Part shown: positions 1-64,000 of the stretch, one piece after another
How positions within the stretch are numbered: the stretch's first letter is position 1
Layout: each line of letters opens with the position of its first letter
NCBI RefSeq assembly: GCF_030144855.1
Contig: NC_082710.1
Span: 133,362,001 to 133,426,000 of the forward strand
Reading direction: 5' to 3'
Source of the DNA: Hypanus sabinus
Taxonomy: Eukaryota
Length of the DNA: 64,000 nucleotides
Made by a program: the position numbers and the translations under genes
Notes under the pieces: generated by a model
The model's database searches: none
Seen by the model: the letters and a program-made list of their open reading frames with translations, nothing else
Told to the model about the DNA's origin: nothing

Positions 1-375
1 TTGCCAGTATATTTTTAGCTGGTATGAAACATAGCAGCAGTGAAGTCATGCCATGTGTCACGGTATCACCAATGCTGGATTTGGGGGCAAAATAAAACAC
101 AAGTAAAATAACCTCATGGTATTGGCAAACCCTTTTCTCTATTTGCCCACCTTGGGACAAGTAGTCCTCAAGCCGAGGTATGGGGATGGGCGCCATGTGC
201 CAGTCGAAAGAGGGAGCCTTGGGCAGGGATATTATGAACTGGGTACACTTGTACCCTCAACCCAGAAGGTGACTTGCTTTGTAGGAGGACAATGTCTGAA
301 CCACAAAGAAAAGAAGTTGTTGCCATCTATAAGGGAGAATAAAGAGGCAATGTTCTGGACCAGGCTGAAACAACC

Positions 376-507
376 CTGATGCAGAGTGTCGGCGCGAAAT
401 GTTGACTGTTTATTCCCCTCCATAGATACTGCCTAACTTGCTGAGTCCCTCCAGCATTGAGTGTGGGTTGCTCAAGGTTTCCAGCTTTTACAGAATCTTG
501 GTGTTTA
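376..507 (+). mobile_element. Penelope-derived short repeat (hammerhead-type head, degenerate)
   Basis: CTGATGCAGAGTGTCGGCGCGAAATGTTGACTG...GATACTGCCTAACTTGCTGAGTCCCTCCAGCA matches the copies at 22962, 23282, 25016, 37050 and 60775. Confidence 0.7.
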
Positions 508-855
508 GGAGGTTGTTGTCAGTGGACCAGTGTGTGGTACCAGCCCAGGTGGGTATAGAGCTTCATCCTACAAGTATTTAAGGCCAAAAGTCACAAAAGT
601 GGTTATTTCTAAATCACCTAAGTCAATGCAACAGCTTTTGTGCATATTTTCATTCCTTTTGTTAGTCTGATAACCCCCCCCGCCCCCCCAGTCCCTTGTA
701 TGTACACAAAACCCCCCATATTAACAATGCTACATAAATGAAAGTTGTTGCTATTCCATAACAATTATTGGGGCTAGATAATATTTATACCAAGCAGTAA
801 TTGTTTAAAAGTATTCCTTTACAAAAAAAATTATCTATCTTGAGGCATAATGAAA

Positions 856-1014
856 GTAGTTTTTCCTTTCCGTACCTTGAGCCACATCGGGCAGCAACCT
901 TGCTGTTCATTTACCATGTTTTTTTTTGATGCCATGTTGCTAACTTGATGCTCGGCCCCGCACAGATGGAAAGCGTGGCTGGGTTCAAATCCAGGACCAT
1001 GCCTCGAAGTCTGG
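856..1014 (-). mobile_element. tRNA-derived SINE, 5'-truncated (family shared with 25559 and 30161)
   Basis: Perfect 15-bp TSD TGAGGCATAATGAAA (841-855 / 1015-1029). Core GTTGCTAACTTGATGCTC...CAGATGGAAAGCGT is shared with the other two copies. Confidence 0.75.
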
Positions 1015-3487
1015 TGAGGCATAATGAAAATGTAGGAACCCCGTATATCAAAGCAGTGGGCCTGTAGGCCTGCTCTTGTTACTTTTCTTATGTTCCTATT
1101 CCATGGCATTTAGGATGTGTTTTATGTACAATTACCATTACATTGCGTCATACAGATTTTAACTTTTCTTTATGGTGTCAAGATCAGTTGCACCTTAATA
1201 CCCTAATTACCTGTCGCTCCATTTCTGATGTGAAGTTTGGTTCACTGCAACGACAGAATGTATCCACAGGGTTACACGTTTCCCATCAGTGAACAATGCC
1301 CATCTCTTGTGTCCGGTTCTCTGAATGCTGTTGTGAAGTTGAAGTCCCGGCTGCTAGCTCTCCCTGGCAAAGTTAATGCCTACTACATCCAAACTTTAGG
1401 AAACATGTTGGAACCTAGCATTCCCAAAGACATATTATGATAGAGAAATCAAAACTTACAGAAGCCTTTTTTTAAAAAATTCTGGCAATTAGTCTGATTG
1501 CTAATTAAGTTGGCTTTATCACAATGATGAATTATGTGTGGGAGTAAGGTTCCCTTGCCTGTTTATGGGCTGGCATTAATAACTACAAAATGATAGGTTT
1601 TGATATATTAATTAAATGATTCCTGAAGGATAGATGCTGCCTCTTCCTACCATTCCCACTAATGTGGATGTTTAAATGCTCCTTTGACTGCAGTTTGTAA
1701 GTCTTCTGAATCAGCTATATTATTCTCTCCTCAAAATCTGTCACATCCATTTGGGGGAACTGACAGCAGTTGTTCCTGTCCAACCTCTCAGCTATTATAT
1801 ATAGGTTTTGCTGCCATACTTGCAAATCCGTGTCAGTGGAATTCTTTATTTCAATTAAAATGTTCTATTGATTTTGTTATTGCAAGCTGTATCACAAAAC
1901 TTAACAGCTGTGATATTACCTTAGAGGCAAATTTACTGATTCCATCAGGGCTCTTGGCATAAGTGTTCACATAAAAGTAAATCAAATATAATGGAAATAT
2001 AATCCATTGCTCTAAGCAACCGGGGCTACAGGTTGCCAAAGAACTTAACCAGCACTGGAGATTTGACACATGCTTCTAATTATGTGACACATTATTGTAT
2101 CTCATCATATGGTCACTGGCTCCTAGTTATAATGGTAATTTTGCTTTAAATAGACTGCCATGCATCTGAGCTCAGGGTTATGAAATTAAGAAGGTCATCC
2201 TATACTCTCTGGCTGGATATATCTATTTCCTGCATGATACAATGCATTTAGCTAGCAGGAGCACAACAGCAAGCTTTCATGCCTTTTTTTTTCACTGTTG
2301 TTTACAGAATTGACAGCTTATGAATATTTGATATGATGCATTTATTGTAATTAAAACATCCCTTTTTTATAATACAGAATGGGGCCTTTCAGCCCACTCA
2401 GTCTCTGCCAGCTCTCAGGGCATTCAGCTCAATCCCATTTGCTTCAGTATATTCATGTGAACTATTGTCTCTCACCCATCAGTTCACCCCCACCCCCCCA
2501 CCACCACTTCTCCTCACAGCCAACCAACCACACTACGGGCAGTTTTTGTGCTTTGGGTGTTCGATGTTTTTCTTTGAATGGGTTCCATGGTGGTTCTTCG
2601 TTTCATGGCTGTGTGTGGGAAGACGAATCCCGGTTGTATACTATGAATCAGGAGTGGGAGTTTTGATCATCATCTCAGAAAAAGGACAGACAGATGGAGA
2701 GGCATGGGTACTTTATAAAGGCATTCCAGTTTTTGAGGTAAATGTCGAGCAGAGCAGACGGAACATTACGGCACAGTACTGACACTTCAGCCCACAATGT
2801 TGTGCCAACCTGGACAACAAAATTAGTGCAATACAGTTACAGAGGAGGAATTATTGGACTGATAGTATGGAGGGATTTGAAGCAAGGCTAAGAGCTTTAA
2901 AACTGAGGAATGCTGAACCAGAGGCCGCTACAGGTCGACAAACAAAGAGGTCATTTCTCACCTTGCTTATTACAAGTCCTCAATTGTTTTATTTCTCTTA
3001 GTTCAAGCTTCAAAATGGAACGATTTAGTTAAGCTCACTTTTGAGCCAATCAGATACACGAAACACCAACTTATGCATTATAAAATCATAGTCATTGAGC
3101 ACTACAGCATAGTAATGGACCCTTCAGCCCATCTAGACTGTGCCAAGGTGTTTTCCTACCTAGGCCTACCTACCCACAATGGACCATATCCCTTCCAACC
3201 CCTCTCATCCACGTACCTACTGAAACTTTCCTTAAACTGAATCCGCATCCACTAGCTCTGCTAGAAGCTCGTTCTACACTCGACAACCCGCTGAGTGAGG
3301 AAGTTCCCCTTCAGGTTCTCCTTAAATATTTCAAGTTCAGGTGAAGTGCAAGCTCCGTTTATTGTCATTCAACTGTACTCATGTATACTGCCAAAACAAA
3401 ACAATGCTCCTCCTTACCAGGTTCATAGCAGAGTGCATATAACTCACACACATAACATAGAACGTAATATTACCCCATATAAGTTAT

Positions 3488-5294
3488 AGACAATAGCCAA
3501 TAGGTGCAGAAGTAGACCATTCGGCCCCTTGAGTCTGCACTGCCATTCTGAGATCATGGCTGATCATTCACTATCAATACCCAGTCCCTGCCTTGTCCCC
3601 ATATCCCTTGATTCCCCTATCCATCAGATATCTATCTAGCTCCTTCTCGAAAGCATCCAGAGAATTGGCCTCCACCATCTTCCGAGGCAGTGCATTCCAC
3701 ACCTCCACAACTCTCTGGGAGAAGAAGCTCTTCCTCAACTCTGTTTTAACTAACTGACCTCTTATTCTCAATCCATACCCTCTGGTACTGGACTCTCCCA
3801 ACATCTGGAACATATTTCCTGCCTCAATCCTATCAAATCCTTTAATTACCTTAAACGTTTCAATCAGAGTCCCTCTCAATCTCCTCAATTCCAGTGTGTA
3901 CAAGCCCAATCTCTCCAATCTCTCTGCGAAAGACAGCCCTGCCATCCCAGGAATCAACCTAGTGAATCTACGCTGCACTTCCTCAATTGCCAGAATGTCC
4001 TTCCTTAAACCTGCAAAACTGTACACAATATTCCAGGTGTAGTCTCACCAGGGCCCTGTACAAATGAAAAGGACATCCTTGCTCTTATACTCAATTCCCT
4101 TTGTAATAAAGGCCAACATTCCATTTGCCCTCTTCACTGCCTGTTGCACTTGCTCATTCACCTTCATTGACTGTTGAACTAGGACTCCTATGTCTCTTTG
4201 CATTTCTCCCTTACCTAACTCTACACCGTTCAGACAATACTCTGCCCTCTTGTTCCTGCTTCCAAAGTGGATAACTTCACATTTATTCACATTGAATGAC
4301 ATCTGCCAAGTATCTGCCCACTCACCCAGCCTATCTAAGTCTCCCTGTATTCTCCTAACGTCCTCTTCGCATGTCACACTGCCACCCAGTTTAGTATCAT
4401 CAGCAAACTTGCTGTTATAGTTTTCAATGCCCTCATCTAAATCGTTGACATAAATCGTAAAGAGCTGTGGTCCCAATCCAGAGCCCTGTGGTACCCCACT
4501 AGTCACCTCCAGCCAGTCCGAGAAAAACCCATTCACTGCTACCCTTTGCTTTCTATCTGCCAACCAGTTTTCTATCCATGTTGAAACCCTGCCCCTAATG
4601 CCATTGGCTCTGATTTTACTCACCAATCTCCTATGTGGCACCTTATCGAATGCCTTCTGAAAATCTAGGTACACTACATCTACTGGCGTACCCTCGTCTA
4701 ACATCCTTGTTACACCCTCAAAAAACTCCAACAGATTAGTCAAGCATGATTTGCCCTTGGTAAATCCATGCTGGCTTGGCCTAATCCTATTACTGCCATC
4801 AAGATATGCCACTATTTCGTCATTAATAATGGACTCAAGCATCTTCCTCACAACTGACGTTAGGCTAACAGGGTGATAGTTCTCAGTTTTCTCCTTCCCT
4901 CCCTTCTTGAAAAGTATGATAACATTAGCCACTCTCCAATCTTCAGGAACTGATCCTGAATCTAAGGAACATTGGAAAATGATTACCAATGCATCTGCAA
5001 TTTCCTGAGCCACCTCTTTTAGAACCCTCGGATGCAGACCATCTGGACCCGGGGATTTATTAGCCTTCAGTCCTATCAGTCTACTCATCACAGTTTCTTT
5101 CCTAATGTCAATCTGTCTCAATTCCTCTGATATCTTATGACCCTGGCCCATCCATACATCTGGGAGATTGCTTATGTCCTCCCTGGTGAAGACAGATCTA
5201 AAGTACGCATTAAATTCTGTTGCCATTTCCCTGTTTCCCATAATAATTTCTCCCAATTCATTCTTCAAGGGGCCAACATTGTTCAAGGGGCCAA
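3488..5294 (-). mobile_element. Young 5'-truncated CR1 LINE
   Basis: Two long ORFs (4045-5286 and 3574-4026) joined by one frameshift, followed by a CR1-like 3' UTR and tail. Confidence 0.95.
3574..5286 (-). pseudogene. CR1 ORF2 reverse transcriptase (C-terminal part, one frameshift near 4030-4060)
   Basis: Motifs KSPGPDGLHPRVLKE, YHPVSLTS, QHGF, YLDFQKAFDKVPH, SGVPQGS, KFADDTKL and FFSQRVVEVWNALP. Confidence 0.95.
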
Positions 5295-6904
5295 AATTGA
5301 CAAATAATAAAGCCCATATTAGTACAAGTTAAAAAAGTGAACAGTATAATGCTACTGGTGCTTCTTACATGTTGAGACCAGGGCAGTGGCAGGGAGTTCA
5401 GTAGTTTTATGGCCTGGGGAAAGAAGCTGTTTCAAAAGTTCTTGTCCTCATGCTATGGTACCTCCTGCATGTTGGCAAACAGATTGTAGGACGGATGAGA
5501 GGGGTCATTGATAATGCTAAGATCCCTGCGTACACAATGCTCCTGATAAATACCTCTAATGGGTGGAAGGGAAACCCCAATGATCTTCTCAGCAGCCCTC
5601 ATAATGCTTTGCAGGGGTTCGCGGTCAGCTGCCTTGCAATCCCCATACCATACGCTTGAATACAGATGGTCCGGACCATTTTGATGGTGTTCCTGTAAAT
5701 ATTAGTTAAAACAAGGTGGGAGGGAGCTCTCATTTCTCATTTCACCTTTCACCCTAAAATACTTTTAAACTCACCTAACTTCAGTAGAACAAGTCTGCAT
5801 GTGTTTCCTCCTCTTAATTTTGTATGCTTCTGTTAGATCTCCCTTTGTTCTCCTATGCTCCAGGAAATAAATTTCTAACTTATTCCATCTTTCCCTGTAA
5901 CTCAGATCCTCAGTTATGGTAAAATTTTTGTAATTGTTCTCTGCACACTTTCAATCCTATTGATATCTTTCCTGTAGTTAGGAGACTAGAAATGCGCACA
6001 ATATTTCAAGTCAGGCCACACCAACGTCCTATAGAATTTCAACATTACATCCCAACTCCTCTACTTAGTGCTCTGATTTATGAAGACCAATGTGCCTAAA
6101 GCTCTCTTTATGATCTTATCTACCCGTGATACCACACCTCACCTCAGAACCCTAACATTCACCTCCCTGGATTGTCGTGCCAAAGTGCAACACCTCACAC
6201 TTGTCTGTATTAAATTTCATTGGCCTTCATTCAGCCCATTTCCCCAGCAGATTCTGATCACATTGCCAGTTTTGATAGCCTTACTTGATGCCCACTATGC
6301 CCCCATTTGTGGTGTCAACCATAACTTTGCCGATCTACTTTGCCAAATTATCATCTAAGTCATTACTAGATGTTATACAACAATGGACCCAGCACCAATC
6401 CTCACTGTACACTACTAGTGACAGCCATCTAGCCAGAGAAACAACTATATTCTACCACTCTCTGTATTCTCCTGCTAAGCCAATGCTGAATCCAATTTAC
6501 GACTTCATTCTGAATGCCAAGTGACTTAATCCTCTGGATCAGGCTCCCACGTGAGACTTCGTAAACAGCCTTAATAAAGTCTATAAAGATAACATCCACT
6601 GCCTTTCCTTCATCAGCCTTCCTGGTAACCTCCTTAAATCTCTGGAACTTTGGTTAGACATGACCTTCCATACACAAATCAATGTTGATTCTCCCCGGTC
6701 AGGCTCCGCCTATTCAAATATTAATATATCCAGTCTCTTTGTGCTTTTTATTATTCTGAAATTTATCCAAATTTCTTTGAATCTCCTCCATTTCCTGAAC
6801 CTCACCTTCATCTCCTCCATTTTCTGAAACTCACCCAAATCGCTTCTGTTTTCCAAACCACCAGGCTCATCCCATCTTTCCACCACCAACAGAGTTCCTC
6901 AAAA

Positions 6905-7385
6905 TGTCACAAATCCTGGCAGAGTTATGAATAGTGAGGAAGGTAAATTTAGTTTGCAGATTGATATCGCTGGTGGTGGGCTGATAGATAGCAGATGAAG
7001 TTCAATCCAGGTGAATGCAAGGTGAAGCATGTTGTGAGTACTGAAGAAGTTTGGACATGAATGGTACGGACTTAGAGAGCACTGATGAATAGAACGATCT
7101 TGGAGTACACGTCCCAAAGTCAATAAAGCAGAAACAGATAATGTGATTAGGAATGTTCTGTTTGTTGGGGCACGGAACACAAAAAAGAGAGGACGTAAAT
7201 GTGTGATAAAGCAGAAGAGATTCAGAGGGATATAACGGGTTCTTCTTCACCCACAAAGGGTGAGTACCTGGAATGCACTGGCTGAGAGAATGGTGGAAAT
7301 GAAGTCGTTGACAGCATGAGATGAACACTTGAATCACTTATAGAAAAGCATGGGCCAGGTAGTCAGTAATAGGATTAGTGTGACT
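6905..7385 (+). mobile_element. Degenerate CR1 3' fragment
   Basis: Residual RT C-terminal homology, including TTCTTCACCCACAAAGGGTGAGTACCTGGAATGCACTG. Confidence 0.6.
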
Positions 7386-7844
7386 GTCATTTTTTCATTT
7401 TTAATTTTCGATCTTTTTTTATTGATTTAAAAAAATGAGTAGATTCAAATCAGAGGAGAAGTTGTATCAAATGCATAAATGTATAAAACAACATAAGGGA
7501 TGTATACTGTCAAAGTCATGTAAATGTTTCCATACTGTACTCTATAACGCCACCTGATCCCCCTACCTCCCACCCACATTAGGGGTAATATTCATGGGCA
7601 ACTATTCCACAGACAAAGCAGAACATCCAAACTCCATGCTGACAACACCGAAGGCTGGATTGAACCTCTCACTAAGTAGTCCAGTTTGCTACTAGGAACT
7701 TCTTAAATGCATTGTTTGGTATTATGTGTTTCTTCCTACCACTGTGCACTACAATCCGATGTAAAATCAACATATACATTGCACCTACACAACTGAGAGG
7801 ACTTTAAGTGCTCATTGGTGCTCTGTTTAGTTTGAGGCTGAGGA

Positions 7845-9385
7845 GTATCAGAATCAGGTTTATTATCACCAGCGTGTGTCATGAAATTTGTTAACTTAGC
7901 AGCAGCAGTTCAATGCAATACATAATCTAGAAGAAGAACAAGCAAACTACTAATAAATAAATAAGTAAATCAGTTACAGTATACGTATATTGAACAGATT
8001 AAAAATTGTGCAAAAACCAAAAATAGTATATATTAAAAAAAAGTGAGTTAGTGTTCATGGGTTCAAGGTTCATTTAGGAATCGTATGGCAGAGGGAAAGA
8101 AACTGTTCTTGAATCACTGAGTGTGTGCCTTCAGGCTTCTGTACCTCCTACCTGATGGTAACAGTGAGAAAAGGGCATGCCCTGGGCGTTGGAGGTCCTT
8201 AATAATGGACGCTGTCTTTCTGAGACACCGCTCCCTGAAGATGTCCTGGGTACTTTGTAGACTAGTACCCAAGATGGAGCTGACTAAATTTATAACCTTC
8301 TGCAGCTTCTTTTGTTCCTGTCCAGTAGCCACCCACCCATATCAGACAGTGATGCAGCCTGTCAGAATGCTCGTCATGGTACATCTATAGACGTTTTTGA
8401 GTGTAATGAAGTATAGTTGGTGTCCTGCCTTCTATATAACCGCATCGATATGTTAGGACTAGATTAAGTCCTCAGAGATCTTGACACCCAGGAACTTCAA
8501 ACTGCTCACTCTCTCCACTTCTGATCCCTCTACGAGGATTGGTATGTGTTCCTTTGTCTTACCCTTCCTGAAGTCCACAATCAGCTCTTCCATCTTACTG
8601 ATGTTGAGTGCCAGGTTGTTGCTGCGGCACCATTCCACCAGTTGGCATATCTCACTCCTGTACATCCTCTTGTCTCCATCTGAGATTCTACCAGCAATGG
8701 TTGTATCATCAGCAAATTTATAGATGGTATTTGAGCTATGCCTAGCCACACAGTCATGGGTATATAGAGAGCAGAGCAGTGGGCTAAGCACATACCCCTG
8801 AGGTGCACCAGTGTTGATCATCTGCAAGGAAGAGATGTTATCACCAATCTGCACAGATTGTGGTCTTCCAGCTAGAAAGTTAAAGATCTAATTGCAGAGA
8901 GAGGTACAGAGGACCAGGTTCTGCAACTTCTCAGTCAGGATTGTGGGAATGATGGTACTAAATGCTGAGTCATAGTTAATGAACAGCATCCTGACATAGG
9001 TATCTGTGTTGTCCAGGTAGTCTAATGGTGTGAAGAGCCATTGAGATTGCATCTGCCATCAACATCTTGTGGCAATAGGCAAATTGCAATAAGTCCAGGC
9101 CCTTGCTGAGGGAGGAGTTCAGTTTAGTCATGACCAACCTCTCAAAGCATTTCATCACTGTAGATGTGAGTGCTACCGGGCAATAGTCATTAAGCAGATC
9201 ACATTATTCTTTTTAGGCACTAGTATAATTGTTGCCCTTTTGAAGCAAACAGCATCTTCTGCCTTTAGTGGTGAGAGGTTGAAAATGTCCTTGGATACTC
9301 CTACCAGTTGTTCAGCACAAATTCTCAGAGCCTTACCAGGGATTTCATCGGGACCTTCTGCCTTACGAGGGTAGCTGTCAATCAT
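7845..9385 (-). mobile_element. Rex1/Babar LINE (RT and C-terminal domain), frameshifted
   Basis: Motifs KAEGPDEIPGKALRICAEQL, MKCFERLV, GAPQGYVLSPLL, YKFADDTT and LLPSGRRYRSL; (ATCAGA)n tail with AATAAA on the minus strand. Confidence 0.9.
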
Positions 9386-9775
9386 CAGTGATGTTTCAAT
9401 TACATTGCTTCTTCACTCTACCAACTACATCAATGAGTCAGCATAGACTCACTGGGCTGAATGGCCTGTTTCTCTGCTGCATCTCTGCTTGACTCTATCT
9501 TCTGCTTAATGCCTGTGATCAAAGGTGAATTTCCATCCCAGGCCTGTCTTTTCTGTGGTACTGGCAATCATTTTATCTTATCTCGTCTATTTCCTTTGGG
9601 AAATTTGAACACCTCTCTTCAAATCTTACCTTTCCTATCGATTGAAGGCAAGGTTACTTAACCAGTTTCACACAAGTTCTAACCCTTCTTATCATTTGAG
9701 TAAATCTCCTTTGCTGCTACACCCAGGCCTTGCCATCCTTCCTAAAGAGTAGACTCAAAGATTGCACTCAAGATT

Positions 9776-9966
9776 CAGAGCGTTGGAAGAACTCAGCGCA
9801 TCAAGCAGCATCTGTGGCGTCAAAATATGTCAGTCGACATTTCATTTCCAGTTGAAACTCTACAGCAGGGCATCAGCTTACACTGTTTGCTTCCACAGCT
9901 GCTGCTGGACCTGCTAAGTTCTTCCAGTGTCCTGCCTTTAGTTCTAGAATTCAGTATCTGCAGTCT
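9776..9966. mobile_element. Inverted pair of Penelope-derived repeats (old)
   Basis: TGGAAGAACTCAGC...GCAGCATCTGTGG faces CCACAGCTGCTGC...GTTCTTCCA. Confidence 0.6.
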
Positions 9967-10944
9967 TGTTAGTCTACTTGGATGAAGAGAAATTACTCTT
10001 TGGTCGCTTGTGGTGTTTACACAATATAGCAGTTATTAGTTATCATTGGACCTTGTTTCCCAAGTTGCTTCCATTCACTTTATTGTGTTCTAGGTTTGGA
10101 AATACAGAAACAACTCCTTCAGTGCACTGCATATGTGCTGACCATCAAATACTCACCAATCTTTCACAGTAGCTCTCGTAAGAAAAAAAGATCCCCGGTG
10201 TCTCTTTAGCATTCTGTCAACTTGTCCTTTATAGGACTATTGAACAGTTCCCTTGTACAGTAAGATGGACTCTTGATCTCACAAACTTCCTCATCAAGGC
10301 CTTGCACTTCCCCTGTAGCTGTTTCTCTTCATTCTGCACTTTGTTATCGTTTTCCCTTGTACCACTCCAATCCACTGTTGTAGTGAAATGACCTGTATGG
10401 ATGGTGTGCAAAACAAGGTTTTCCACTGTACCTCAGTACCTGTGACAATAATAAATAAAATTGGCTAATTTACCGCTCATCTTCAATGATCTGAAGTCAT
10501 ACGCTTGCCTTCTCTTACATACCCACCTTTAAGATTTTGTGTTCCTAAGAGGACCATTTTAATGAAAGTTACAAGGCTGTATGATGGTGGAGAGAGCTGT
10601 GGTCATTATTCATTTTCAGATGATGTGCCATTTTTATTTATGGACTGCAAGTTGTTAGATATTATTCCTTGTTCAATGTTATGGCTTCATCTATTGACAA
10701 GTTGGCTCAGCCATTTTAAGAACTGTGTTAAAAATTGAGAATTCTTCACAGCCTCACTGAGTGGTTTTCAAGAAGGAAAACTTGTCCCTTTCCTCTAAAC
10801 CATAATCTAGAAATTATTGCTTTCAAATGTGTGTAGATTTATTGCTGCAATGCTATCCTATATGTAGATTGAACAAGTAAACATTATGGGTTTTGCTCGA
10901 TGTGTGAAACATGTAGTGTAATAATCAAAATATCTATTTATTGT

Positions 10945-11190
10945 GATGCAATGCAGAATAGGCCCTGCAGGCCCTTCAATCCCTTGATTTTAACCCTAGC
11001 CTAATCACAGGACAATTTACAATGACCAATTAACCTACCAATCGGTCTGTCTTTGGACTGGAACACTTGGAGGAATCCCACACGGTCACGGTGAGAACAT
11101 ACAAACTCCTTACAAGCAGTGGTGGGAATTGAACCTGAGTCACCTGTACTGTAAGGTGTTGTGCTAACCACTAGGCTACTGTGCCACACG
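10945..11190 (-). mobile_element. HE1-type V-SINE (tRNA head, V-domain, CR1-like tail)
   Basis: Minus strand reads TGGCACAGTAGCCTAGTGG (A box), GGTTCAATTCC (B box), GGAGTTTGTATGTTCTC...CCAAAGAC...GGTTAATTGG. Confidence 0.8.
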
Positions 11191-11279
11191 TTCGCAAGAC
11201 CGCTTCTGAAACTCATTTCTATACCACTCACAAAACAGACTTTAATAGGTGAAGTCTGATATCTATATCATACAGACGT

Positions 11280-11693
11280 GCAGTCATAGAGCAATACATC
11301 ACAGTTACAGGCCCTTCAACCCAATAAGTTCATATCGATCGCAGTGTCCACCTAACTGGTCCCAATTTTCTACAACCAGCCCACATCCTTCTCAACCTCA
11401 CCCCTCCATGTACCTACTCAACTGTTTCCACAACCACTTCCTTTGCCACTTCATTCCATATACTCACCACCCACTGCATGAAAGAGCTCTCCCTCAGGTC
11501 CCTATTAAACCTAACCCCTCTCACCCTAAATCGGTGTCCCCTAGTCTTGGACTCCCTTAACCTGTTACCCAACACCTTACCTCTGTTTCTCATCATTTTA
11601 AACAGTTCTATAAGTAAACTCCTTATTCTGCTATCGTCTACTGAATCAAGATTAAGCATGGCCCTCTCTGTCTATGACTCAGACACTCTAGCC
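11280..11693 (-). mobile_element. Old CR1 3' fragment (outermost host of the nested stack; continues at 16564-16600)
   Basis: ORF 11414-11659 reads TRGHRFRV...SFMQWVVSIWN. The sequence resumes after the solo LTR as TTTGCAATATCCTTGTAGATCTTCTCT. Confidence 0.75.
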
Positions 11694-12852
11694 TGTCATG
11701 TATTGTAACTTCAAAACATTAAACTAATGGAAATAACTCAGAAAATGTGTAGCTCGGGTGGTTGATGGTTGGGTGGAGCTGTTCTCCGATCTTAGAAATC
11801 TATTTGCAAGCGTTTCATTACCATATCACAGAACACTACAGCACAGTACAGGCCCTTCAGTCCTCCATGTTGTGCCAACCCATATAATCCTTAAAAAAAA
11901 GTACTAGACCCACACTACCCCATAACTGTCTATTCTTCTTTCATCCATGTGCCTGTTCAAGAAGCTCTTAAATATCCCTAATGTTTTAGACTCCACCACC
12001 GTCCCTGGCAAGACATTGCAGGCACTCACAACCCTCTGTGTAAAAAACTTACCCCTGATGTCTCCCCTAAACTTCCCTCCCTTAATTTTGTACATATGCT
12101 CTCTGGTGTTTGCTATTGGTGCCCTGGGAAACAGGTACTGACTATCCACCCTATCTATGCCTCTCATAATCTTGTAGACCTCTATCAAGTCCCCTCTCAT
12201 TCTTCTACGCTCCAAAGAGAAAAGTCCCAGCTCTGATAACCTTGCTTCATATGACTTGTTCTCCAATCCAGACAACATCCTGGTAAATCTCCTCTGCACC
12301 CTCTCCATAGCTTCCATATCCTTCCTATAATGAGGTGACCTGAATTGAACACAATACTCCAAGTGCGGTTTCACCAGAGATTTGTAGAGTTGCAACATGA
12401 CCTCTCTACTATTGAACTCAATCCCCCTGTTAATGAAGCCTAGCATCCCATAGGCCTTCTTAACTACCCTATCAACCTGTGCAGCGACCTTGAGGGATGT
12501 ATGGATTTGAACCCCAAGGTCCCTTTGTTGATCCACACTCTTCAGTAACTGACCATTAATCCTGTACTCAGTCTTCTGGTTTGTCCTTCCAAAATGCATC
12601 ACCTCACACTTGTCCGGATTGAACTCCATCTGCCATTTTTCTGCCCAACTCTGCAGCCTGTCTATATCCTCTTATAACCTTCAACAACCTACAGCTCCAT
12701 CCACAACTCCTCCAATCTTTGTGTCATCAGCAAACTTACTCACCTATCCTTCTGCCTCTCCATCCAGGTCATTTATAAAAATCACAAAGAGCAGGGGTCC
12801 CGGGACAGATCCCTGTGGCACTCCACTAGTCACTGACCTCCAGGTAGAATAC

Positions 12853-13066
12853 TATAGCGAGGTGCTACATACAGCGCTGAAATAATGACACGCAGTCGGT
12901 AAGTCGTTTCGAGACTAGTTTATTCAAACTTCGCGGCGCTGGCATTTAATCCCTAGCGCCCGCCCTTTCCGGGCGGAAATGACGTCAGAGGTGCATTACC
13001 AAAGTCTCCCCCCGCGCGCTGGCTATTTGTGAGCCGGTTCACCTGTGCAGAAAGTGGGTCGCCACA
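12853..13066 (-). repeat. 3' LTR of the Gypsy element
   Basis: Direct repeat of 15694-15907, with about 20 substitutions in 214 bp by manual count and no indels. Confidence 0.95.
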
Positions 13067-13189
13067 TAACCACCCCACCCCACCCCCCCAGAACCGGCGA
13101 TACACCCCCCCCACAATGTCCACAGTCTGCATTAGCCCCTGTTTGGGAGGTCTGCCGCTGCACCGCGGTGCATGAACCTCGACCGGCTG

Positions 13190-15654
13190 CGCCTCCGTCA
13201 GTGCTGCAAAGTCCACCCCCAGGGACAGGGCCTGGACAGCTGGTCTGGAGAATGCGTCCGCCACGACGTTGTCCTTTCCCGAGACATGCTGGATGTCCGT
13301 CGTGTACTTGGAGATGTAGGACAGTTGTTGCTGCTGGCGAGCCGACCAGGGATAGGACACCTTCGTGAACGTGAAGGTCAATGGTTTGTGGCCCATGAAC
13401 GCGGTGAACGGCCTGCCTTCTAAGAAGTACCTGAAATGCCGGATTGCCAGATACAGTGCCAACAGCTCCCGGTCGAAAGCACTGTACTTGAGTTCAGGTG
13501 GTCATAGGTGCTTGCTGAAGAACGCCAGGGGTTGCCGGTGCCCCTCGATGAGCTGCTCCAGCACCCCACCGACTGCTGTGTCGGATGTGTCCACCATGAG
13601 GGCGGTCAAAACGTCCGTTCTGGGGTGCACCAGCATCGCGGCATCTGCCAAGGCTTCCTTGGCTTTAACGAAAGCGGCCACGGCCTCCTCATCCCAAGTA
13701 GTGTCCTTGCCTTTACCCAACATCAGGGTGTACAAAAGGCGCATGATACGGGCTGCTGAGGGGAGGAAACGGTGGTAGAAGTTCACCATACCAACGAACT
13801 CCTGCAGGACTTCGACTGTGTTGGGCTGGGCAAAGTGGCGGATCGTGTCTACCTTTGCGGGTAGAGGTGTTGCCCCATCTTTGATAATCCTGTGACCCAG
13901 GAAGTCGATGGTATCGAGACCGAACTGGCATCTTGAGGCCGAAATCACTCAGGCGGGAGTAGAGCTGGTAGAGGTGGGACAGATGCTCCTGACGACTACT
14001 GCTGGCTATAAGGATGTCATCCAAATAGATGAACACTAAGTCCAGGTCAAGTCCCACCATGTCCATTAGCCGCTGGAACATCTGTGCAGCATTCGGTGGA
14101 ACTCGAACAGGCCGAACAGAGTGATGAGTGCTGTTTTGGGGATGACTTTAGGGTGCACCGAGATTTGATGGTATCCCCGGATGAGGTCTACTTTGGAAAA
14201 GATTCTTGCCCCGTGCAGATTTGCTGCAAAGTCCTGTATGTGTGGCATGGGGTAGCGGTCTGGAATTGTAGCCTCGTTCAGTCTGTGGTAGTCGCCGCAT
14301 GGTCTCCAACCCCCGGCTGCTTTGGGCACCATGTGCAGGAGGGAGGACTGTTGGACCGCCGTATGATCCCCAATTCCTCCGTCCTCTTGAACTCCTCCTT
14401 CGCCAGTCGGAGCTTTTCCGGGGGGAGACTTCGTGTGCGGGCGTGAAGGGGTGGTCCCTGGGTCGGAATGTGGTGCCGTACCCCGTGTCTGGGCATGGCT
14501 GCCGTGAACTGCAGTGCCAGAATTGATGGAAATTCCGCCAGGACTCTGGTGAATTCATTGTCCGACAGCGTGATGGAGTCCAGGTGTGGGGCCGGCAACC
14601 GGGCTTCACCCAGGGAGAACGTCTGGAAAGTCTCGGCATGTACCAGTCTTTTCCCTTGCAAGTCAACCAGCAGGCTGTGAGCTCATAAGAAGTTTGCCCC
14701 CAGGAGTCGTTGGGCCATGGTGGCCATTGTGAAGTCCCACGTGAACTGGCTGTCGCCGAACTGCAGCTGCACTGTGCGGGTGCCATAGGTCCGTATCATG
14801 CTGCCATTTGCAGCCCTCAGGGTGGGTCCTGGCTTCCTGTTGCGGGTGTCGTACCCCTTCGGGGGCAAGACGCTGATCTCCGCTCCAGTGTCGACCAAGA
14901 AGCGGTTTGTCCTAGATGTACAAGAGGCTGTCCTGGTGGCCAGCTGCATAGTCATTAGCTGTAGCTGGCCCTGGCCCTGGCCCTTGCAGGGTGGGCAACA
15001 ACGCTGGGCTTTTGTGCCCCACCGCTGGTGGTAGAAACACCACTGTTCACTGGCCTCCTCACTCCTGCCTCTGTGTTGTGTGCGCCCCCCTGCCGGGCCT
15101 GGTCTGGTCTGCTGTTGGGCGTGTGGCCTGGTATTATGACCGACGGACGCCACGCTCTCCCTCTTGGCTTTCCACAGCATGTCTGCCCAGGCCGCCACCT
15201 TCCAGGGGTTGCTGAAATCTGCGTCGGCCAGCAGCACATTTATGTCCTCGGGCAGTCGCTCTAGGAACACTTGCTTGAACATGAGGCAGGGCTTGTGTCC
15301 GTCAGCCAGGGACAGCATCTCATTCATCAATGCTGACAGCAGTCTGTCTCCCAAACCATCCAGGTGAAGCAGGCAGGCACCTCGCTCATGCCGTGAGAGG
15401 CCAAAGATCCCAATGAGCAGCGCCTTGAATGCTTCATATTTGCTTTCTTCCAGGGGCGACTGTATGAAATCTGCAACCTGGGTGGCCGTCTCCTGGTCAA
15501 GGGTGCTCACCACGTGATAGTAACACGTGGAATCAGAGGATATCTGCCGAATCAGGAACTGGGCTTCTGCTTGGCTAAACCACACACGTGGTCGCAGCGT
15601 CCAGAAAGTCGGCAGTTTTAGTGAAACTGCGTGAACAGATGAAGAGTCAGTCAT
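13190..15654 (-). pseudogene. Gypsy gag-pol remnant (Gag with CHCC knuckle, aspartic protease, RT, RNase H; multiple frameshifts)
   Basis: Motifs KLPTFW..WFSQAEAQF, CFYHQRWGTKAQRCCPPC, FLVDTGA, YPMPHI, IFSKVDL, YLDD, MVDTSD and GKDNVVADAFSR. Confidence 0.92.
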
Positions 15655-15678
15655 CTTCGGTGCAAATCCCATTTGGAC

Positions 15679-15692
15679 CGTTGGGGTCACCA
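15679..15692 (-). other. Primer-binding site complementary to tRNA-Trp
   Basis: Minus strand TGGTGACCCCAACG versus the canonical tRNA-Trp PBS TGGTGACCCCGACG, 1 nt after the 5' LTR. Confidence 0.85.
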
Positions 15693-15693
15693 A

Positions 15694-15907
15694 TGTAGCG
15701 ATGTGCTACACACAGCACTGAAATAACGACACGCAGTCGGTACGTTGTTTCGAGACTAGTTTATTCAAATTTAGCAGCGCTGGAATTTAATCCCTAGCGC
15801 CCTCCCTCTCTGGGCAGAAATGACATCAGAGGTGCATTACCAGAGTCTCCCCCCGCGCGCTGGCTATTTGTGAGCTGGTTCGCCTGCGCAGAAAGTGGGT
15901 CGCCACA
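15694..15907 (-). repeat. 5' LTR of the Gypsy element
   Basis: TG...CA termini; immediately followed on the minus strand by the PBS. Confidence 0.95.
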
Positions 15908-17664
15908 ATACTTTCCTTCCACAACTACCCTCTGCTTTCTTCCTTTAAGCCAAATTTTTATCCAAACAGCCAAGGTTCCACTTATCCCATGCCTCATGAC
16001 TTTCTAGATGAGTCTGTCATGAAGGACCTTGTCAAATGCTTTGCTAAAGTCTATGTAGACCACATCCACTGCCCTACCCTCATCAATTTCTTTTGTTACC
16101 TCTTCAAAAAACTCAATCAGGCCCGTGAGGCACAATCTTCCCTTCACAAAGCGATGTTGACTATCCATGAATAGACTGTACTTCTCCAAATGCTCGTAGA
16201 TCCTATCCTTAAGAATCCTTTCCAGAATCCATACGAAGAGACACCATCAGTGTATTGTTCAGCGCACTGATGATGTACCCTTGTATGGTGATGAAACAAT
16301 TGCAAATGGATTGCCAAGATCGGAGATCAGCTCAACCCATCCACTTTAAACTAATTGAAAGTAAGATACAGGAGTCCAAAATGTGGGTCTAACTTCATTC
16401 TTTAGTTTAAGTGAGGTGCGCAGGTATCATTTGGTAGTGTGATGACGAATGCAATTCACGTATTTATACACATAACCTGTAATGAATTATTTAAATGTAC
16501 AAAACTGCTTAATCAATATATACAAGATTACTCAAATATTCATGAAATATTAAATACACAACACAGCCTTTGCAATATCCTTGTAGATCTTCTCTTCAAT
16601 GTGTGAACACAATGCAGAACAGATGCATATAACAGTGTGCAATTTTCTATTGTTACATCCGGTCTATCAGGAATAATGTTTTTACCCAAAGTCATGGGCC
16701 TGTGCACTAATTCTTTTTGACATTTTGACATTCATTTAACAATGGGCTCATTTCAAACTTAAGTAATGGCAAAGGATATGTCAGTCTTATTCCATATAAT
16801 TCTATCTGCTATAATAAGATTCTAAAATACACAAACTTTGTTTGAAATTGATTAGATTCCACATTTTGATTTTGCAAATATTCATGTTTTAAACTGTAAG
16901 CTGGAGATGAACGAACTGCAAGTTAAGAACAGATGCACACTTTGCTTGGTTAATGCTGTGTTGTTGTAGCACCTTTGGTACTCCAATACACGTGTATTTC
17001 CCCCATCTTTAGTGAGTATATCTGATCAGGCGGCTACTATTGTATTGACAGAGTTATTGCCAAGCTCTGCCTTCTCCGCTGCTGTGTTGTGCACTTGGCA
17101 TGAAACTCATCCTCTGCTGGCGTCCTCGCAGCAATGAATCACCCACCGCTCACTGTGGAGAGGCCGATGATGGATGGATGGCCTACAATGCAGCCACTTG
17201 TTACCAAGCTGTGGGCCTCTAGGTAACAGCCTTGTTGGTATGCTGACTGCAGGTCACTTGGGGACTACCAGAGGTTCCTTCATGTCAAAATCAGAATCTA
17301 AAATATATGAAATTGTTAAGTAAGTAGTGCAAAATTAAACAAAAGTAAAGTAGTGAGGTAGTATTCATGAGTTCAGTATCCATTCAGAAATTGGATTGAA
17401 GCTGTTCCTGAATTGTTGAATTGTCTAGACTTACGTAGAAGGCCAAGGGGCAGTGACAACTATTGAGCTTGTTAGTGTAGATAAATCACGGGGAGGGGGT
17501 CAACTCTACAGTTAAGCCAAGAGAGTGGGAGACATTTTCCACTACATTCAACAGCTGGTGATGAGACATAGCGTGTTACCTTCAGATACCTATACAAGTA
17601 TTTTCCCTTCTAAATGTCCACATTTGTTCATTATTAGAGTTACAGAGGTATACAGCTCAAGGCT

Positions 17665-18212
17665 TGAAGTTTGAAGTAAATTTATTAGCAAAGTATGTAT
17701 ATGTTTCCATATATTACCTCGAGATTTATTTTCTTGCAGGCATTAACAAGGAAAAAAGAAATACAATAAAATTTACAATAAAACTACAGGTGAACAAAGA
17801 CTGACAAACAACCAAGGTGCAAAAGGTGACAAACTATGCAAACAAAATATAATAATACTGAGAACAGGATTGCAAAGTGTCCTTGAAAATTACCCTGTTG
17901 TTTGTAGAATCAGTTGAAAGTAGTGGTAAGTGAAGTTATCCACTCTGGTTGTAGAGTAATCACTTGGTGTGGGACCTGAGGTTTCTGTACCTCCTCCCTG
18001 ATGGGAGTAGTGAGCAGAGGGCATGGTCTGGATGGTGAGGGTCTTTGATGATGGATGCTGTTTTCCTGTGGCAGTGCTCCATGTAAATGTATTCAGTGGT
18101 GGGGAGAGCTTTGCCTGTGATGGACTGGGCTGCATCCACCTCTTCCTGTAGCCTTTCCCATTCCTGGGTATTAGTGTTTGCATACCGGTCAGGGTACTCT
18201 CCACTCTGCACC
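17665..18212 (-). mobile_element. Rex1/Babar LINE 3' fragment
   Basis: ORF 17960-18211 reads KTASIIKDPHHPDHALCSLLPSGRRYR, followed by the tail. Confidence 0.8.
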
Positions 18213-18364
18213 TATAGAGGTTTTACAGCAGAAAAACAGGCCTTTCAGTTCGCCCAACTGCACCTATCCACACAAATCCTACAGCAAGCCTGGGTGAAGG
18301 GTATTGACCCAAAACATCGACTGGACACAACACTGCATTGATGCTCCATTCCTCCAGCACTTGG

Positions 18365-18620
18365 TGTGATGCTACTTCAAGCCCATTGTATTCTTCCCAG
18401 ATTCACATCAACCTCAGCTTGGTCCTATAACTCACCCTCACCCTCGAGGCCCCAGTGGTCCATTACCCCACCAACCCACACATCCATGGGATGTGGGAGC
18501 AAACAGGAAACCCACACAGTCACAGCCAAGTTTAGATCTGATCTCCTCCCAGATAACACCCATGTTCCAGGTTCGATGCAGGTCACTGGAGGTGTGGGGC
18601 AGCAGCTGTGCCATTTTGCT
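18365..18620 (-). mobile_element. V-SINE, degenerate
   Basis: GGGATGTGGGAG...GGAAACCCACACAGTCACAG...AGCTGTGCCA. Confidence 0.6.
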
Positions 18621-19199
18621 GCCTTCAGGAATCACCAGCCCACTTCCCCGCTAGATAATAAAAGCCGAATCTAACGATCGACGACTGTCCGATTGAACAT
18701 CAGGGTGAAAGGCAGCCACTAATTTGGCGAACTAAAATTTGCCACCTGATTTCCACATTGGAATTGTGCGAGGTTAGCTCAGTTAAAGAGTAAACATTCA
18801 GGAATTATGAACAGAAAATGCTGGAAATACACTGCAGGCCAGGTGGCATCGACGGGGCAAGAAGCGGAATTAATGTTCTAGCTCAGCAATCTTTCATTAG
18901 AGCTGGCAATTTAAGGCAAACAGGGATAGATTAAATGTCAAATAAATGATAAAGGGAGACGAAATAGGGCAGTAAAAGGGACTATTTTATCTTTCATCTT
19001 GAATTACTTGAGTCTGATCAGCATCTTATATATGTCACTCCACATATATTTTTTAAAATGGTATCATGCTAGGAAGCAGCAGCTTCTCCGGCTCCCTATA
19101 CTGGTGCTAGTTTAAAATTCCTAGATAGTGTTTCAAAGTTTCTAGTCAGGGATTTCAGTCAGCTAGAGGTCTGTGAATCATTGCTGAACACTTAGACAG

Positions 19200-20205
19200 A
19201 ATTACTCTTAAGCCACTGGCAGGAGGATTAATAGCAGTGCTTAACCGAATATGGATTCTATGGACACCAGATGGGTGGTAGTGATCTGGCCTAGGCAGCT
19301 CAGCCAAGCAAGCAGCAGACACAGGCAGTGTGAGAGGAAGCAGCAATGTGGCAAGAGAACTGGGGTACTATCTAGGCTGAAATTGAACCCGACCAGGTTG
19401 GCGGTACCATTACTTTCCCTGCCAGTGTCTACTCGCTAGAAAATAAAAGGGACTCACTGAGACTGAGAATGAATGCACAGAAAGAGATGAGGAACTGCTG
19501 CTCTCTGCTTTTCTCTGAAAAGTGGCTAAAGAACAACATGCCTGACTTGGCATTTCAACTTGACAAGTTGACTTGGTTTTGTCCGGAAAGGAACTCCGTG
19601 CCAGGGAGGTAGGATCATCAGCCATTTCTGAATCCTGGGAGTGTGCATCTCGCACAACCTCGCATGATCCCAGAATACATCCTGCACAATCAGAAGAGCT
19701 CACCAAAGCCTGTAATTTCTGAGGGATTGTGCATATCGATACTCATGTCATTCTACAGCTGTGCAGTAGAGAGAATCCTCACATGCTACGTCACTGCATG
19801 GTACGGAAACTGCACTACAGCAGAGCTGTAGGTTCTACAATGAATAGTCCAAACTACCCAACGCATCACAGGCTTCAACCTACCTACCTACCAACAAGGG
19901 CATACCGAAAGGTACCGGTGAAGGCCCAGCAACACCATGAAGATCCAACTCACCTTGTTCATGAACTGTTTGATCCACTCCCATCAGGGAGGAGGTTACG
20001 TGTTATCCATGCCATGACCGCAAGCCCCCAAAAACAGTTACTTTCCCCAAGCAGTAGCCTTGCAAACTTATATTTATTGTGTTTGTCTTTTACTATGATT
20101 GTGTTCTTATTGTGTGTGTTTTTTTTGGTGCTGCATTGGTGTTAAGAGTAATTTTGTTCTCCTTTTCACGTGTGCACTGGAAATGACATTAAGCAATCTT
20201 GAATC
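19200..20205 (+). mobile_element. Internally deleted Rex1/Babar LINE (APE N-terminus joined to the C-terminal domain)
   Basis: The 5' part CGKRTGVLSRLK...SLENK resembles an APE start. The 3' part reads FYSCAVERILTCYVTAWYGNC and PLPSGRRLR, then an AAATGACATTAA tail. Confidence 0.7.
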
Positions 20206-20634
20206 ATGAATTACCTTGGTCACATCTTCTTCAGCCCTAAGTTTAAAGACTATTCAATGTACTGTCCATACAAGGTAAAGTCCTTACCGTCCAAAACTTA
20301 AACTTTATTAAGAGTCATAGAAAAGTACAGCACAGAACCAGGCCCTTTGGCCCATCATTTATTACCTGTTTTAGCATTACTAATTTATTTCTATACATTT
20401 GGAAGATATTCCCTGGGCAACTATTTGAGCCTTCCCCATTACACTGTGTGCTTTTATCAATGCCCTGCTGCTTATTATCCTCTCGAATGCTGTTTCCATG
20501 TGAGTCACTGATAACACCAATTCACCTTGTTGAGGAATATTCCCATTCTGTGACCCTACTGTGATGGCAGCAGCTTAGACCCATTCACCCTCTTCTCCTC
20601 ATTACTGGCACAGAGCTACCGCCTTTTGAAGTGA

Positions 20635-20890
20635 CGGTGCCTCAGTAGCACAGCTGCTGCTCCAGCAACCTGGGTTCAATGCCGACCTCCAACGCCGTTT
20701 GTGTGGTGTTTTTGCAAGTGTTTCTTGTTATGGTGTGCTTCTTCAATTATCCCAAAGAACTGTAGGTTAGATGGCCTTCATAAATCGTCCCTGCTGGGTT
20801 GGAGAGAGGATAGATCCTGAAGGGAGTGTTTGTTGATTGGAATCTAGGAGGAACAAAATAGGATTAATGTGGGATTAGAATAAAATGAGT
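20635..20890 (+). mobile_element. V-SINE, degenerate
   Basis: GGGTTCAATGCCGACCTCC (B box) and a V-domain remnant. Confidence 0.6.
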
Positions 20891-20931
20891 ATACCCAAGA
20901 CAGCAGATTCTGGAATATTCTTTACAACAAA

Positions 20932-21522
20932 CATAGAACATAGAATGTTACAGCACAGTACAGGATCTACAACCCACGATGTTGTGCAGCTATATTAATC
21001 TAGTCTAAAGTCCATCTAAACCATCCCTCCTACTTAGCTCTCCATTTTTCTATCATCCACGTGTCTATCGAAGAGATCTTTAAATGTCCCTCATGTATCT
21101 GCCTCAACAACGACCCTGGCAGGGTGTTCCATGCACCCACTACTCATTGTGTGAAGAACTCAGTTTTGAGTTTCCTCCAATCACCTTAAAATTATGCCCC
21201 TTGAATTAGCCATTTTGGCCTTGGGAAAACGTCTCTGGCTATCCATTTCATCTATACCTCTTATCGTTTTGTACATCTCTATCAAGTTACCAGTCATCCT
21301 TCTTTGTTCCAAAGAACACACACATGCACTCAACCTACCTTCACAAGACACACCCTCCCAGTCCAGACATTATCCCGGTAAATCTCCTCTGCACCCTCTC
21401 TAAAGCTTGCGTATCATATCCTTCCCATAATGAGGTGACCAAAAATAAATGCAATATTCCAAGTCAGTCTAACCAGGCTTTTATAGAGCTGCAACATTAC
21501 CTCCTGACTCTAGAACTCTATC
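20932..21522 (-). mobile_element. CR1 3' fragment
   Basis: (CATAGAA)n tail on the plus strand and RT C-terminal homology. Confidence 0.75.
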
Positions 21523-21526
21523 CTCT

Positions 21527-22270
21527 GAATCTGGAGCAGCAAACAATCTGCTGGAGGAGTTCAGAAAGTTGAGCAGCATCTGTGGGAGGGAGAAGGTTGA
21601 AACCATACAACAGGACTGAGAGTAGAGAGAGGGCTTGGCCAATGTAGTGAGGAGACAGAGCCCAGACATGACAATGGAGGATCNNNNNNNNNNNNNNNNN
21701 NNNNNNNNNNNNNNNNNNNNNNNNNNNNNNNNNNNNNNNNNNNNNNNNNNNNNNNNNNNNNNNNNNNNNNNNNNNNNNNNNNNNNNNNNNNNNNNNNNNN
21801 NNNNNNNNNNNNNNNNNNNNNNNNNNNNNNNNNNNNNNNNNNNNNNNNNNNNNNNNNNNNNNNNNNNNNNNNNNNNNNNNNNNNNNNNNNNNNNNNNNNN
21901 NNNNNNNNNNNNNNNNNNNNNNNNNNNNNNNNNNNNNNNNNNNNNNNNNNNNNNNNNNNNNNNNNNNNNNNNNNNNNNNNNNNNNNNNNNNNNNNNNNNN
22001 NNNNNNNNNNNNNNNNNNNNNNNNNNNNNNNNNNNNNNNNNNNNNNNNNNNNNNNNNNNNNNNNNNNNNNNNNNNNNNNNNNNNNNNNNNNNNNNNNNNN
22101 NNNNNNNNNNNNNNNNNNNNNNNNNNNNNNNNNNNNNNNNNNNNNNNNNNNNNNNNNNNNNNNNNNNNNNNNNNNNNNNNNNNNNNNNNNTGAGGGCTAC
22201 CGAAAAATGGAAAATTCAGTGTTCTTACTGTGGGTTGTAGATGACCCAAATGAAAAATGAAGTGGTGAGT
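21527..22270 (-). mobile_element. Penelope-like element 3' portion spanning the assembly gap
   Basis: 22191-22265 on the minus strand encodes a GIY-YIG-type C-terminal remnant (..GHLQPTVRTLNF). 21527-21620 is the same terminal repeat as the hammerhead-bearing family. Confidence 0.55.
21684..22190. other. Assembly gap (507 N)
   Basis: Run of N. Confidence 1.
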
Positions 22271-22872
22271 AAAGAGGTACTCAATAGTTGGCGTGGACTC
22301 AACACACCAGAACTGTACGACAGGTGTACCTCTGACCTTCTGTCTTTCTACCCATTCATCTTAGCTATTCCCGTTGAGTACTCATAATCCTCCTGCCCTC
22401 TGCTACCTCTCCATGCATTTTCCTTTACAAATGTCCACAAGTTCACTCATCACTACTAGAAGGCATCATTTTGCTTTGCCTTACAATAATAAAGAAAAAC
22501 AGCTTAACAATAACGCATTCCCTACATAATCTTATAACCACAGAGAAACGAGTAACCATATTGTGCTGAGCACTGTTCTAAATGAGATGTTAAATGATTA
22601 ATACGTGAATTGTGACCTCTCCGTAAATGAATAAGTAAATAACTTCTAAATGAGATACTGACTGCGAGTGTGCATCTACGTAAATCATTAATTACTCTCA
22701 GTCCATTTATTTCTGGTTTATCCGATCAGGTTTGTGTTGCAACTGCCTGTTAATCCTGGATTTAGTTTTCATCAGATTCTTGTTTGGACATCCTTCTAGT
22801 TCATTTTGCAACTCACCATTTCTCTTGACTACTGATGTGCTTAATCTCCACCTCAAGGTAGTTACTGTATCC

Positions 22873-23094
22873 AAGCAACACACAAAAAATATTGGAGGAG
22901 CTCAGCAGGTCAGGCAGTGGCTATGGAAATGATTAAACAGTTCATGTTTTGGACCAAGACTCTGAAGAAGGGTCTCGGTCAGAAACATCAACTGTTTATT
23001 TATTTCCATAGATGCTGCCTGACCGTGGAGTTCCTCCAGCATTTTGCATGTGTTGCTTTGGATTTCCAGCATCTGCAGACTTTCTTGTGTTTAT
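22873..23094. mobile_element. Older fold-back Penelope-derived element
   Basis: Inverted arms AAGCAACACACAAAA..GGAGGAGCTC.. and ..GAGTTCCTCCAGCATTTTGCATGTGTTGCTT; core CTGAAGA..GAAA at 22962-22985. Confidence 0.75.
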
Positions 23095-23373
23095 AACACA
23101 AAAATACAACTGCAGATGCTGTGGATCAAAGAATACGTACACAATGCTGGAAGAACTCAGCAGGTCGGGCAGCATCCATGAGAAAAGAGTAGCCAACGTT
23201 TTGGGCCGAGACCCTTCATCAGGAATAGGGGGTTAGAGAGGACGAGAGGACTGGGCTTCGGTCCTCTCTTCCCCCCCATTCCTGATGAAGGTTCTCGGCC
23301 TGAAACGTTGGCTACTCTTTTCTCATGGATGCTGCCCGACCTGCTGAGTTCTTCCAGCGTTGTGTACGTATTC
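23095..23373. mobile_element. Young fold-back Penelope-derived element with roughly 100-bp near-perfect inverted arms
   Basis: Arms at about 23131-23232 and 23272-23373; TSD CTTGTGTTTAT (23084-23094 / 23374-23384). Confidence 0.85.
23282..23309 (+). ncRNA. Minimal type-I hammerhead ribozyme core (candidate)
   Basis: CUGAUGA, stem II AGGU/GCCU, GAAA, palindromic ACGU and a UU site. Stem I is poor in this copy. Confidence 0.55.
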
Positions 23374-24473
23374 CTTGTGTTTATGATTTGCTGCATCCAA
23401 AGTTGTCCTTGTATCCCAGATATGGATTTGATCCTATTCTACCCTTCTTCAGACTTTGTCACAACTTCTCAGATTGTGATTCAATGACACTTATTTTATA
23501 ATTCACCCGGGAAATGTAGGCACAGCAGAATTGGATTGATCACCCTGAATGTTCTCCTGAGAAGGGCAATATACTGCCTTCCAGTCCACTTACAGGCCCT
23601 CACTGAAAACAGAAGCAAATGGGCCTTGAAATTCAAATCACTTAAAGTAGCAAAAGATGCCGGATTTCTGATGAGATACTGGCTTCATGTTATTTAGGTA
23701 CTAGTTATCTGCCACTTGAGTAATAATTTCACTGATGAAAATCAATTTAGTTGAGTTCTTCAATTATCCAGTTTATTGTGACTGTCAATTTTGATTCTGA
23801 GTAATCCAATTTATTTTTAAAGGCCTTTTTATGTTCTAGATTGAGATGTGCTGATACCTACAGGATGTCTTTATGCAGTTTGCCGTCACCTCAGTGTGAA
23901 ATCTTTGGTGGTGCTTGGGTAAAAGTTGCTTTCAAATGTTAGATTTACATGAGACACACTACACCAGCAAAGACCGAAGCAGTTGGAAAAAAATATTTAT
24001 CATAACCATAGCTCAATACTTTCAAATATTTGCGCAGAGCTTATGTGAATTGCTGTTTTTTTTGCAAACCAGAACTGCACACCTGCGCGCTAAACAACGT
24101 CTTGTTATGATAAAGTTCTCTTAACCTACTGAAGTACTGAATCTCCACCTCAAAGTAACTTCTGTATCCAAACAACTAACGCAAAATTGTCGAGGAACAC
24201 AGCAGGTCAGGCAGAACCTATGGTTATGAATAAACAGACAATATTTTGGGCTGAGACATTCCTCAGTGTCCTATTCATGTACCTGTCCAAGTACCTTTTA
24301 AATGTTGTTAATAAAACTGCTTCAGGTACTCTTTGGGTGAAAAAATGTGCCTTTTAGGTTCCTATAAAATCTCTCCCTTCTCATCTTAAACCCATGCCCT
24401 CTAATTCTTGATTGTCCAACTGTGGGGAAGAGTTTATAAGCATTCACTCCATCTATGCACTATTGATTTGATA

Positions 24474-24910
24474 AGTGGTGGCGTAGTGGCTAACACAACT
24501 CTTTACAGTACCAGCAAGCCCGTCACTGCCTGTAAAGAGTTTGTACATTTGCTGCCTGTAAGGAGTTTGTGACCACGTGGCCTTCCTCTGGGTGCTCCAG
24601 TTTTCTCCCACATTCCAAAGACATACCAAGCTGGTAGGTTAATTGTTCATTGTAAGTTGTCCCAAATGGCAGTAACTGCATTAGCTCAAGTAACTGCACA
24701 ACTTTTCAGCATTAACCTATGAGACAGCTCCTGACCTTAAAGGGCAACACAGTGGCTCAGCTAACAGAGCTGACATCAGTGACCTGGTTCAATCCTGATG
24801 TCCAAGACTAACTGTGAGGAGTGTGCATGCTGTTCCTGTGACTGAGTGATTTTCCCATGGGTGCTCTGCTTTCCTGTTGTAAACTGATAGAATTTTGTGG
24901 TGGAGGGCGT
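24474..24910 (+). mobile_element. Two V-SINE copies (24474-24665 and 24743-24910)
   Basis: A-box-like heads GTGGCGTAGTGG and GTGGCTCAGC; GGTTCAATCC B box; V-domain CCTCTGGGTGCTCCAGTTTTCTCCCACATTCCAAAGAC. Confidence 0.75.
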
Positions 24911-24938
24911 TAAAGTCATAGAGTCATAGAATAAGACA

Positions 24939-25112
24939 CCTATCACTTTCTAACCATCCTCCTTCCCCTCCCCCCTACCTTTTTATTCTGCCATCTTCCC
25001 CCTTCCTTTCCAAACTGAAAAAGGGTCTTGGCCCAAAACATTGACTGGTTTTTTTCATTTCCATAGATGCTGCCTGACCTGCTGAGCTCCTCCAGTATTT
25101 TGTGTGAGTTTT
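24939..25112 (+). mobile_element. Penelope-derived repeat with a perfect 13-bp TSD
   Basis: ATAGAATAAGACA at 24926-24938 and 25113-25125; degenerate hammerhead core at about 25016-25043. Confidence 0.8.
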
Positions 25113-25830
25113 ATAGAATAAGACAGGACAGAAATGGGTCAGATGGCTCAACTGTTCCATGCCTACCTATACCCTAATCTAAGCAAGTCCATGTTTGCTC
25201 CAGATCCCTCTAAAACTTTTCTATTCATGTACCTGTCCAATTACCTTTTAAGTGTTGTTAATAAACCTGCCTCAAGCACCCTTTGGTGAAAAAAGTGTCT
25301 TTTAGGTTCCTATAAAATCTTTCCCCTCTCATTTTAATCTAAGCCCTCTAATTCTTGATTCCCCCAACCTAGGAAAGAGTCTGTACACATTCGTATTATT
25401 TATACCCTTATGATTTAATACACTCCTATAAGATCTCCCTTCATTTCATATGTTCCAATGAAAAATGTGGCCATGTTCAAACTCTCTTCATAACTCAGTC
25501 CATTAAGTCCCAGCAGCATCCTTATAAATCTCCTCTGCACTCGTTCCAGATTAATAGCGATGATGATAATGACGTCGACTCAGGCCTGTGAGGCCAGCGT
25601 CGGGCATTTTCATGCCTTACAAGACTGTGGCGTGCCACTCTCGCACAGACATTTTGTAGTATTTTTCTTTATCTTACGAGGTCAAGTTGTGAGCTCAACA
25701 CTCAACCTGGCACGGATGGCAAGCGTAATCGGGAACGGCCCGACTGGATTCGAACCCGGAAACTTCCATTCCGGAGTCAGGTGCTGATGTCACTGCGCCA
25801 CCAGATTAATAGCACCTTTTCTATAGTGTA
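25113..25830 (-). mobile_element. CR1 3' fragment interrupted by a SINE
   Basis: CR1 3' homology on both sides of the 25559-25800 SINE. Confidence 0.7.
25559..25800 (-). mobile_element. Full-length tRNA-derived SINE
   Basis: A box TGGCGCAGTGA, B box GGTTCGAATCC, (ATC)n-type tail and perfect 13-bp TSD CCAGATTAATAGC (25546-25558 / 25801-25813). Confidence 0.9.
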
Positions 25831-28599
25831 ATGGTATTGGTTTTGCTGTGCACTACGTTCTGAACTTCAGCAAAGATCTTAAGCCCTATCCAATATAGAT
25901 AGCTATGGGTATCCTCACTAAAAGGAGGTTATACTGTTGCCACCTACTCTTCAAAGGCCAGACCACTTCCTTGTTTATCCTCCATGGTGAGCTTAGCCAC
26001 CAGTACCCACAATCTGAACAGTGTGCCCCCGCTCCTTACCAAGGAGGAGATACTTGCAGCTAACAAAGTAGTTTAAACACCATTTTAAATTTAGATTAAA
26101 TCCTTTTTATGAATCTATTTTTTTTAGATAAAACACATTTAAAACTCATAGAGATCTTCTATATTATAAAAGATTTCCAAATGACAAAGGATTTATAAAA
26201 TACTGGTACAATACCTATAAGCTAAGAAGACATAACAATGAATTGCAGCCATCCATCACAGAAAATGAAGGCAGAGAAATGGATTCCAGTTTACCCTGTC
26301 TCTCTGTCTTCTTTTTATTGTTCCTTTACCATTCGCTGCTCTCTTACATTCATACAATTTTTTTCTTTGCTAACTGGTGACTTCACACACGTGTTATTTT
26401 TTTCCAGATATCTTTTTACACAAATGGTCTAAAAGCTTCTGGGGAGAGATCTCAGACACTCAAAATTAATGAAGTAAAGGCTGAATCAATGAGCATACAA
26501 ATCTCCCAACTATTAACAGATCAGCTATTTGATGTGCTCAGTGATAGTATCAGCTTGGTCTGCAAGCTTCCTTGAACTAAATAACTTAGCCACTGTTGTC
26601 TGCTTTGACGCAGGCCAATTAACATAGCCCTATTGTCTTACACTGCAAATCTTGAGCAGTCAGCCCCATGGAATGAACCAGCAGTTTGTGCTCTATAGAC
26701 AGAGCTGTTTGCAAAACTGTCCTTTTAACTTCAGACTGATTATTGATTTATATTTGCATTAAGAACTGAAGACTGGTTCTTGATTATGACAAGAGGCAGA
26801 GCAAGGAATATTGGTTGGAAGTTTAATGTACTCAAAAAACAACTCTTTGATCCGTAGAAGTGTCAGCTGCTGTGTTAGGAATCTGAAACAGGCAAAAAAG
26901 CCCTCTAGCCCCGGACAGTCAATATCCATCACAATAGTATGGTGATCAAAGCAGAACACACAATTTCAAATGCAGCCTCACCAATACCTTGTTCAACTGT
27001 AATATAACATCTCAGTCTCTATACTCAGTGCACTGACTGTAAAGTGGGCATGTCAAAAGCCTTCTTCACCACCTTGTCTTGCTGCAACAGGAGTTGCTGG
27101 AAATCTGTGGACAACAGTTTAGAGGAAATATTTATGGGAAATCGAGATTGTTCTGTGAGCCACAAAGGTCTTCTATTATGTCATATGGGTACTCTCTCTG
27201 TATCCATAACAATGCTATGACTGCTGCGTGCTAATAACTTTGTGGCTGGAATGGCAGGCAAAAAGGCAGTGAGTCATAAAGTCATAGAGTGATAGAACAC
27301 TACAGCACAGGAATAGGCCCTTCAGCCCATCTAGTTTGTGCTGAACTATTATTCTGCTTAATCCCATCGATCTGCATCCAAACCATAGCTCTCCATACCC
27401 CTCCCATCAATGTACCTATCCAAATGTGAAGAATTTCACCAACCACAATCCAGAGCCCTTATTGGGGGAAGAGAGAGGATCTCTGCATCTGTGGGGTTGA
27501 GCCTCCCAATAAAATGGCGCCAGAAGGAGTGACCTCTGAGATATTCTGTGAAAGTGAGACTCTTAAGCTTAGCAGCAAGAAATACAATGACCTCGTTAAG
27601 TATGCTAAGGAGAGAGAGTACTAAAATTGGAAGTACATCCACTCTAAAGCCTTGCCATAGCAATCCTCACAGATAGACCACATTATCACATTCCATTCTT
27701 AATAAAATAGATTCCTCATTGCACAGCAAAGCCACAAAACAAAAGGCGGTTAGTTTTTGCTGAGAGACTCAATTGAATACCACATGTAAAATTTATGTTA
27801 CACAATAGAATTATTAGGTCCTCATGGTTTAGCTGTGGCTGTTGAATTTATTCCAGCAACTTTGCTAAAGACTTCCCGCCAAATATTTTCTCATGTGTAA
27901 ATCCGAGATAATGAACAGCTATGGTGAAGGTGCTTGCAGTTGGTCAAAACATTGCACTTGAGTTCATTTAGGCAGATTTAATTGCCATGACTCATCAATG
28001 GAATTGATTTGGTTCAGAAATACAGCCTCTCTGACTATCTACATGTAAATTTCAGTACATTGTTCTTCAGCAAGAAAGTGCAAATGTGCTATGCTGAAAT
28101 GATCATGAGTGGTTCAAATCTGTATCCACCACATTTCTCTTGTAGACATAAGTTATGAGATATGTGTGCATGGAAAATGAATTATACCTTGACCTTTTGT
28201 GCATTGCTTCAATTCATTCTGCCATGTCTTGTCATTTAATTGACTTTCACTTCAACAGAAGTAGCTTGCTCTGCACAATACACCTAATATTTATAATTCT
28301 TGCAACCTCTCAGATGAATTAATTTAACAAGTCAAGGCTAATCAGAACCTGAACCATGCAACGTTTCTCCACACGCGGTACAAGGCTGCAGCTGCCAGTT
28401 GTTCTGCTATGCATGACAGCTTGCATTAGGAGACCAAGCGTGACAGATCTAGAAAGGCCAGCATTGTGATGGATGAAATTAAAATGGAAAATGCTGCAAA
28501 TCCTCAGCAACTCAGGCAGTGGCAGCCCGAGGGAGAGACAGAGTTAATGCTTTAGGCTGCTGATCAGCTATTTCAACTGAAAAAGAAGTTACGGACTTT

Positions 28600-29900
28600 T
28601 AGACCATAATTCTGCACAGGAGCAGAATTAGGCCAATCGGCCCATCAAGTTCACTCCACCGTTTCATCATGGCTGATCCAATTCCCTCTTAACCCCATTC
28701 TCCCGCCTTCTCCCTATAAACTTTCATGCCTTTACTAGTCAAGACCCAACTAACCTCCGCCTTAAATACGCCCAATGAATTACCTCTGGCAACAAATTCC
28801 ACAGATTCATTGCCCTCTGGCTAAGGAAATTCCTCCACGTCTCCATTCTAAATGGATTTCCCTCATTCTGAGGCCGTGCCCTCTAGTCCTAGACCCCCCC
28901 ATTTACAAGGATGCTGTCTAGATTAGAGGGCCTGTGCTCTAGGGAGGTGCTGGTCATGCTGCATCTTTAGTGTGTAGGATAATGAGAGGTGACTTCATGG
29001 GCGTTTATATAATCATGAGGGATATGGAAAAGGTGGATAGTCATACTCTTTTCCCCACAGTTGGGGAGTGCAAAACTAGAGGACTCAGTCACAAAATAAG
29101 AAGGGAGAGATTTAAGAGAGACTGGAAAGGGCTCCATAGGGGCAAAAATCAAACCTAGTAAAATCCAGACAATTATCACCGCTTGAAAAATGAGAAGGCA
29201 ATATGAAATAGGAGCAGAATTAGGCAATTCAGCCCCTTACACCTGCTTTGCTGTTTATTCTCAACTGATAATTACCATTCAACTCCATCCTTCTGCTCGC
29301 TCCCCAAACCCTTAACCGATTTACCCATGAAGAATCTATCAATATCACTCAATGACAATGCCTCTACAGCCCTCTGTGACAACAAATTCCCAGACACAGT
29401 ACACCACCCTCTTGCTGAAGAAGTTCTTCCTTAACTCTGTTTGAAAGAGACGCCTCTTTCGATTGAGGATCTGCCTTGCAATCCTAGAATCCCCTGCAAC
29501 CAAATGGGAAGTTGCCCATCTGTCCAGGCCTTTCAATATTCCCCAGGTTTCAATGCAATCTCCCCCTCATCCTTCTGAACTCCATCAAGTGCAGATCCAG
29601 AGCATCAAACATTAAGCCTTTTAATTCTGGAATCATTCTTGTGAATTTCCTCTGGATGCTTTCCTGGGCTAGCACATCTTTACTTAGGAATGGGGCTCAG
29701 AGTGTTCATAATACTCCAAATATAATCTGGTCAACACACTACAAGGCCTCAGCAGTATATCCTTGCCTTTCTATTCTAGTCCTCTCAAAATAAATTCTAA
29801 CATTGCATTTTTTTTTCTACTGACTCAAGTTGCAAGTTAGCCTGAACTCATACTCTCAAGTCCCTTTGCTCCTCCAATTTCTGAATTCTCTCCAATTTAG
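28600..29900. mobile_element. Cluster of CR1 fragments (28600-28890 minus, 28905-29140 plus, 29205-29900 minus)
   Basis: RT C-terminal remnants (MRGDF..KTRGLS; ELRKNFFSKRVV) and GGAGCAGAATTAGGC 3'-end signatures. Confidence 0.7.
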
Positions 29901-30086
29901 AATAGATGATTATTACTGAGAGTTGATTATGTCTTAAAGGCTCCATATATCACATTTCCATTTTTCCCTCTGACATAGAAGGAGGCCTTCCCAGAATAGA
30001 TGATTATTACTGAGAGTTGATTATGTCTTAAAGGCTCCATATATCACATTTCCATTTTTCCCTCTGACATAGAAGGAGGCCTTCCC
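29899..30086. repeat. Perfect 94-bp tandem duplication
   Basis: 29899-29992 is identical to 29993-30086, with AG microhomology at the junctions. Confidence 0.95.
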
Positions 30087-30137
30087 AGTTTGTAATCTGT
30101 GTGCCAGCTTAGAGACATTAATTTTCCCTGCAGAGAT

Positions 30138-31160
30138 CAAAGTTCAAAGTAAGTTTATTAGAAGAAGAAAGCCCTTAACTCTGAGTGGAGTCATCGGGAT
30201 GCCGTCGTGACGGTTTTTTTTTAGCAGGCTTTCTTATTTTTACGAGGCAGAGTTGCTAGCTCAACGCTTAACCCAGCACGGATGGAAAGTGTTCAAGGGA
30301 GCAGGCTGGATTCGAACTCAGGAGCCTTTGCTCCGAAGACCAGCGCTGATGCCACTACGCCACCAGCTGGTCAAGTTTATTATCAAAGTACATATACTTT
30401 ACCATATACTACCTCGAGTTTTTTTTTTCTTGTGGGGATTTACAAATTTACAAGGAAAAAAGAAATACAATAGATATTATGAAAAATTATACATAAATAG
30501 ACAAAGACTAGACTAAAAAGAAGACAAACTGTGCAAGTAAGAAAATACTGAGGACATAAGCTGTAATGCCTTCTTGAAAGCGAGTCTGTAGGTCATTGAT
30601 CGAGTTCATGTAGTGAAATTATCCAAGCCAGTTCAGGAGTCTGCTGGTTGAAGAGTAGTAACTGTTATTGAACCTGGTGATGTAAGGCCTAAGGCCTCCT
30701 GCCCAATAGTAGTAGTGAGAAGGGGGCATGTCCTGGATGGTGGGAGCTTTTGATGATAGATGCTACTTTCATGTGACGGCTCTTCATGTTAATATATTCA
30801 ATGGTGGGGAGGGCTTTGCTTGTGATTATCAGGGCTGTGTCCACCAATCTCTGTAGCCTTTTCTATCCTTGATCATTGGTGTTTCTGTACTAGGATGCGA
30901 CACAACCAAGTGGGATAGTCTCCACTATGCAACTATAGAAGTTTGTCAAAGATTTGGTGACATGCCGAATCTACTCAAACTTCTTAGAAAGTAGAGGGGT
31001 TGTTGTGCTTTCTTTGTGGTGCATTTTAACTCTTGGCCCCAGGATATGTTAATGCCAAAGAATTTAAAGCCACTGACCCTCTCCACCTCTGATCTTCTAA
31101 TGAGGACTGGCCCATGAACCTCTGGCTCCTTTTCTCCTTGCACTCCCATGAACTCTGTCA
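30138..31160 (-). mobile_element. Rex1/Babar LINE 3' fragment carrying a SINE in its tail
   Basis: ORF 30946-31185 reads EVERVSGFKFFG...KKAQQPLYFLRSL. Confidence 0.8.
30161..30372 (-). mobile_element. Full-length tRNA-derived SINE
   Basis: A box TGGCGTAGTGG, B box GAGTTCGAATCC, (TTC)n tail and 10-bp TSD AAGTTTATTA (30151-30160 / 30373-30382). Confidence 0.88.
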
Positions 31161-32273
31161 TCAAATGTTGCTCTCCATGCTCCACTAAATAGACTTTTAT
31201 TTTGATAAGGTGGTATTAATGGCAGGCTCCAAGCTCATAGACTCTCATAGAGTATTGGAACATCATTGGCAACAAAATATTCAGACTGGCCTTTAACTGC
31301 ATTGTAGTTTCATGCCTTAACCAGCAGATGACCTTCATCTTACATTGCCATGCACTGTACGAGCGATAAGCCTCGTCTTCCCTTGTTTATTCAGGGCTGG
31401 CCAAATGCAGAGATCTCTAATTTCAATTTAATTCTTATTTTGTAGCTCATCTTCTTCCTTTCAAACCCACGTTCACTTCTAGAGACCATTTTACTGCATC
31501 TAATTTCACACCAAATTAACTGCTTTCCAGTCTGTAGATTTTAACATTCTGTTCTGCTTTGCTCCAGAGAAATTACTTACTCTGGGGAAGGCAGAACTGC
31601 AACAACTGGAGGTGTTGACAAGTCCAGGGGTCCTTTAATATGAACTTGAGACTTTATGTTTACAGAGCAGACATAGAATTATGAACAATATTTGATGTAT
31701 TTTCTATTAGCAAAAATAAGCTACAAGCTACTCCACTATAAAGTGAGCCAATCAATGTGAAAAGTCCCAGGGTAATATACACAGGTATGTACGTACACAA
31801 TAGTTACTGGGCAGAAATGCACAGAGCAGTAATTTAAACCATCCGGACATGAGGGGGTGCTATTCCAATTATTCCAATGAACAGATAAACAATCTTGGAT
31901 AGCAAGAAGGTATGGAAAAATGTCACTTTCTGAGACTCATTGTCCTAGGTTTTTTTTTGAAGTGAAGGAGGCTGAGGGGTGACTTGCTAGAGGGGAACAA
32001 ATCGTCGTTGGGAAAAGGGGAAGGGAGAAGGGAGGGAGTGGGAAGCACCAGAGAGACATTCTGTAATGATCCATTAGCTAATTGTTTGGTATCAACTGAC
32101 TTTTGCCTAGTGTCTCAGGGCTGACAGTGCCTGCATCCACTGCACCACTGCCCAGCATTCCTTCTCTACCGACTGTCCCACATCCGTCCCACTGCACTCC
32201 ACCCTAGCCATTCCCAACCTCCTTTGCTTCCGTCAAATTTACAAACTCACTTTCTGCTCCACATTGTCAAACA

Positions 32274-32345
32274 CTGTACTTTGCAAAAATCTTAGGCACC
32301 CTAGCTACTGTATATATTTGTACCTAAGACTTGTGCAGAGTACTG
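32274..32345. mobile_element. Tc1/mariner-type MITE (72 bp)
   Basis: 26-bp TIRs CTGTACTTTGCAAAAATCTTAGGCAC / reverse complement CAGTACTCTGCACAAGTCTTAGGTAC (21/26 match); TA at the right flank. Confidence 0.7.
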
Positions 32346-32602
32346 TATGTTGGATGGACACATTATGGTCTTGCTGTAAGTTGAAAGGTTGGCACAATTT
32401 CTTGGACTGGAGGATCTGTACTGTGCTGTACTGTTCTATGTTAATAGAAAGATTTCTCATTTCTACTGTAAAAACATTTATTATATCTTATCACAGTTAG
32501 TTTTGTACTGTAAATAGAGTCAACTTTAAACCTATATTCCTCCAACATACTTCTTCTAATACTGACCCAATTCATACAGAGATAGTCTCTAACTCTGGTG
32601 GC

Positions 32603-32925
32603 AAGGTGGCGTGGCTAAGAGACTGGGTAACCTTGTAAGGTCAGGAGATCGGGGCTTAATTCTGACCTTGGGTGCACTGCGTGTGAAGTTTACGTGTTTT
32701 CTCTGCCACGCTGTTGGTTTCCTCCCATCTCCCAATACCGTCCCGTTGCTAGGTAAATTTCCCCTGGTGTGTACATAAATGGTAGATCATGGGAGGGGGT
32801 AGCTGATGAGGAATGTGGGGAGAATAAAATTGGGGTTCGAGTTGAATTGATGTAAATGAGAGATTAATGATGGGTTTGATGGGCTGAAGAGCCTGATTCC
32901 ATGCTGTACCTCTCTATTACTATGT
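32603..32925 (+). mobile_element. V-SINE
   Basis: tRNA-like head, GTTTCCTCCCATCTCCCAA V-domain and GGGCTGAAGAGCCTG..CATGCTGTA CR1-type tail. Confidence 0.65.
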
Positions 32926-34494
32926 TCGCAGTCCAAGCACAGTAGTTCATCCCACCCACTTGCAGTAGGAGTGCCATAATTACCTCCAGTGTTCAATATA
33001 AGGAGCAAGACAATTGCCCAGAGCACCACTTTCCCAAATTGGCCTGATCAGATTCCCTTTGAAATGGAACCATGTGGATGTCAGGAATGGGAAGGAAAGG
33101 GTCTCAGATTCTCTTTCTGTGTCTGAATAGCCTGCCACAGCTCATCATGTCAGTCCACATGAGATGGAGAAGTAACTGGAGGCTGATTCACGGCTTGTGG
33201 AGCAGTGGCTGCGGCAAAAATAATTAATCAGCATTGGAGGTGGAGGGGAGCAATGGAGGAAACAGTGAAAGGTCACCGCAAAATTATTTTCCCTGCCTGC
33301 TAACTCTGACCTTATAAAACACTATTTCATGCTCCAGACTGGAAAGACAGAAGTCAAAACATAAATACACAGCTTTCTCACTGTCAGTGATCGTAATGTG
33401 TCAGAAATCTAATGACCCATTCATTATCAAGTCAAAGTTTTAATATCTAGATGTCGACCATCAATTATTTCTTTCTGTTCGAACTCTTTTATGGAATGCA
33501 AAGCGATGCGACAGATCCCTTGCTGGCTTTACTGTGTGCTTGCTGTCTCGGGAAGCTGCAAATGACAATGAATGATTTAGTTAATAAAACAAAATGAAGG
33601 TTGCATCGTATTTAGTTCAGTCGAGCTCAGTTATAAGCCTCCTCTTGGCTGTGCCCTGCCCTAATAAAGCTGCAGAAGTAAAGGACTGCCAGACTGTAAG
33701 GTACTGTGAGGATGAAAATAAAAAGTAGCTTGCCTTTGCTTCACTCCCTAGGGTCAGGAACCGGTTGCCATGGACACGGTGACTTCATGCAACTAATGGG
33801 AGGGATGTTTGTAGGTTTAGTAACCTGGGGACAGGCGAGGGAGTCATACACCGCAGAGGTGTGGTTCCACTGCAATATTATTGTAGAGGGTTAGGCCGGA
33901 GAATGTGATACTTCATTAGTTTTAAAGAGAGTTTTGCCTGTGAAAGCTGCCATTTACCGAGATATTCAGAGAAATAATCTTACAAGGAGTTTGATATTCA
34001 CTGCCTTCATTTTATTTTGGACTAAATTGCTTTATGTTTCCAAATTCTGGTGGTGGTCTTCTATTAATATAAGCAGAGCACCTATGATGAAAAGTGACGC
34101 TTGAAAGCAAATAATGATTGGGCAGAAACTCAGAGAGCTGATTTAGTGGATATGGTGATACCTAGAACAGAGATAAGCTAAATGTACAGAGGAAACAGGA
34201 AACTGCTCTTAATAATATGTGGGAGAGTCAGTATTTTATGTACCATTATTAACTGTGCCTGGATATTCAGAGGTAGATTCAGATTAATTTATTTTTCACA
34301 TGTACAACACACAGTGAAATGTGTAATTTGTGTTAATAACTAACACAACCTAACGATGTGCGGGGGGGGGGGCAGCCCGCAAGAGTCACCACACCTACAG
34401 GTGTCAATGTAGCATGTCTGCACTGTTGAGCAGAACAATACAAGCAGCAACAAAAACAACAGCACAATAACAGTAACAAAGCAGCAACAGCAAA

Positions 34495-34647
34495 NNNNNN
34501 NNNNNNNNNNNNNNNNNNNNNNNNNNNNNNNNNNNNNNNNNNNNNNNNNNNNNNNNNNNNNNNNNNNNNNNNNNNNNNNNNNNNNNNNNNNNNNNNNNNN
34601 NNNNNNNNNNNNNNNNNNNNNNNNNNNNNNNNNNNNNNNNNNNNNNN
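34495..34647. other. Assembly gap (153 N), preceded by a CAA/CAG-rich low-complexity tract
   Basis: Run of N. Confidence 1.
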
Positions 34648-35010
34648 TATAAAAGTCCAGCTGGTCTGCATATAGAATATTGCAATCAGTCTGTTTCTCC
34701 CATTGTAGGAAGGATGTGGAGGCTTTGGAGAGGGTTCACAGAAGTTTTACCAGGATTCTGCCTGGATTAGAGAGCATGTGCTATGAGGAGAGGTTGGACA
34801 AGCCTGGGTTGTTTTCCCTGGAGCAGTAGAAGCTAAGAGGAGACCTGAAGTCAAAAAGATTATCAGAGACATAGACAGATAGATAGCACTTACCATTTTC
34901 CTACAGAAAATATGTCTAATATTAGAGTGCATTTAAGGTGAGAGGGGTTAAGTTCAAAGGAGAATGCCTGGAATGCACCACTGGGGATAGTAATAGGGGC
35001 AAATGTGACA
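34648..35010 (+). mobile_element. CR1 3' fragment
   Basis: AGGAAGGATGTGGAGGCTTTGGAGAGGGT...TATGAGGAGAGGTTGGACAAG. Confidence 0.75.
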
Positions 35011-37051
35011 TGTTCAAGAGTCATAGAGAAGTACAGCATAAAAACAGTCCTTTTGGCCAAACTAGTCCATGCCGAAAGCATTTAAGCTGCCTCCTCCCAT
35101 TGACCTGCATGCCCCTACCATCCATGTACCTAACCAAACTTCATTTAAGCATTAAAATTGAGCTCATGTTCACCATTTGTGCTGGCAGCTCATGACACAC
35201 TCTGTATGAAGAAGTTTCATTTCCTCATTTCCCTTCATGTTCCCCTTAGACTTTTCACTATTCACCCTTAACCCATGACCTCTGGTTGTAGTTCCACCCA
35301 ACCTCAATGGAAAAAGCTTGCTTGTATTTACCCTATTTATAACCCTTAAAATTTTGTATTCATCTATAAAATTTCCTCTCAATCTTCTACATTCTAAATA
35401 ATAAAGTCCTAACCTAGTCAACCCTTTCTTATAACTCAGGTTCTCCAAACCAGCAACATCCTTGTAAATTTTCTCTGTACTCTTTCAATCTTATTTACAT
35501 CTCTCCTGAAGGTAGATGATCAAATTTGCACAGCATACTCCAAATTAGGCCTCACTAACATCTTATACAACTTCAACATAACATCCCTTCTCCTGAACTC
35601 AATACATTGCTTTATGAAGGCCACTGTGCCAAAAGCTTTCTTTACAACCCCACATAGCTGTGACACCACTTTCAATGAATTATGGACCTGTATTCCCAGA
35701 CATCTTTGTTCTTCGACATTCCTCAGTGCTCTACCACTCAAAGCGTAAGACCTACCCTGGTTGGCCCTACTGAAGTTCAACACCTTGCACTTGTCTCCAT
35801 TAAATTCCTTTTGCCATTTTCAGCCCAGTTTTCCAGCTGACATGGATCCCTCTGCAAGCCATGACAGTCTTCCTCACTGTCCACTGCACCCCCAATCTTG
35901 GTGTCATCCACAAACTTACTGATCCAGTTAACCGCATTATCATACAGATTGTTGATATAGGTGGAAAACAACAATGGACCCAGTACTGTTCCCTGCAGCA
36001 CAGACTAGTTACAGGCCTCCATTCAGAGAGGCAACCATCTCTGGCCTCTTCAACAAACCCAATGTCTAATCCAATTTACGACCTCATCTTGAATACTGAG
36101 TGAATGAACCTTCTTGAACAACCTGCCATTAGGAGCCTTGTCAAATGCCTTGCTAAAGTCCAGTCACTTTCCTGGTAACTTCCTCAAATGATTGGTTGGA
36201 CATGACCTACCACGCACAAAGTCATGCTGAGTATCCTTAATCAGTCCACGTCTATCTAAATACGCTCATATCCAGTCCCTTAGAATACCTTCTAATAACA
36301 TTCCCACTGATGTCAGACTCACTGCCTATAATTTCCTGGTTTATGTTTAGAGCCTTTCTTCAATCCTCCGGTACCTCTCCTGTCACTAAGGATGATTTAA
36401 ATATCTCTGCCAGGGCCCTGGCAATTCCCGCACTTGCCTCCCATAAGGTCCAAGAGAACAACTTGCCAGGACCTGGGGGTTTGTCCTTCCACATTCGCTT
36501 CACCTCCTCCACTGTATTCTGTACAAGGTCCATGAAGTTGATGCTGCTTTGCCTCACTTATATAGACACTGTGCCCACCTCCTGAGTAAATACAGATTCC
36601 AAAAAAATATTTAAAAGATCTCCCCTTTCTTTTTTGTCTCCATACTTGGATTACCATTCTGATCTTCCTGAGGACCAATTTTATCCCTTGTAATCCTTTT
36701 GCTCTTAACATATCAATAGAATCCGTTAGGATTCTCCTTCACGTTGTCTGCTAGGGCAATTTCATGCCTTCTTTTAGCCCTCCTGATTTTTTTCTTGTAT
36801 TTCCTATATTCTATAAGTACCCTATCTGTTCCTACCTGCCTATACCTGCTCTGCACCTCCTTTTTTCTCTTAACCATGGCTTCAATATCTCTTTAAAACC
36901 AAGGTTCCCCAACACTTGTTATCTTTACCCTCTGTTTAGAGAGGCACATACAAGCTTTGTACTCTCCAAGTCTTGCTTTTGAAGGCCTTCCACTTACCAA
37001 GTACACTTTTACCAGAAAACAGTTGGTCCCAGTTCACATTTGCCAGATCCT

Positions 37052-37175
37052 GACGAAGGGTCTCGGCCTGAAATGTCGACTGTATTTCTTCCTATCGATG
37101 CTGCCTGGCCTGCTGCATTCCACCAGCATTTTGTGTGTGTTGCTTGAATTTCCAGCATCTGCAGATTTCCTCGTG
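37052..37175 (+). mobile_element. Penelope-derived repeat inserted in the CR1, with a hammerhead core at its 5' end
   Basis: Perfect 13-bp TSD TTTGCCAGATCCT (37039-37051 / 37176-37188); CTGACGA at 37050-37056, GAAA at 37070-37073, TC at 37076-37077. Confidence 0.85.
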
Positions 37176-37871
37176 TTTGCCAGATCCTTTCTGATACCAT
37201 CAAAATTGGCCATTCTCCAATCTAGAATCTCAACCCATGGACCAGGCCCATCTTCTGTATATTTACTTTAAAACTATAGTAATGTCATTACGGTCACTAG
37301 ATGCAAAGTGTTCCCCTACACAAGCTTCTGTCACCTGCCCTGTGTCATTGCTCAATAGCAGATCCAGTACTGCACACTCTCTTGTTGGGACTTCTTAATA
37401 CTGATGAAGGAAACTTTCCTGAACACATTTGACAGACTCTATCCTATCTAGTCCTTTGTCAATATGTGGAAAGTTAAAATCACCTACTATCACAATCTTA
37501 TGTTTCTTGCAGCAGTCTTCAATCTCTCTCTGGTTAAATTCCCTGGACTGTTGGGTGGTCTGTAATATAACCCCATTAAAGTGATCATACTTCCCTTATT
37601 TCTCAGTTCCACCCATAATGTCTCACTATACAAGTTCTCCAGGCTCTTCTGGCAGAGCACTACCATGACATTTTCCCTAACGAGTAACTCCACACCTCCT
37701 CCTTTAATCCCTCACACTCTGTCGCATCTAAAGCAATGGAACCCCTGAATACTGAGCTGCCAATCCTGCCCCTCCTACAACCAAGTCTCTCTAATAACTA
37801 AAAAAATCATAACTCCCAATGTTGATCCATGCCATGAGCTCATCCACCTTTCCTATGATACTTTTTGCATT

Positions 37872-37928
37872 CTTCTCCGTGGATTGTCACCTTGTCGTGG
37901 TGGAGAAGCTCGTGTGGTCCTGAGATCC
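37872..37928 (+). ncRNA. HDV-like self-cleaving ribozyme (candidate)
   Basis: P1 CUUCUCC/GGAGAAG (7/7), P3 ACC/GGU, L3 UUGUCGU, P1.1 G37894-C37909 plus U.U, and P2 GGAUU(G)UC/GAGAUCC. P4 is minimal and the J4/2 register is uncertain. Confidence 0.65.
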
Positions 37929-38299
37929 CAAGGGCGATGCTGTCTGGAGCTGTGCTCCTGGTAGGGTCACCCATGGTGGTAAGGTAGAGGGTGAGGTCCC
38001 TGACAAATAACAATCCAACCAAGACCTCAACGGTGGAACAGGCAGATGAAGTTACTTTGAACTCAACGGCTGTGAAAGCGGATGAAGGCTGCAACAAATC
38101 CATCAGCTCCAATCGTTGTGGTTTCCATGCCATTGGAGTCAGTTGGTTGATTTGTGAAGTATCGTGTGCTTTTTGGAGTGCAACAGCAAGTACACATTAA
38201 ACAATACACGCACAGGCGTCTTCGATCTGTGGGCTGCTTCTTCAGAACGAAGACCATCATCCTTGACCTCAAGGGATAGCCATGATGATGATGATGACA
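37872..38299 (+). mobile_element. Non-autonomous RTE-clade (Rex3/Expander-like) short retroposon
   Basis: 12-bp TSD ACTTTTTGCATT (37860-37871 / 38300-38311), (GAT)n tail and RTE-like 5'-UTR motif CCTGGTAGGGTCACCCATGG. It has no tRNA boxes and no coding capacity. Confidence 0.85.
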
Positions 38300-38333
38300 A
38301 CTTTTTGCATTGATATATACACAGCTCAGGACA

Positions 38334-38855
38334 CTAGTCACACCTACTCAACCTTTTGATTCCTGACTTTGTCTGAGGTCTTGCCAACATCTGTCTCCAC
38401 AACCTCTCCACTAACTGTTCTGGCGCTCTGGTTCCCAACCCCCTGCAACTCTTGTTTAAACCCCACCGTGCAGCATTAACAAACCTTCCCACTAGGATGT
38501 TAGTCCCCCTCCATTTCAGGTGCAAACCATCTCTTCTGTACAGGTCCCGCATTCCCTGGAAGAGACTCCAATAATCTAAAAATCTTATGTTCCCCTTCCT
38601 GCAGCAACTCCTTAGCCACGTGTTAAACTGTATAATCCTCTTATTTCTGGCCTCACTAGCACATGGCATGGGTAGCAATCTTGAGATCACAACCCTGGAG
38701 GCCCTGCCCTTTAACTTAGCACCTAACTCCCTGAATCTTTGCAGAACCTCGTCACTCATCCTACCCATGTCAATGGTATCTACATGGACCATGACCTCTA
38801 GTTGTTCACCCTCCCACTTGGACCAATTGGAGATGTCCTGGACCCTGGCACCCAC
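38334..38855 (-). pseudogene. CR1 ORF1 SGNH/GDSL esterase domain
   Basis: HVDTID resembles the HVGTND block; also RVVISRLLP, FNTWL and RDGLHL..G. It lies upstream of the APE start SCVYINAKS. Confidence 0.85.
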
Positions 38856-39149
38856 AAGGCATCATGTCATCCAGGACTCTCTGACTTGTCCACAGAAACT
38901 TCCTGTTTCCCTAAATAATGAATCCCCTATCAGCACTAGTTCCCTCTCCTACCCCCTTCCTTTCTAAGTTACAGAACTGGACTTAGTGCAGAGTCTTTCC
39001 TCTGCCGGGTCACCCCCGGACAGTATCCAAAATGACATACGTGTGGTTGAGGGGAATGTCCACAGGGGTACTCTGCACTGGCTCCTTAACCCATTTCCCC
39101 TTCCTGATTGTCACTTAGTTTTCTGTGTCCTGCACCTTCACGCCCTCAG

Positions 39150-39830
39150 TCTCCCCCAAAAAAAACAGGAAACTTAACAATGAGGAGGAGCCCATCACTT
39201 CCACCTGTCTTCCCCATGTTTCCACAGTTTCTGGAAGGATCCCCAAGATCCTGAAGAAGTACTGGATTAATACCATCCACAGATCTGCAAGGAAGCTCAA
39301 ATCACAGTTTATGTGGTCAAAGATGACCTGGGACTCAGGACAGCTGGTACTTACAGGATTCCCATTCCCTGTGAATGTGGAGCAGCGTATATTGGCCAGA
39401 TGGGGCACATGGTGGAAACCTGCATCATGGAGCACAGAAGATGTATCCATTTGGGTTACCTGAGAAATTGGCTGGAGCAGTTCAATGCATTCACAATGGT
39501 TATTGGATTGATTTTGATGCCACAAAACTACTGTGTTGTGCCAATGGCTTCTGGGATCACCTGATAAAAGAAGCCATTGAAATAAAACCAGAAGAAAAGA
39601 ATTTTATCAAAATGAAAGTCTCACTCTAAGTAAGATCTGGATTATTGTAAACAAGGTGGAACAGTGGAAACTGGATTGGATGAGGACTGACCAGTCAGTA
39701 GGGATGAACAATATCACTGGACTAGTCATGCCCAGGCATCAGCCCTGATGAAGATGGCAGAGTTTGTCATCGAAACATTAGTTAAAATTGATACCTGTAC
39801 CGCAGGAAGTCTGAGAAGAGTTCATTACTT
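39150..39830 (+). mobile_element. Penelope-like element 3' portion: GIY-YIG endonuclease remnant plus hammerhead-bearing terminal repeat
   Basis: AGTYRIPIPCECGAAYIGQMG...MEHRR and LIKEAIEIK; CTGATGA at 39745-39751, stem II GATGGCA/TGTCATC, GAAA at 39772-39775. Confidence 0.85.
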
Positions 39831-39959
39831 TGGCTAGTTTTATATCAAGTCAGCCATAGTTTCTGTGGTATCTTTCTTACCCCTGGCTGTAATTTTCCTT
39901 TGTTACCTCATAGTTGTCTTAAATGCACAGCCCCACAGTTTGGAACTATACTCCCTAGT

Positions 39960-42570
39960 TGTGGACACCCTGCAAAGAGAAATGTTTTCACAGCATCCAC
40001 CTTGTCGACTTCCTATCAATTATTTTACGTTTCAGAAAGATCACTGCTCATACTCAGCTTTGTTTCATAAATCAAACTTTTCATCCACCAGGAGTCAACC
40101 TCGTGAACCTTCTCTGCACTGACTTCAAATGCTATTTTGTCCAACACTATGTAGTACTGTATAGTCTGTCTCACCACAGCCGTACTTTGTTACTTTGTTA
40201 CAGCAAGACTTCCCTCCTTTTATGCTCCATCTTATTTGCAATAATGATGAACATTCCATTAGCTTTTGTAATCTTCCTTCCTGATTCTGCGTGCTAATGT
40301 TCTGTGTTTTGTCAGAGCCCTCTGTAGAAGAGTATTTTGTAGTCCCTCTCTCTACTTAAACAGTATTTGTTTAAGTATTATTAGTTGAGGCATTGAGGTC
40401 AAAAGTCCTTAAGTTATATTACAGCTTTATAAAATTCTAGTAAGGCCACATCCGGAATAATGCAAACAATTCTGGTGGTCTCATTATAGGAAGGATGTTG
40501 AGACTATGCATAGAGCCAGAAGAGGTTTTCCAGAATGCTTCCTGGATTAGAAGGTATGTGCTATAACGAGAGGCTGGACAAACTTGGGTTGTGTTTTCAG
40601 GAGCGGCGGAGGTGAAGAGGAGATCTGAAAAATGTGTATAAGATTATGAGAGGAATAGGTAGAAAGGACAGACAGTACTTTTTCCCAAGGTTGAGATGTC
40701 TAATACCAGAAGGCATGCATTAAGGTGAGAGGGGATAATTTCAACGGAGAAGTGAGGGGCAAGTTTTTTACACAGAGTGATGGATGCCTGGAATTCACTG
40801 CAGGCAATGGTAGAGACAGAGACTTTTAAGAGATTTGTAGTTAGGCACATGAATGTGAGGGAAATGGAAGGATATGGACATTGTGTATGCAGAAGGGATT
40901 ACTTTAGTGAGCCACTAGATTAATAATTTAATTGGTTCAGCACATCATTGTGGGCTGAAGGGCCAGTTCCTGTGCTGCTCTTTTCTTTGTTCTAATATTT
41001 TGTATTATTAAGCAACAGAGACAGAATGCCAGAGGAATAGAGAAAATTTACCAGAGTGTTGCAGGAAGTTAAGAACCTGAATCATAGAGAAAGGTTGAAT
41101 AGGTGAGGATCTTATTCAATGGAGTGCAGTCGAATGAGGGGAGATTAGGTAGAGGTTTTGCAACATTATTAGGGGTATTCATGTAGCTTTCCCCCTCAGG
41201 TGGGGTGAGACTAGAACTAAAGGTCATAGGTTTAGTGTGAACCTGAGAGGAAAATTCTTCACTCGGAAGGCAGAGTGACTGTGGAATGACTTGCCAGAAG
41301 AACTAGTAGACGCTTGTTGAATTGTGACATCTAAGAGATGTTTGGTTAAGTACATAGGTGAGAGATATGGATGGGTGCGGGCAGATTGGACTGGGCAGAA
41401 GGCCAGGCTAGCACAGACTAGATGGGTGAAATGGCCTGTTTCTGTGCTGCAGTACTGTATGACTCTAACTCAGCATATCAGGCTGATCATGGAAGGAAAT
41501 GAAGAGTCAATGTTTTGGGCTGAGACCCTTGAACAGCATGGAAGGGACGGAGGCAAGAACGAGAAGTCAGCATTTTTAAATTATTGGAATAGATAACCTT
41601 ACTATCTACTACATCTGCTAAGTTATTGCCCACTTATTTATCCTATCTAAGCCCCTTTTGCTTACCTACCGATTGGTGATGTCAGAATACACATCAGATC
41701 TCTTCATCTACACATGTTGTTGGTATACAACATATAATAAATAGTCCAGGTCTCAGCACTAATCCCTATAGCTCTCTACTTATAACAGTTTGCCAACTTG
41801 AAAATAATGCATTTTTACAATGACGTTTTCTGTTAGTTGGCCAATTCTGGTGATGTGAAATACCCCATATAAGTGCACATTTTTTACATTTGGTTTTGTA
41901 TGGCAAATCATTGTTTTGTAGTTAGTACATAATTATTACTGGTTATGATCTGCATAAGACTATAAGACCACAAGGCATAGGAGCAGAATTAGGCTATTCA
42001 GTCCATCAAGTCTGCTCAGTCATTCCATCCCAGATCCCACACAACCCCATTGATCTGTCTTTTCGCCATAGCCTTTGATGTCCTGACCAATAAGGAAACT
42101 ATCAGTTTTCGCTTTAAATATAGCCATGACCTTGACAACTACAGCTGTCTGGGGCAGACCATTCCACAGATCCATTAATCTCTGACTAAAAAAACTACTC
42201 CTTACATCCGTTCTAAAGGGTTGCCCCTCAATTTAGAGGCTGTGCCCTCTAGTTCGGGACTCCCCTACTATAAGAAGCATCCTCTCCATATCCACTCTAT
42301 CTAATCCTTTTAACATTCAGTCGGTTTCATTGAGATCACCATGCATTCTTCTAAATTCCGGTGAGTACAGCTGTCAAACACTCCATATATGTTGACCCCT
42401 TCATTCCTGGAATCATCCTCGTGAACCTCCTCTGGACACTTTCCAATGACAACCCATCCTTTTTGAGATATGAGGCCCAAAACTGTTGACAGTTCTCCAA
42501 GAGCTAACTGACTAGTGGCTTAAAAAGCCTCAGCATTATCTCCTTGTTTTTATATTCTATTTCCATTATT
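39960..42570. mobile_element. Cluster of CR1 fragments (39960-40330 minus, 40380-40995 plus, 41040-41465 plus, 41960-42570 minus)
   Basis: RT C-terminal and 3' UTR homology to the CR1 copies at 3488 and 11826. Confidence 0.75.
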
Positions 42571-42772
42571 ACACTGTAGCATTCTCTCTTTCATGTCCCA
42601 GAAAGATCCATCTATATTTTGGGCAGTTTGCAGCTATTAAATGGTTCCCTAGGACAATAAGATGGACTCTTGACCTAGCAATCTATCTCATTATGAGCTT
42701 GCGCAATCTACCTCATTATGACCTCACAAATTAACTTATTATGAGCTTGCACTTTATTGCTTACCTGAACCA

Positions 42773-45046
42773 TGTTATGTTTTGTAGCTCTAGAAATGAA
42801 TCAAAGGAAAACCACAGGAGCTTGGATGATGGCTTACTTTATTTTTCTTCAGTGAGGCTTCATATGTGACGTGGTGGCATAATGATGAACATCATTCATG
42901 TACTTCTTTCTTAAAACACATAATAAATTATGCAAACAAACGAAGAATGCTTAACCTCTTCTCATTGTTACCATCAGGAAGGAGGTTCAGAAGCCTGAGG
43001 CACACATAGTGATTCAGGAACAGCTGTTCCCCTCTGCCATATGATTGCTAATTGGACATTGAATCCATGAACACTACGTCACTATTTTTATCCTATGTTT
43101 ACACTATTCGTTTTAATTTAACTAATTCACATATACTTACTGCAATTCAGTTTTTTTCTATATTTATCAATCGTATTGCGTTGTATTGCCGCTGTGGTTA
43201 ACAAATTTCACCACATATGCTAATGATATTAAACCTGATTTTGATTCTGATCAAACAAAGTATTTACAATATTACTGAAATGTTAAACACACAACACCCT
43301 TTACTATATTCACATTACTCTGGTATCATCCAGTACCTTTCTTAATTTGCTTTCCGTTGACTATATTGCAGGGAATGTGGCATGCAAATAGTGGATGGAT
43401 CTCCAACTAAGCAGCTGTCTCAGCAAGTCACGACTTTGCAATGCTATTTTTACCACACACAAGCCCAATGTGGCTTGTTGGTTGATGCATTTCGCTGTTA
43501 CAAATGTAATTTCCACAGGTACTCTCTTTCCTGAAGTATAAGTTCTTAAATGGATTTCTACAGGCTTCAGTTCAGTATTTTTGAAATGCCATTCAAACTC
43601 ATTTTGTGGAATGACTGAAGCAGCTGGACAGCATTTAATTCCATTTAAATTAATTTGCCATTCACTTCTGGTGTAAACCATATTGCTTGTCTCCTGTTAG
43701 TCTTCACATTGTAACTCTCACGCCTACTCAGACCTGTGTCAATCTCATCATTATCAGATTTATCTTTATCAACAACTTGCAGGTTTGGGCTCTTTTTGAA
43801 ATTGCAACTTGACTTGTTATTTTTTTTCTCTTGCCTGTGCAGTCCATTTATTTTTCTGTGCCTGATATGCTCTTTGTAAATGTCCTACTTTGTTGCATTT
43901 TCTGCCAGCTCTGCCTTTAAATTTGCATTGGTGTGTTGTATGTGAGCCCCTGCCACAACGGTAACACAATTTGTTTGACCAGGCAGGTTTCTGCTTAGAT
44001 GTTGCAATTTTGTTGACACCCACTTTCATTCCCGATTGCAACTCAATTTCTTCACATGCTGCTGTTTCCATTGATACAGGGATTTCAACTGTTCTTTAAA
44101 CTGTGAGTCATTCTTCAGATAGGAGCCATTTTTTAATACTTCCTTGTAAGATTCCACAAAACTAAATGATCTCTCAGTGCATAATTAAGCCCATTACTGA
44201 ACTGACAGTCTTCTGACAATTTCTTCAATTGTGCTGTAACGGACCCTCCTTTTGATTCCACTCATGGAACTTAAGGCTTTCTGCAATCAACAATGGGGTT
44301 GGTTCTAAATGTTCCAGCATTATGTTCATGACATCAGCAAAGCTTATTTTGGGTGATTTGGTTGGAGTAGTCAAATATTTAAGCAAACTGTATGTTTTTT
44401 CACCCCTTGCACTCAGCAACGCTGACACGTGTTTTCCTTTGGCTACTTTACTTGCTTCAAAGTACTGCTCGGTTGGTTCAGTATACATCATCCAGTTATC
44501 TGCTGTGCAATCGAACCTGTCCATCTTCATGATGTAGCTAGCCAATTCTACTATTTTTATTATTTATTATTACTATGCCCCAGTACTTTCTGTTTGTGTA
44601 CATGTGGCTGTACATGGTGCTCGTTAATTTAGTCTGTTTTCTGTCATTTTAACTCAACTGTCTCTCTCTCCTTCTGAAAAGGTGTACGCTGTGCTTTTTT
44701 AAAAAACTTAAATGTCTCTCTCAATCCAAAGAAATATGTGCTGCTTCTCAGCAGTTTTATTTTGTCACATCGGGTTCATTTTAAAACTTACTCATCACCA
44801 CTGTCACGTTTTGTAACTCCAGAAACTACAGTAATTGTAAGAAAAACCCAGGAGCCAAAATAATTGTCTATTTAGTTTTTCTTTAGTGAGGTGCTAACTT
44901 ATGACATGGTGGCGTAATGACGTACACAATTCACGTAATTCTTACTTATAACCCAAAATGAATTATGTAAGCAAACAAAGAAAGCTTAATCAAATAATAT
45001 ATTTACAATATTACTCTAATATTAATGAAATATTAAATGCATTATA
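42773..45046 (-). mobile_element. Old Gypsy (Mag-like) LTR element, internally deleted (gag and protease only)
   Basis: LTRs at 42773-43296 (with a Rex insert at 42955-43250) and 44802-45046. TSD AACCA/CACCA. PBS TGGTGATGAG resembles tRNA-Ser TGGCGACGAG after CpG decay. Gag reads RFDCTADNWMMYTE..EQYF, with knuckles CYRCGRGSH and CNKVGHL. Confidence 0.8.
42955..43250 (+). mobile_element. Rex1/Babar 3' fragment inserted into the LTR
   Basis: CCATCAGGAAGGAGG...AAACCTGATTTTGATTCTGA; LTR sequence is collinear on both sides. Confidence 0.8.
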
Positions 45047-45444
45047 CACCACACCTTTTCTGTAGCTATTACACTTTATTCTGTATTCTGTTATTGTTTT
45101 GCCTTGTTCTACCTCCTGCTCTGTGTAATGATTTGACGTATATGAACAGCACATGAGACAAGCTCTTCACTATACATGAGGCAATAAAAAAGCACTTCCA
45201 ATTCCAATTAACTCCAATTCCAAAATTAACCTATCAGCCAACTCGCCTTTGGAGACACAAGTGACTGCAGATGCTGGAATCTGGAGCAACAACCAATGTG
45301 CTGAAGGATCTCAGTGGGTCATCCAGCTTCTCTAGGAGGGAAGAAATTGTCAGCACTTTGAGTCAAAATTTGGGATGTGGGGAGGAAAGCAGAGCATCCA
45401 GGGCGTACCCATGTAATCATGCAAACTCCACACAGTGAGCATCT

Positions 45445-47090
45445 AAAGTCAAAATCAAAGTTCAAAATAAAATTACCCGAGTACATACATGCCACCACAT
45501 ACAACCATGAGATTCTTTTCCCTGTGGGCATATTTAACGGTAAGTAGGATCAGTGAACAACAAACTGTGCAAGTGCAAATATAAATAAATAGCAATAAAT
45601 AATGCGAGGGTGAAATAACAAAATAAAGCGTCCTTAACATGAGAACATCGATGTGGGAACATCAGAAATAGAATGAGTGTAGTTATCCCTTTTTGTTCAA
45701 GAGCCTGATGGTTAAGGGTAGTAACTGTTCTTGAACCTGGTGGTGTTTGTCCTGAAGCACCTGTATGTTCTACCTGATGGCAGCAGCGTGAAGAGAGCAT
45801 GACCTGATGGAGAGGATCTTTGATGATGGATGTTGCTTTTCTATGGCAACTTTTCATGTGGATATGCTCAATGGTTGTGAGGGCTTTACCCATGATATAC
45901 TTGACTGAATACATTACCTTTTATAGGATTTTCTGCACAAAGGCATTGGTGTTCCCATACCAGGCTGTAACACACCAGTCAGCACACTTTCCAGCACACA
46001 TCAGTAGAAGTCTGCCAAGGTTTTTAATGACATGCCGAAACCCCACAGACCCCTGAGGAAGTGGAGGCACTGTCAGGCTTTCCTTGCAACTATACCTCTG
46101 ACGCCCCAAGGAGTAGTGGCTCATGGACCTCATGGTTCTCTCTCCTGAAGTCTACAATCAGTTATTTGGCCTTATTGACATTGAGTGAGAGGATGACGTT
46201 ATGACACCACTCAGCCAAGTAGTCAATCTCCCTCCTGTATGCTGACTCATCACCACCTTTGATATGATCCACAACAGTGATGTCATCAGTAAACTATGGT
46301 GTATGTATCAGCAAACATCACCAAAATATGGTGTTAGCGCTGTACTTAGCCCCACAGTCACAGGCGTAAAGGGAGTAGAGCTGGGGGCTGTGGTGCACCT
46401 GTGCTGATGGAGACTGTGGAGGAGATGTTTTTACCAATCTGAACTGACTAGGTCTGCAAATGAGGAAATCCAGGATCCAATTGCATAAGTGGGCATGGAG
46501 GCCCGGGTCTTGGAGTTGGCTGTTCAGTTTTGAGGGGATGATGGGGTTAAATGCTGAGTTATAATTGATAAAGAGCATCCTGGTGTATGCATCATTGCAG
46601 ACCAGATGTTCCAGGGTTGTGTGAAGAGCCAGTGAGATGGCATCTGCTGAGAACCTGTTGCTCTGGTAGGCAAATTGGAGTGCATCCAAGTCACCACTTA
46701 GGCAGGAAGTGATATGTTTCAACACCAGCTCTCCAAACATTTCATCCATGTGGATGTAAGTGCTACTGGCAATTATCATTGAGGCAGTTCACCATGCTCT
46801 TCTTGGGTACTGTTTGAAGTCTGCTGGAGCGAAAGTTTGAAGATATTGTGAACACACCAGCCAGTTAGCAAGCACAGGTCTTCAGCACTTGGCCAGGTGC
46901 TCTATCCGGACCAGATGCTTTCCTTAAATTCACTCTCTTGAAGACAGCCCGCATGTCATCTTCAGACAGAGACCGGGAGATAACCGGGAGACATGGGGTA
47001 CGCGATGGTATTTTTTGACCTCCCTATTCAGGTGGTCAAAGCGACCATAGAAGGCATTGAGCTCATCTGGAAGTGAAGCCCCTGAAACTC
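45445..47090 (-). mobile_element. Rex1/Babar LINE (RT remnant and 3' end)
   Basis: Motifs ASLPDELNAFYGRF, LDALQFAYQSNR, MLFINYNSAFNPIIP, CNWILDFL and TAWYGN. Confidence 0.88.
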
Positions 47091-48924
47091 TGAGGCATCG
47101 TGGCAGTATTGCACTCCCCTGTTTATTATTCATTTGGATTAGTTTAATAATTTTGTATCTGTGCATGGGGAGGAAATGCAGTACAGAACTGCTAGTTTAC
47201 CCCTCACTGTTGGTTGTTTGAATATTTTATGTAATCTGATAAAGTCACATTGGTTAAGCAGAGCTGACTAAGAACACTGATAAAAATGGGAAAGCGTTGT
47301 GAGAAAGGAGGAGAGATGGAGACAATGATCAGCAGTTGATGCAAAGCAGCTTTGTCTGGAAGGTACCAACTCACAGATTTTTGCAAATGATCTCCACAGC
47401 ATGAATTGTTCCAACTTCCTCAATGGCAGATTGTCTGATTTATTTGCCTTTCCCACCCTTATGATGTCACACAACTTTCTTGGATAGACTAACAACCCAC
47501 TCCCAGCTTTCTATTGATGTTTCTTTATGGCTTCTGGCAAGAGGCCTGCAGAATTGGCCTAACGTGACTGATTGCCTGTATTTCCCACTGCTGGAAGAAG
47601 GCTTTACTTCATTGTTGCATAGTTTCCAACTGACTGTGTGTGAACTTGTCAATATTAGCTCAAGACCTATGAAATGCTTAGACAGATTATTTATTTAACT
47701 GAATAGTACTTCATCATTTCTGTTAGATGTAATATTTTTGAAGCAGTCTAGCTCATTGTAACATCATGAAGATTGACAAGTCTTTTTAAGGGGAACTCAC
47801 TTAACATAGTGATGCAGCTATTAGCTTATGTATCGCTGAATATCAGTGAGTGATGCTGACACTATGTTGAAATATGGATCCCTAGTTGGCACATTTTATT
47901 GGAAAATCGCAAATCAGATCCAAACTTGAACCTAGGTCGTCAGTATGTTATTTGAACTGACATCAGTTATCATAGAAATTATCCTGTAAAATAGTTTGGA
48001 AATTCAATTGTGCAGCATGTTTTTATGCACAATGTGATTGAATTAGTTGTGAAAGTTGACTGCATGGCTCAAAAGGGGTTCAGATCAAGTATCTATAGGT
48101 CTACCCTGACAATAGTGACATTAAATCCATGAGCAATAGCTAACTTTGTTGCAAAATATGCTTCATAAAAACACATATATTAACCATATTGGGGCAGAGA
48201 CAGCATGGCTCTCATACAGTAGCTTTTTAGCATAGCTTTTCAAGAGCTGGTGATTTGCCCATTCTAGGTATTTTCTTCTTTTTATTTTCCACGTGAATAT
48301 TTTAGAAGTAAGTCAAGTGTCTGAACTTCAGTAAATGGTGCAGTATATACTGTATGTGCCACTGCCATTTATGCTAATGCAATTGCTAATGTGCCCATTA
48401 TTATATTTTGTTCATTCTCCACTCTTAGCTGACTTCAAGGTTAGTGAGATGGACCAATAGCAGTATACTTCCATCAGGTTATTTGTGGAAAGTCTTTGGA
48501 ATAACATTGTGCAACAGAACTGTATAACCTACTATCTGCTTTGCATATAAGGACCGTTATTCCCTCTTTGCAGCTGTTTAACTGCCCCCACTTCATCATT
48601 TTTCATGACTAATTTTTTCCTTCCTGCTCACTCCAATGAAGTGGAGTGGAAAGGTGCTTTCAATTTGTCCTGTTGGGTTTGTGGTACTTCCCAATGTTCA
48701 TGATTCATAGGCGTTCAAAGTGCTTTTTCATCAATACATGTTTTATTGGAAAAAGCTTTTCAAAGTCTACCAGATGTGAACTAGTACACAAAGAAGTAGG
48801 AAGTCAATGCACTTAATGTGTGGGGCCATTGGAACTCATTGAACAGATGCAATACAGTGACCCATTCAAAGGCATTTTTAGGTACACTTAACTAGAGGCA
48901 TGTGCTTGGAATGGCTTTCTCCTG

Positions 48925-49405
48925 ACTGCTGTTGTAGCAGCGGTGTATACTATTTCTTTGAGTCTTTCATGGATTTTCCTCTAAAGCTATGTCCTGGAAT
49001 GGGAGAAATCAAGTAGAAATTTGCCCATACATTCTTAGGCTTTTCCAATGAGATTCTTAGTGAAGCGGTGAATTTTCATAATGGCCGTGTGGCTTGGGGC
49101 TTTGCTATCTTCAGGACCGGCCTTTGGGGAATGGACCCATAGGGTTTTGGACTGTAGTTTTCGATTTACTCCAGATCATGGACTCTTTGGGGGGCTTTTG
49201 TTAGTGCTTGCATGTTGGGTGGTGTGCTGGTGTTGGTGCTTCTGCTGATGAACATGGGGTCGGAGAGGGGAGGGTTGGTGCGATGGGAGGGGAAGGGTCT
49301 TTGGGGTTTTGATGTTTCTATTATTCATTCTATGGAGTTTCTTGTTTCGTGAATGTCTGCAAAAAGTAAGAATTTCAGGTTGTATAATGTATACATTCTC
49401 TGATA
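48925..49405 (+). mobile_element. Non-coding repeat with a Rex1-type 3' tail
   Basis: The tail GTAAGAATTTCAGGTTGTATAATGTATACATTCTCTGA resembles Rex1-like ends elsewhere in the window. Confidence 0.5.
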
Positions 49406-49469
49406 TCCCCCCACCCATTATTGAACTGAGGTAAACAACCCAGAAGTATAAGTATTTTGGGACAGGACT

Positions 49470-49825
49470 AGCGCCTCAGAAAGGCACCATACTCTATTAA
49501 GAACCCCAACACCCAGGATATGCCCTCTTCTCACCGTTACCCTCAGGAAGGAGATACAGAAACCTGAACTCAGGGATTCAGGAACAGCTTCTGCCATACT
49601 GCCATACAATTCTTAATGGACACTGAGCCCATGAACACTACCACACTACTTAAAAATATATTTTATTTCTTTTGTTTTGCACTATTTTAATCTAATATAT
49701 ATATATTTACTTGATTTGCTTATTTATTTTTTCTCTCTATTTTATCATTGTACTGTTGCTGCTAAGCTAACAGATTTCATGACACATGCCAATAATAATA
49801 ATCCTGATTCTGATTCTGATTCTGA
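49470..49825 (+). mobile_element. Rex1/Babar 3' fragment
   Basis: CCCTCAGGAAGGAGATACAG and an (ATTCTG)n tail. Confidence 0.75.
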
Positions 49826-50074
49826 TTAAATTGAATCCTTTAAATTTCCCCACCCATTATTGAACTGAGCCATGCAACCGAGAAATATAAATCGTTTGAG
49901 ACAGGAGTATTTGAAAGAAATGCCCTCAGAGACCTGCATTGCCATCTAAAGGTATCATAAGAATCCAGCTCTCAATCAGTAACAGATGGAGCTTGTTGAA
50001 AAATAAAGGGCTGAATAATGGATATGGAAGTCATAAAGCAGAAATTATTCAGCTCTGGAACAATTGGACATAAT

Positions 50075-51280
50075 GATGTTGTTTTTCACTGACTACAGCT
50101 CAGCGTTCAACACTACCATCCCTTGAAGCTCATCACAAGGCTCCAAACCTGGGCTTTAATACCTCCATGTGCAACTGGATCCTTGATTTCATCAGTAATA
50201 GACCCTGTTAGCCGGGATTGGCCACAATATCTCCTCCACACTCACTATTAGCACTGGTGCACACAAGACCCGGTAGTCAGCCTCCTACTTTACTCACTTT
50301 ATACCTGTGACTCTGTGGCTAAGTACAGCTCCAATGCTGTACAGTATTTAAGTTTGTTGATGGCACCAAAATGTTGGCTAAATCAAAGGTGGTGATGAAT
50401 CGGCATATAGGGGGGAGACTGAAAATCTGGTTGAATCACTCAAAATCAGCAAAACCAGGGAGCTGATTATCGATTACAAGAGAATGAAGCCAGAGATCCA
50501 TAAGCCAGTCCCCATGAGGAGATCAGAGGTGGAGAGTGTCAGAAACCGTAAATTCCTTGGCATTATCATCTCAGAGGATCTCCCCGGGACCAGGATTTAA
50601 GTGCCATCACAAAGAAGGCACTACTGCACCTCTATTTTCTTAGATGTTTGTGTAGATTTAGTATGTCACCAAAAACTCTGACAAAAACATCTATAGATGT
50701 ACAGTGGGGAGTACCCAAACCAGTCACAACTCAGCCTGGTATGGAAGTACCAACGCTCAGGAATGGAAAAGACAACAGAAGTGACTTCAGCCTAGTCCAA
50801 CGCAGGCAAAGCCCTTACCTCCATTGAGCATTTTTACATAGAGAGCAGCCACAAGAAAGCATCACCCATCATCAAATAATCCCACCATCAAGGCCGTCCT
50901 CCCTTCTTGCTACTACCATCAGGTAGGAGGTACAGAAGTCTTAAACCCTCATCTCCTGGTTCAGGAACAGATGTTACCCTACAACCATCAGGCTCTTGAA
51001 TTGCCAATGATGACTTCACTCTCCACTACTCTGAACTGACTCTATGAACTCGGACCCACTTTCATGAGCTTTTTACAACTCATATTCTCAGTATTTCTTT
51101 TCAATTTATGATTAAATTCTCTTCTTTTGCATATTGGTTGTTTGTCAGTCTTTATTTATGAATAGTTTTTCATAAATTCTTCTGTTTCCTTTACTGTTCT
51201 TTAAATGCCTGCAAGAAAATGAATCACAAAGTAGTATGCGGAAACATACACGTAGTTCAATAATAAATTTACTTTGATTA
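50075..51280 (+). mobile_element. Rex1/Babar LINE (degenerate RT and 3' end)
   Basis: Residual FTDYSSAFNT, CNWILDF, KFVDGT and LLPSGRRYRSL motifs in shifting frames. Confidence 0.85.
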
Positions 51281-51554
51281 AATATTGAGTGCTGAGTGTT
51301 GACACAAGTCAAACAGCCTTTAGTGCCCGTGGCTTTTCCTACTTGGTGGCAGTCTTGTAAACAGTGGAATTTCTGTTGATCTTTCACCAAAATTACAGCA
51401 GCGATACGAGGCATCCATCAGAATGATGTGCAACTAGTTGAAATTAATGTTTATCATTATAGCGAACTCATGGAGCAGTCAGGATCTTTTGTATGAAATA
51501 TAACTTCCTAGCAGCAAACTTCCTTCCTCGACAGATGCTGCCTACCCTGCAGAT

Positions 51555-52260
51555 ATCTGGAGTACAGTGTACTGTTCTGGTCACACTTCTATGGAAGGGA
51601 TGTCATTAAGATGGAAAGGGTGCAAAAGAGATTTACAAGGATGCTACAGTTACTGAAGGGCTGTGATTTTTTTCCTGGCATATAGGAGGCTAAGGGGGTA
51701 CTTATAGAGATTTACACAGTCATTAGGGGCACTGATATGCTGAATAGCCAGCGTAATTTCCCCAGTGTAGCAGAATCAAAAACTAGGCTTAAACTGAGAG
51801 GGGAAACATTTAAAAGGGATCTATGGGGCCACTTTTTCACAATGAGGGTGGTCAGTACAGTATAGTGAACAAACTGTCAGATGAAGTGGTAGAGGTGGGT
51901 ACAAATGGATCACTTGTGCTGGGAGCTCATTCCTCACTCACAGAACCCTCTGAGTGAAGAGATTTCCTTTAAACCTCTCACCTTTAAATCGTGACCTCCA
52001 GTTCTAACATGGGTGGAAAAAGCTTACTTGTATTTACCTTATCTATATCCCTCACTATTGTGTATACCTCTGCCAAATCTCTCCTCATTCTCCTATGCTC
52101 TTGGGAATAAAAGCCTAACTGATTCAATCTTTCCCTATAACTGAGGTCCTCAAGTAGGAAAGGTTCAGAGAGATAGGTGAAAAATGCAAGCAAATGGAAT
52201 GAGCCTAGTTACATTATAGTGGTTGGCACAGACGACAAGTTGGCCTTTTTTCTGTGCTTT
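51555..52260. mobile_element. CR1 fragments (51555-51900 plus; 51915-52155 minus)
   Basis: LEYSVLFWS.. and LSYRERL..RMRRDL remnants. Confidence 0.7.
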
Positions 52261-52295
52261 ATAGCTTTCTGGATGAAGAAAACAGATAATTAAGG

Positions 52296-54555
52296 CAGAG
52301 TTTCCCAACCTTTTTTAGTCCAATACCCCGTAAGGCACTTTCATACTTGTCAATGTCACTGTCAGGCACAATATACTTTCTAACACCCCCATAGTGTAAA
52401 AACACATCTACCATATGCTGACATGAGAAAAATGATTCTGCTTTAAATTTTTATTTGTCTTTAAACCCAGCTTACACAGTACCTGTGTGCTGTACAACAG
52501 TTTTGATATCAATGTAATCCTTCAGTTTGATGGTTTTCAGCAAGATTTGAAACATATGGTTCAAGTTGTGACAGAAAAAGCCTTAAGTCCCCATGTGCAA
52601 AAATGTCCAAGTGGTTCCTGTTTTTTGTGAGTATATGGTTCACTGCACTGAAGCCTCTTCCAACAAGCTAAGAGGATAGAAATGTAGGTGGAAGAAGTAC
52701 TCTTGCAAATCAGCATCTAGGGAAGAGAGTGTCATACTTCTCATGCTGGGAAACTATGAGAACATTCTTCTCCCAATGTTTTCCTTATATATTTCCAATT
52801 TTCCAATAAAAATGAATGCTGCACTTTTTGCCTAAAATTTGCACCTTGCAGTTTCATACTTAGAATGTTTATTTTGTCATACAGATCGGCTAGGTATGCC
52901 ACATCTCCACATAGAAGTTCAATCTTGTTTCCCAACTTCTTATTGACTCTGAGCAAAAATTCAACCACAGTGTCAAAAAAGATCAAAGAAATGTTTTAAG
53001 CAGCAGCCTTTTGACAGCCAACGCACTTTATCATTATCTCAGCATAGCTGGTGAAATATTCTGTATTTTGATGGATGGGCTTTAACTTTGTTGATAGCAG
53101 ATATTAAAAGTCATGCTTGACAAAAGTTGTAGGCTAAGGTTTTTGGCTGTGAGATGCTGATGATGAATTATACAATGGATTACAAACAGACCTGGAATTT
53201 CTTTTTTTCATAAATGACACTAAACGAGCATGGTGACTTTTTATATATGGTGCTCCAACTGTTGCACAAAAAATCCTGTTCCTAATTGGAATACTTTTAT
53301 CCTCAATATAGCTCATTGTAGATTGATTCTCCATCGATATTTGTTTTTAACTTTTTATAAAAGACGAGAATCTCTTCATAAACTTTTCCATTTTTGATCA
53401 ACCATATATATGCCATTAGCACTGCCTTGTTGTCTTGCACAGTCGACTCATCCAGTTGTTTCCCAAATTTTGTTTTTTGTGGCTCTGTGCATACTTGTTA
53501 TTCGATGTCTTCAGTTATTTCATCAACACTGAGTTATTACTCAGAGGAATTGATTTTAAGATGCTGATATCCATTTTGAGAACAGTGGTGTGCACTTCTG
53601 ATACAACAGTAATTATTAATCTTTCATCAGTTTTATGAGATATTTCCCAATTTTCTATCATTTTCAAAATGTTTTAAGAAGCAATGAGACCACTATCAAG
53701 GCCATTTTAGCTTTCTCAGCAAATAACTTGAGTGTGCAACACTTTTCAAATGCTTCTTTCATCTTCTGGCACAGACTAATATCATATGTAGCCTTTTCAG
53801 GGAGTCTTTTACGGAGTGTCCCTGCAATCTTCATGGTTTCATGGCTTCATTAGACAGTACAGTATTACAAATAAGACACTTATAAGGCATTGCTGATCTG
53901 ATGGGAACGGAATAAAACCATACTCCAGGTATGCAGCATGGTATTGACAAACTTTGTGTAGTTCCTGTTTCTTAGCAGGATTAGAATTCAATGCTTCACT
54001 GCCTCAGAGTCATAGAGACCATGTCGCATGTATTTATCCATCCATCATTAAAGTGGCTACATTAAAATTAAAAAATGTCTGATTGGCTCTATTTCACCAT
54101 TCGGTTCCGGTCAGTGTTGTATTGTTGTAAGAACAGTTTTCTGTAGAACCGTAGAGAAAGTTGAGAGGGTTTACTTGACCTGCCAACTGTTAAATTGCAT
54201 GAACTCGTTCCATGCCGTGCATCAAGCGGAACTGTTGGGCACCCTGGTTGCTAATTTATGCATCCCCAATAATGTCTGTTAGGTTGGTAAGATCGGATGA
54301 GATTGCTGAGTTTCAGATGCAGTGTGACGACGAGTGCTCACCGCCTGCAGAGCTATGATTCTTCCTGTGTCCCAGTGCCTCATCCTAATTTTTTGGAAGT
54401 GCTTGCTTTACTAACAGTTTGCCAGGTCTTGTGCCTCATGTTATCGTGCCTCTTACTGCCCACCCTAAGAATCTCAAGCGCCCCCCTGATGATGTCTATT
54501 TCCCTTAATTCCCCCCCCCACCAGATCACATAACCACCCCCAATGCAAATCATTG
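52296..54555 (-). mobile_element. hAT DNA transposon, Buster/Charlie family
   Basis: TIR CAGAGTTTCCCAACCTTTT at 52296; the opposite end is degenerate and finishes at 54555. 8-bp TSD AATTAAGG (52288-52295) / ATTTAAGG (54556-54563) with central TA. Confidence 0.85.
52520..54041 (-). pseudogene. Buster/Charlie-type hAT transposase (ZBED5/SCAND3-like), disrupted
   Basis: Fragments YLEYGFIP, CLICNTVLSNEAMKP, QLDEST, CATVGAP, CIIHHQHL, VRWLSKG, VAYLADLYDKIN.LSMKLQG and RGFS...GDLRL. Confidence 0.88.
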
Positions 54556-55302
54556 ATTTAAGGAAAAATTATTTTAAAAAAATCTGTTTTACTGGTTTAT
54601 TTTCCATGTATAAGAAACCACTACATTTTAAGTAATAGTTAATTTTACACCTTGAAGTAAAAAGCAAGACTTCTATTTATATAATGTAGTTGTGAAGCTC
54701 ACGAGGTAGATGGAAGATTATCAGCTGTGTTGCAACTTTAATATAATACAGATCATTATTTTGTGATTTCAGATATACTGTGTTCCCATCTAGACAGAAA
54801 TTAGGCAAACAATCAATTCATCTATAATGCAGATAACTTAAAATGTAGGTGTTATTGTTGTCCCTTGACATCTGCTTTGTACTGTTCCTATAAAGTGGAA
54901 ATCTGAGTGGATATGTTATGAATACATCTCAAATGTGAAGGAAGTGACTAGCAATACCCACTAAGACTGATGATGAGGCCTCAGTTATTCACTACATTGC
55001 TAATGCCTCATATAACGTGATGTTATGTTACAAAGATCTACTGATGCACTAATTCACTGAATAAAACTGTGGTAAATGATTTCGTTGTGAGTGAGTATCA
55101 TGTCACCCATTCTAGACCTGATAAAATTAGGTTCAGGATATTTAAGAGAAGTTGGAAAACATTTTTGTGCTGGATAAGTCGATGGCAAGGAAGTACTTGC
55201 AGTTGCCTTGCCTGCTGAAACGATACTATTGGAGCCATTAAAATTGGTTCTCACTCATGTATGTCACTGCACAAGCACTCATCTTTCTAACCTCTTCACC
55301 AT

Positions 55303-56194
55303 TTCAGATTCAGATTCAGTTTATTGTCATTTAGAAACCACAAACGCAATGCAGTTAAAAAATGAGACAATGTTCCTCCAGAATGATATCACAAAAGCAT
55401 ATGACAAAACAGACTACACCAGAAAATCCGCATAACGTTTGGCAATCCCCAATCCAGAGTCCAGAGAGGCTGCTGCGTATTAATATCGCGCTACCGTCTT
55501 AGCGCGTTCCCCGGAAAGGAGCTCCAAATCCACCAGACAAACAAGACCAAAAACTAAAGCTACAAGACCTGCACCAAACCACATAGTTACAACAGTGCAA
55601 ACAATAGCATAATTGATAAAAAAAAACAGACCACGGGCACAGTAAAAATAGTCCAAAGATGTTAAAGGACTATGAGTTCAAAAGAAATCACCACACAGTT
55701 TCCACAAGTCCTCAGGATCCCGACAGACTCACCATCCAACGCCGGCAGCAGAAGGGAATACCCCCGCTGTGGACTTACATGGCACCACCTGACTCAGCCT
55801 CGCAGACGCAGCAGACAATGAAAGCTCCATCGAAACCAGTCCTGCAGACGCAGCACACACCAAAAGCGACCTGACCGCAGCCGACTCCGAGTCCGTCAAA
55901 CCTCCAAGCCGTTGACCATCCCCTCCGGCACAGCTTCTCCAACCTCCATCCTCTGCCGAGCGTATTAAGACAGCCCCGCCAACGGCCATCGGCAAGGTGA
56001 CCCCGAGGACTGAGGGCCTGTTCTTCCCAGCGGAGTCCCGGACCTCACAGCAGCAGCAGCAATGAAGAAGGTCTTCCTGGAAATTTCCAGATGTTCCTCC
56101 GTGCTCCCACGTCCATTTTCAATCGCTTATGATTGCGCACGGCACCCCGCTTCACAAATAACAGATAATCAGCTCCGGAGTGGCCGCTGCAACT
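55303..56194 (-). mobile_element. Young GC/CpG-rich non-autonomous element with a Rex1-type tail
   Basis: The minus-strand end reads AAATGACAATAAACTGAATCTGAATCTGAA. The body is CpG-rich with no recognisable ORF. Confidence 0.65.
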
Positions 56195-57374
56195 CCGTTT
56201 GGATTTGCATTTAGAACTGGAATTGGGTTATTATTATCAGAACATAGTAAGGTATAATCATCTAAAGTACAGACAAAAAACTACTGTAAATTACACCCAA
56301 TGTGTAAGTATGGTGTAGGTTTGTAAGAGGTAATTGAAGAAATGCTGAGAGAATAAAAAGTTTAGGATGGGATTAGTGTAAAAATGAGTGGTTGGCACAG
56401 ATTCAGTGGGCTGAAGGGTCTTTTCCATGCTGTGTGTATGACTATAATTCTGGACTCTCTCTGCACAGCAGTAGAGATGAGGATATGTGATACACAGGCG
56501 TGAAACTGAAAGCTCATTGTTGCAGCCCATGGAACATAGAACAAATCAATGTCCAATAGGCAAATATGACAGGACAAATCACAGCAATAACACTTGGTAC
56601 TCCTGACTCAATTGTTTTACAGGAACTAACTAAACCTAACTTTACCACTCTATATCTACACCAGTTCTGAGAGTAAAACTATCTTTATTAAAATAGTGCA
56701 TTAATGTTTCTTCCACCACTATTGCAGTATAATCTTCCAGAGAGTTCTCTGAAGAACTCAGTGATTTTGTCCATTCACATTTGCACTTCTGCCCCTGAGA
56801 GAGCTGTCTGTAGTGTTCTTTACGTCTGAGGTATGATTTCCCCATTTCTAAACATTTGGAAATGAGATGGTCCGTTTGGCATTTGTTCATGAGGCAATCA
56901 TAACAGCACATGTCATATAGAACAATAATTAACTAATTGGCCAACCCACATCTATTGCCTATCATCAATGATGATTGTGGTTCTGAAGCCCTATTTGAGC
57001 TACTGCATCTACCTTCTAGTGATGATGGTCCCAAGTTATTGTTGGGTTGGGAGAGGCAGAATATAGATGCAGTCAACATGAAGAACTATAATAGTTAAGG
57101 ACACCAGGTGATGACCAACTTCCATGGACAATCAGAGTGAAGGATAAGGAAGTATGAATGAAGATACTTCATAGAAAGCCATTATACTCCGGAAGATCAT
57201 AGGCTGATCCATCACTGTGCAATCTGAGAAATACAGAAGAGTATTATAGTTGAAAGCTCCAGATTAATTCATCATGGAAGATTGATTGAAGTATTATTAA
57301 GGTTAGTTTTGCCTCGGTGAAAGCATTCCTGTCTCTGAGTTAAAATATTACCCTGGTCAACACTGCTCCAACAA

Positions 57375-57875
57375 TAACTTGGTATGTTACCAAAGCTTCT
57401 AGCAAATTTCTATAGATGTGCAGTGGAGAGCATTCTGACAGATTACATTACAGCTTGGTATAGAGGTTCCAATGTACAGAACCAAAGGAAACTGAAGATG
57501 GTTGTAAACTCAGCCAATAGCATCATGAGCACAATCCTCCCTACTATCAAGGACATCTACAAAAGGCAATGCATTAAGAAGGCAACATCCATCATTAAGG
57601 ACCCTCACCATCCAGGATATCCCCTCTTCTTATTAGGAGCAACAGAGAGGAGGTACCAGAGTTCAGGTACACATGTGCCTTTAGGAGCAGCTTCTTCAGC
57701 CCCTCCATGAAATTTCTGAACAATCCATGAACCCAAGAAGACTAAAATGCTGCTCATCTTCTGCACTATCTAATTATTGTAACTTATAATAGTTTTTATG
57801 TCTTGCACTGTACTGCTGCCACAAATTACACATTTCGTGCTATGTCAGTGATGATAAACCTGATTCTGAGTCTGA
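57375..57875 (+). mobile_element. Rex1/Babar 3' fragment
   Basis: ORF 57384-57710 reads FYRCAVESILTDYITAWY...KKATSIIKDPHHPGY, followed by the tail. Confidence 0.85.
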
Positions 57876-59244
57876 GATAGATGATGTTTTTTTTTATCTA
57901 ATGTCTCCCCATGACCGTGTGGGTATCTTCCCACACTCCAAAGACATAAGGGCTAGTAAGTAGGTAATTGGTCACATGGGCATAATTGGGTGGCATGGGT
58001 TTGTTGGGCTGGAAAAGGGCCTGTTACTGCATTGTACTTCTCCAAATCTTTAAATTGGTGGGAAGGTTTTCCATATCATAGCCATGACTACATTTCAAAA
58101 CTATGTGTGTAACACTTTGTGACACTGTGAAGTCATGCCAAGCACTGTATAAATACCAACTTTGAAACTCTCTCTGAGCCTTGACTACCCTTATTAAATT
58201 TGTTTCTGACAACTTTTTCAATTATAGTCAATGGAACCAAACATATAAGGTTGATTAAAACTGACAGCCATCTTTTAGAAATGTTTTCTGATAAAATAGG
58301 AATAATCAAAGTTTATATCTATATAGACTATAGTTCTTCAACCTGAAATGTGAACCCCATTCTGCAAATGCCACCTGAGGAGTATTTCCAGCAGAGTATT
58401 TTCTCTGCTTTTCTTTCAGATTTCTGGCATATGCAATATTTTAGATTGATATTTAAATAGTAGCGTCCACCTGTAAAAATACCCCAAGGTGCTTTACAGA
58501 TCCATCATCAAAGTGACAGGTAGTCTAAAGCTTGGACATCAAGACAGGTTTCAAGAAGCATCTTTAAGAAAGAGATCGGAGTGGAATCTTTGGATGTTTA
58601 AAGCTGGAATTAAAGAATTTGTGGCCTCAGATATTGAAAGCATAGTACCAATGCTGGAATGATTAAATTCTCGAGGGTATAAATTCCTTGCAGAGTTGTA
58701 GTTCTGGAGATATCATGGACAAGCTCCATGGGATGACGTGGGAAACTAGGATGAGAATTTCCAAAACTGATGCTTGCTTAACCAAAGATGTGTTTCTTTC
58801 CCAGATCTCCTATCTTTTACGAATGACACTATCTGTGCTGGAAGTATAGAGACTAGTTCAAAAATTGCAAGTCATTCTTTATGTGGTATGGCTTGAAACA
58901 AGGGTGTTTTAGAGCAGTTACTTTGTGCACAAAGCTGTTTAGAGACAGATGTAAATTCTCCTTTTGACAGAAACATGCATCATCAGGCAAACAAATAACT
59001 TTCAGTCCATAGGGCCATTGCAGAATCAGCTCGAGAGTTAATCAGATGAACCAGTTTAAATGAGGCGTAACTAATGGCCCAACAGTGTATAAATAAGAAA
59101 TACTGTTATACGCATAGATTGCAAACAAGACTCTGTAGTCTAATATTTTACAAAAGAGAGGCAAAAAATGTATATATTCCAGAATCCTCTGTCATGATAA
59201 TCTCTTTTCAAATACATTTGGAGCTACGTTGCTGTACTACTCTG

Positions 59245-59610
59245 GAAAAGATGGGAAGGCAGTCCATCTAAGAGAGGGAAAACTGATTTCAATCCTCTGC
59301 TGCCTTGCGGCCATACCTACTCTTGGGAAAGGCTTTGGGAGTAAACCCTGAGGACAAATCTGGAGCTGGAGTCCCTAAGGCCGTTGCCTTCAACCTCATT
59401 CTGGCAACTCGTGCGATGACACTGGTGCCAAGCTGTATCGGCCTTTGCCCTTCCCTTGGACGACATCGGTGTCATGGAGAGAGGAGACTTGCAGTATAGG
59501 TAACTGCTGGTCTTCCATACAACCCTGCCCAGGCCTGAGCCCTGGAGAGGACACTCCAGTAGCCTTTCCAGGTGCAGGTCCTGGAGAATAACAGATGCCA
59601 CCATAACAAT
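59245..59610 (+). mobile_element. Probable RTE-derived non-coding repeat
   Basis: GGCAGTCCATCTAAGAGAGGGAAAACTGATTTCAA resembles an RTE 5'-UTR motif (recalled similarity only). Confidence 0.4.
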
Positions 59611-59689
59611 ACAGATGCCTTTCATCCCAACAGGTCTTTGTCAGTTTCCAGGGGATCAAAGCCATTAATCTTCTTTCTACTTTCCTTAA

Positions 59690-59940
59690 TCCTCTGTGTA
59701 CCCTTGCAATTTATTTTCTCTCACATGCCAATCTTCTCTTTTGTTATTAACTAATCCCAAAGGACAATTAATGGTAACAAATTAACTCAGCAGCACATCT
59801 TTGGGATGTGGGATGAAAATAAAGACTTCATGGGGAACCCACACAGTTGTGGGGAAAGCATGCAAACTCCACACAGACAGCACTAGAAGTCAAAAGCAAG
59901 TCAGGTTTCTGGACCTATGAGACAATAGTGCCAGCTACCC
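59690..59940 (-). mobile_element. V-SINE
   Basis: TCTTTGGGATGTGGGATGAAA...TGCAAACTCCACACAGACAGCAC. Confidence 0.7.
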
Positions 59941-59943
59941 TAT

Positions 59944-60296
59944 CATCACCATCATTATGCGCCATGTTGTATGACATAGACAATTGTGGTTTTTGTCCAT
60001 GATTGTTCTTTGCAAATTATTCCACAGATGTAGTTTGCCATTGCTTTCTTCTGGGCAGTGTCTTTACAAGACGGGTGAGCCCAGCTTCTATCAATACTCT
60101 TCAGAGATCGTCTGCCTGGTGTCAGTGGTTGCATCACCAGGTCTTGTTATATGCACCAGCTGCTCATATGACCATCCACCACCTGCTGCAATGGCTTCAC
60201 ATGACCCTGGTCTGGGGGCTAAGCAGGCTATCGGAGGGAAGGAGCACCTTATACCTCCTTTGGTAGAGGCATATCTCCACCGTGCAAACCAACCAG
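59944..60296 (-). mobile_element. RTE/BovB-derived short non-autonomous element
   Basis: Minus strand AGAAGAAAGCAATGGCAAACTAC...ATCATGGAC is a Bov-A-like motif; (GAT)n tail; CCCTAT duplicated at 59938-59943 / 60297-60302. Confidence 0.6.
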
Positions 60297-60772
60297 CCCT
60301 ATACCACTCTATTTTGTTTTTGTAAATTGACATCTTCTAGATTGAACATCCTGTGAGACTTCTCATGCAGAAATTATTCAAATATTATAACATTCTATTC
60401 TGTTTTACAGGAAGGTATATATGAGAATTTCTGGTCATTAATTTTGTCACATTGAGAGGGTACATTTATTTCATCAATCTGTTAAGAATCATTCCACTTT
60501 TACTCTGTTGTACATCTCTGAAAGTTAATTATGGAAGAGGAATTGCAATTTCAATGAACAGCATTTTGCACAATTTAGTAATGTTTTCTTAAAATTGCAA
60601 CTATATTTTGAAGGAAATTTCCCTGTTAATTTGGAAAATCAATCTTTTCTGGGTTTCATGTTCCTCATCTTATTGATCCAAACCACATCATATTAGACTT
60701 GGAATAACACTTGTAATATTAATTTAGTATTTACTTGCTAGCATGCAGGGCAACAGAAATACAACAGTAATT

Positions 60773-60883
60773 GGTCTTGATGAAGGGTCTTGGTGCAAAA
60801 TGACAACTCCTTATTCCTTTCCATAGATGCTGCCTGATCTGTTCCTCCAGCATTTCAGCATCAGCAGAATCTCTTGTGTTTAA
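60773..60883 (+). mobile_element. Penelope-derived repeat, degenerate
   Basis: TGATGAAGGGTCTTGG...CCATAGATGCTGCCTGA. Confidence 0.7.
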
Positions 60884-62489
60884 AATATTCCAGCGAGGGT
60901 ATATAGCTGTCTAAAAGTTGCAACTCCATTATAATCCTGCTGTGATGTACTTGTAATTTTTGTTCTTTTCTTGAAAACTGTGTTTGCAATATTTGATTTA
61001 TGCTCTTTGGTCAAGCTTCAGTAGGCAGTAGCTTGCCACTTGATTACCTTTTAGGTTGCTTTGCTTTCCATCATCACTTGACAGCAGTCTTGGTTCAAAA
61101 GCAACTGTATTATGTGTGAATAGATGCTTTGAGGTCACCATTCTAACAGTGACACTTGTGTGCTTTCACTTTTTGTGTGCATTCATATATCCACTTATGC
61201 TTACAGAAGTACTTTCTTGTCAACTTGGTCTTTAAAGCCAAGATTAAGTGTTTCATTAGGCAAAGGATTCATACGTTAGGAAACCAGTGTTTACAGAGTT
61301 TACAGATAAATGGATCAAAAATAGTTGTGTCTTTAATATGGAAGCATTAATTTCCTCTTATTACTTCACCACTATGATTCCTTTGCCTCATTTCAGGCTC
61401 AACAGGGAGAGAAAGCCATGCAAATCATATGTTCTTTAAGGTTTTACGCAGGGTAATAATAGAAATGAAGTGAGCTCCATGAAGCAGTGTACTTACGGTC
61501 TGTTGGGGTGTGAAGTCAATTAGAAGTTAATGAATATACTACATTGATGGCTTCAGGATAGGATCCAGTATATTTTAATGAATTATATGAGCACATTTAT
61601 AATTACCTTCATTAGTTTTTTATTGTGCATGAATTTGAAACTGAAATCAGTTCAGCTTCAGTATTGAATTGACAAATGGGAAGACTGAAGCCAATCTGTA
61701 ACCGAAGAATGTCAGAATTCTAAATTTACTGTATAGGTTTACTTGAGAACATATTTACATAAATACATCAACAGCATCATTTTACATCAATGCAAATAGA
61801 TAATTATATGCAGTACAAATGTACTTGGCTTTATGAACTCACAATATGCTACATAATAATTCATTTAGAAATGGTGTATATAAGTGATTATAAGGTGTGA
61901 ATAAAGTTGTTTAGTGTTGTGGAGAAGAAAGAAAATTTAAAGAAAAACAAGAAAACTACATTTTTGAATAATATATTTATTTATTGGTATTTAATCTGAT
62001 AAAAATTCAATATTTTTCTTTTGATGCATGTAGGTCTATGACTTTCATGATAGGGATGCACATTTAGTGATTTACGTTTTCAACTATGCTGGAATCAATA
62101 TGATGAATTTTCAAAATATATGGATGGTTTCAATGAGTACTAAAGAAAATGTCATATATCATTTAATAATTAGCAATGTCTGCAGACAGAGATGTAACAA
62201 CATTTATTGACAAAGAAGTACAGTTCAAAGCCCATGGGGACCACTCTAATGCATCTACAGGTAATTTCTCCTTGTATATTTTAACAAATTTTAAAGGACA
62301 TGCCTTCATATCAATATAAATTGTTAGCAGATATTCCGCTAATTTCCCCAAGGAGGATGACAATGACAGTGGTAGGAATGAAGACAGATTGTAATAAGAT
62401 AAAAAGCTGTGTTCAGATGTACAGTGTTCTTGCAAAGGCTAACCTTTTCACATGGACCTGGCTATCATGTGCTCACAGTTTTGTTCAGG

Positions 62490-63210
62490 TAAGATGGCGA
62501 CATGTTTGATCACAGCAGCTTCTACGGGGTCAACCAAAAGTGATATTATCCTTTTTAAATGTATTTTTTATGATCTTAGGATTCTGCTGAACTTTAAGAC
62601 CTTAAAGTACTGAAGGTTTATCCCATCTGCGCGCTGTTTGTTGGCAGAGAAACTGAAGGAGCTGGAATTGGTCCGGATCCCACTGTGCCTGTGACAGAGA
62701 GATATTGGTGTGCAGTCTAATAGCAAGTGGTGGGCTTAATTACCTTCCTTGTGATCACAAGATCCTGTTGGATATTGTTAATGTGGAAAGGTGCAAGCCC
62801 AATTCACTGATTGATAGGTGGATGGTAGGGAGCTGCGTGGCCTTGGTTGTAGCGTAGCCATGGTGTTGCCTGTATACAGACGTTCATGAGAGAGGCATTG
62901 GAGATGGTACATTCCACTAGAGGTGTCCAAGCTGGAGTTTTGCTGCTCTCCAGTGTTTGCTCGACTGCAGTCAAGTTGTATCGTGATCGACTGCAGATAT
63001 CTGTAACATTTGTGGATTCAGGGTCTTGGACAATCTTTTTTTTTGTATGACTGTATTTACTGTTAGATGTGCTTGCTATCTTATGTGTGCTGTATGTGCC
63101 TTGTGCTATGTGTGACTGTGTTTTGCACCTTGGCTCAGGATTAATGTTGCTTTGTTTGGTTGTATTCATGACTATTCATGTATGGCTGAATGACAATTAA
63201 ACCTGAGCTA
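62490..63210 (+). mobile_element. Non-coding repeat with an AAGATGGCG start and a Rex1-type tail
   Basis: Ends GAATGACAATTAAACCTGA, matching the tail type at 3334-3400 and 55303. Confidence 0.5.
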
Positions 63211-64000
63211 TGAACTGTTCTGTTATGCATCTCAGGCATCAATTTTCCTCCAGGTCAATGAAGTATGAAAGATAAAATTTCACCTCTTGCATATGTTAAT
63301 AGTCACCTATGACCAACAGAGTACTTGGACATCAAAAGTCATGGCATCCAAAGGGGAATTTTGAGTTTTTACTGTTGAACTACACACGTCAAGTGTGTTT
63401 GTTTTGGAAGGAGAAAGGTGACTTGAGAATAGTTTCATGCAAATTGTAGTTCCTCCAATTAAAAAGCATGGGGACAAAAAATTGAGGAGGGTATCTTCTG
63501 TCCCTTCACTTCATGACCTCATACTAAGATGGTTTCTCTGAAACATTGAACAAACTGTCCTAAATTTCAGAAGCTGTGCAATCCAGTATCAGTTATGTAG
63601 ACTGTATGTCACTTTGTATCCAATTCCGCAAATTGGACGTTGCAGGAGTGATTCAATAAGTTGTCCCATTGTTTAAAGGAACATGATTTCTGCTTGCTCT
63701 TCTGGATGTAGATGGGAGTCTCATTAAATCTTTCAAAGACCAAACTTAATGCATGGCCAGGATATATCCAGCTCAAAATCTTACTACTGTTCTAAATTTT
63801 CCAATTCAGATGAGGCGTCATTGACTGGAAACGTTAACCCTCTACATAAATGATACCTGACTTCTGAACAATCTCCAGAATTTCTTGCTATATCTTAAGT
63901 AAAATAACTAACATGGCTAATATGTTAATAATTCCATCTTCTAGAAGATGGACCAAGGAATTCCATAAAAAGGGAATCTGTTCTCTGTTAAACTCTAAAT

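What the first reader, a model, noticed from the sequence alone, without database searches (positions are those of the whole stretch)
37872..38299. Ribozyme-headed non-coding retroposon: the TSD-defined 5' end is nucleotide 1 of a predicted HDV-like ribozyme
Seen in the sequence: a 428-bp insert sits in a CR1, flanked by a 12-bp TSD (ACTTTTTGCATT) and ending in (GAT)n, with no ORF and no Pol III boxes. Its first 57 nt fit the HDV nested double pseudoknot: P1 CUUCUCC (37872-78) / GGAGAAG (37902-08), P3 ACC/GGU, 7-nt L3 UUGUCGU, P1.1 as one G-C pair plus U.U, P2 GGAUU(G)UC/GAGAUCC, and a very short P4. The first base after the TSD is the first base of P1. Established knowledge: HDV-like ribozymes cut immediately 5' of P1; they occur at the 5' ends of R2, RTE and L1Tc/ingi elements; the CPEB3 ribozyme has the same single-pair-plus-U.U P1.1; the L1Tc ribozyme starts with a C-G pair and uses P3 ACC/GGU. 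Inference: this is a promoter-independent SINE-like family (comparable to R2 SIDEs or trypanosome NARTc/RIME) that cuts itself out of host read-through transcripts and borrows RTE machinery. I know of no description of such a family in cartilaginous fish. The catalytic J4/2 (C37919 or C37920, followed by UGA) is the weakest part of the model.
Basis: partly seen in the sequence, partly recalled or inferred. Interest (0 to 1): 0.9.

Follow-up and report, generated by a model that had tools for sequence, protein, structure and literature searches.

The report
Ribozyme-headed short RTE-derived retroposon
A 428-base jumping-gene copy in this cartilaginous-fish genome is a cut-down version of an RTE-type LINE. 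Its first 57 bases form a small, widely conserved RNA knot of the HDV self-cutting type, so the element most likely trims itself out of longer transcripts; this mechanism is known from other retrotransposons.

Summary
Window 37872-38299 is a 428-bp insert with a perfect 12-bp target-site duplication and an (ATG/GAT)n tail. It has no tRNA-like head and no Rfam match.

The interpretation also holds as far as computation can show.
- I recovered 10 related copies from other elasmobranch-type assemblies and metagenomes, and 29 more distant relatives.
- Homology always begins at nucleotide 1 of P1, next to unrelated flanks.
- In four other organisms, 68-107 contigs per run break exactly at 37872.
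- Across 28 unique sequences, P1 (93% paired, 3-4 pair types per column) and the P2 core carry compensatory changes. P3 is 96% paired and nearly invariant. L3 keeps the HDV signature U..CG, G23-C38 is invariant, and C49 (37920) is invariant, four bases before the P2 3' strand.

A near full-length 3.9-kb LINE with one endonuclease plus reverse-transcriptase reading frame (RTE-like) shares both ends with the insert. That makes the insert an internal-deletion (SIDE/NARTc-like) derivative.

Self-cleavage is untested. HDV-like ribozymes at RTE 5' ends are already published, so this is a new member of a known kind. First readers of this scan flagged other HDV-like RTE heads in this genome; I did not check those notes.

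The parts
37860..37871 (.). Left copy of the 12-bp target-site duplication ACTTTTTGCATT
   Evidence: empty-site paralogs
37872..38299 (+). 428-bp non-coding retroposon: an internal-deletion derivative of an RTE-like LINE
37872..37878 (+). P1 5' strand (nt 1-7, CUUCUCC). Nt 1 is the first base after the TSD and the predicted cleavage product end
   Evidence: 7/7 Watson-Crick pairs with 37902-37908; compensatory changes at pairs 1/37, 2/36, 3/35 and 5/33
37881..37885 (+). P2 5' strand core (nt 10-14, GGAUU)
   Evidence: pairs with 37924-37928; A-U to U-A in L008, U.G to C-G in L005/L008/L023/L026, GGUC/GACC in L021/L022/L027
37886..37888 (+). Conserved G-Y-C between P2 and P3 (nt 15-17). Pairing with 51-52 occurs only in this subfamily
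37889..37891 (+). P3 5' strand (nt 18-20, ACC)
   Evidence: 96% paired with 37899-37901 in 28 sequences; nearly invariant, partly because the search pattern fixed it
37892..37898 (+). L3 (nt 21-27, UUGUCGU). U21, C25 and G26 correspond to HDV U20, C24 and G25. G23 (and U22) form the P1.1 side
   Evidence: HDV descriptor features from PMC6326823
37899..37901 (+). P3 3' strand (nt 28-30, GGU)
37902..37908 (+). P1 3' strand (nt 31-37, GGAGAAG)
37909..37910 (+). P1.1 partner (C38 pairs with G23, invariant; U39 faces U22, and the pair becomes U-A only in L007)
37911..37919 (+). 9-nt linker in place of P4 (nt 40-48). This copy has C at 37911 where the family consensus is T
   Evidence: (37911 C>T in 85-99% of depth)
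37920..37920 (+). Invariant cytosine C49, the candidate general acid (HDV C75 equivalent). Three variable nt (37921-37923) follow, then the P2 3' strand
   Evidence: invariant in 28/28 unique sequences, whereas 37919 varies
37924..37928 (+). P2 3' strand core (nt 53-57, GAUCC)
   Evidence: The L021/L022/L027 lineage loses all homology right after this strand, which marks the module boundary
37929..37995 (+). Second conserved structured domain of the 5' UTR (nt about 58-125), a branched fold with covarying hairpins
   Evidence: (A3): 8 of 16 pairs with double changes
37872..38223 (+). Segment derived from the first ~350-365 nt of the LINE 5' UTR
   Evidence: blastn against L009 (10-352 to 10-365) and against L003, L004, L008
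38224..38299 (+). Segment derived from the last ~80 nt of the LINE (end of ORF, 3' UTR, tail)
   Evidence: alignment with the 3' ends of L009, L003, L002, L040 and L007
38261..38274 (+). 3' hairpin CCUUG-ACCU-CAAGG, the counterpart of the LINE's ACUCG-UUU-CGAGU; likely the reverse-transcriptase recognition stem
   Evidence: both arms change together between this copy and the LINEs
38282..38297 (+). (ATG/GAT)n microsatellite tail
   Evidence: the same tail is on L002, L003, L007, L009 and L040
38300..38311 (.). Right copy of the TSD
38337..38855 (-). Host LINE ORF1 fragment (GDSL-esterase-like) into which the element inserted

Best explanation
The insert is a short non-autonomous retroposon made by internal deletion of an RTE-like LINE. 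That LINE is about 3.9 kb, has a single ORF encoding an AP-endonuclease and a reverse transcriptase, and ends in a 3' hairpin plus a (GAT)n tail. The insert keeps the first ~350 nt of the LINE's 5' UTR and its last ~80 nt.

Nucleotides 1-57 fold as a minimal HDV-like nested double pseudoknot without P4:
- P1: 1-7 with 31-37
- P2: 10-14 with 53-57
- P3: 18-20 with 28-30
- L3: UUGUCGU
- P1.1: one pair, G23-C38
- C49 sits four bases before the P2 3' strand.

Inferred mechanism. The element has no promoter of its own and is transcribed as part of longer host or neighbouring transcripts. The ribozyme cuts just 5' of C1 (between window 37871 and 37872), which releases an RNA whose 5' end is exactly the element's first base. 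The RTE protein supplied in trans recognises the 3' hairpin and tail, nicks an AT-rich target and copies the RNA by target-primed reverse transcription, which creates the TSD.

Shown here: the anatomy, the fixed 5' end, helix covariation, the invariant core, and an autonomous relative that shares both ends. Inferred: catalysis, read-through transcription and trans-mobilisation.
For: - Fixed 5' end. Ten related copies from other assemblies and metagenomes, and most of 29 distant relatives (a few are 5'-truncated or off-type), start homology at P1 nt 1, beside unrelated flanks. In four other organisms, 87/68/107/101 contigs have loose ends before 37872 and 50/44/77/56 before 37871. The upstream consensus agrees at only 0.34-0.39, and depth steps up about tenfold at 37872.
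- TSDs on other copies: L003, L007, L009.
- Covariation in 28 unique sequences. P1 is 93% paired (pair 2/36: UA 14, CG 8, UG 4, AU 1; pair 5/33: AU 12, UA 6, CG 5). P3 is 96% paired. The P2 core is 76% paired against at most 58% when slid.
- Tool counts. A1: 83.7% paired against at most 55.7% slid; 14 double-change cells against 5.5 in shuffles (0 of 500 shuffles reach it). A2: 87.7% against at most 59.6%.
- Core. L3 has U1, C5 and G6, G23-C38 is invariant and C49 is invariant. These fit the published HDV descriptor elements U19/C23/G24 and the catalytic C (PMC6326823).
- Module boundary. The L021/L022/L027 lineage shares only nt 1 to about 57.
- Descriptor null. The only hit in the window is at 37872; about 8e-7 of random positions match.
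- Autonomous partner. L009 has the head, then an EN (Exo_endo_phos_2, below Pfam's cut-off) and RT (RVT_1) ORF, then the same 3' hairpin and tail. Its homologues are single-ORF proteins of about 1050 aa on 3.5-4.3-kb contigs.
- Deletion series: 428 bp (window), about 440 bp (L007), 2.1 kb (L003), 2.67 kb (L002).
- Precedents. HDV-like ribozymes at RTE 5' ends (Ruminski 2011, as cited in PMC3774820). L1TcRz is active with a one-pair P1.1 and a C at +1, and NARTc shares it (PMC3185411). R2 SIDEs (PMC3414825).
Against: - No cleavage assay and no 5'-end-resolved RNA data. The RNA-run contigs (X19) both span and start near the junction, so they are uninformative.
- Several canonical HDV features are missing. 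The first pair is C1-G37 rather than G1.U37. P1.1 has one flipped G-C pair plus a U.U. J4/2 is C-N-R-U/A rather than C-R-R-A. P4 is absent. Three conserved nucleotides separate P2 from P3.
- No Rfam HDV-like model matches.
- P2 covariation is modest, and its register differs between lineages.
- The 29 distant sequences were fetched with a pattern that fixed P3, L3 and part of the linker, so conservation of those parts among them is partly circular. P1 5', five bases of the P1 3' strand and both P2 strands were free.
- This particular copy carries U40C next to P1.1; the effect is unknown.
- An intact relative (L040) has a different 5' head, so the ribozyme is not obligatory for the lineage.
Confidence: 0.75

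Rival explanations
1. The conserved 5' pseudoknot is a structured but non-catalytic RNA or DNA element. Candidates are an internal promoter that starts transcription at +1, a binding site for the RTE protein, or part of an IRES-like 5' UTR. On this view the fixed 5' end reflects transcription initiation rather than self-cleavage.
For: No catalysis has been shown. Several canonical HDV residues are missing (G1.U37, the CC/GG P1.1, the RRA of J4/2) (against PMC6326823). No Rfam HDV model matches. A second conserved structured domain follows directly, so the whole 5' UTR is under RNA-level constraint. L1Tc shows that a promoter and a ribozyme can occupy the same 77 nt (PMC3185411).
Against: The topology (P2 crossing P1, P3 nested inside P1, one L3-to-J pair), the U..CG in L3 and an invariant C exactly four nt before the P2 3' strand are what catalysis by the HDV fold requires; a promoter or generic protein site does not predict them. 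Compensatory changes show selection on RNA pairing. The module is 57 nt and ends at the P2 3' strand in a lineage that shares nothing else.
Confidence: 0.15
2. The head is a ribozyme of another class. The obvious candidate is a truncated twister variant, as reported at the 5' ends of RTE-type Perere-3 elements; on this view the HDV drawing is a coincidence.
For: Twister variants sit at RTE 5' ends in Schistosoma (PMC8501958), and truncated twisters are said to be conserved in RTE elements (PMC7761336). The family has a conserved UCCCAAGAGC stretch that superficially resembles the twister L4 sequence GUCCCAAGC.
Against: The strand order differs. Here the CUCC/GGAG helix closes before the CCCAAG stretch, no P4 flanks that stretch, and there is no UAA cleavage loop; Perere-3 elements start with A's whereas these start with C. 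No Rfam twister, hammerhead, pistol or hatchet model matches. The covarying helices fit the HDV topology.
Confidence: 0.03
3. Chance: an ordinary 5' hairpin of a retroposon that can be drawn as an HDV fold.
For: MFE folding energies of the region are no better than shuffles.
Against: About 8e-7 of random positions match the descriptor, and the only hit in the window is at the TSD boundary. There is covariation in two crossing helices, and the 57-nt core is conserved in LINEs whose proteins are only 27-33% identical.
Confidence: 0.02

Closest known systems
HDV-like ribozymes at the 5' ends of RTE-clade LINEs (Ruminski, Webb, Riccitelli & Luptak 2011, J Biol Chem; cited in PMC3774820 and PMC7761336)
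   Same: A self-cleaving double pseudoknot forms the first nucleotides of an RTE-type element, the cleavage site is the element's 5' end, and its role is to process read-through transcripts.
   Different: I could not read that paper, so I cannot say whether this exact 57-nt motif is among theirs. Here P4 is absent, the first pair is C-G, P1.1 is one flipped G-C pair, and no Rfam drz/HDV model matches. The host is a cartilaginous fish, and the copy studied is a non-coding deletion derivative.
R2 SIDEs (short internally deleted elements; PMC3414825)
   Same: Non-autonomous elements made by internal deletion. They keep the 5' ribozyme and the 3' RT-binding end and rely on the parent's protein.
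   Different: SIDEs derive from R2, which has a restriction-like endonuclease and is specific for the 28S rDNA site, where it is co-transcribed by Pol I. This family derives from an APE-type RTE-like LINE that inserts at dispersed AT-rich sites with TSDs.
L1Tc / NARTc with L1TcRz (Trypanosoma cruzi; PMC3185411)
   Same: An autonomous LINE and a short non-autonomous partner share a 5' HDV-like ribozyme. P1.1 is a single pair, the first nucleotide is C, the TSD is about 12 bp, and cleavage is at +1.
   Different: L1TcRz is 77 nt with a P4 and doubles as the Pr77 promoter. It belongs to a different LINE clade (ingi/L1Tc) and a different host kingdom.
Twister-variant ribozymes of Perere-3 (RTE clade, Schistosoma mansoni; PMC8501958)
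   Same: A ribozyme at the 5' end of an RTE-type element, a TSD abutting the cleavage site, and a microsatellite 3' tail.
   Different: A different ribozyme class and fold. In Perere-3 the TSD contributes the P1 5' strand, whereas here the whole motif lies downstream of the cut.
Rex3 (teleost RTE-clade LINE; PMC6274825)
   Same: An EN-RT-C-terminal single ORF, a very short 3' UTR and a short tandem-repeat tail rich in GAT(G).
   Different: The Rex3 tail is (GAA)2(GATG)n, three nt after the stop codon. Here about 45 nt of 3' UTR with a hairpin precedes (GAT)n. The overview does not mention a ribozyme for Rex3.

Membership tests
HDV-like self-cleaving ribozyme | Nested double-pseudoknot topology: P1 enclosing P3, P2 crossing P1, and P1.1 between L3 and the strand 3' of P1 | tested here: met
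   Pairings are present in the window copy. P1 and P2 are supported by compensatory changes, and P3 is 96% paired.
HDV-like self-cleaving ribozyme | Cleavage immediately 5' of P1 nucleotide 1, so nothing upstream is needed | tested here: inconclusive
   Cleavage itself cannot be tested here. The predicted site coincides with the TSD boundary and with the 5' end of the family in other genomes.
HDV-like self-cleaving ribozyme | G1.U (G1-Y) pair at the base of P1 (PMC6326823 descriptor) | tested here: not met
   C1-G37 in 23 of 28 sequences, plus G-C 1 and U.G 2. L1TcRz also starts with C and is active (PMC3185411).
HDV-like self-cleaving ribozyme | L3 with conserved U (first), C and G (fifth and sixth), equivalent to HDV U20, C24 and G25 | tested here: met
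   L3 is UUGUCGU in the window and in most copies. It is partly fixed by the search pattern for L011-L039, but it is also present in the independently fetched L001-L004 and L006.
HDV-like self-cleaving ribozyme | Two-base-pair P1.1 (C-G, C-G) | tested here: not met
   One invariant pair, G23-C38 (flipped orientation), plus U22/U39, which is unpaired except in L007. A single-pair P1.1 is documented in the active L1TcRz (PMC3185411).
HDV-like self-cleaving ribozyme | Catalytic cytosine at the start of J4/2, followed by R-R-A, then the P2 3' strand | tested here: inconclusive
   C49 is invariant and lies exactly four nt before the P2 3' strand (28 of 28). The three following nt are UGA here but NRU in most relatives, so R-R-A is not kept.
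HDV-like self-cleaving ribozyme | P4 helix | tested here: not met
   Only a 9-nt linker (7 nt in L021/L022/L027), with at most one possible pair. From my own knowledge, P4 is dispensable for HDV catalysis.
HDV-like self-cleaving ribozyme | Match to a curated covariance model (Rfam HDV, CPEB3, drz families) | tested here: not met
   No hit at E<=10 in window 36500-39500 or at E<=5 in 12 loci.
HDV-like self-cleaving ribozyme | Mg2+-dependent self-cleavage abolished by mutating the catalytic C | not testable with these tools
   Needs a bench assay.
RTE-type LINE-derived non-autonomous element (SIDE/NARTc-like) | Shares both the 5' end and the 3' end with an autonomous LINE and lacks the ORF | tested here: met
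   Insert nt 10-352 matches L009 nt 10-365. The last ~80 nt match the 3' ends of L009, L003, L002 and L040, including the hairpin and (GAT)n. There is no ORF.
RTE-type LINE-derived non-autonomous element (SIDE/NARTc-like) | The partner is an APE-plus-RT single-ORF LINE of about 3-4 kb (RTE architecture) | tested here: met
   L009 is about 3.92 kb with EN (Exo_endo_phos_2, E=0.0005, below Pfam's cut-off) and RVT_1. The intact relative P0012 has 1063 aa on a 4.26-kb contig.
RTE-type LINE-derived non-autonomous element (SIDE/NARTc-like) | Phylogenetic placement of the RT inside the RTE clade | not tested
   No reference LINE set was available. The assignment rests on architecture, tail type and the homologue list.
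RTE-type LINE-derived non-autonomous element (SIDE/NARTc-like) | The short form is itself amplified, not a one-off deletion | tested here: inconclusive
   L007 (another organism) has the same 5'+3' architecture, and contigs of two other organisms span the junction region (records 15, 16, 24). Depth there is only about 5-10% of the 5' part, and contig depth is a poor measure of copy number.
Classical SINE (Pol III-transcribed) | tRNA-, 5S- or 7SL-derived head with internal Pol III promoter boxes | tested here: not met
   No tRNA; no 5S, 7SL, tRNA or snRNA Rfam match inside the insert.
Twister / T-variant ribozyme | P2 enclosing P4 and L4 (GUCCCAAGC), a UAA cleavage loop, and T1/T2 pseudoknots | tested here: not met
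   Strand order is incompatible when compared by eye with Table 1 of PMC8501958. No Rfam twister hit.

The most novel reading that the evidence does not exclude
The 57-nt head is a distinct, P4-less minimal subclass of HDV-like ribozyme (C1-G37, one flipped P1.1 pair, a G-Y-C spacer between P2 and P3, J4/2 = C-N-R-U). It has stayed almost unchanged at the 5' ends of RTE-type LINEs in hosts as distant as elasmobranchs and the unidentified hosts of the JGI/ENA metagenome contigs, while the linked proteins diverged to about 30% identity. It behaves as a portable module, present on some lineages, absent from the intact L040 relative, and joined to unrelated downstream sequence in L021/L022/L027. 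It seeds ribozyme-headed, promoter-less non-autonomous families in many genomes.
Probability: 0.4. Interest if true: 0.6.

Novelty: new member of a known kind. Interest (0 to 1): 0.5.

Why it matters
If the motif cleaves, it would be one of the smallest natural HDV-like ribozymes: 57 nt with no P4. It would show that the requirements usually written into search descriptors (G1.U37, a two-pair CC/GG P1.1, C-R-R-A) are too strict. That would explain why descriptor and Rfam searches miss it.

It also gives a concrete vertebrate example of the SIDE/NARTc strategy outside R2 and trypanosomes. Here a LINE sheds its ORF, but the remnant still gets a defined RNA 5' end from any read-through transcript.

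For genome annotation, the motif is a precise marker of full-length 5' ends of an abundant elasmobranch repeat family. Because HDV-like ribozymes in RTE elements are already published, the finding extends known biology and does not open a new class.

Tried and rejected
- Rfam scans of the region and of 12 related loci found no ribozyme family.
- MFE folding gave z-scores near 0, as expected for a pseudoknot, so it was uninformative.
- The raw-read DNA run X22 laid only one read; it is evidently not a close relative.
- RNA-run contigs (X19) include one contig crossing the 5' junction and one starting at nt 2. De Bruijn contigs break at repeat borders anyway, so this is no evidence about RNA ends.
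- Variant tables from read laying could not give linked covariation, because position 2 variants are soft-clipped.
- Ruminski 2011 (PMC3308841) and Webb 2009 (PMC3159031) are not held, so their RTE ribozyme sequences could not be compared.
- A full-text search for the core sequence found only an unrelated primer.
- The viral contigs pattern scan returned 0 hits.
- P0002 had no contig on record.
- Alternative models rejected:
  - A large ribozyme with the conserved hairpin at nt 71-92 as P4 and the P2 3' strand near nt 95. Rejected because L021/L022/L027 share only nt 1 to about 57, and L008/L005 covariation fits the 53-57 strand.
  - P2 directly abutting P3 (GYC with 53-55). This fits coral-type sequences but fails in L002, L003, L008 and L022.
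  - A twister-like reading of UCCCAAGAGC has the wrong strand order.
- L013, L033, L028, L031 and L034 are 5'-truncated or degraded. L017 and L037 carry the core in a different context with a poor P1. All seven, and the 76-nt fragment L016, were left out of the covariation counts.
Full report
**Observation.**
The window sequence shows ACTTTTTGCATT at 37860-37871 and again at 38300-38311. These repeats bracket a 428-bp insert (37872-38299) that ends CCATGATGATGATGATGACA. A blastn of the insert against the window finds only itself. The insert is richer in G than its flanks. It contains only short chance ORFs, no tRNA-like sequence and no Rfam family at E<=10.

The flanks belong to a minus-strand LINE whose ORF1 resembles GDSL esterases. 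Contigs from other organisms laid on the region include paralogous copies of that host repeat that pass from ...CCTAYGAT directly into a single ACTTTTTGCATT (joints). These are empty sites, so the insertion and its TSD are real.

**Fetching relatives.**
The window holds one copy, so I translated an antisense ORF that overlaps the insert's 5' part and searched protein collections with it. The contigs encoding the hits gave ten loci, L001-L010, each with one copy of the family. They come from four NCBI assemblies, four Logan assemblies, a human-gut metagenome (probably dietary fish DNA) and a marine metagenome.

A pattern drawn from the conserved core was then scanned over metagenome contigs and returned 29 further loci, L011-L039. 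That pattern fixed P3, L3 and part of the linker. It left the P1 5' strand, five bases of the P1 3' strand and both P2 strands free.

**The 5' end is fixed at P1 nucleotide 1.**
In the copies with an intact 5' end, homology begins at CTTCTCC or its covarying equivalent (CCTCTCC, GTTCTCC, CTTCACC, CCCCACC, CCTCCCC, CTCTACC...). The preceding DNA is unrelated between independent loci.

Laying Logan contigs of four other organisms on the region gave 87, 68, 107 and 101 contigs with loose ends before 37872, and 50, 44, 77 and 56 before 37871. The loose parts have a median length of 160-255 nt and a consensus agreement of only 0.34-0.39, so they are heterogeneous, AT-rich flanks. Summed depth rises about tenfold at 37872. 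Loose ends inside the host repeat agree at about 0.7, as expected for diverged paralogs.

L003, L007 and L009 carry their own TSDs (GGAAGCCCAG, GTGGGCT, ATTCACATG). L003 has one extra C at the junction, and L009 lacks about two nucleotides.

**Structure.**
Numbering from 37872:
- P1: 1-7 with 31-37
- P2 core: 10-14 with 53-57
- P3: 18-20 with 28-30
- L3: 21-27 (UUGUCGU)
- G23-C38 as the single P1.1 pair, with U22 facing U39
- a 9-nt linker at 40-48
- C49, three variable nucleotides, then the P2 3' strand

I built a structural alignment of 28 unique sequences by hand.

| Element | Result in 28 unique sequences |
|---|---|
| P1 | 93% paired |
| P1 pair 1/37 | CG 23, GC 1, UG 2 |
| P1 pair 2/36 | UA 14, CG 8, UG 4, AU 1 |
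| P1 pair 3/35 | UA 17, CG 6, GC 2, UG 2 |
| P1 pair 5/33 | AU 12, UA 6, CG 5 |
| P3 | 96% paired |
| P2 core | 76% paired, against at most 58% with slid partners |
| G23-C38 and C49 | invariant |
| C48 | varies |

Informative P2 changes include A12-U55 becoming U-A in L008 and U14.G53 becoming C-G in L005, L008, L023 and L026. L021/L022/L027 have a GGUC/GACC helix.

The counting tool gave these results on gap-free sub-alignments.

| Alignment | Sequences | Paired | Paired when slid | Double-change cells |
|---|---|---|---|---|
| A1 | 13 | 83.7% | at most 55.7% | 14, against 5.5 +/- 2.1 in shuffles (0 of 500 reach it); four P1 pairs and one P2 pair have changes on both sides |
| A2 | 9 | 87.7% | at most 59.6% | 3, against 1.3 in shuffles |

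P1 and P2 cross each other, so joint support for both is support for a pseudoknot, not a simple hairpin.

Positions 15-17 are a conserved G-Y-C with no consistent partner. No P4 helix can be drawn in any lineage.

The L021/L022/L027 lineage shares nt 1 to about 57 with the rest and nothing afterwards. This places the module boundary at the P2 3' strand. It also argues against a larger ribozyme that would use the downstream hairpin as P4.

A descriptor built from HDV rules matches only position 37872 on either strand of the window, and about 8e-7 of random positions. I wrote that descriptor after seeing the candidate, so this is only a rough measure.

**Comparison with HDV rules.**
A published descriptor (PMC6326823) fixes G1-Y, two C-G pairs in P1.1, U/C/G in L3, and C-R-R-A in J4/2.
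- Met here: the L3 signature (U21, C25, G26), and a cytosine four nt before the P2 3' strand that is invariant.
- Not met: G1.U (C1-G37 here), the two-pair P1.1, and R-R-A (UGA in this copy, N-R-U in most relatives). P4 is also missing.

L1TcRz is experimentally active with a one-pair P1.1, and its element begins with C (PMC3185411). These departures therefore have precedent, but they keep the catalytic claim an inference.

No Rfam HDV, CPEB3, drz, twister, hammerhead or other ribozyme model matches the window region or 12 relatives.

RTE-type elements of Schistosoma carry twister variants (PMC8501958), and truncated twisters are said to be common in RTEs (PMC7761336). I therefore compared the motif with the twister layout. 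The strand order is incompatible, there is no P4 around the CCCAAG stretch, and the elements do not begin with the A-rich cleavage loop.

**What the element is.**
L009 carries a near full-length LINE of about 3.92 kb. From 5' to 3' it has the 57-nt head, about 690 nt of 5' UTR, and one reading frame (three disruptions) with an AP-endonuclease (Exo_endo_phos_2, below Pfam's cut-off) and a reverse transcriptase (RVT_1). This is followed by about 45 nt of 3' UTR with a hairpin (ACUCG-UUU-CGAGU) and a (GAT)n tail.

Its homologues are single-ORF proteins of about 1050-1060 aa on 3.5-4.3-kb contigs from teleosts, Anolis, amphioxus and arthropods. This is RTE-like architecture. I did not build a tree. 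The teleost RTE Rex3 has a related (GATG)n tail (PMC6274825).

The relatives form a deletion series:
- L003 is a 2.1-kb derivative that lacks the RT.
- L002 is 2.67 kb: 160 nt of head joined to the RT part.
- The window insert and L007 (about 440 bp, another organism, 63% identical) keep only about 350-385 nt of the 5' UTR and about 80 nt of the 3' end. The 3' part starts within the last codons of the ORF.

The 3' hairpin covaries between the window copy (CCUUG-ACCU-CAAGG) and the LINEs.

Contigs from two other organisms span the 5'/3' junction region (records 15, 16, 24), so the short form is not unique to this genome. Its depth there is a small fraction of the 5' part.

**Wider distribution.**
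In L011, L012, L015, L028, L031 and L032, an endonuclease ORF only 27-33% identical to the shark-type protein starts about 345 nt downstream of the head. The 57-nt core is nevertheless nearly identical. Other metagenome loci carry the head without any ORF. The intact relative L040 (a 1063-aa ORF with the same 3' hairpin and tail) has a different 5' terminal 400 nt without the motif. The head thus behaves as a module.

Immediately downstream (nt about 58-125) lies a second conserved domain, a branched fold in which 8 of 16 predicted pairs show double changes. Its role is unknown; a translation-initiation or protein-binding element is a reasonable guess.

**Mechanism and confidence.**
The best-supported reading is the following. 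The element has no promoter of its own and is read through from outside. The head self-cleaves 5' of C37872, and the RTE protein acts in trans on the 3' hairpin and tail to insert the RNA by target-primed reverse transcription.

The anatomy, the fixed 5' end, the covariation and the autonomous relative are shown. Cleavage, read-through transcription and trans-mobilisation are inferred. I put 0.75 on this reading as a whole. My estimates for the separate parts are:
- RTE-derived deletion element: about 0.95
- HDV-type pseudoknot: about 0.85
- actual cleavage at the predicted bond: about 0.75

The main rival, at 0.15, is a conserved non-catalytic 5' structure or promoter.

**Novelty.**
HDV-like ribozymes at RTE 5' ends are published (Ruminski 2011, via PMC3774820), and so are ribozyme-headed deletion derivatives. 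Full-text searches found nothing on sharks or on this sequence, but the key paper could not be read. First readers of this scan have flagged several other HDV-like heads on RTE-derived elements elsewhere in this genome; I did not check those notes. I classify the finding as a new member of a known kind, with a moderately interesting minimal ribozyme variant attached.

Noticed in passing
window 37929-37995 (nt about 58-125 of the element); alignment A3: A second conserved RNA domain lies directly after the ribozyme. It is a branched fold with two hairpins and a closing stem, and 8 of 16 predicted pairs show compensatory changes between shark-type and metagenome sequences. Function unknown (IRES-like or protein-binding?).
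   Followed up: partly
L040:1-4256: An intact 1063-aa RTE-like ORF has the same 3' hairpin and (GAT)n tail and is flanked by (GT)n. Its first ~400 nt differ completely from the ribozyme head, so 5' heads are exchangeable in this LINE lineage.
   Followed up: partly
L011, L012, L015, L028, L031, L032 (JGI/ENA metagenome contigs): The same 57-nt core heads RTE-like LINEs whose endonuclease is only 27-33% identical to the shark-type protein. The RNA motif is far better conserved than the protein. The host organisms of these contigs were not identified.
   Followed up: partly
L021:894-951, L022:157-214, L027:143-200: This lineage shares only nt 1 to about 57 (with a 2-nt shorter linker and a GGUC/GACC P2) and then continues into unrelated sequence. 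It is a natural 'minimal construct' that marks the ribozyme's 3' boundary.
   Followed up: partly
L017:10505-10533, L037:2089-2117: The 29-nt core pattern occurs in a different context, with a poor P1 complement and unrelated downstream sequence. This may be a decayed or recombined head; unexplained.
   Followed up: no
L001 (ENA human gut metagenome contig) and L005 (marine metagenome contig): Contigs labelled human-gut and marine metagenome carry this family. L001 also carries other repeats that look to me like elasmobranch repeats (from memory, not tested). Dietary or environmental fish DNA assembled into metagenomes is the likely source.
   Followed up: no
window 38337-38855 (minus strand): The host LINE's ORF1 fragment resembles GDSL/SGNH esterases and the OSK domain (below Pfam cut-offs). 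From memory, this is typical of CR1/L2-type ORF1 proteins.
   Followed up: partly
window 37911: This copy has C where 85-99% of family depth in four other organisms has T (nt 40, next to the P1.1 partner). It is the only difference from copy L001 within the 57-nt head.
   Followed up: partly
L003:10286 junction; L009:10103 junction: L003 has one extra C between its TSD and P1 nt 1. L009 lacks about two 5' nucleotides. These are small 5'-junction irregularities of the kind seen in target-primed reverse transcription.
   Followed up: no
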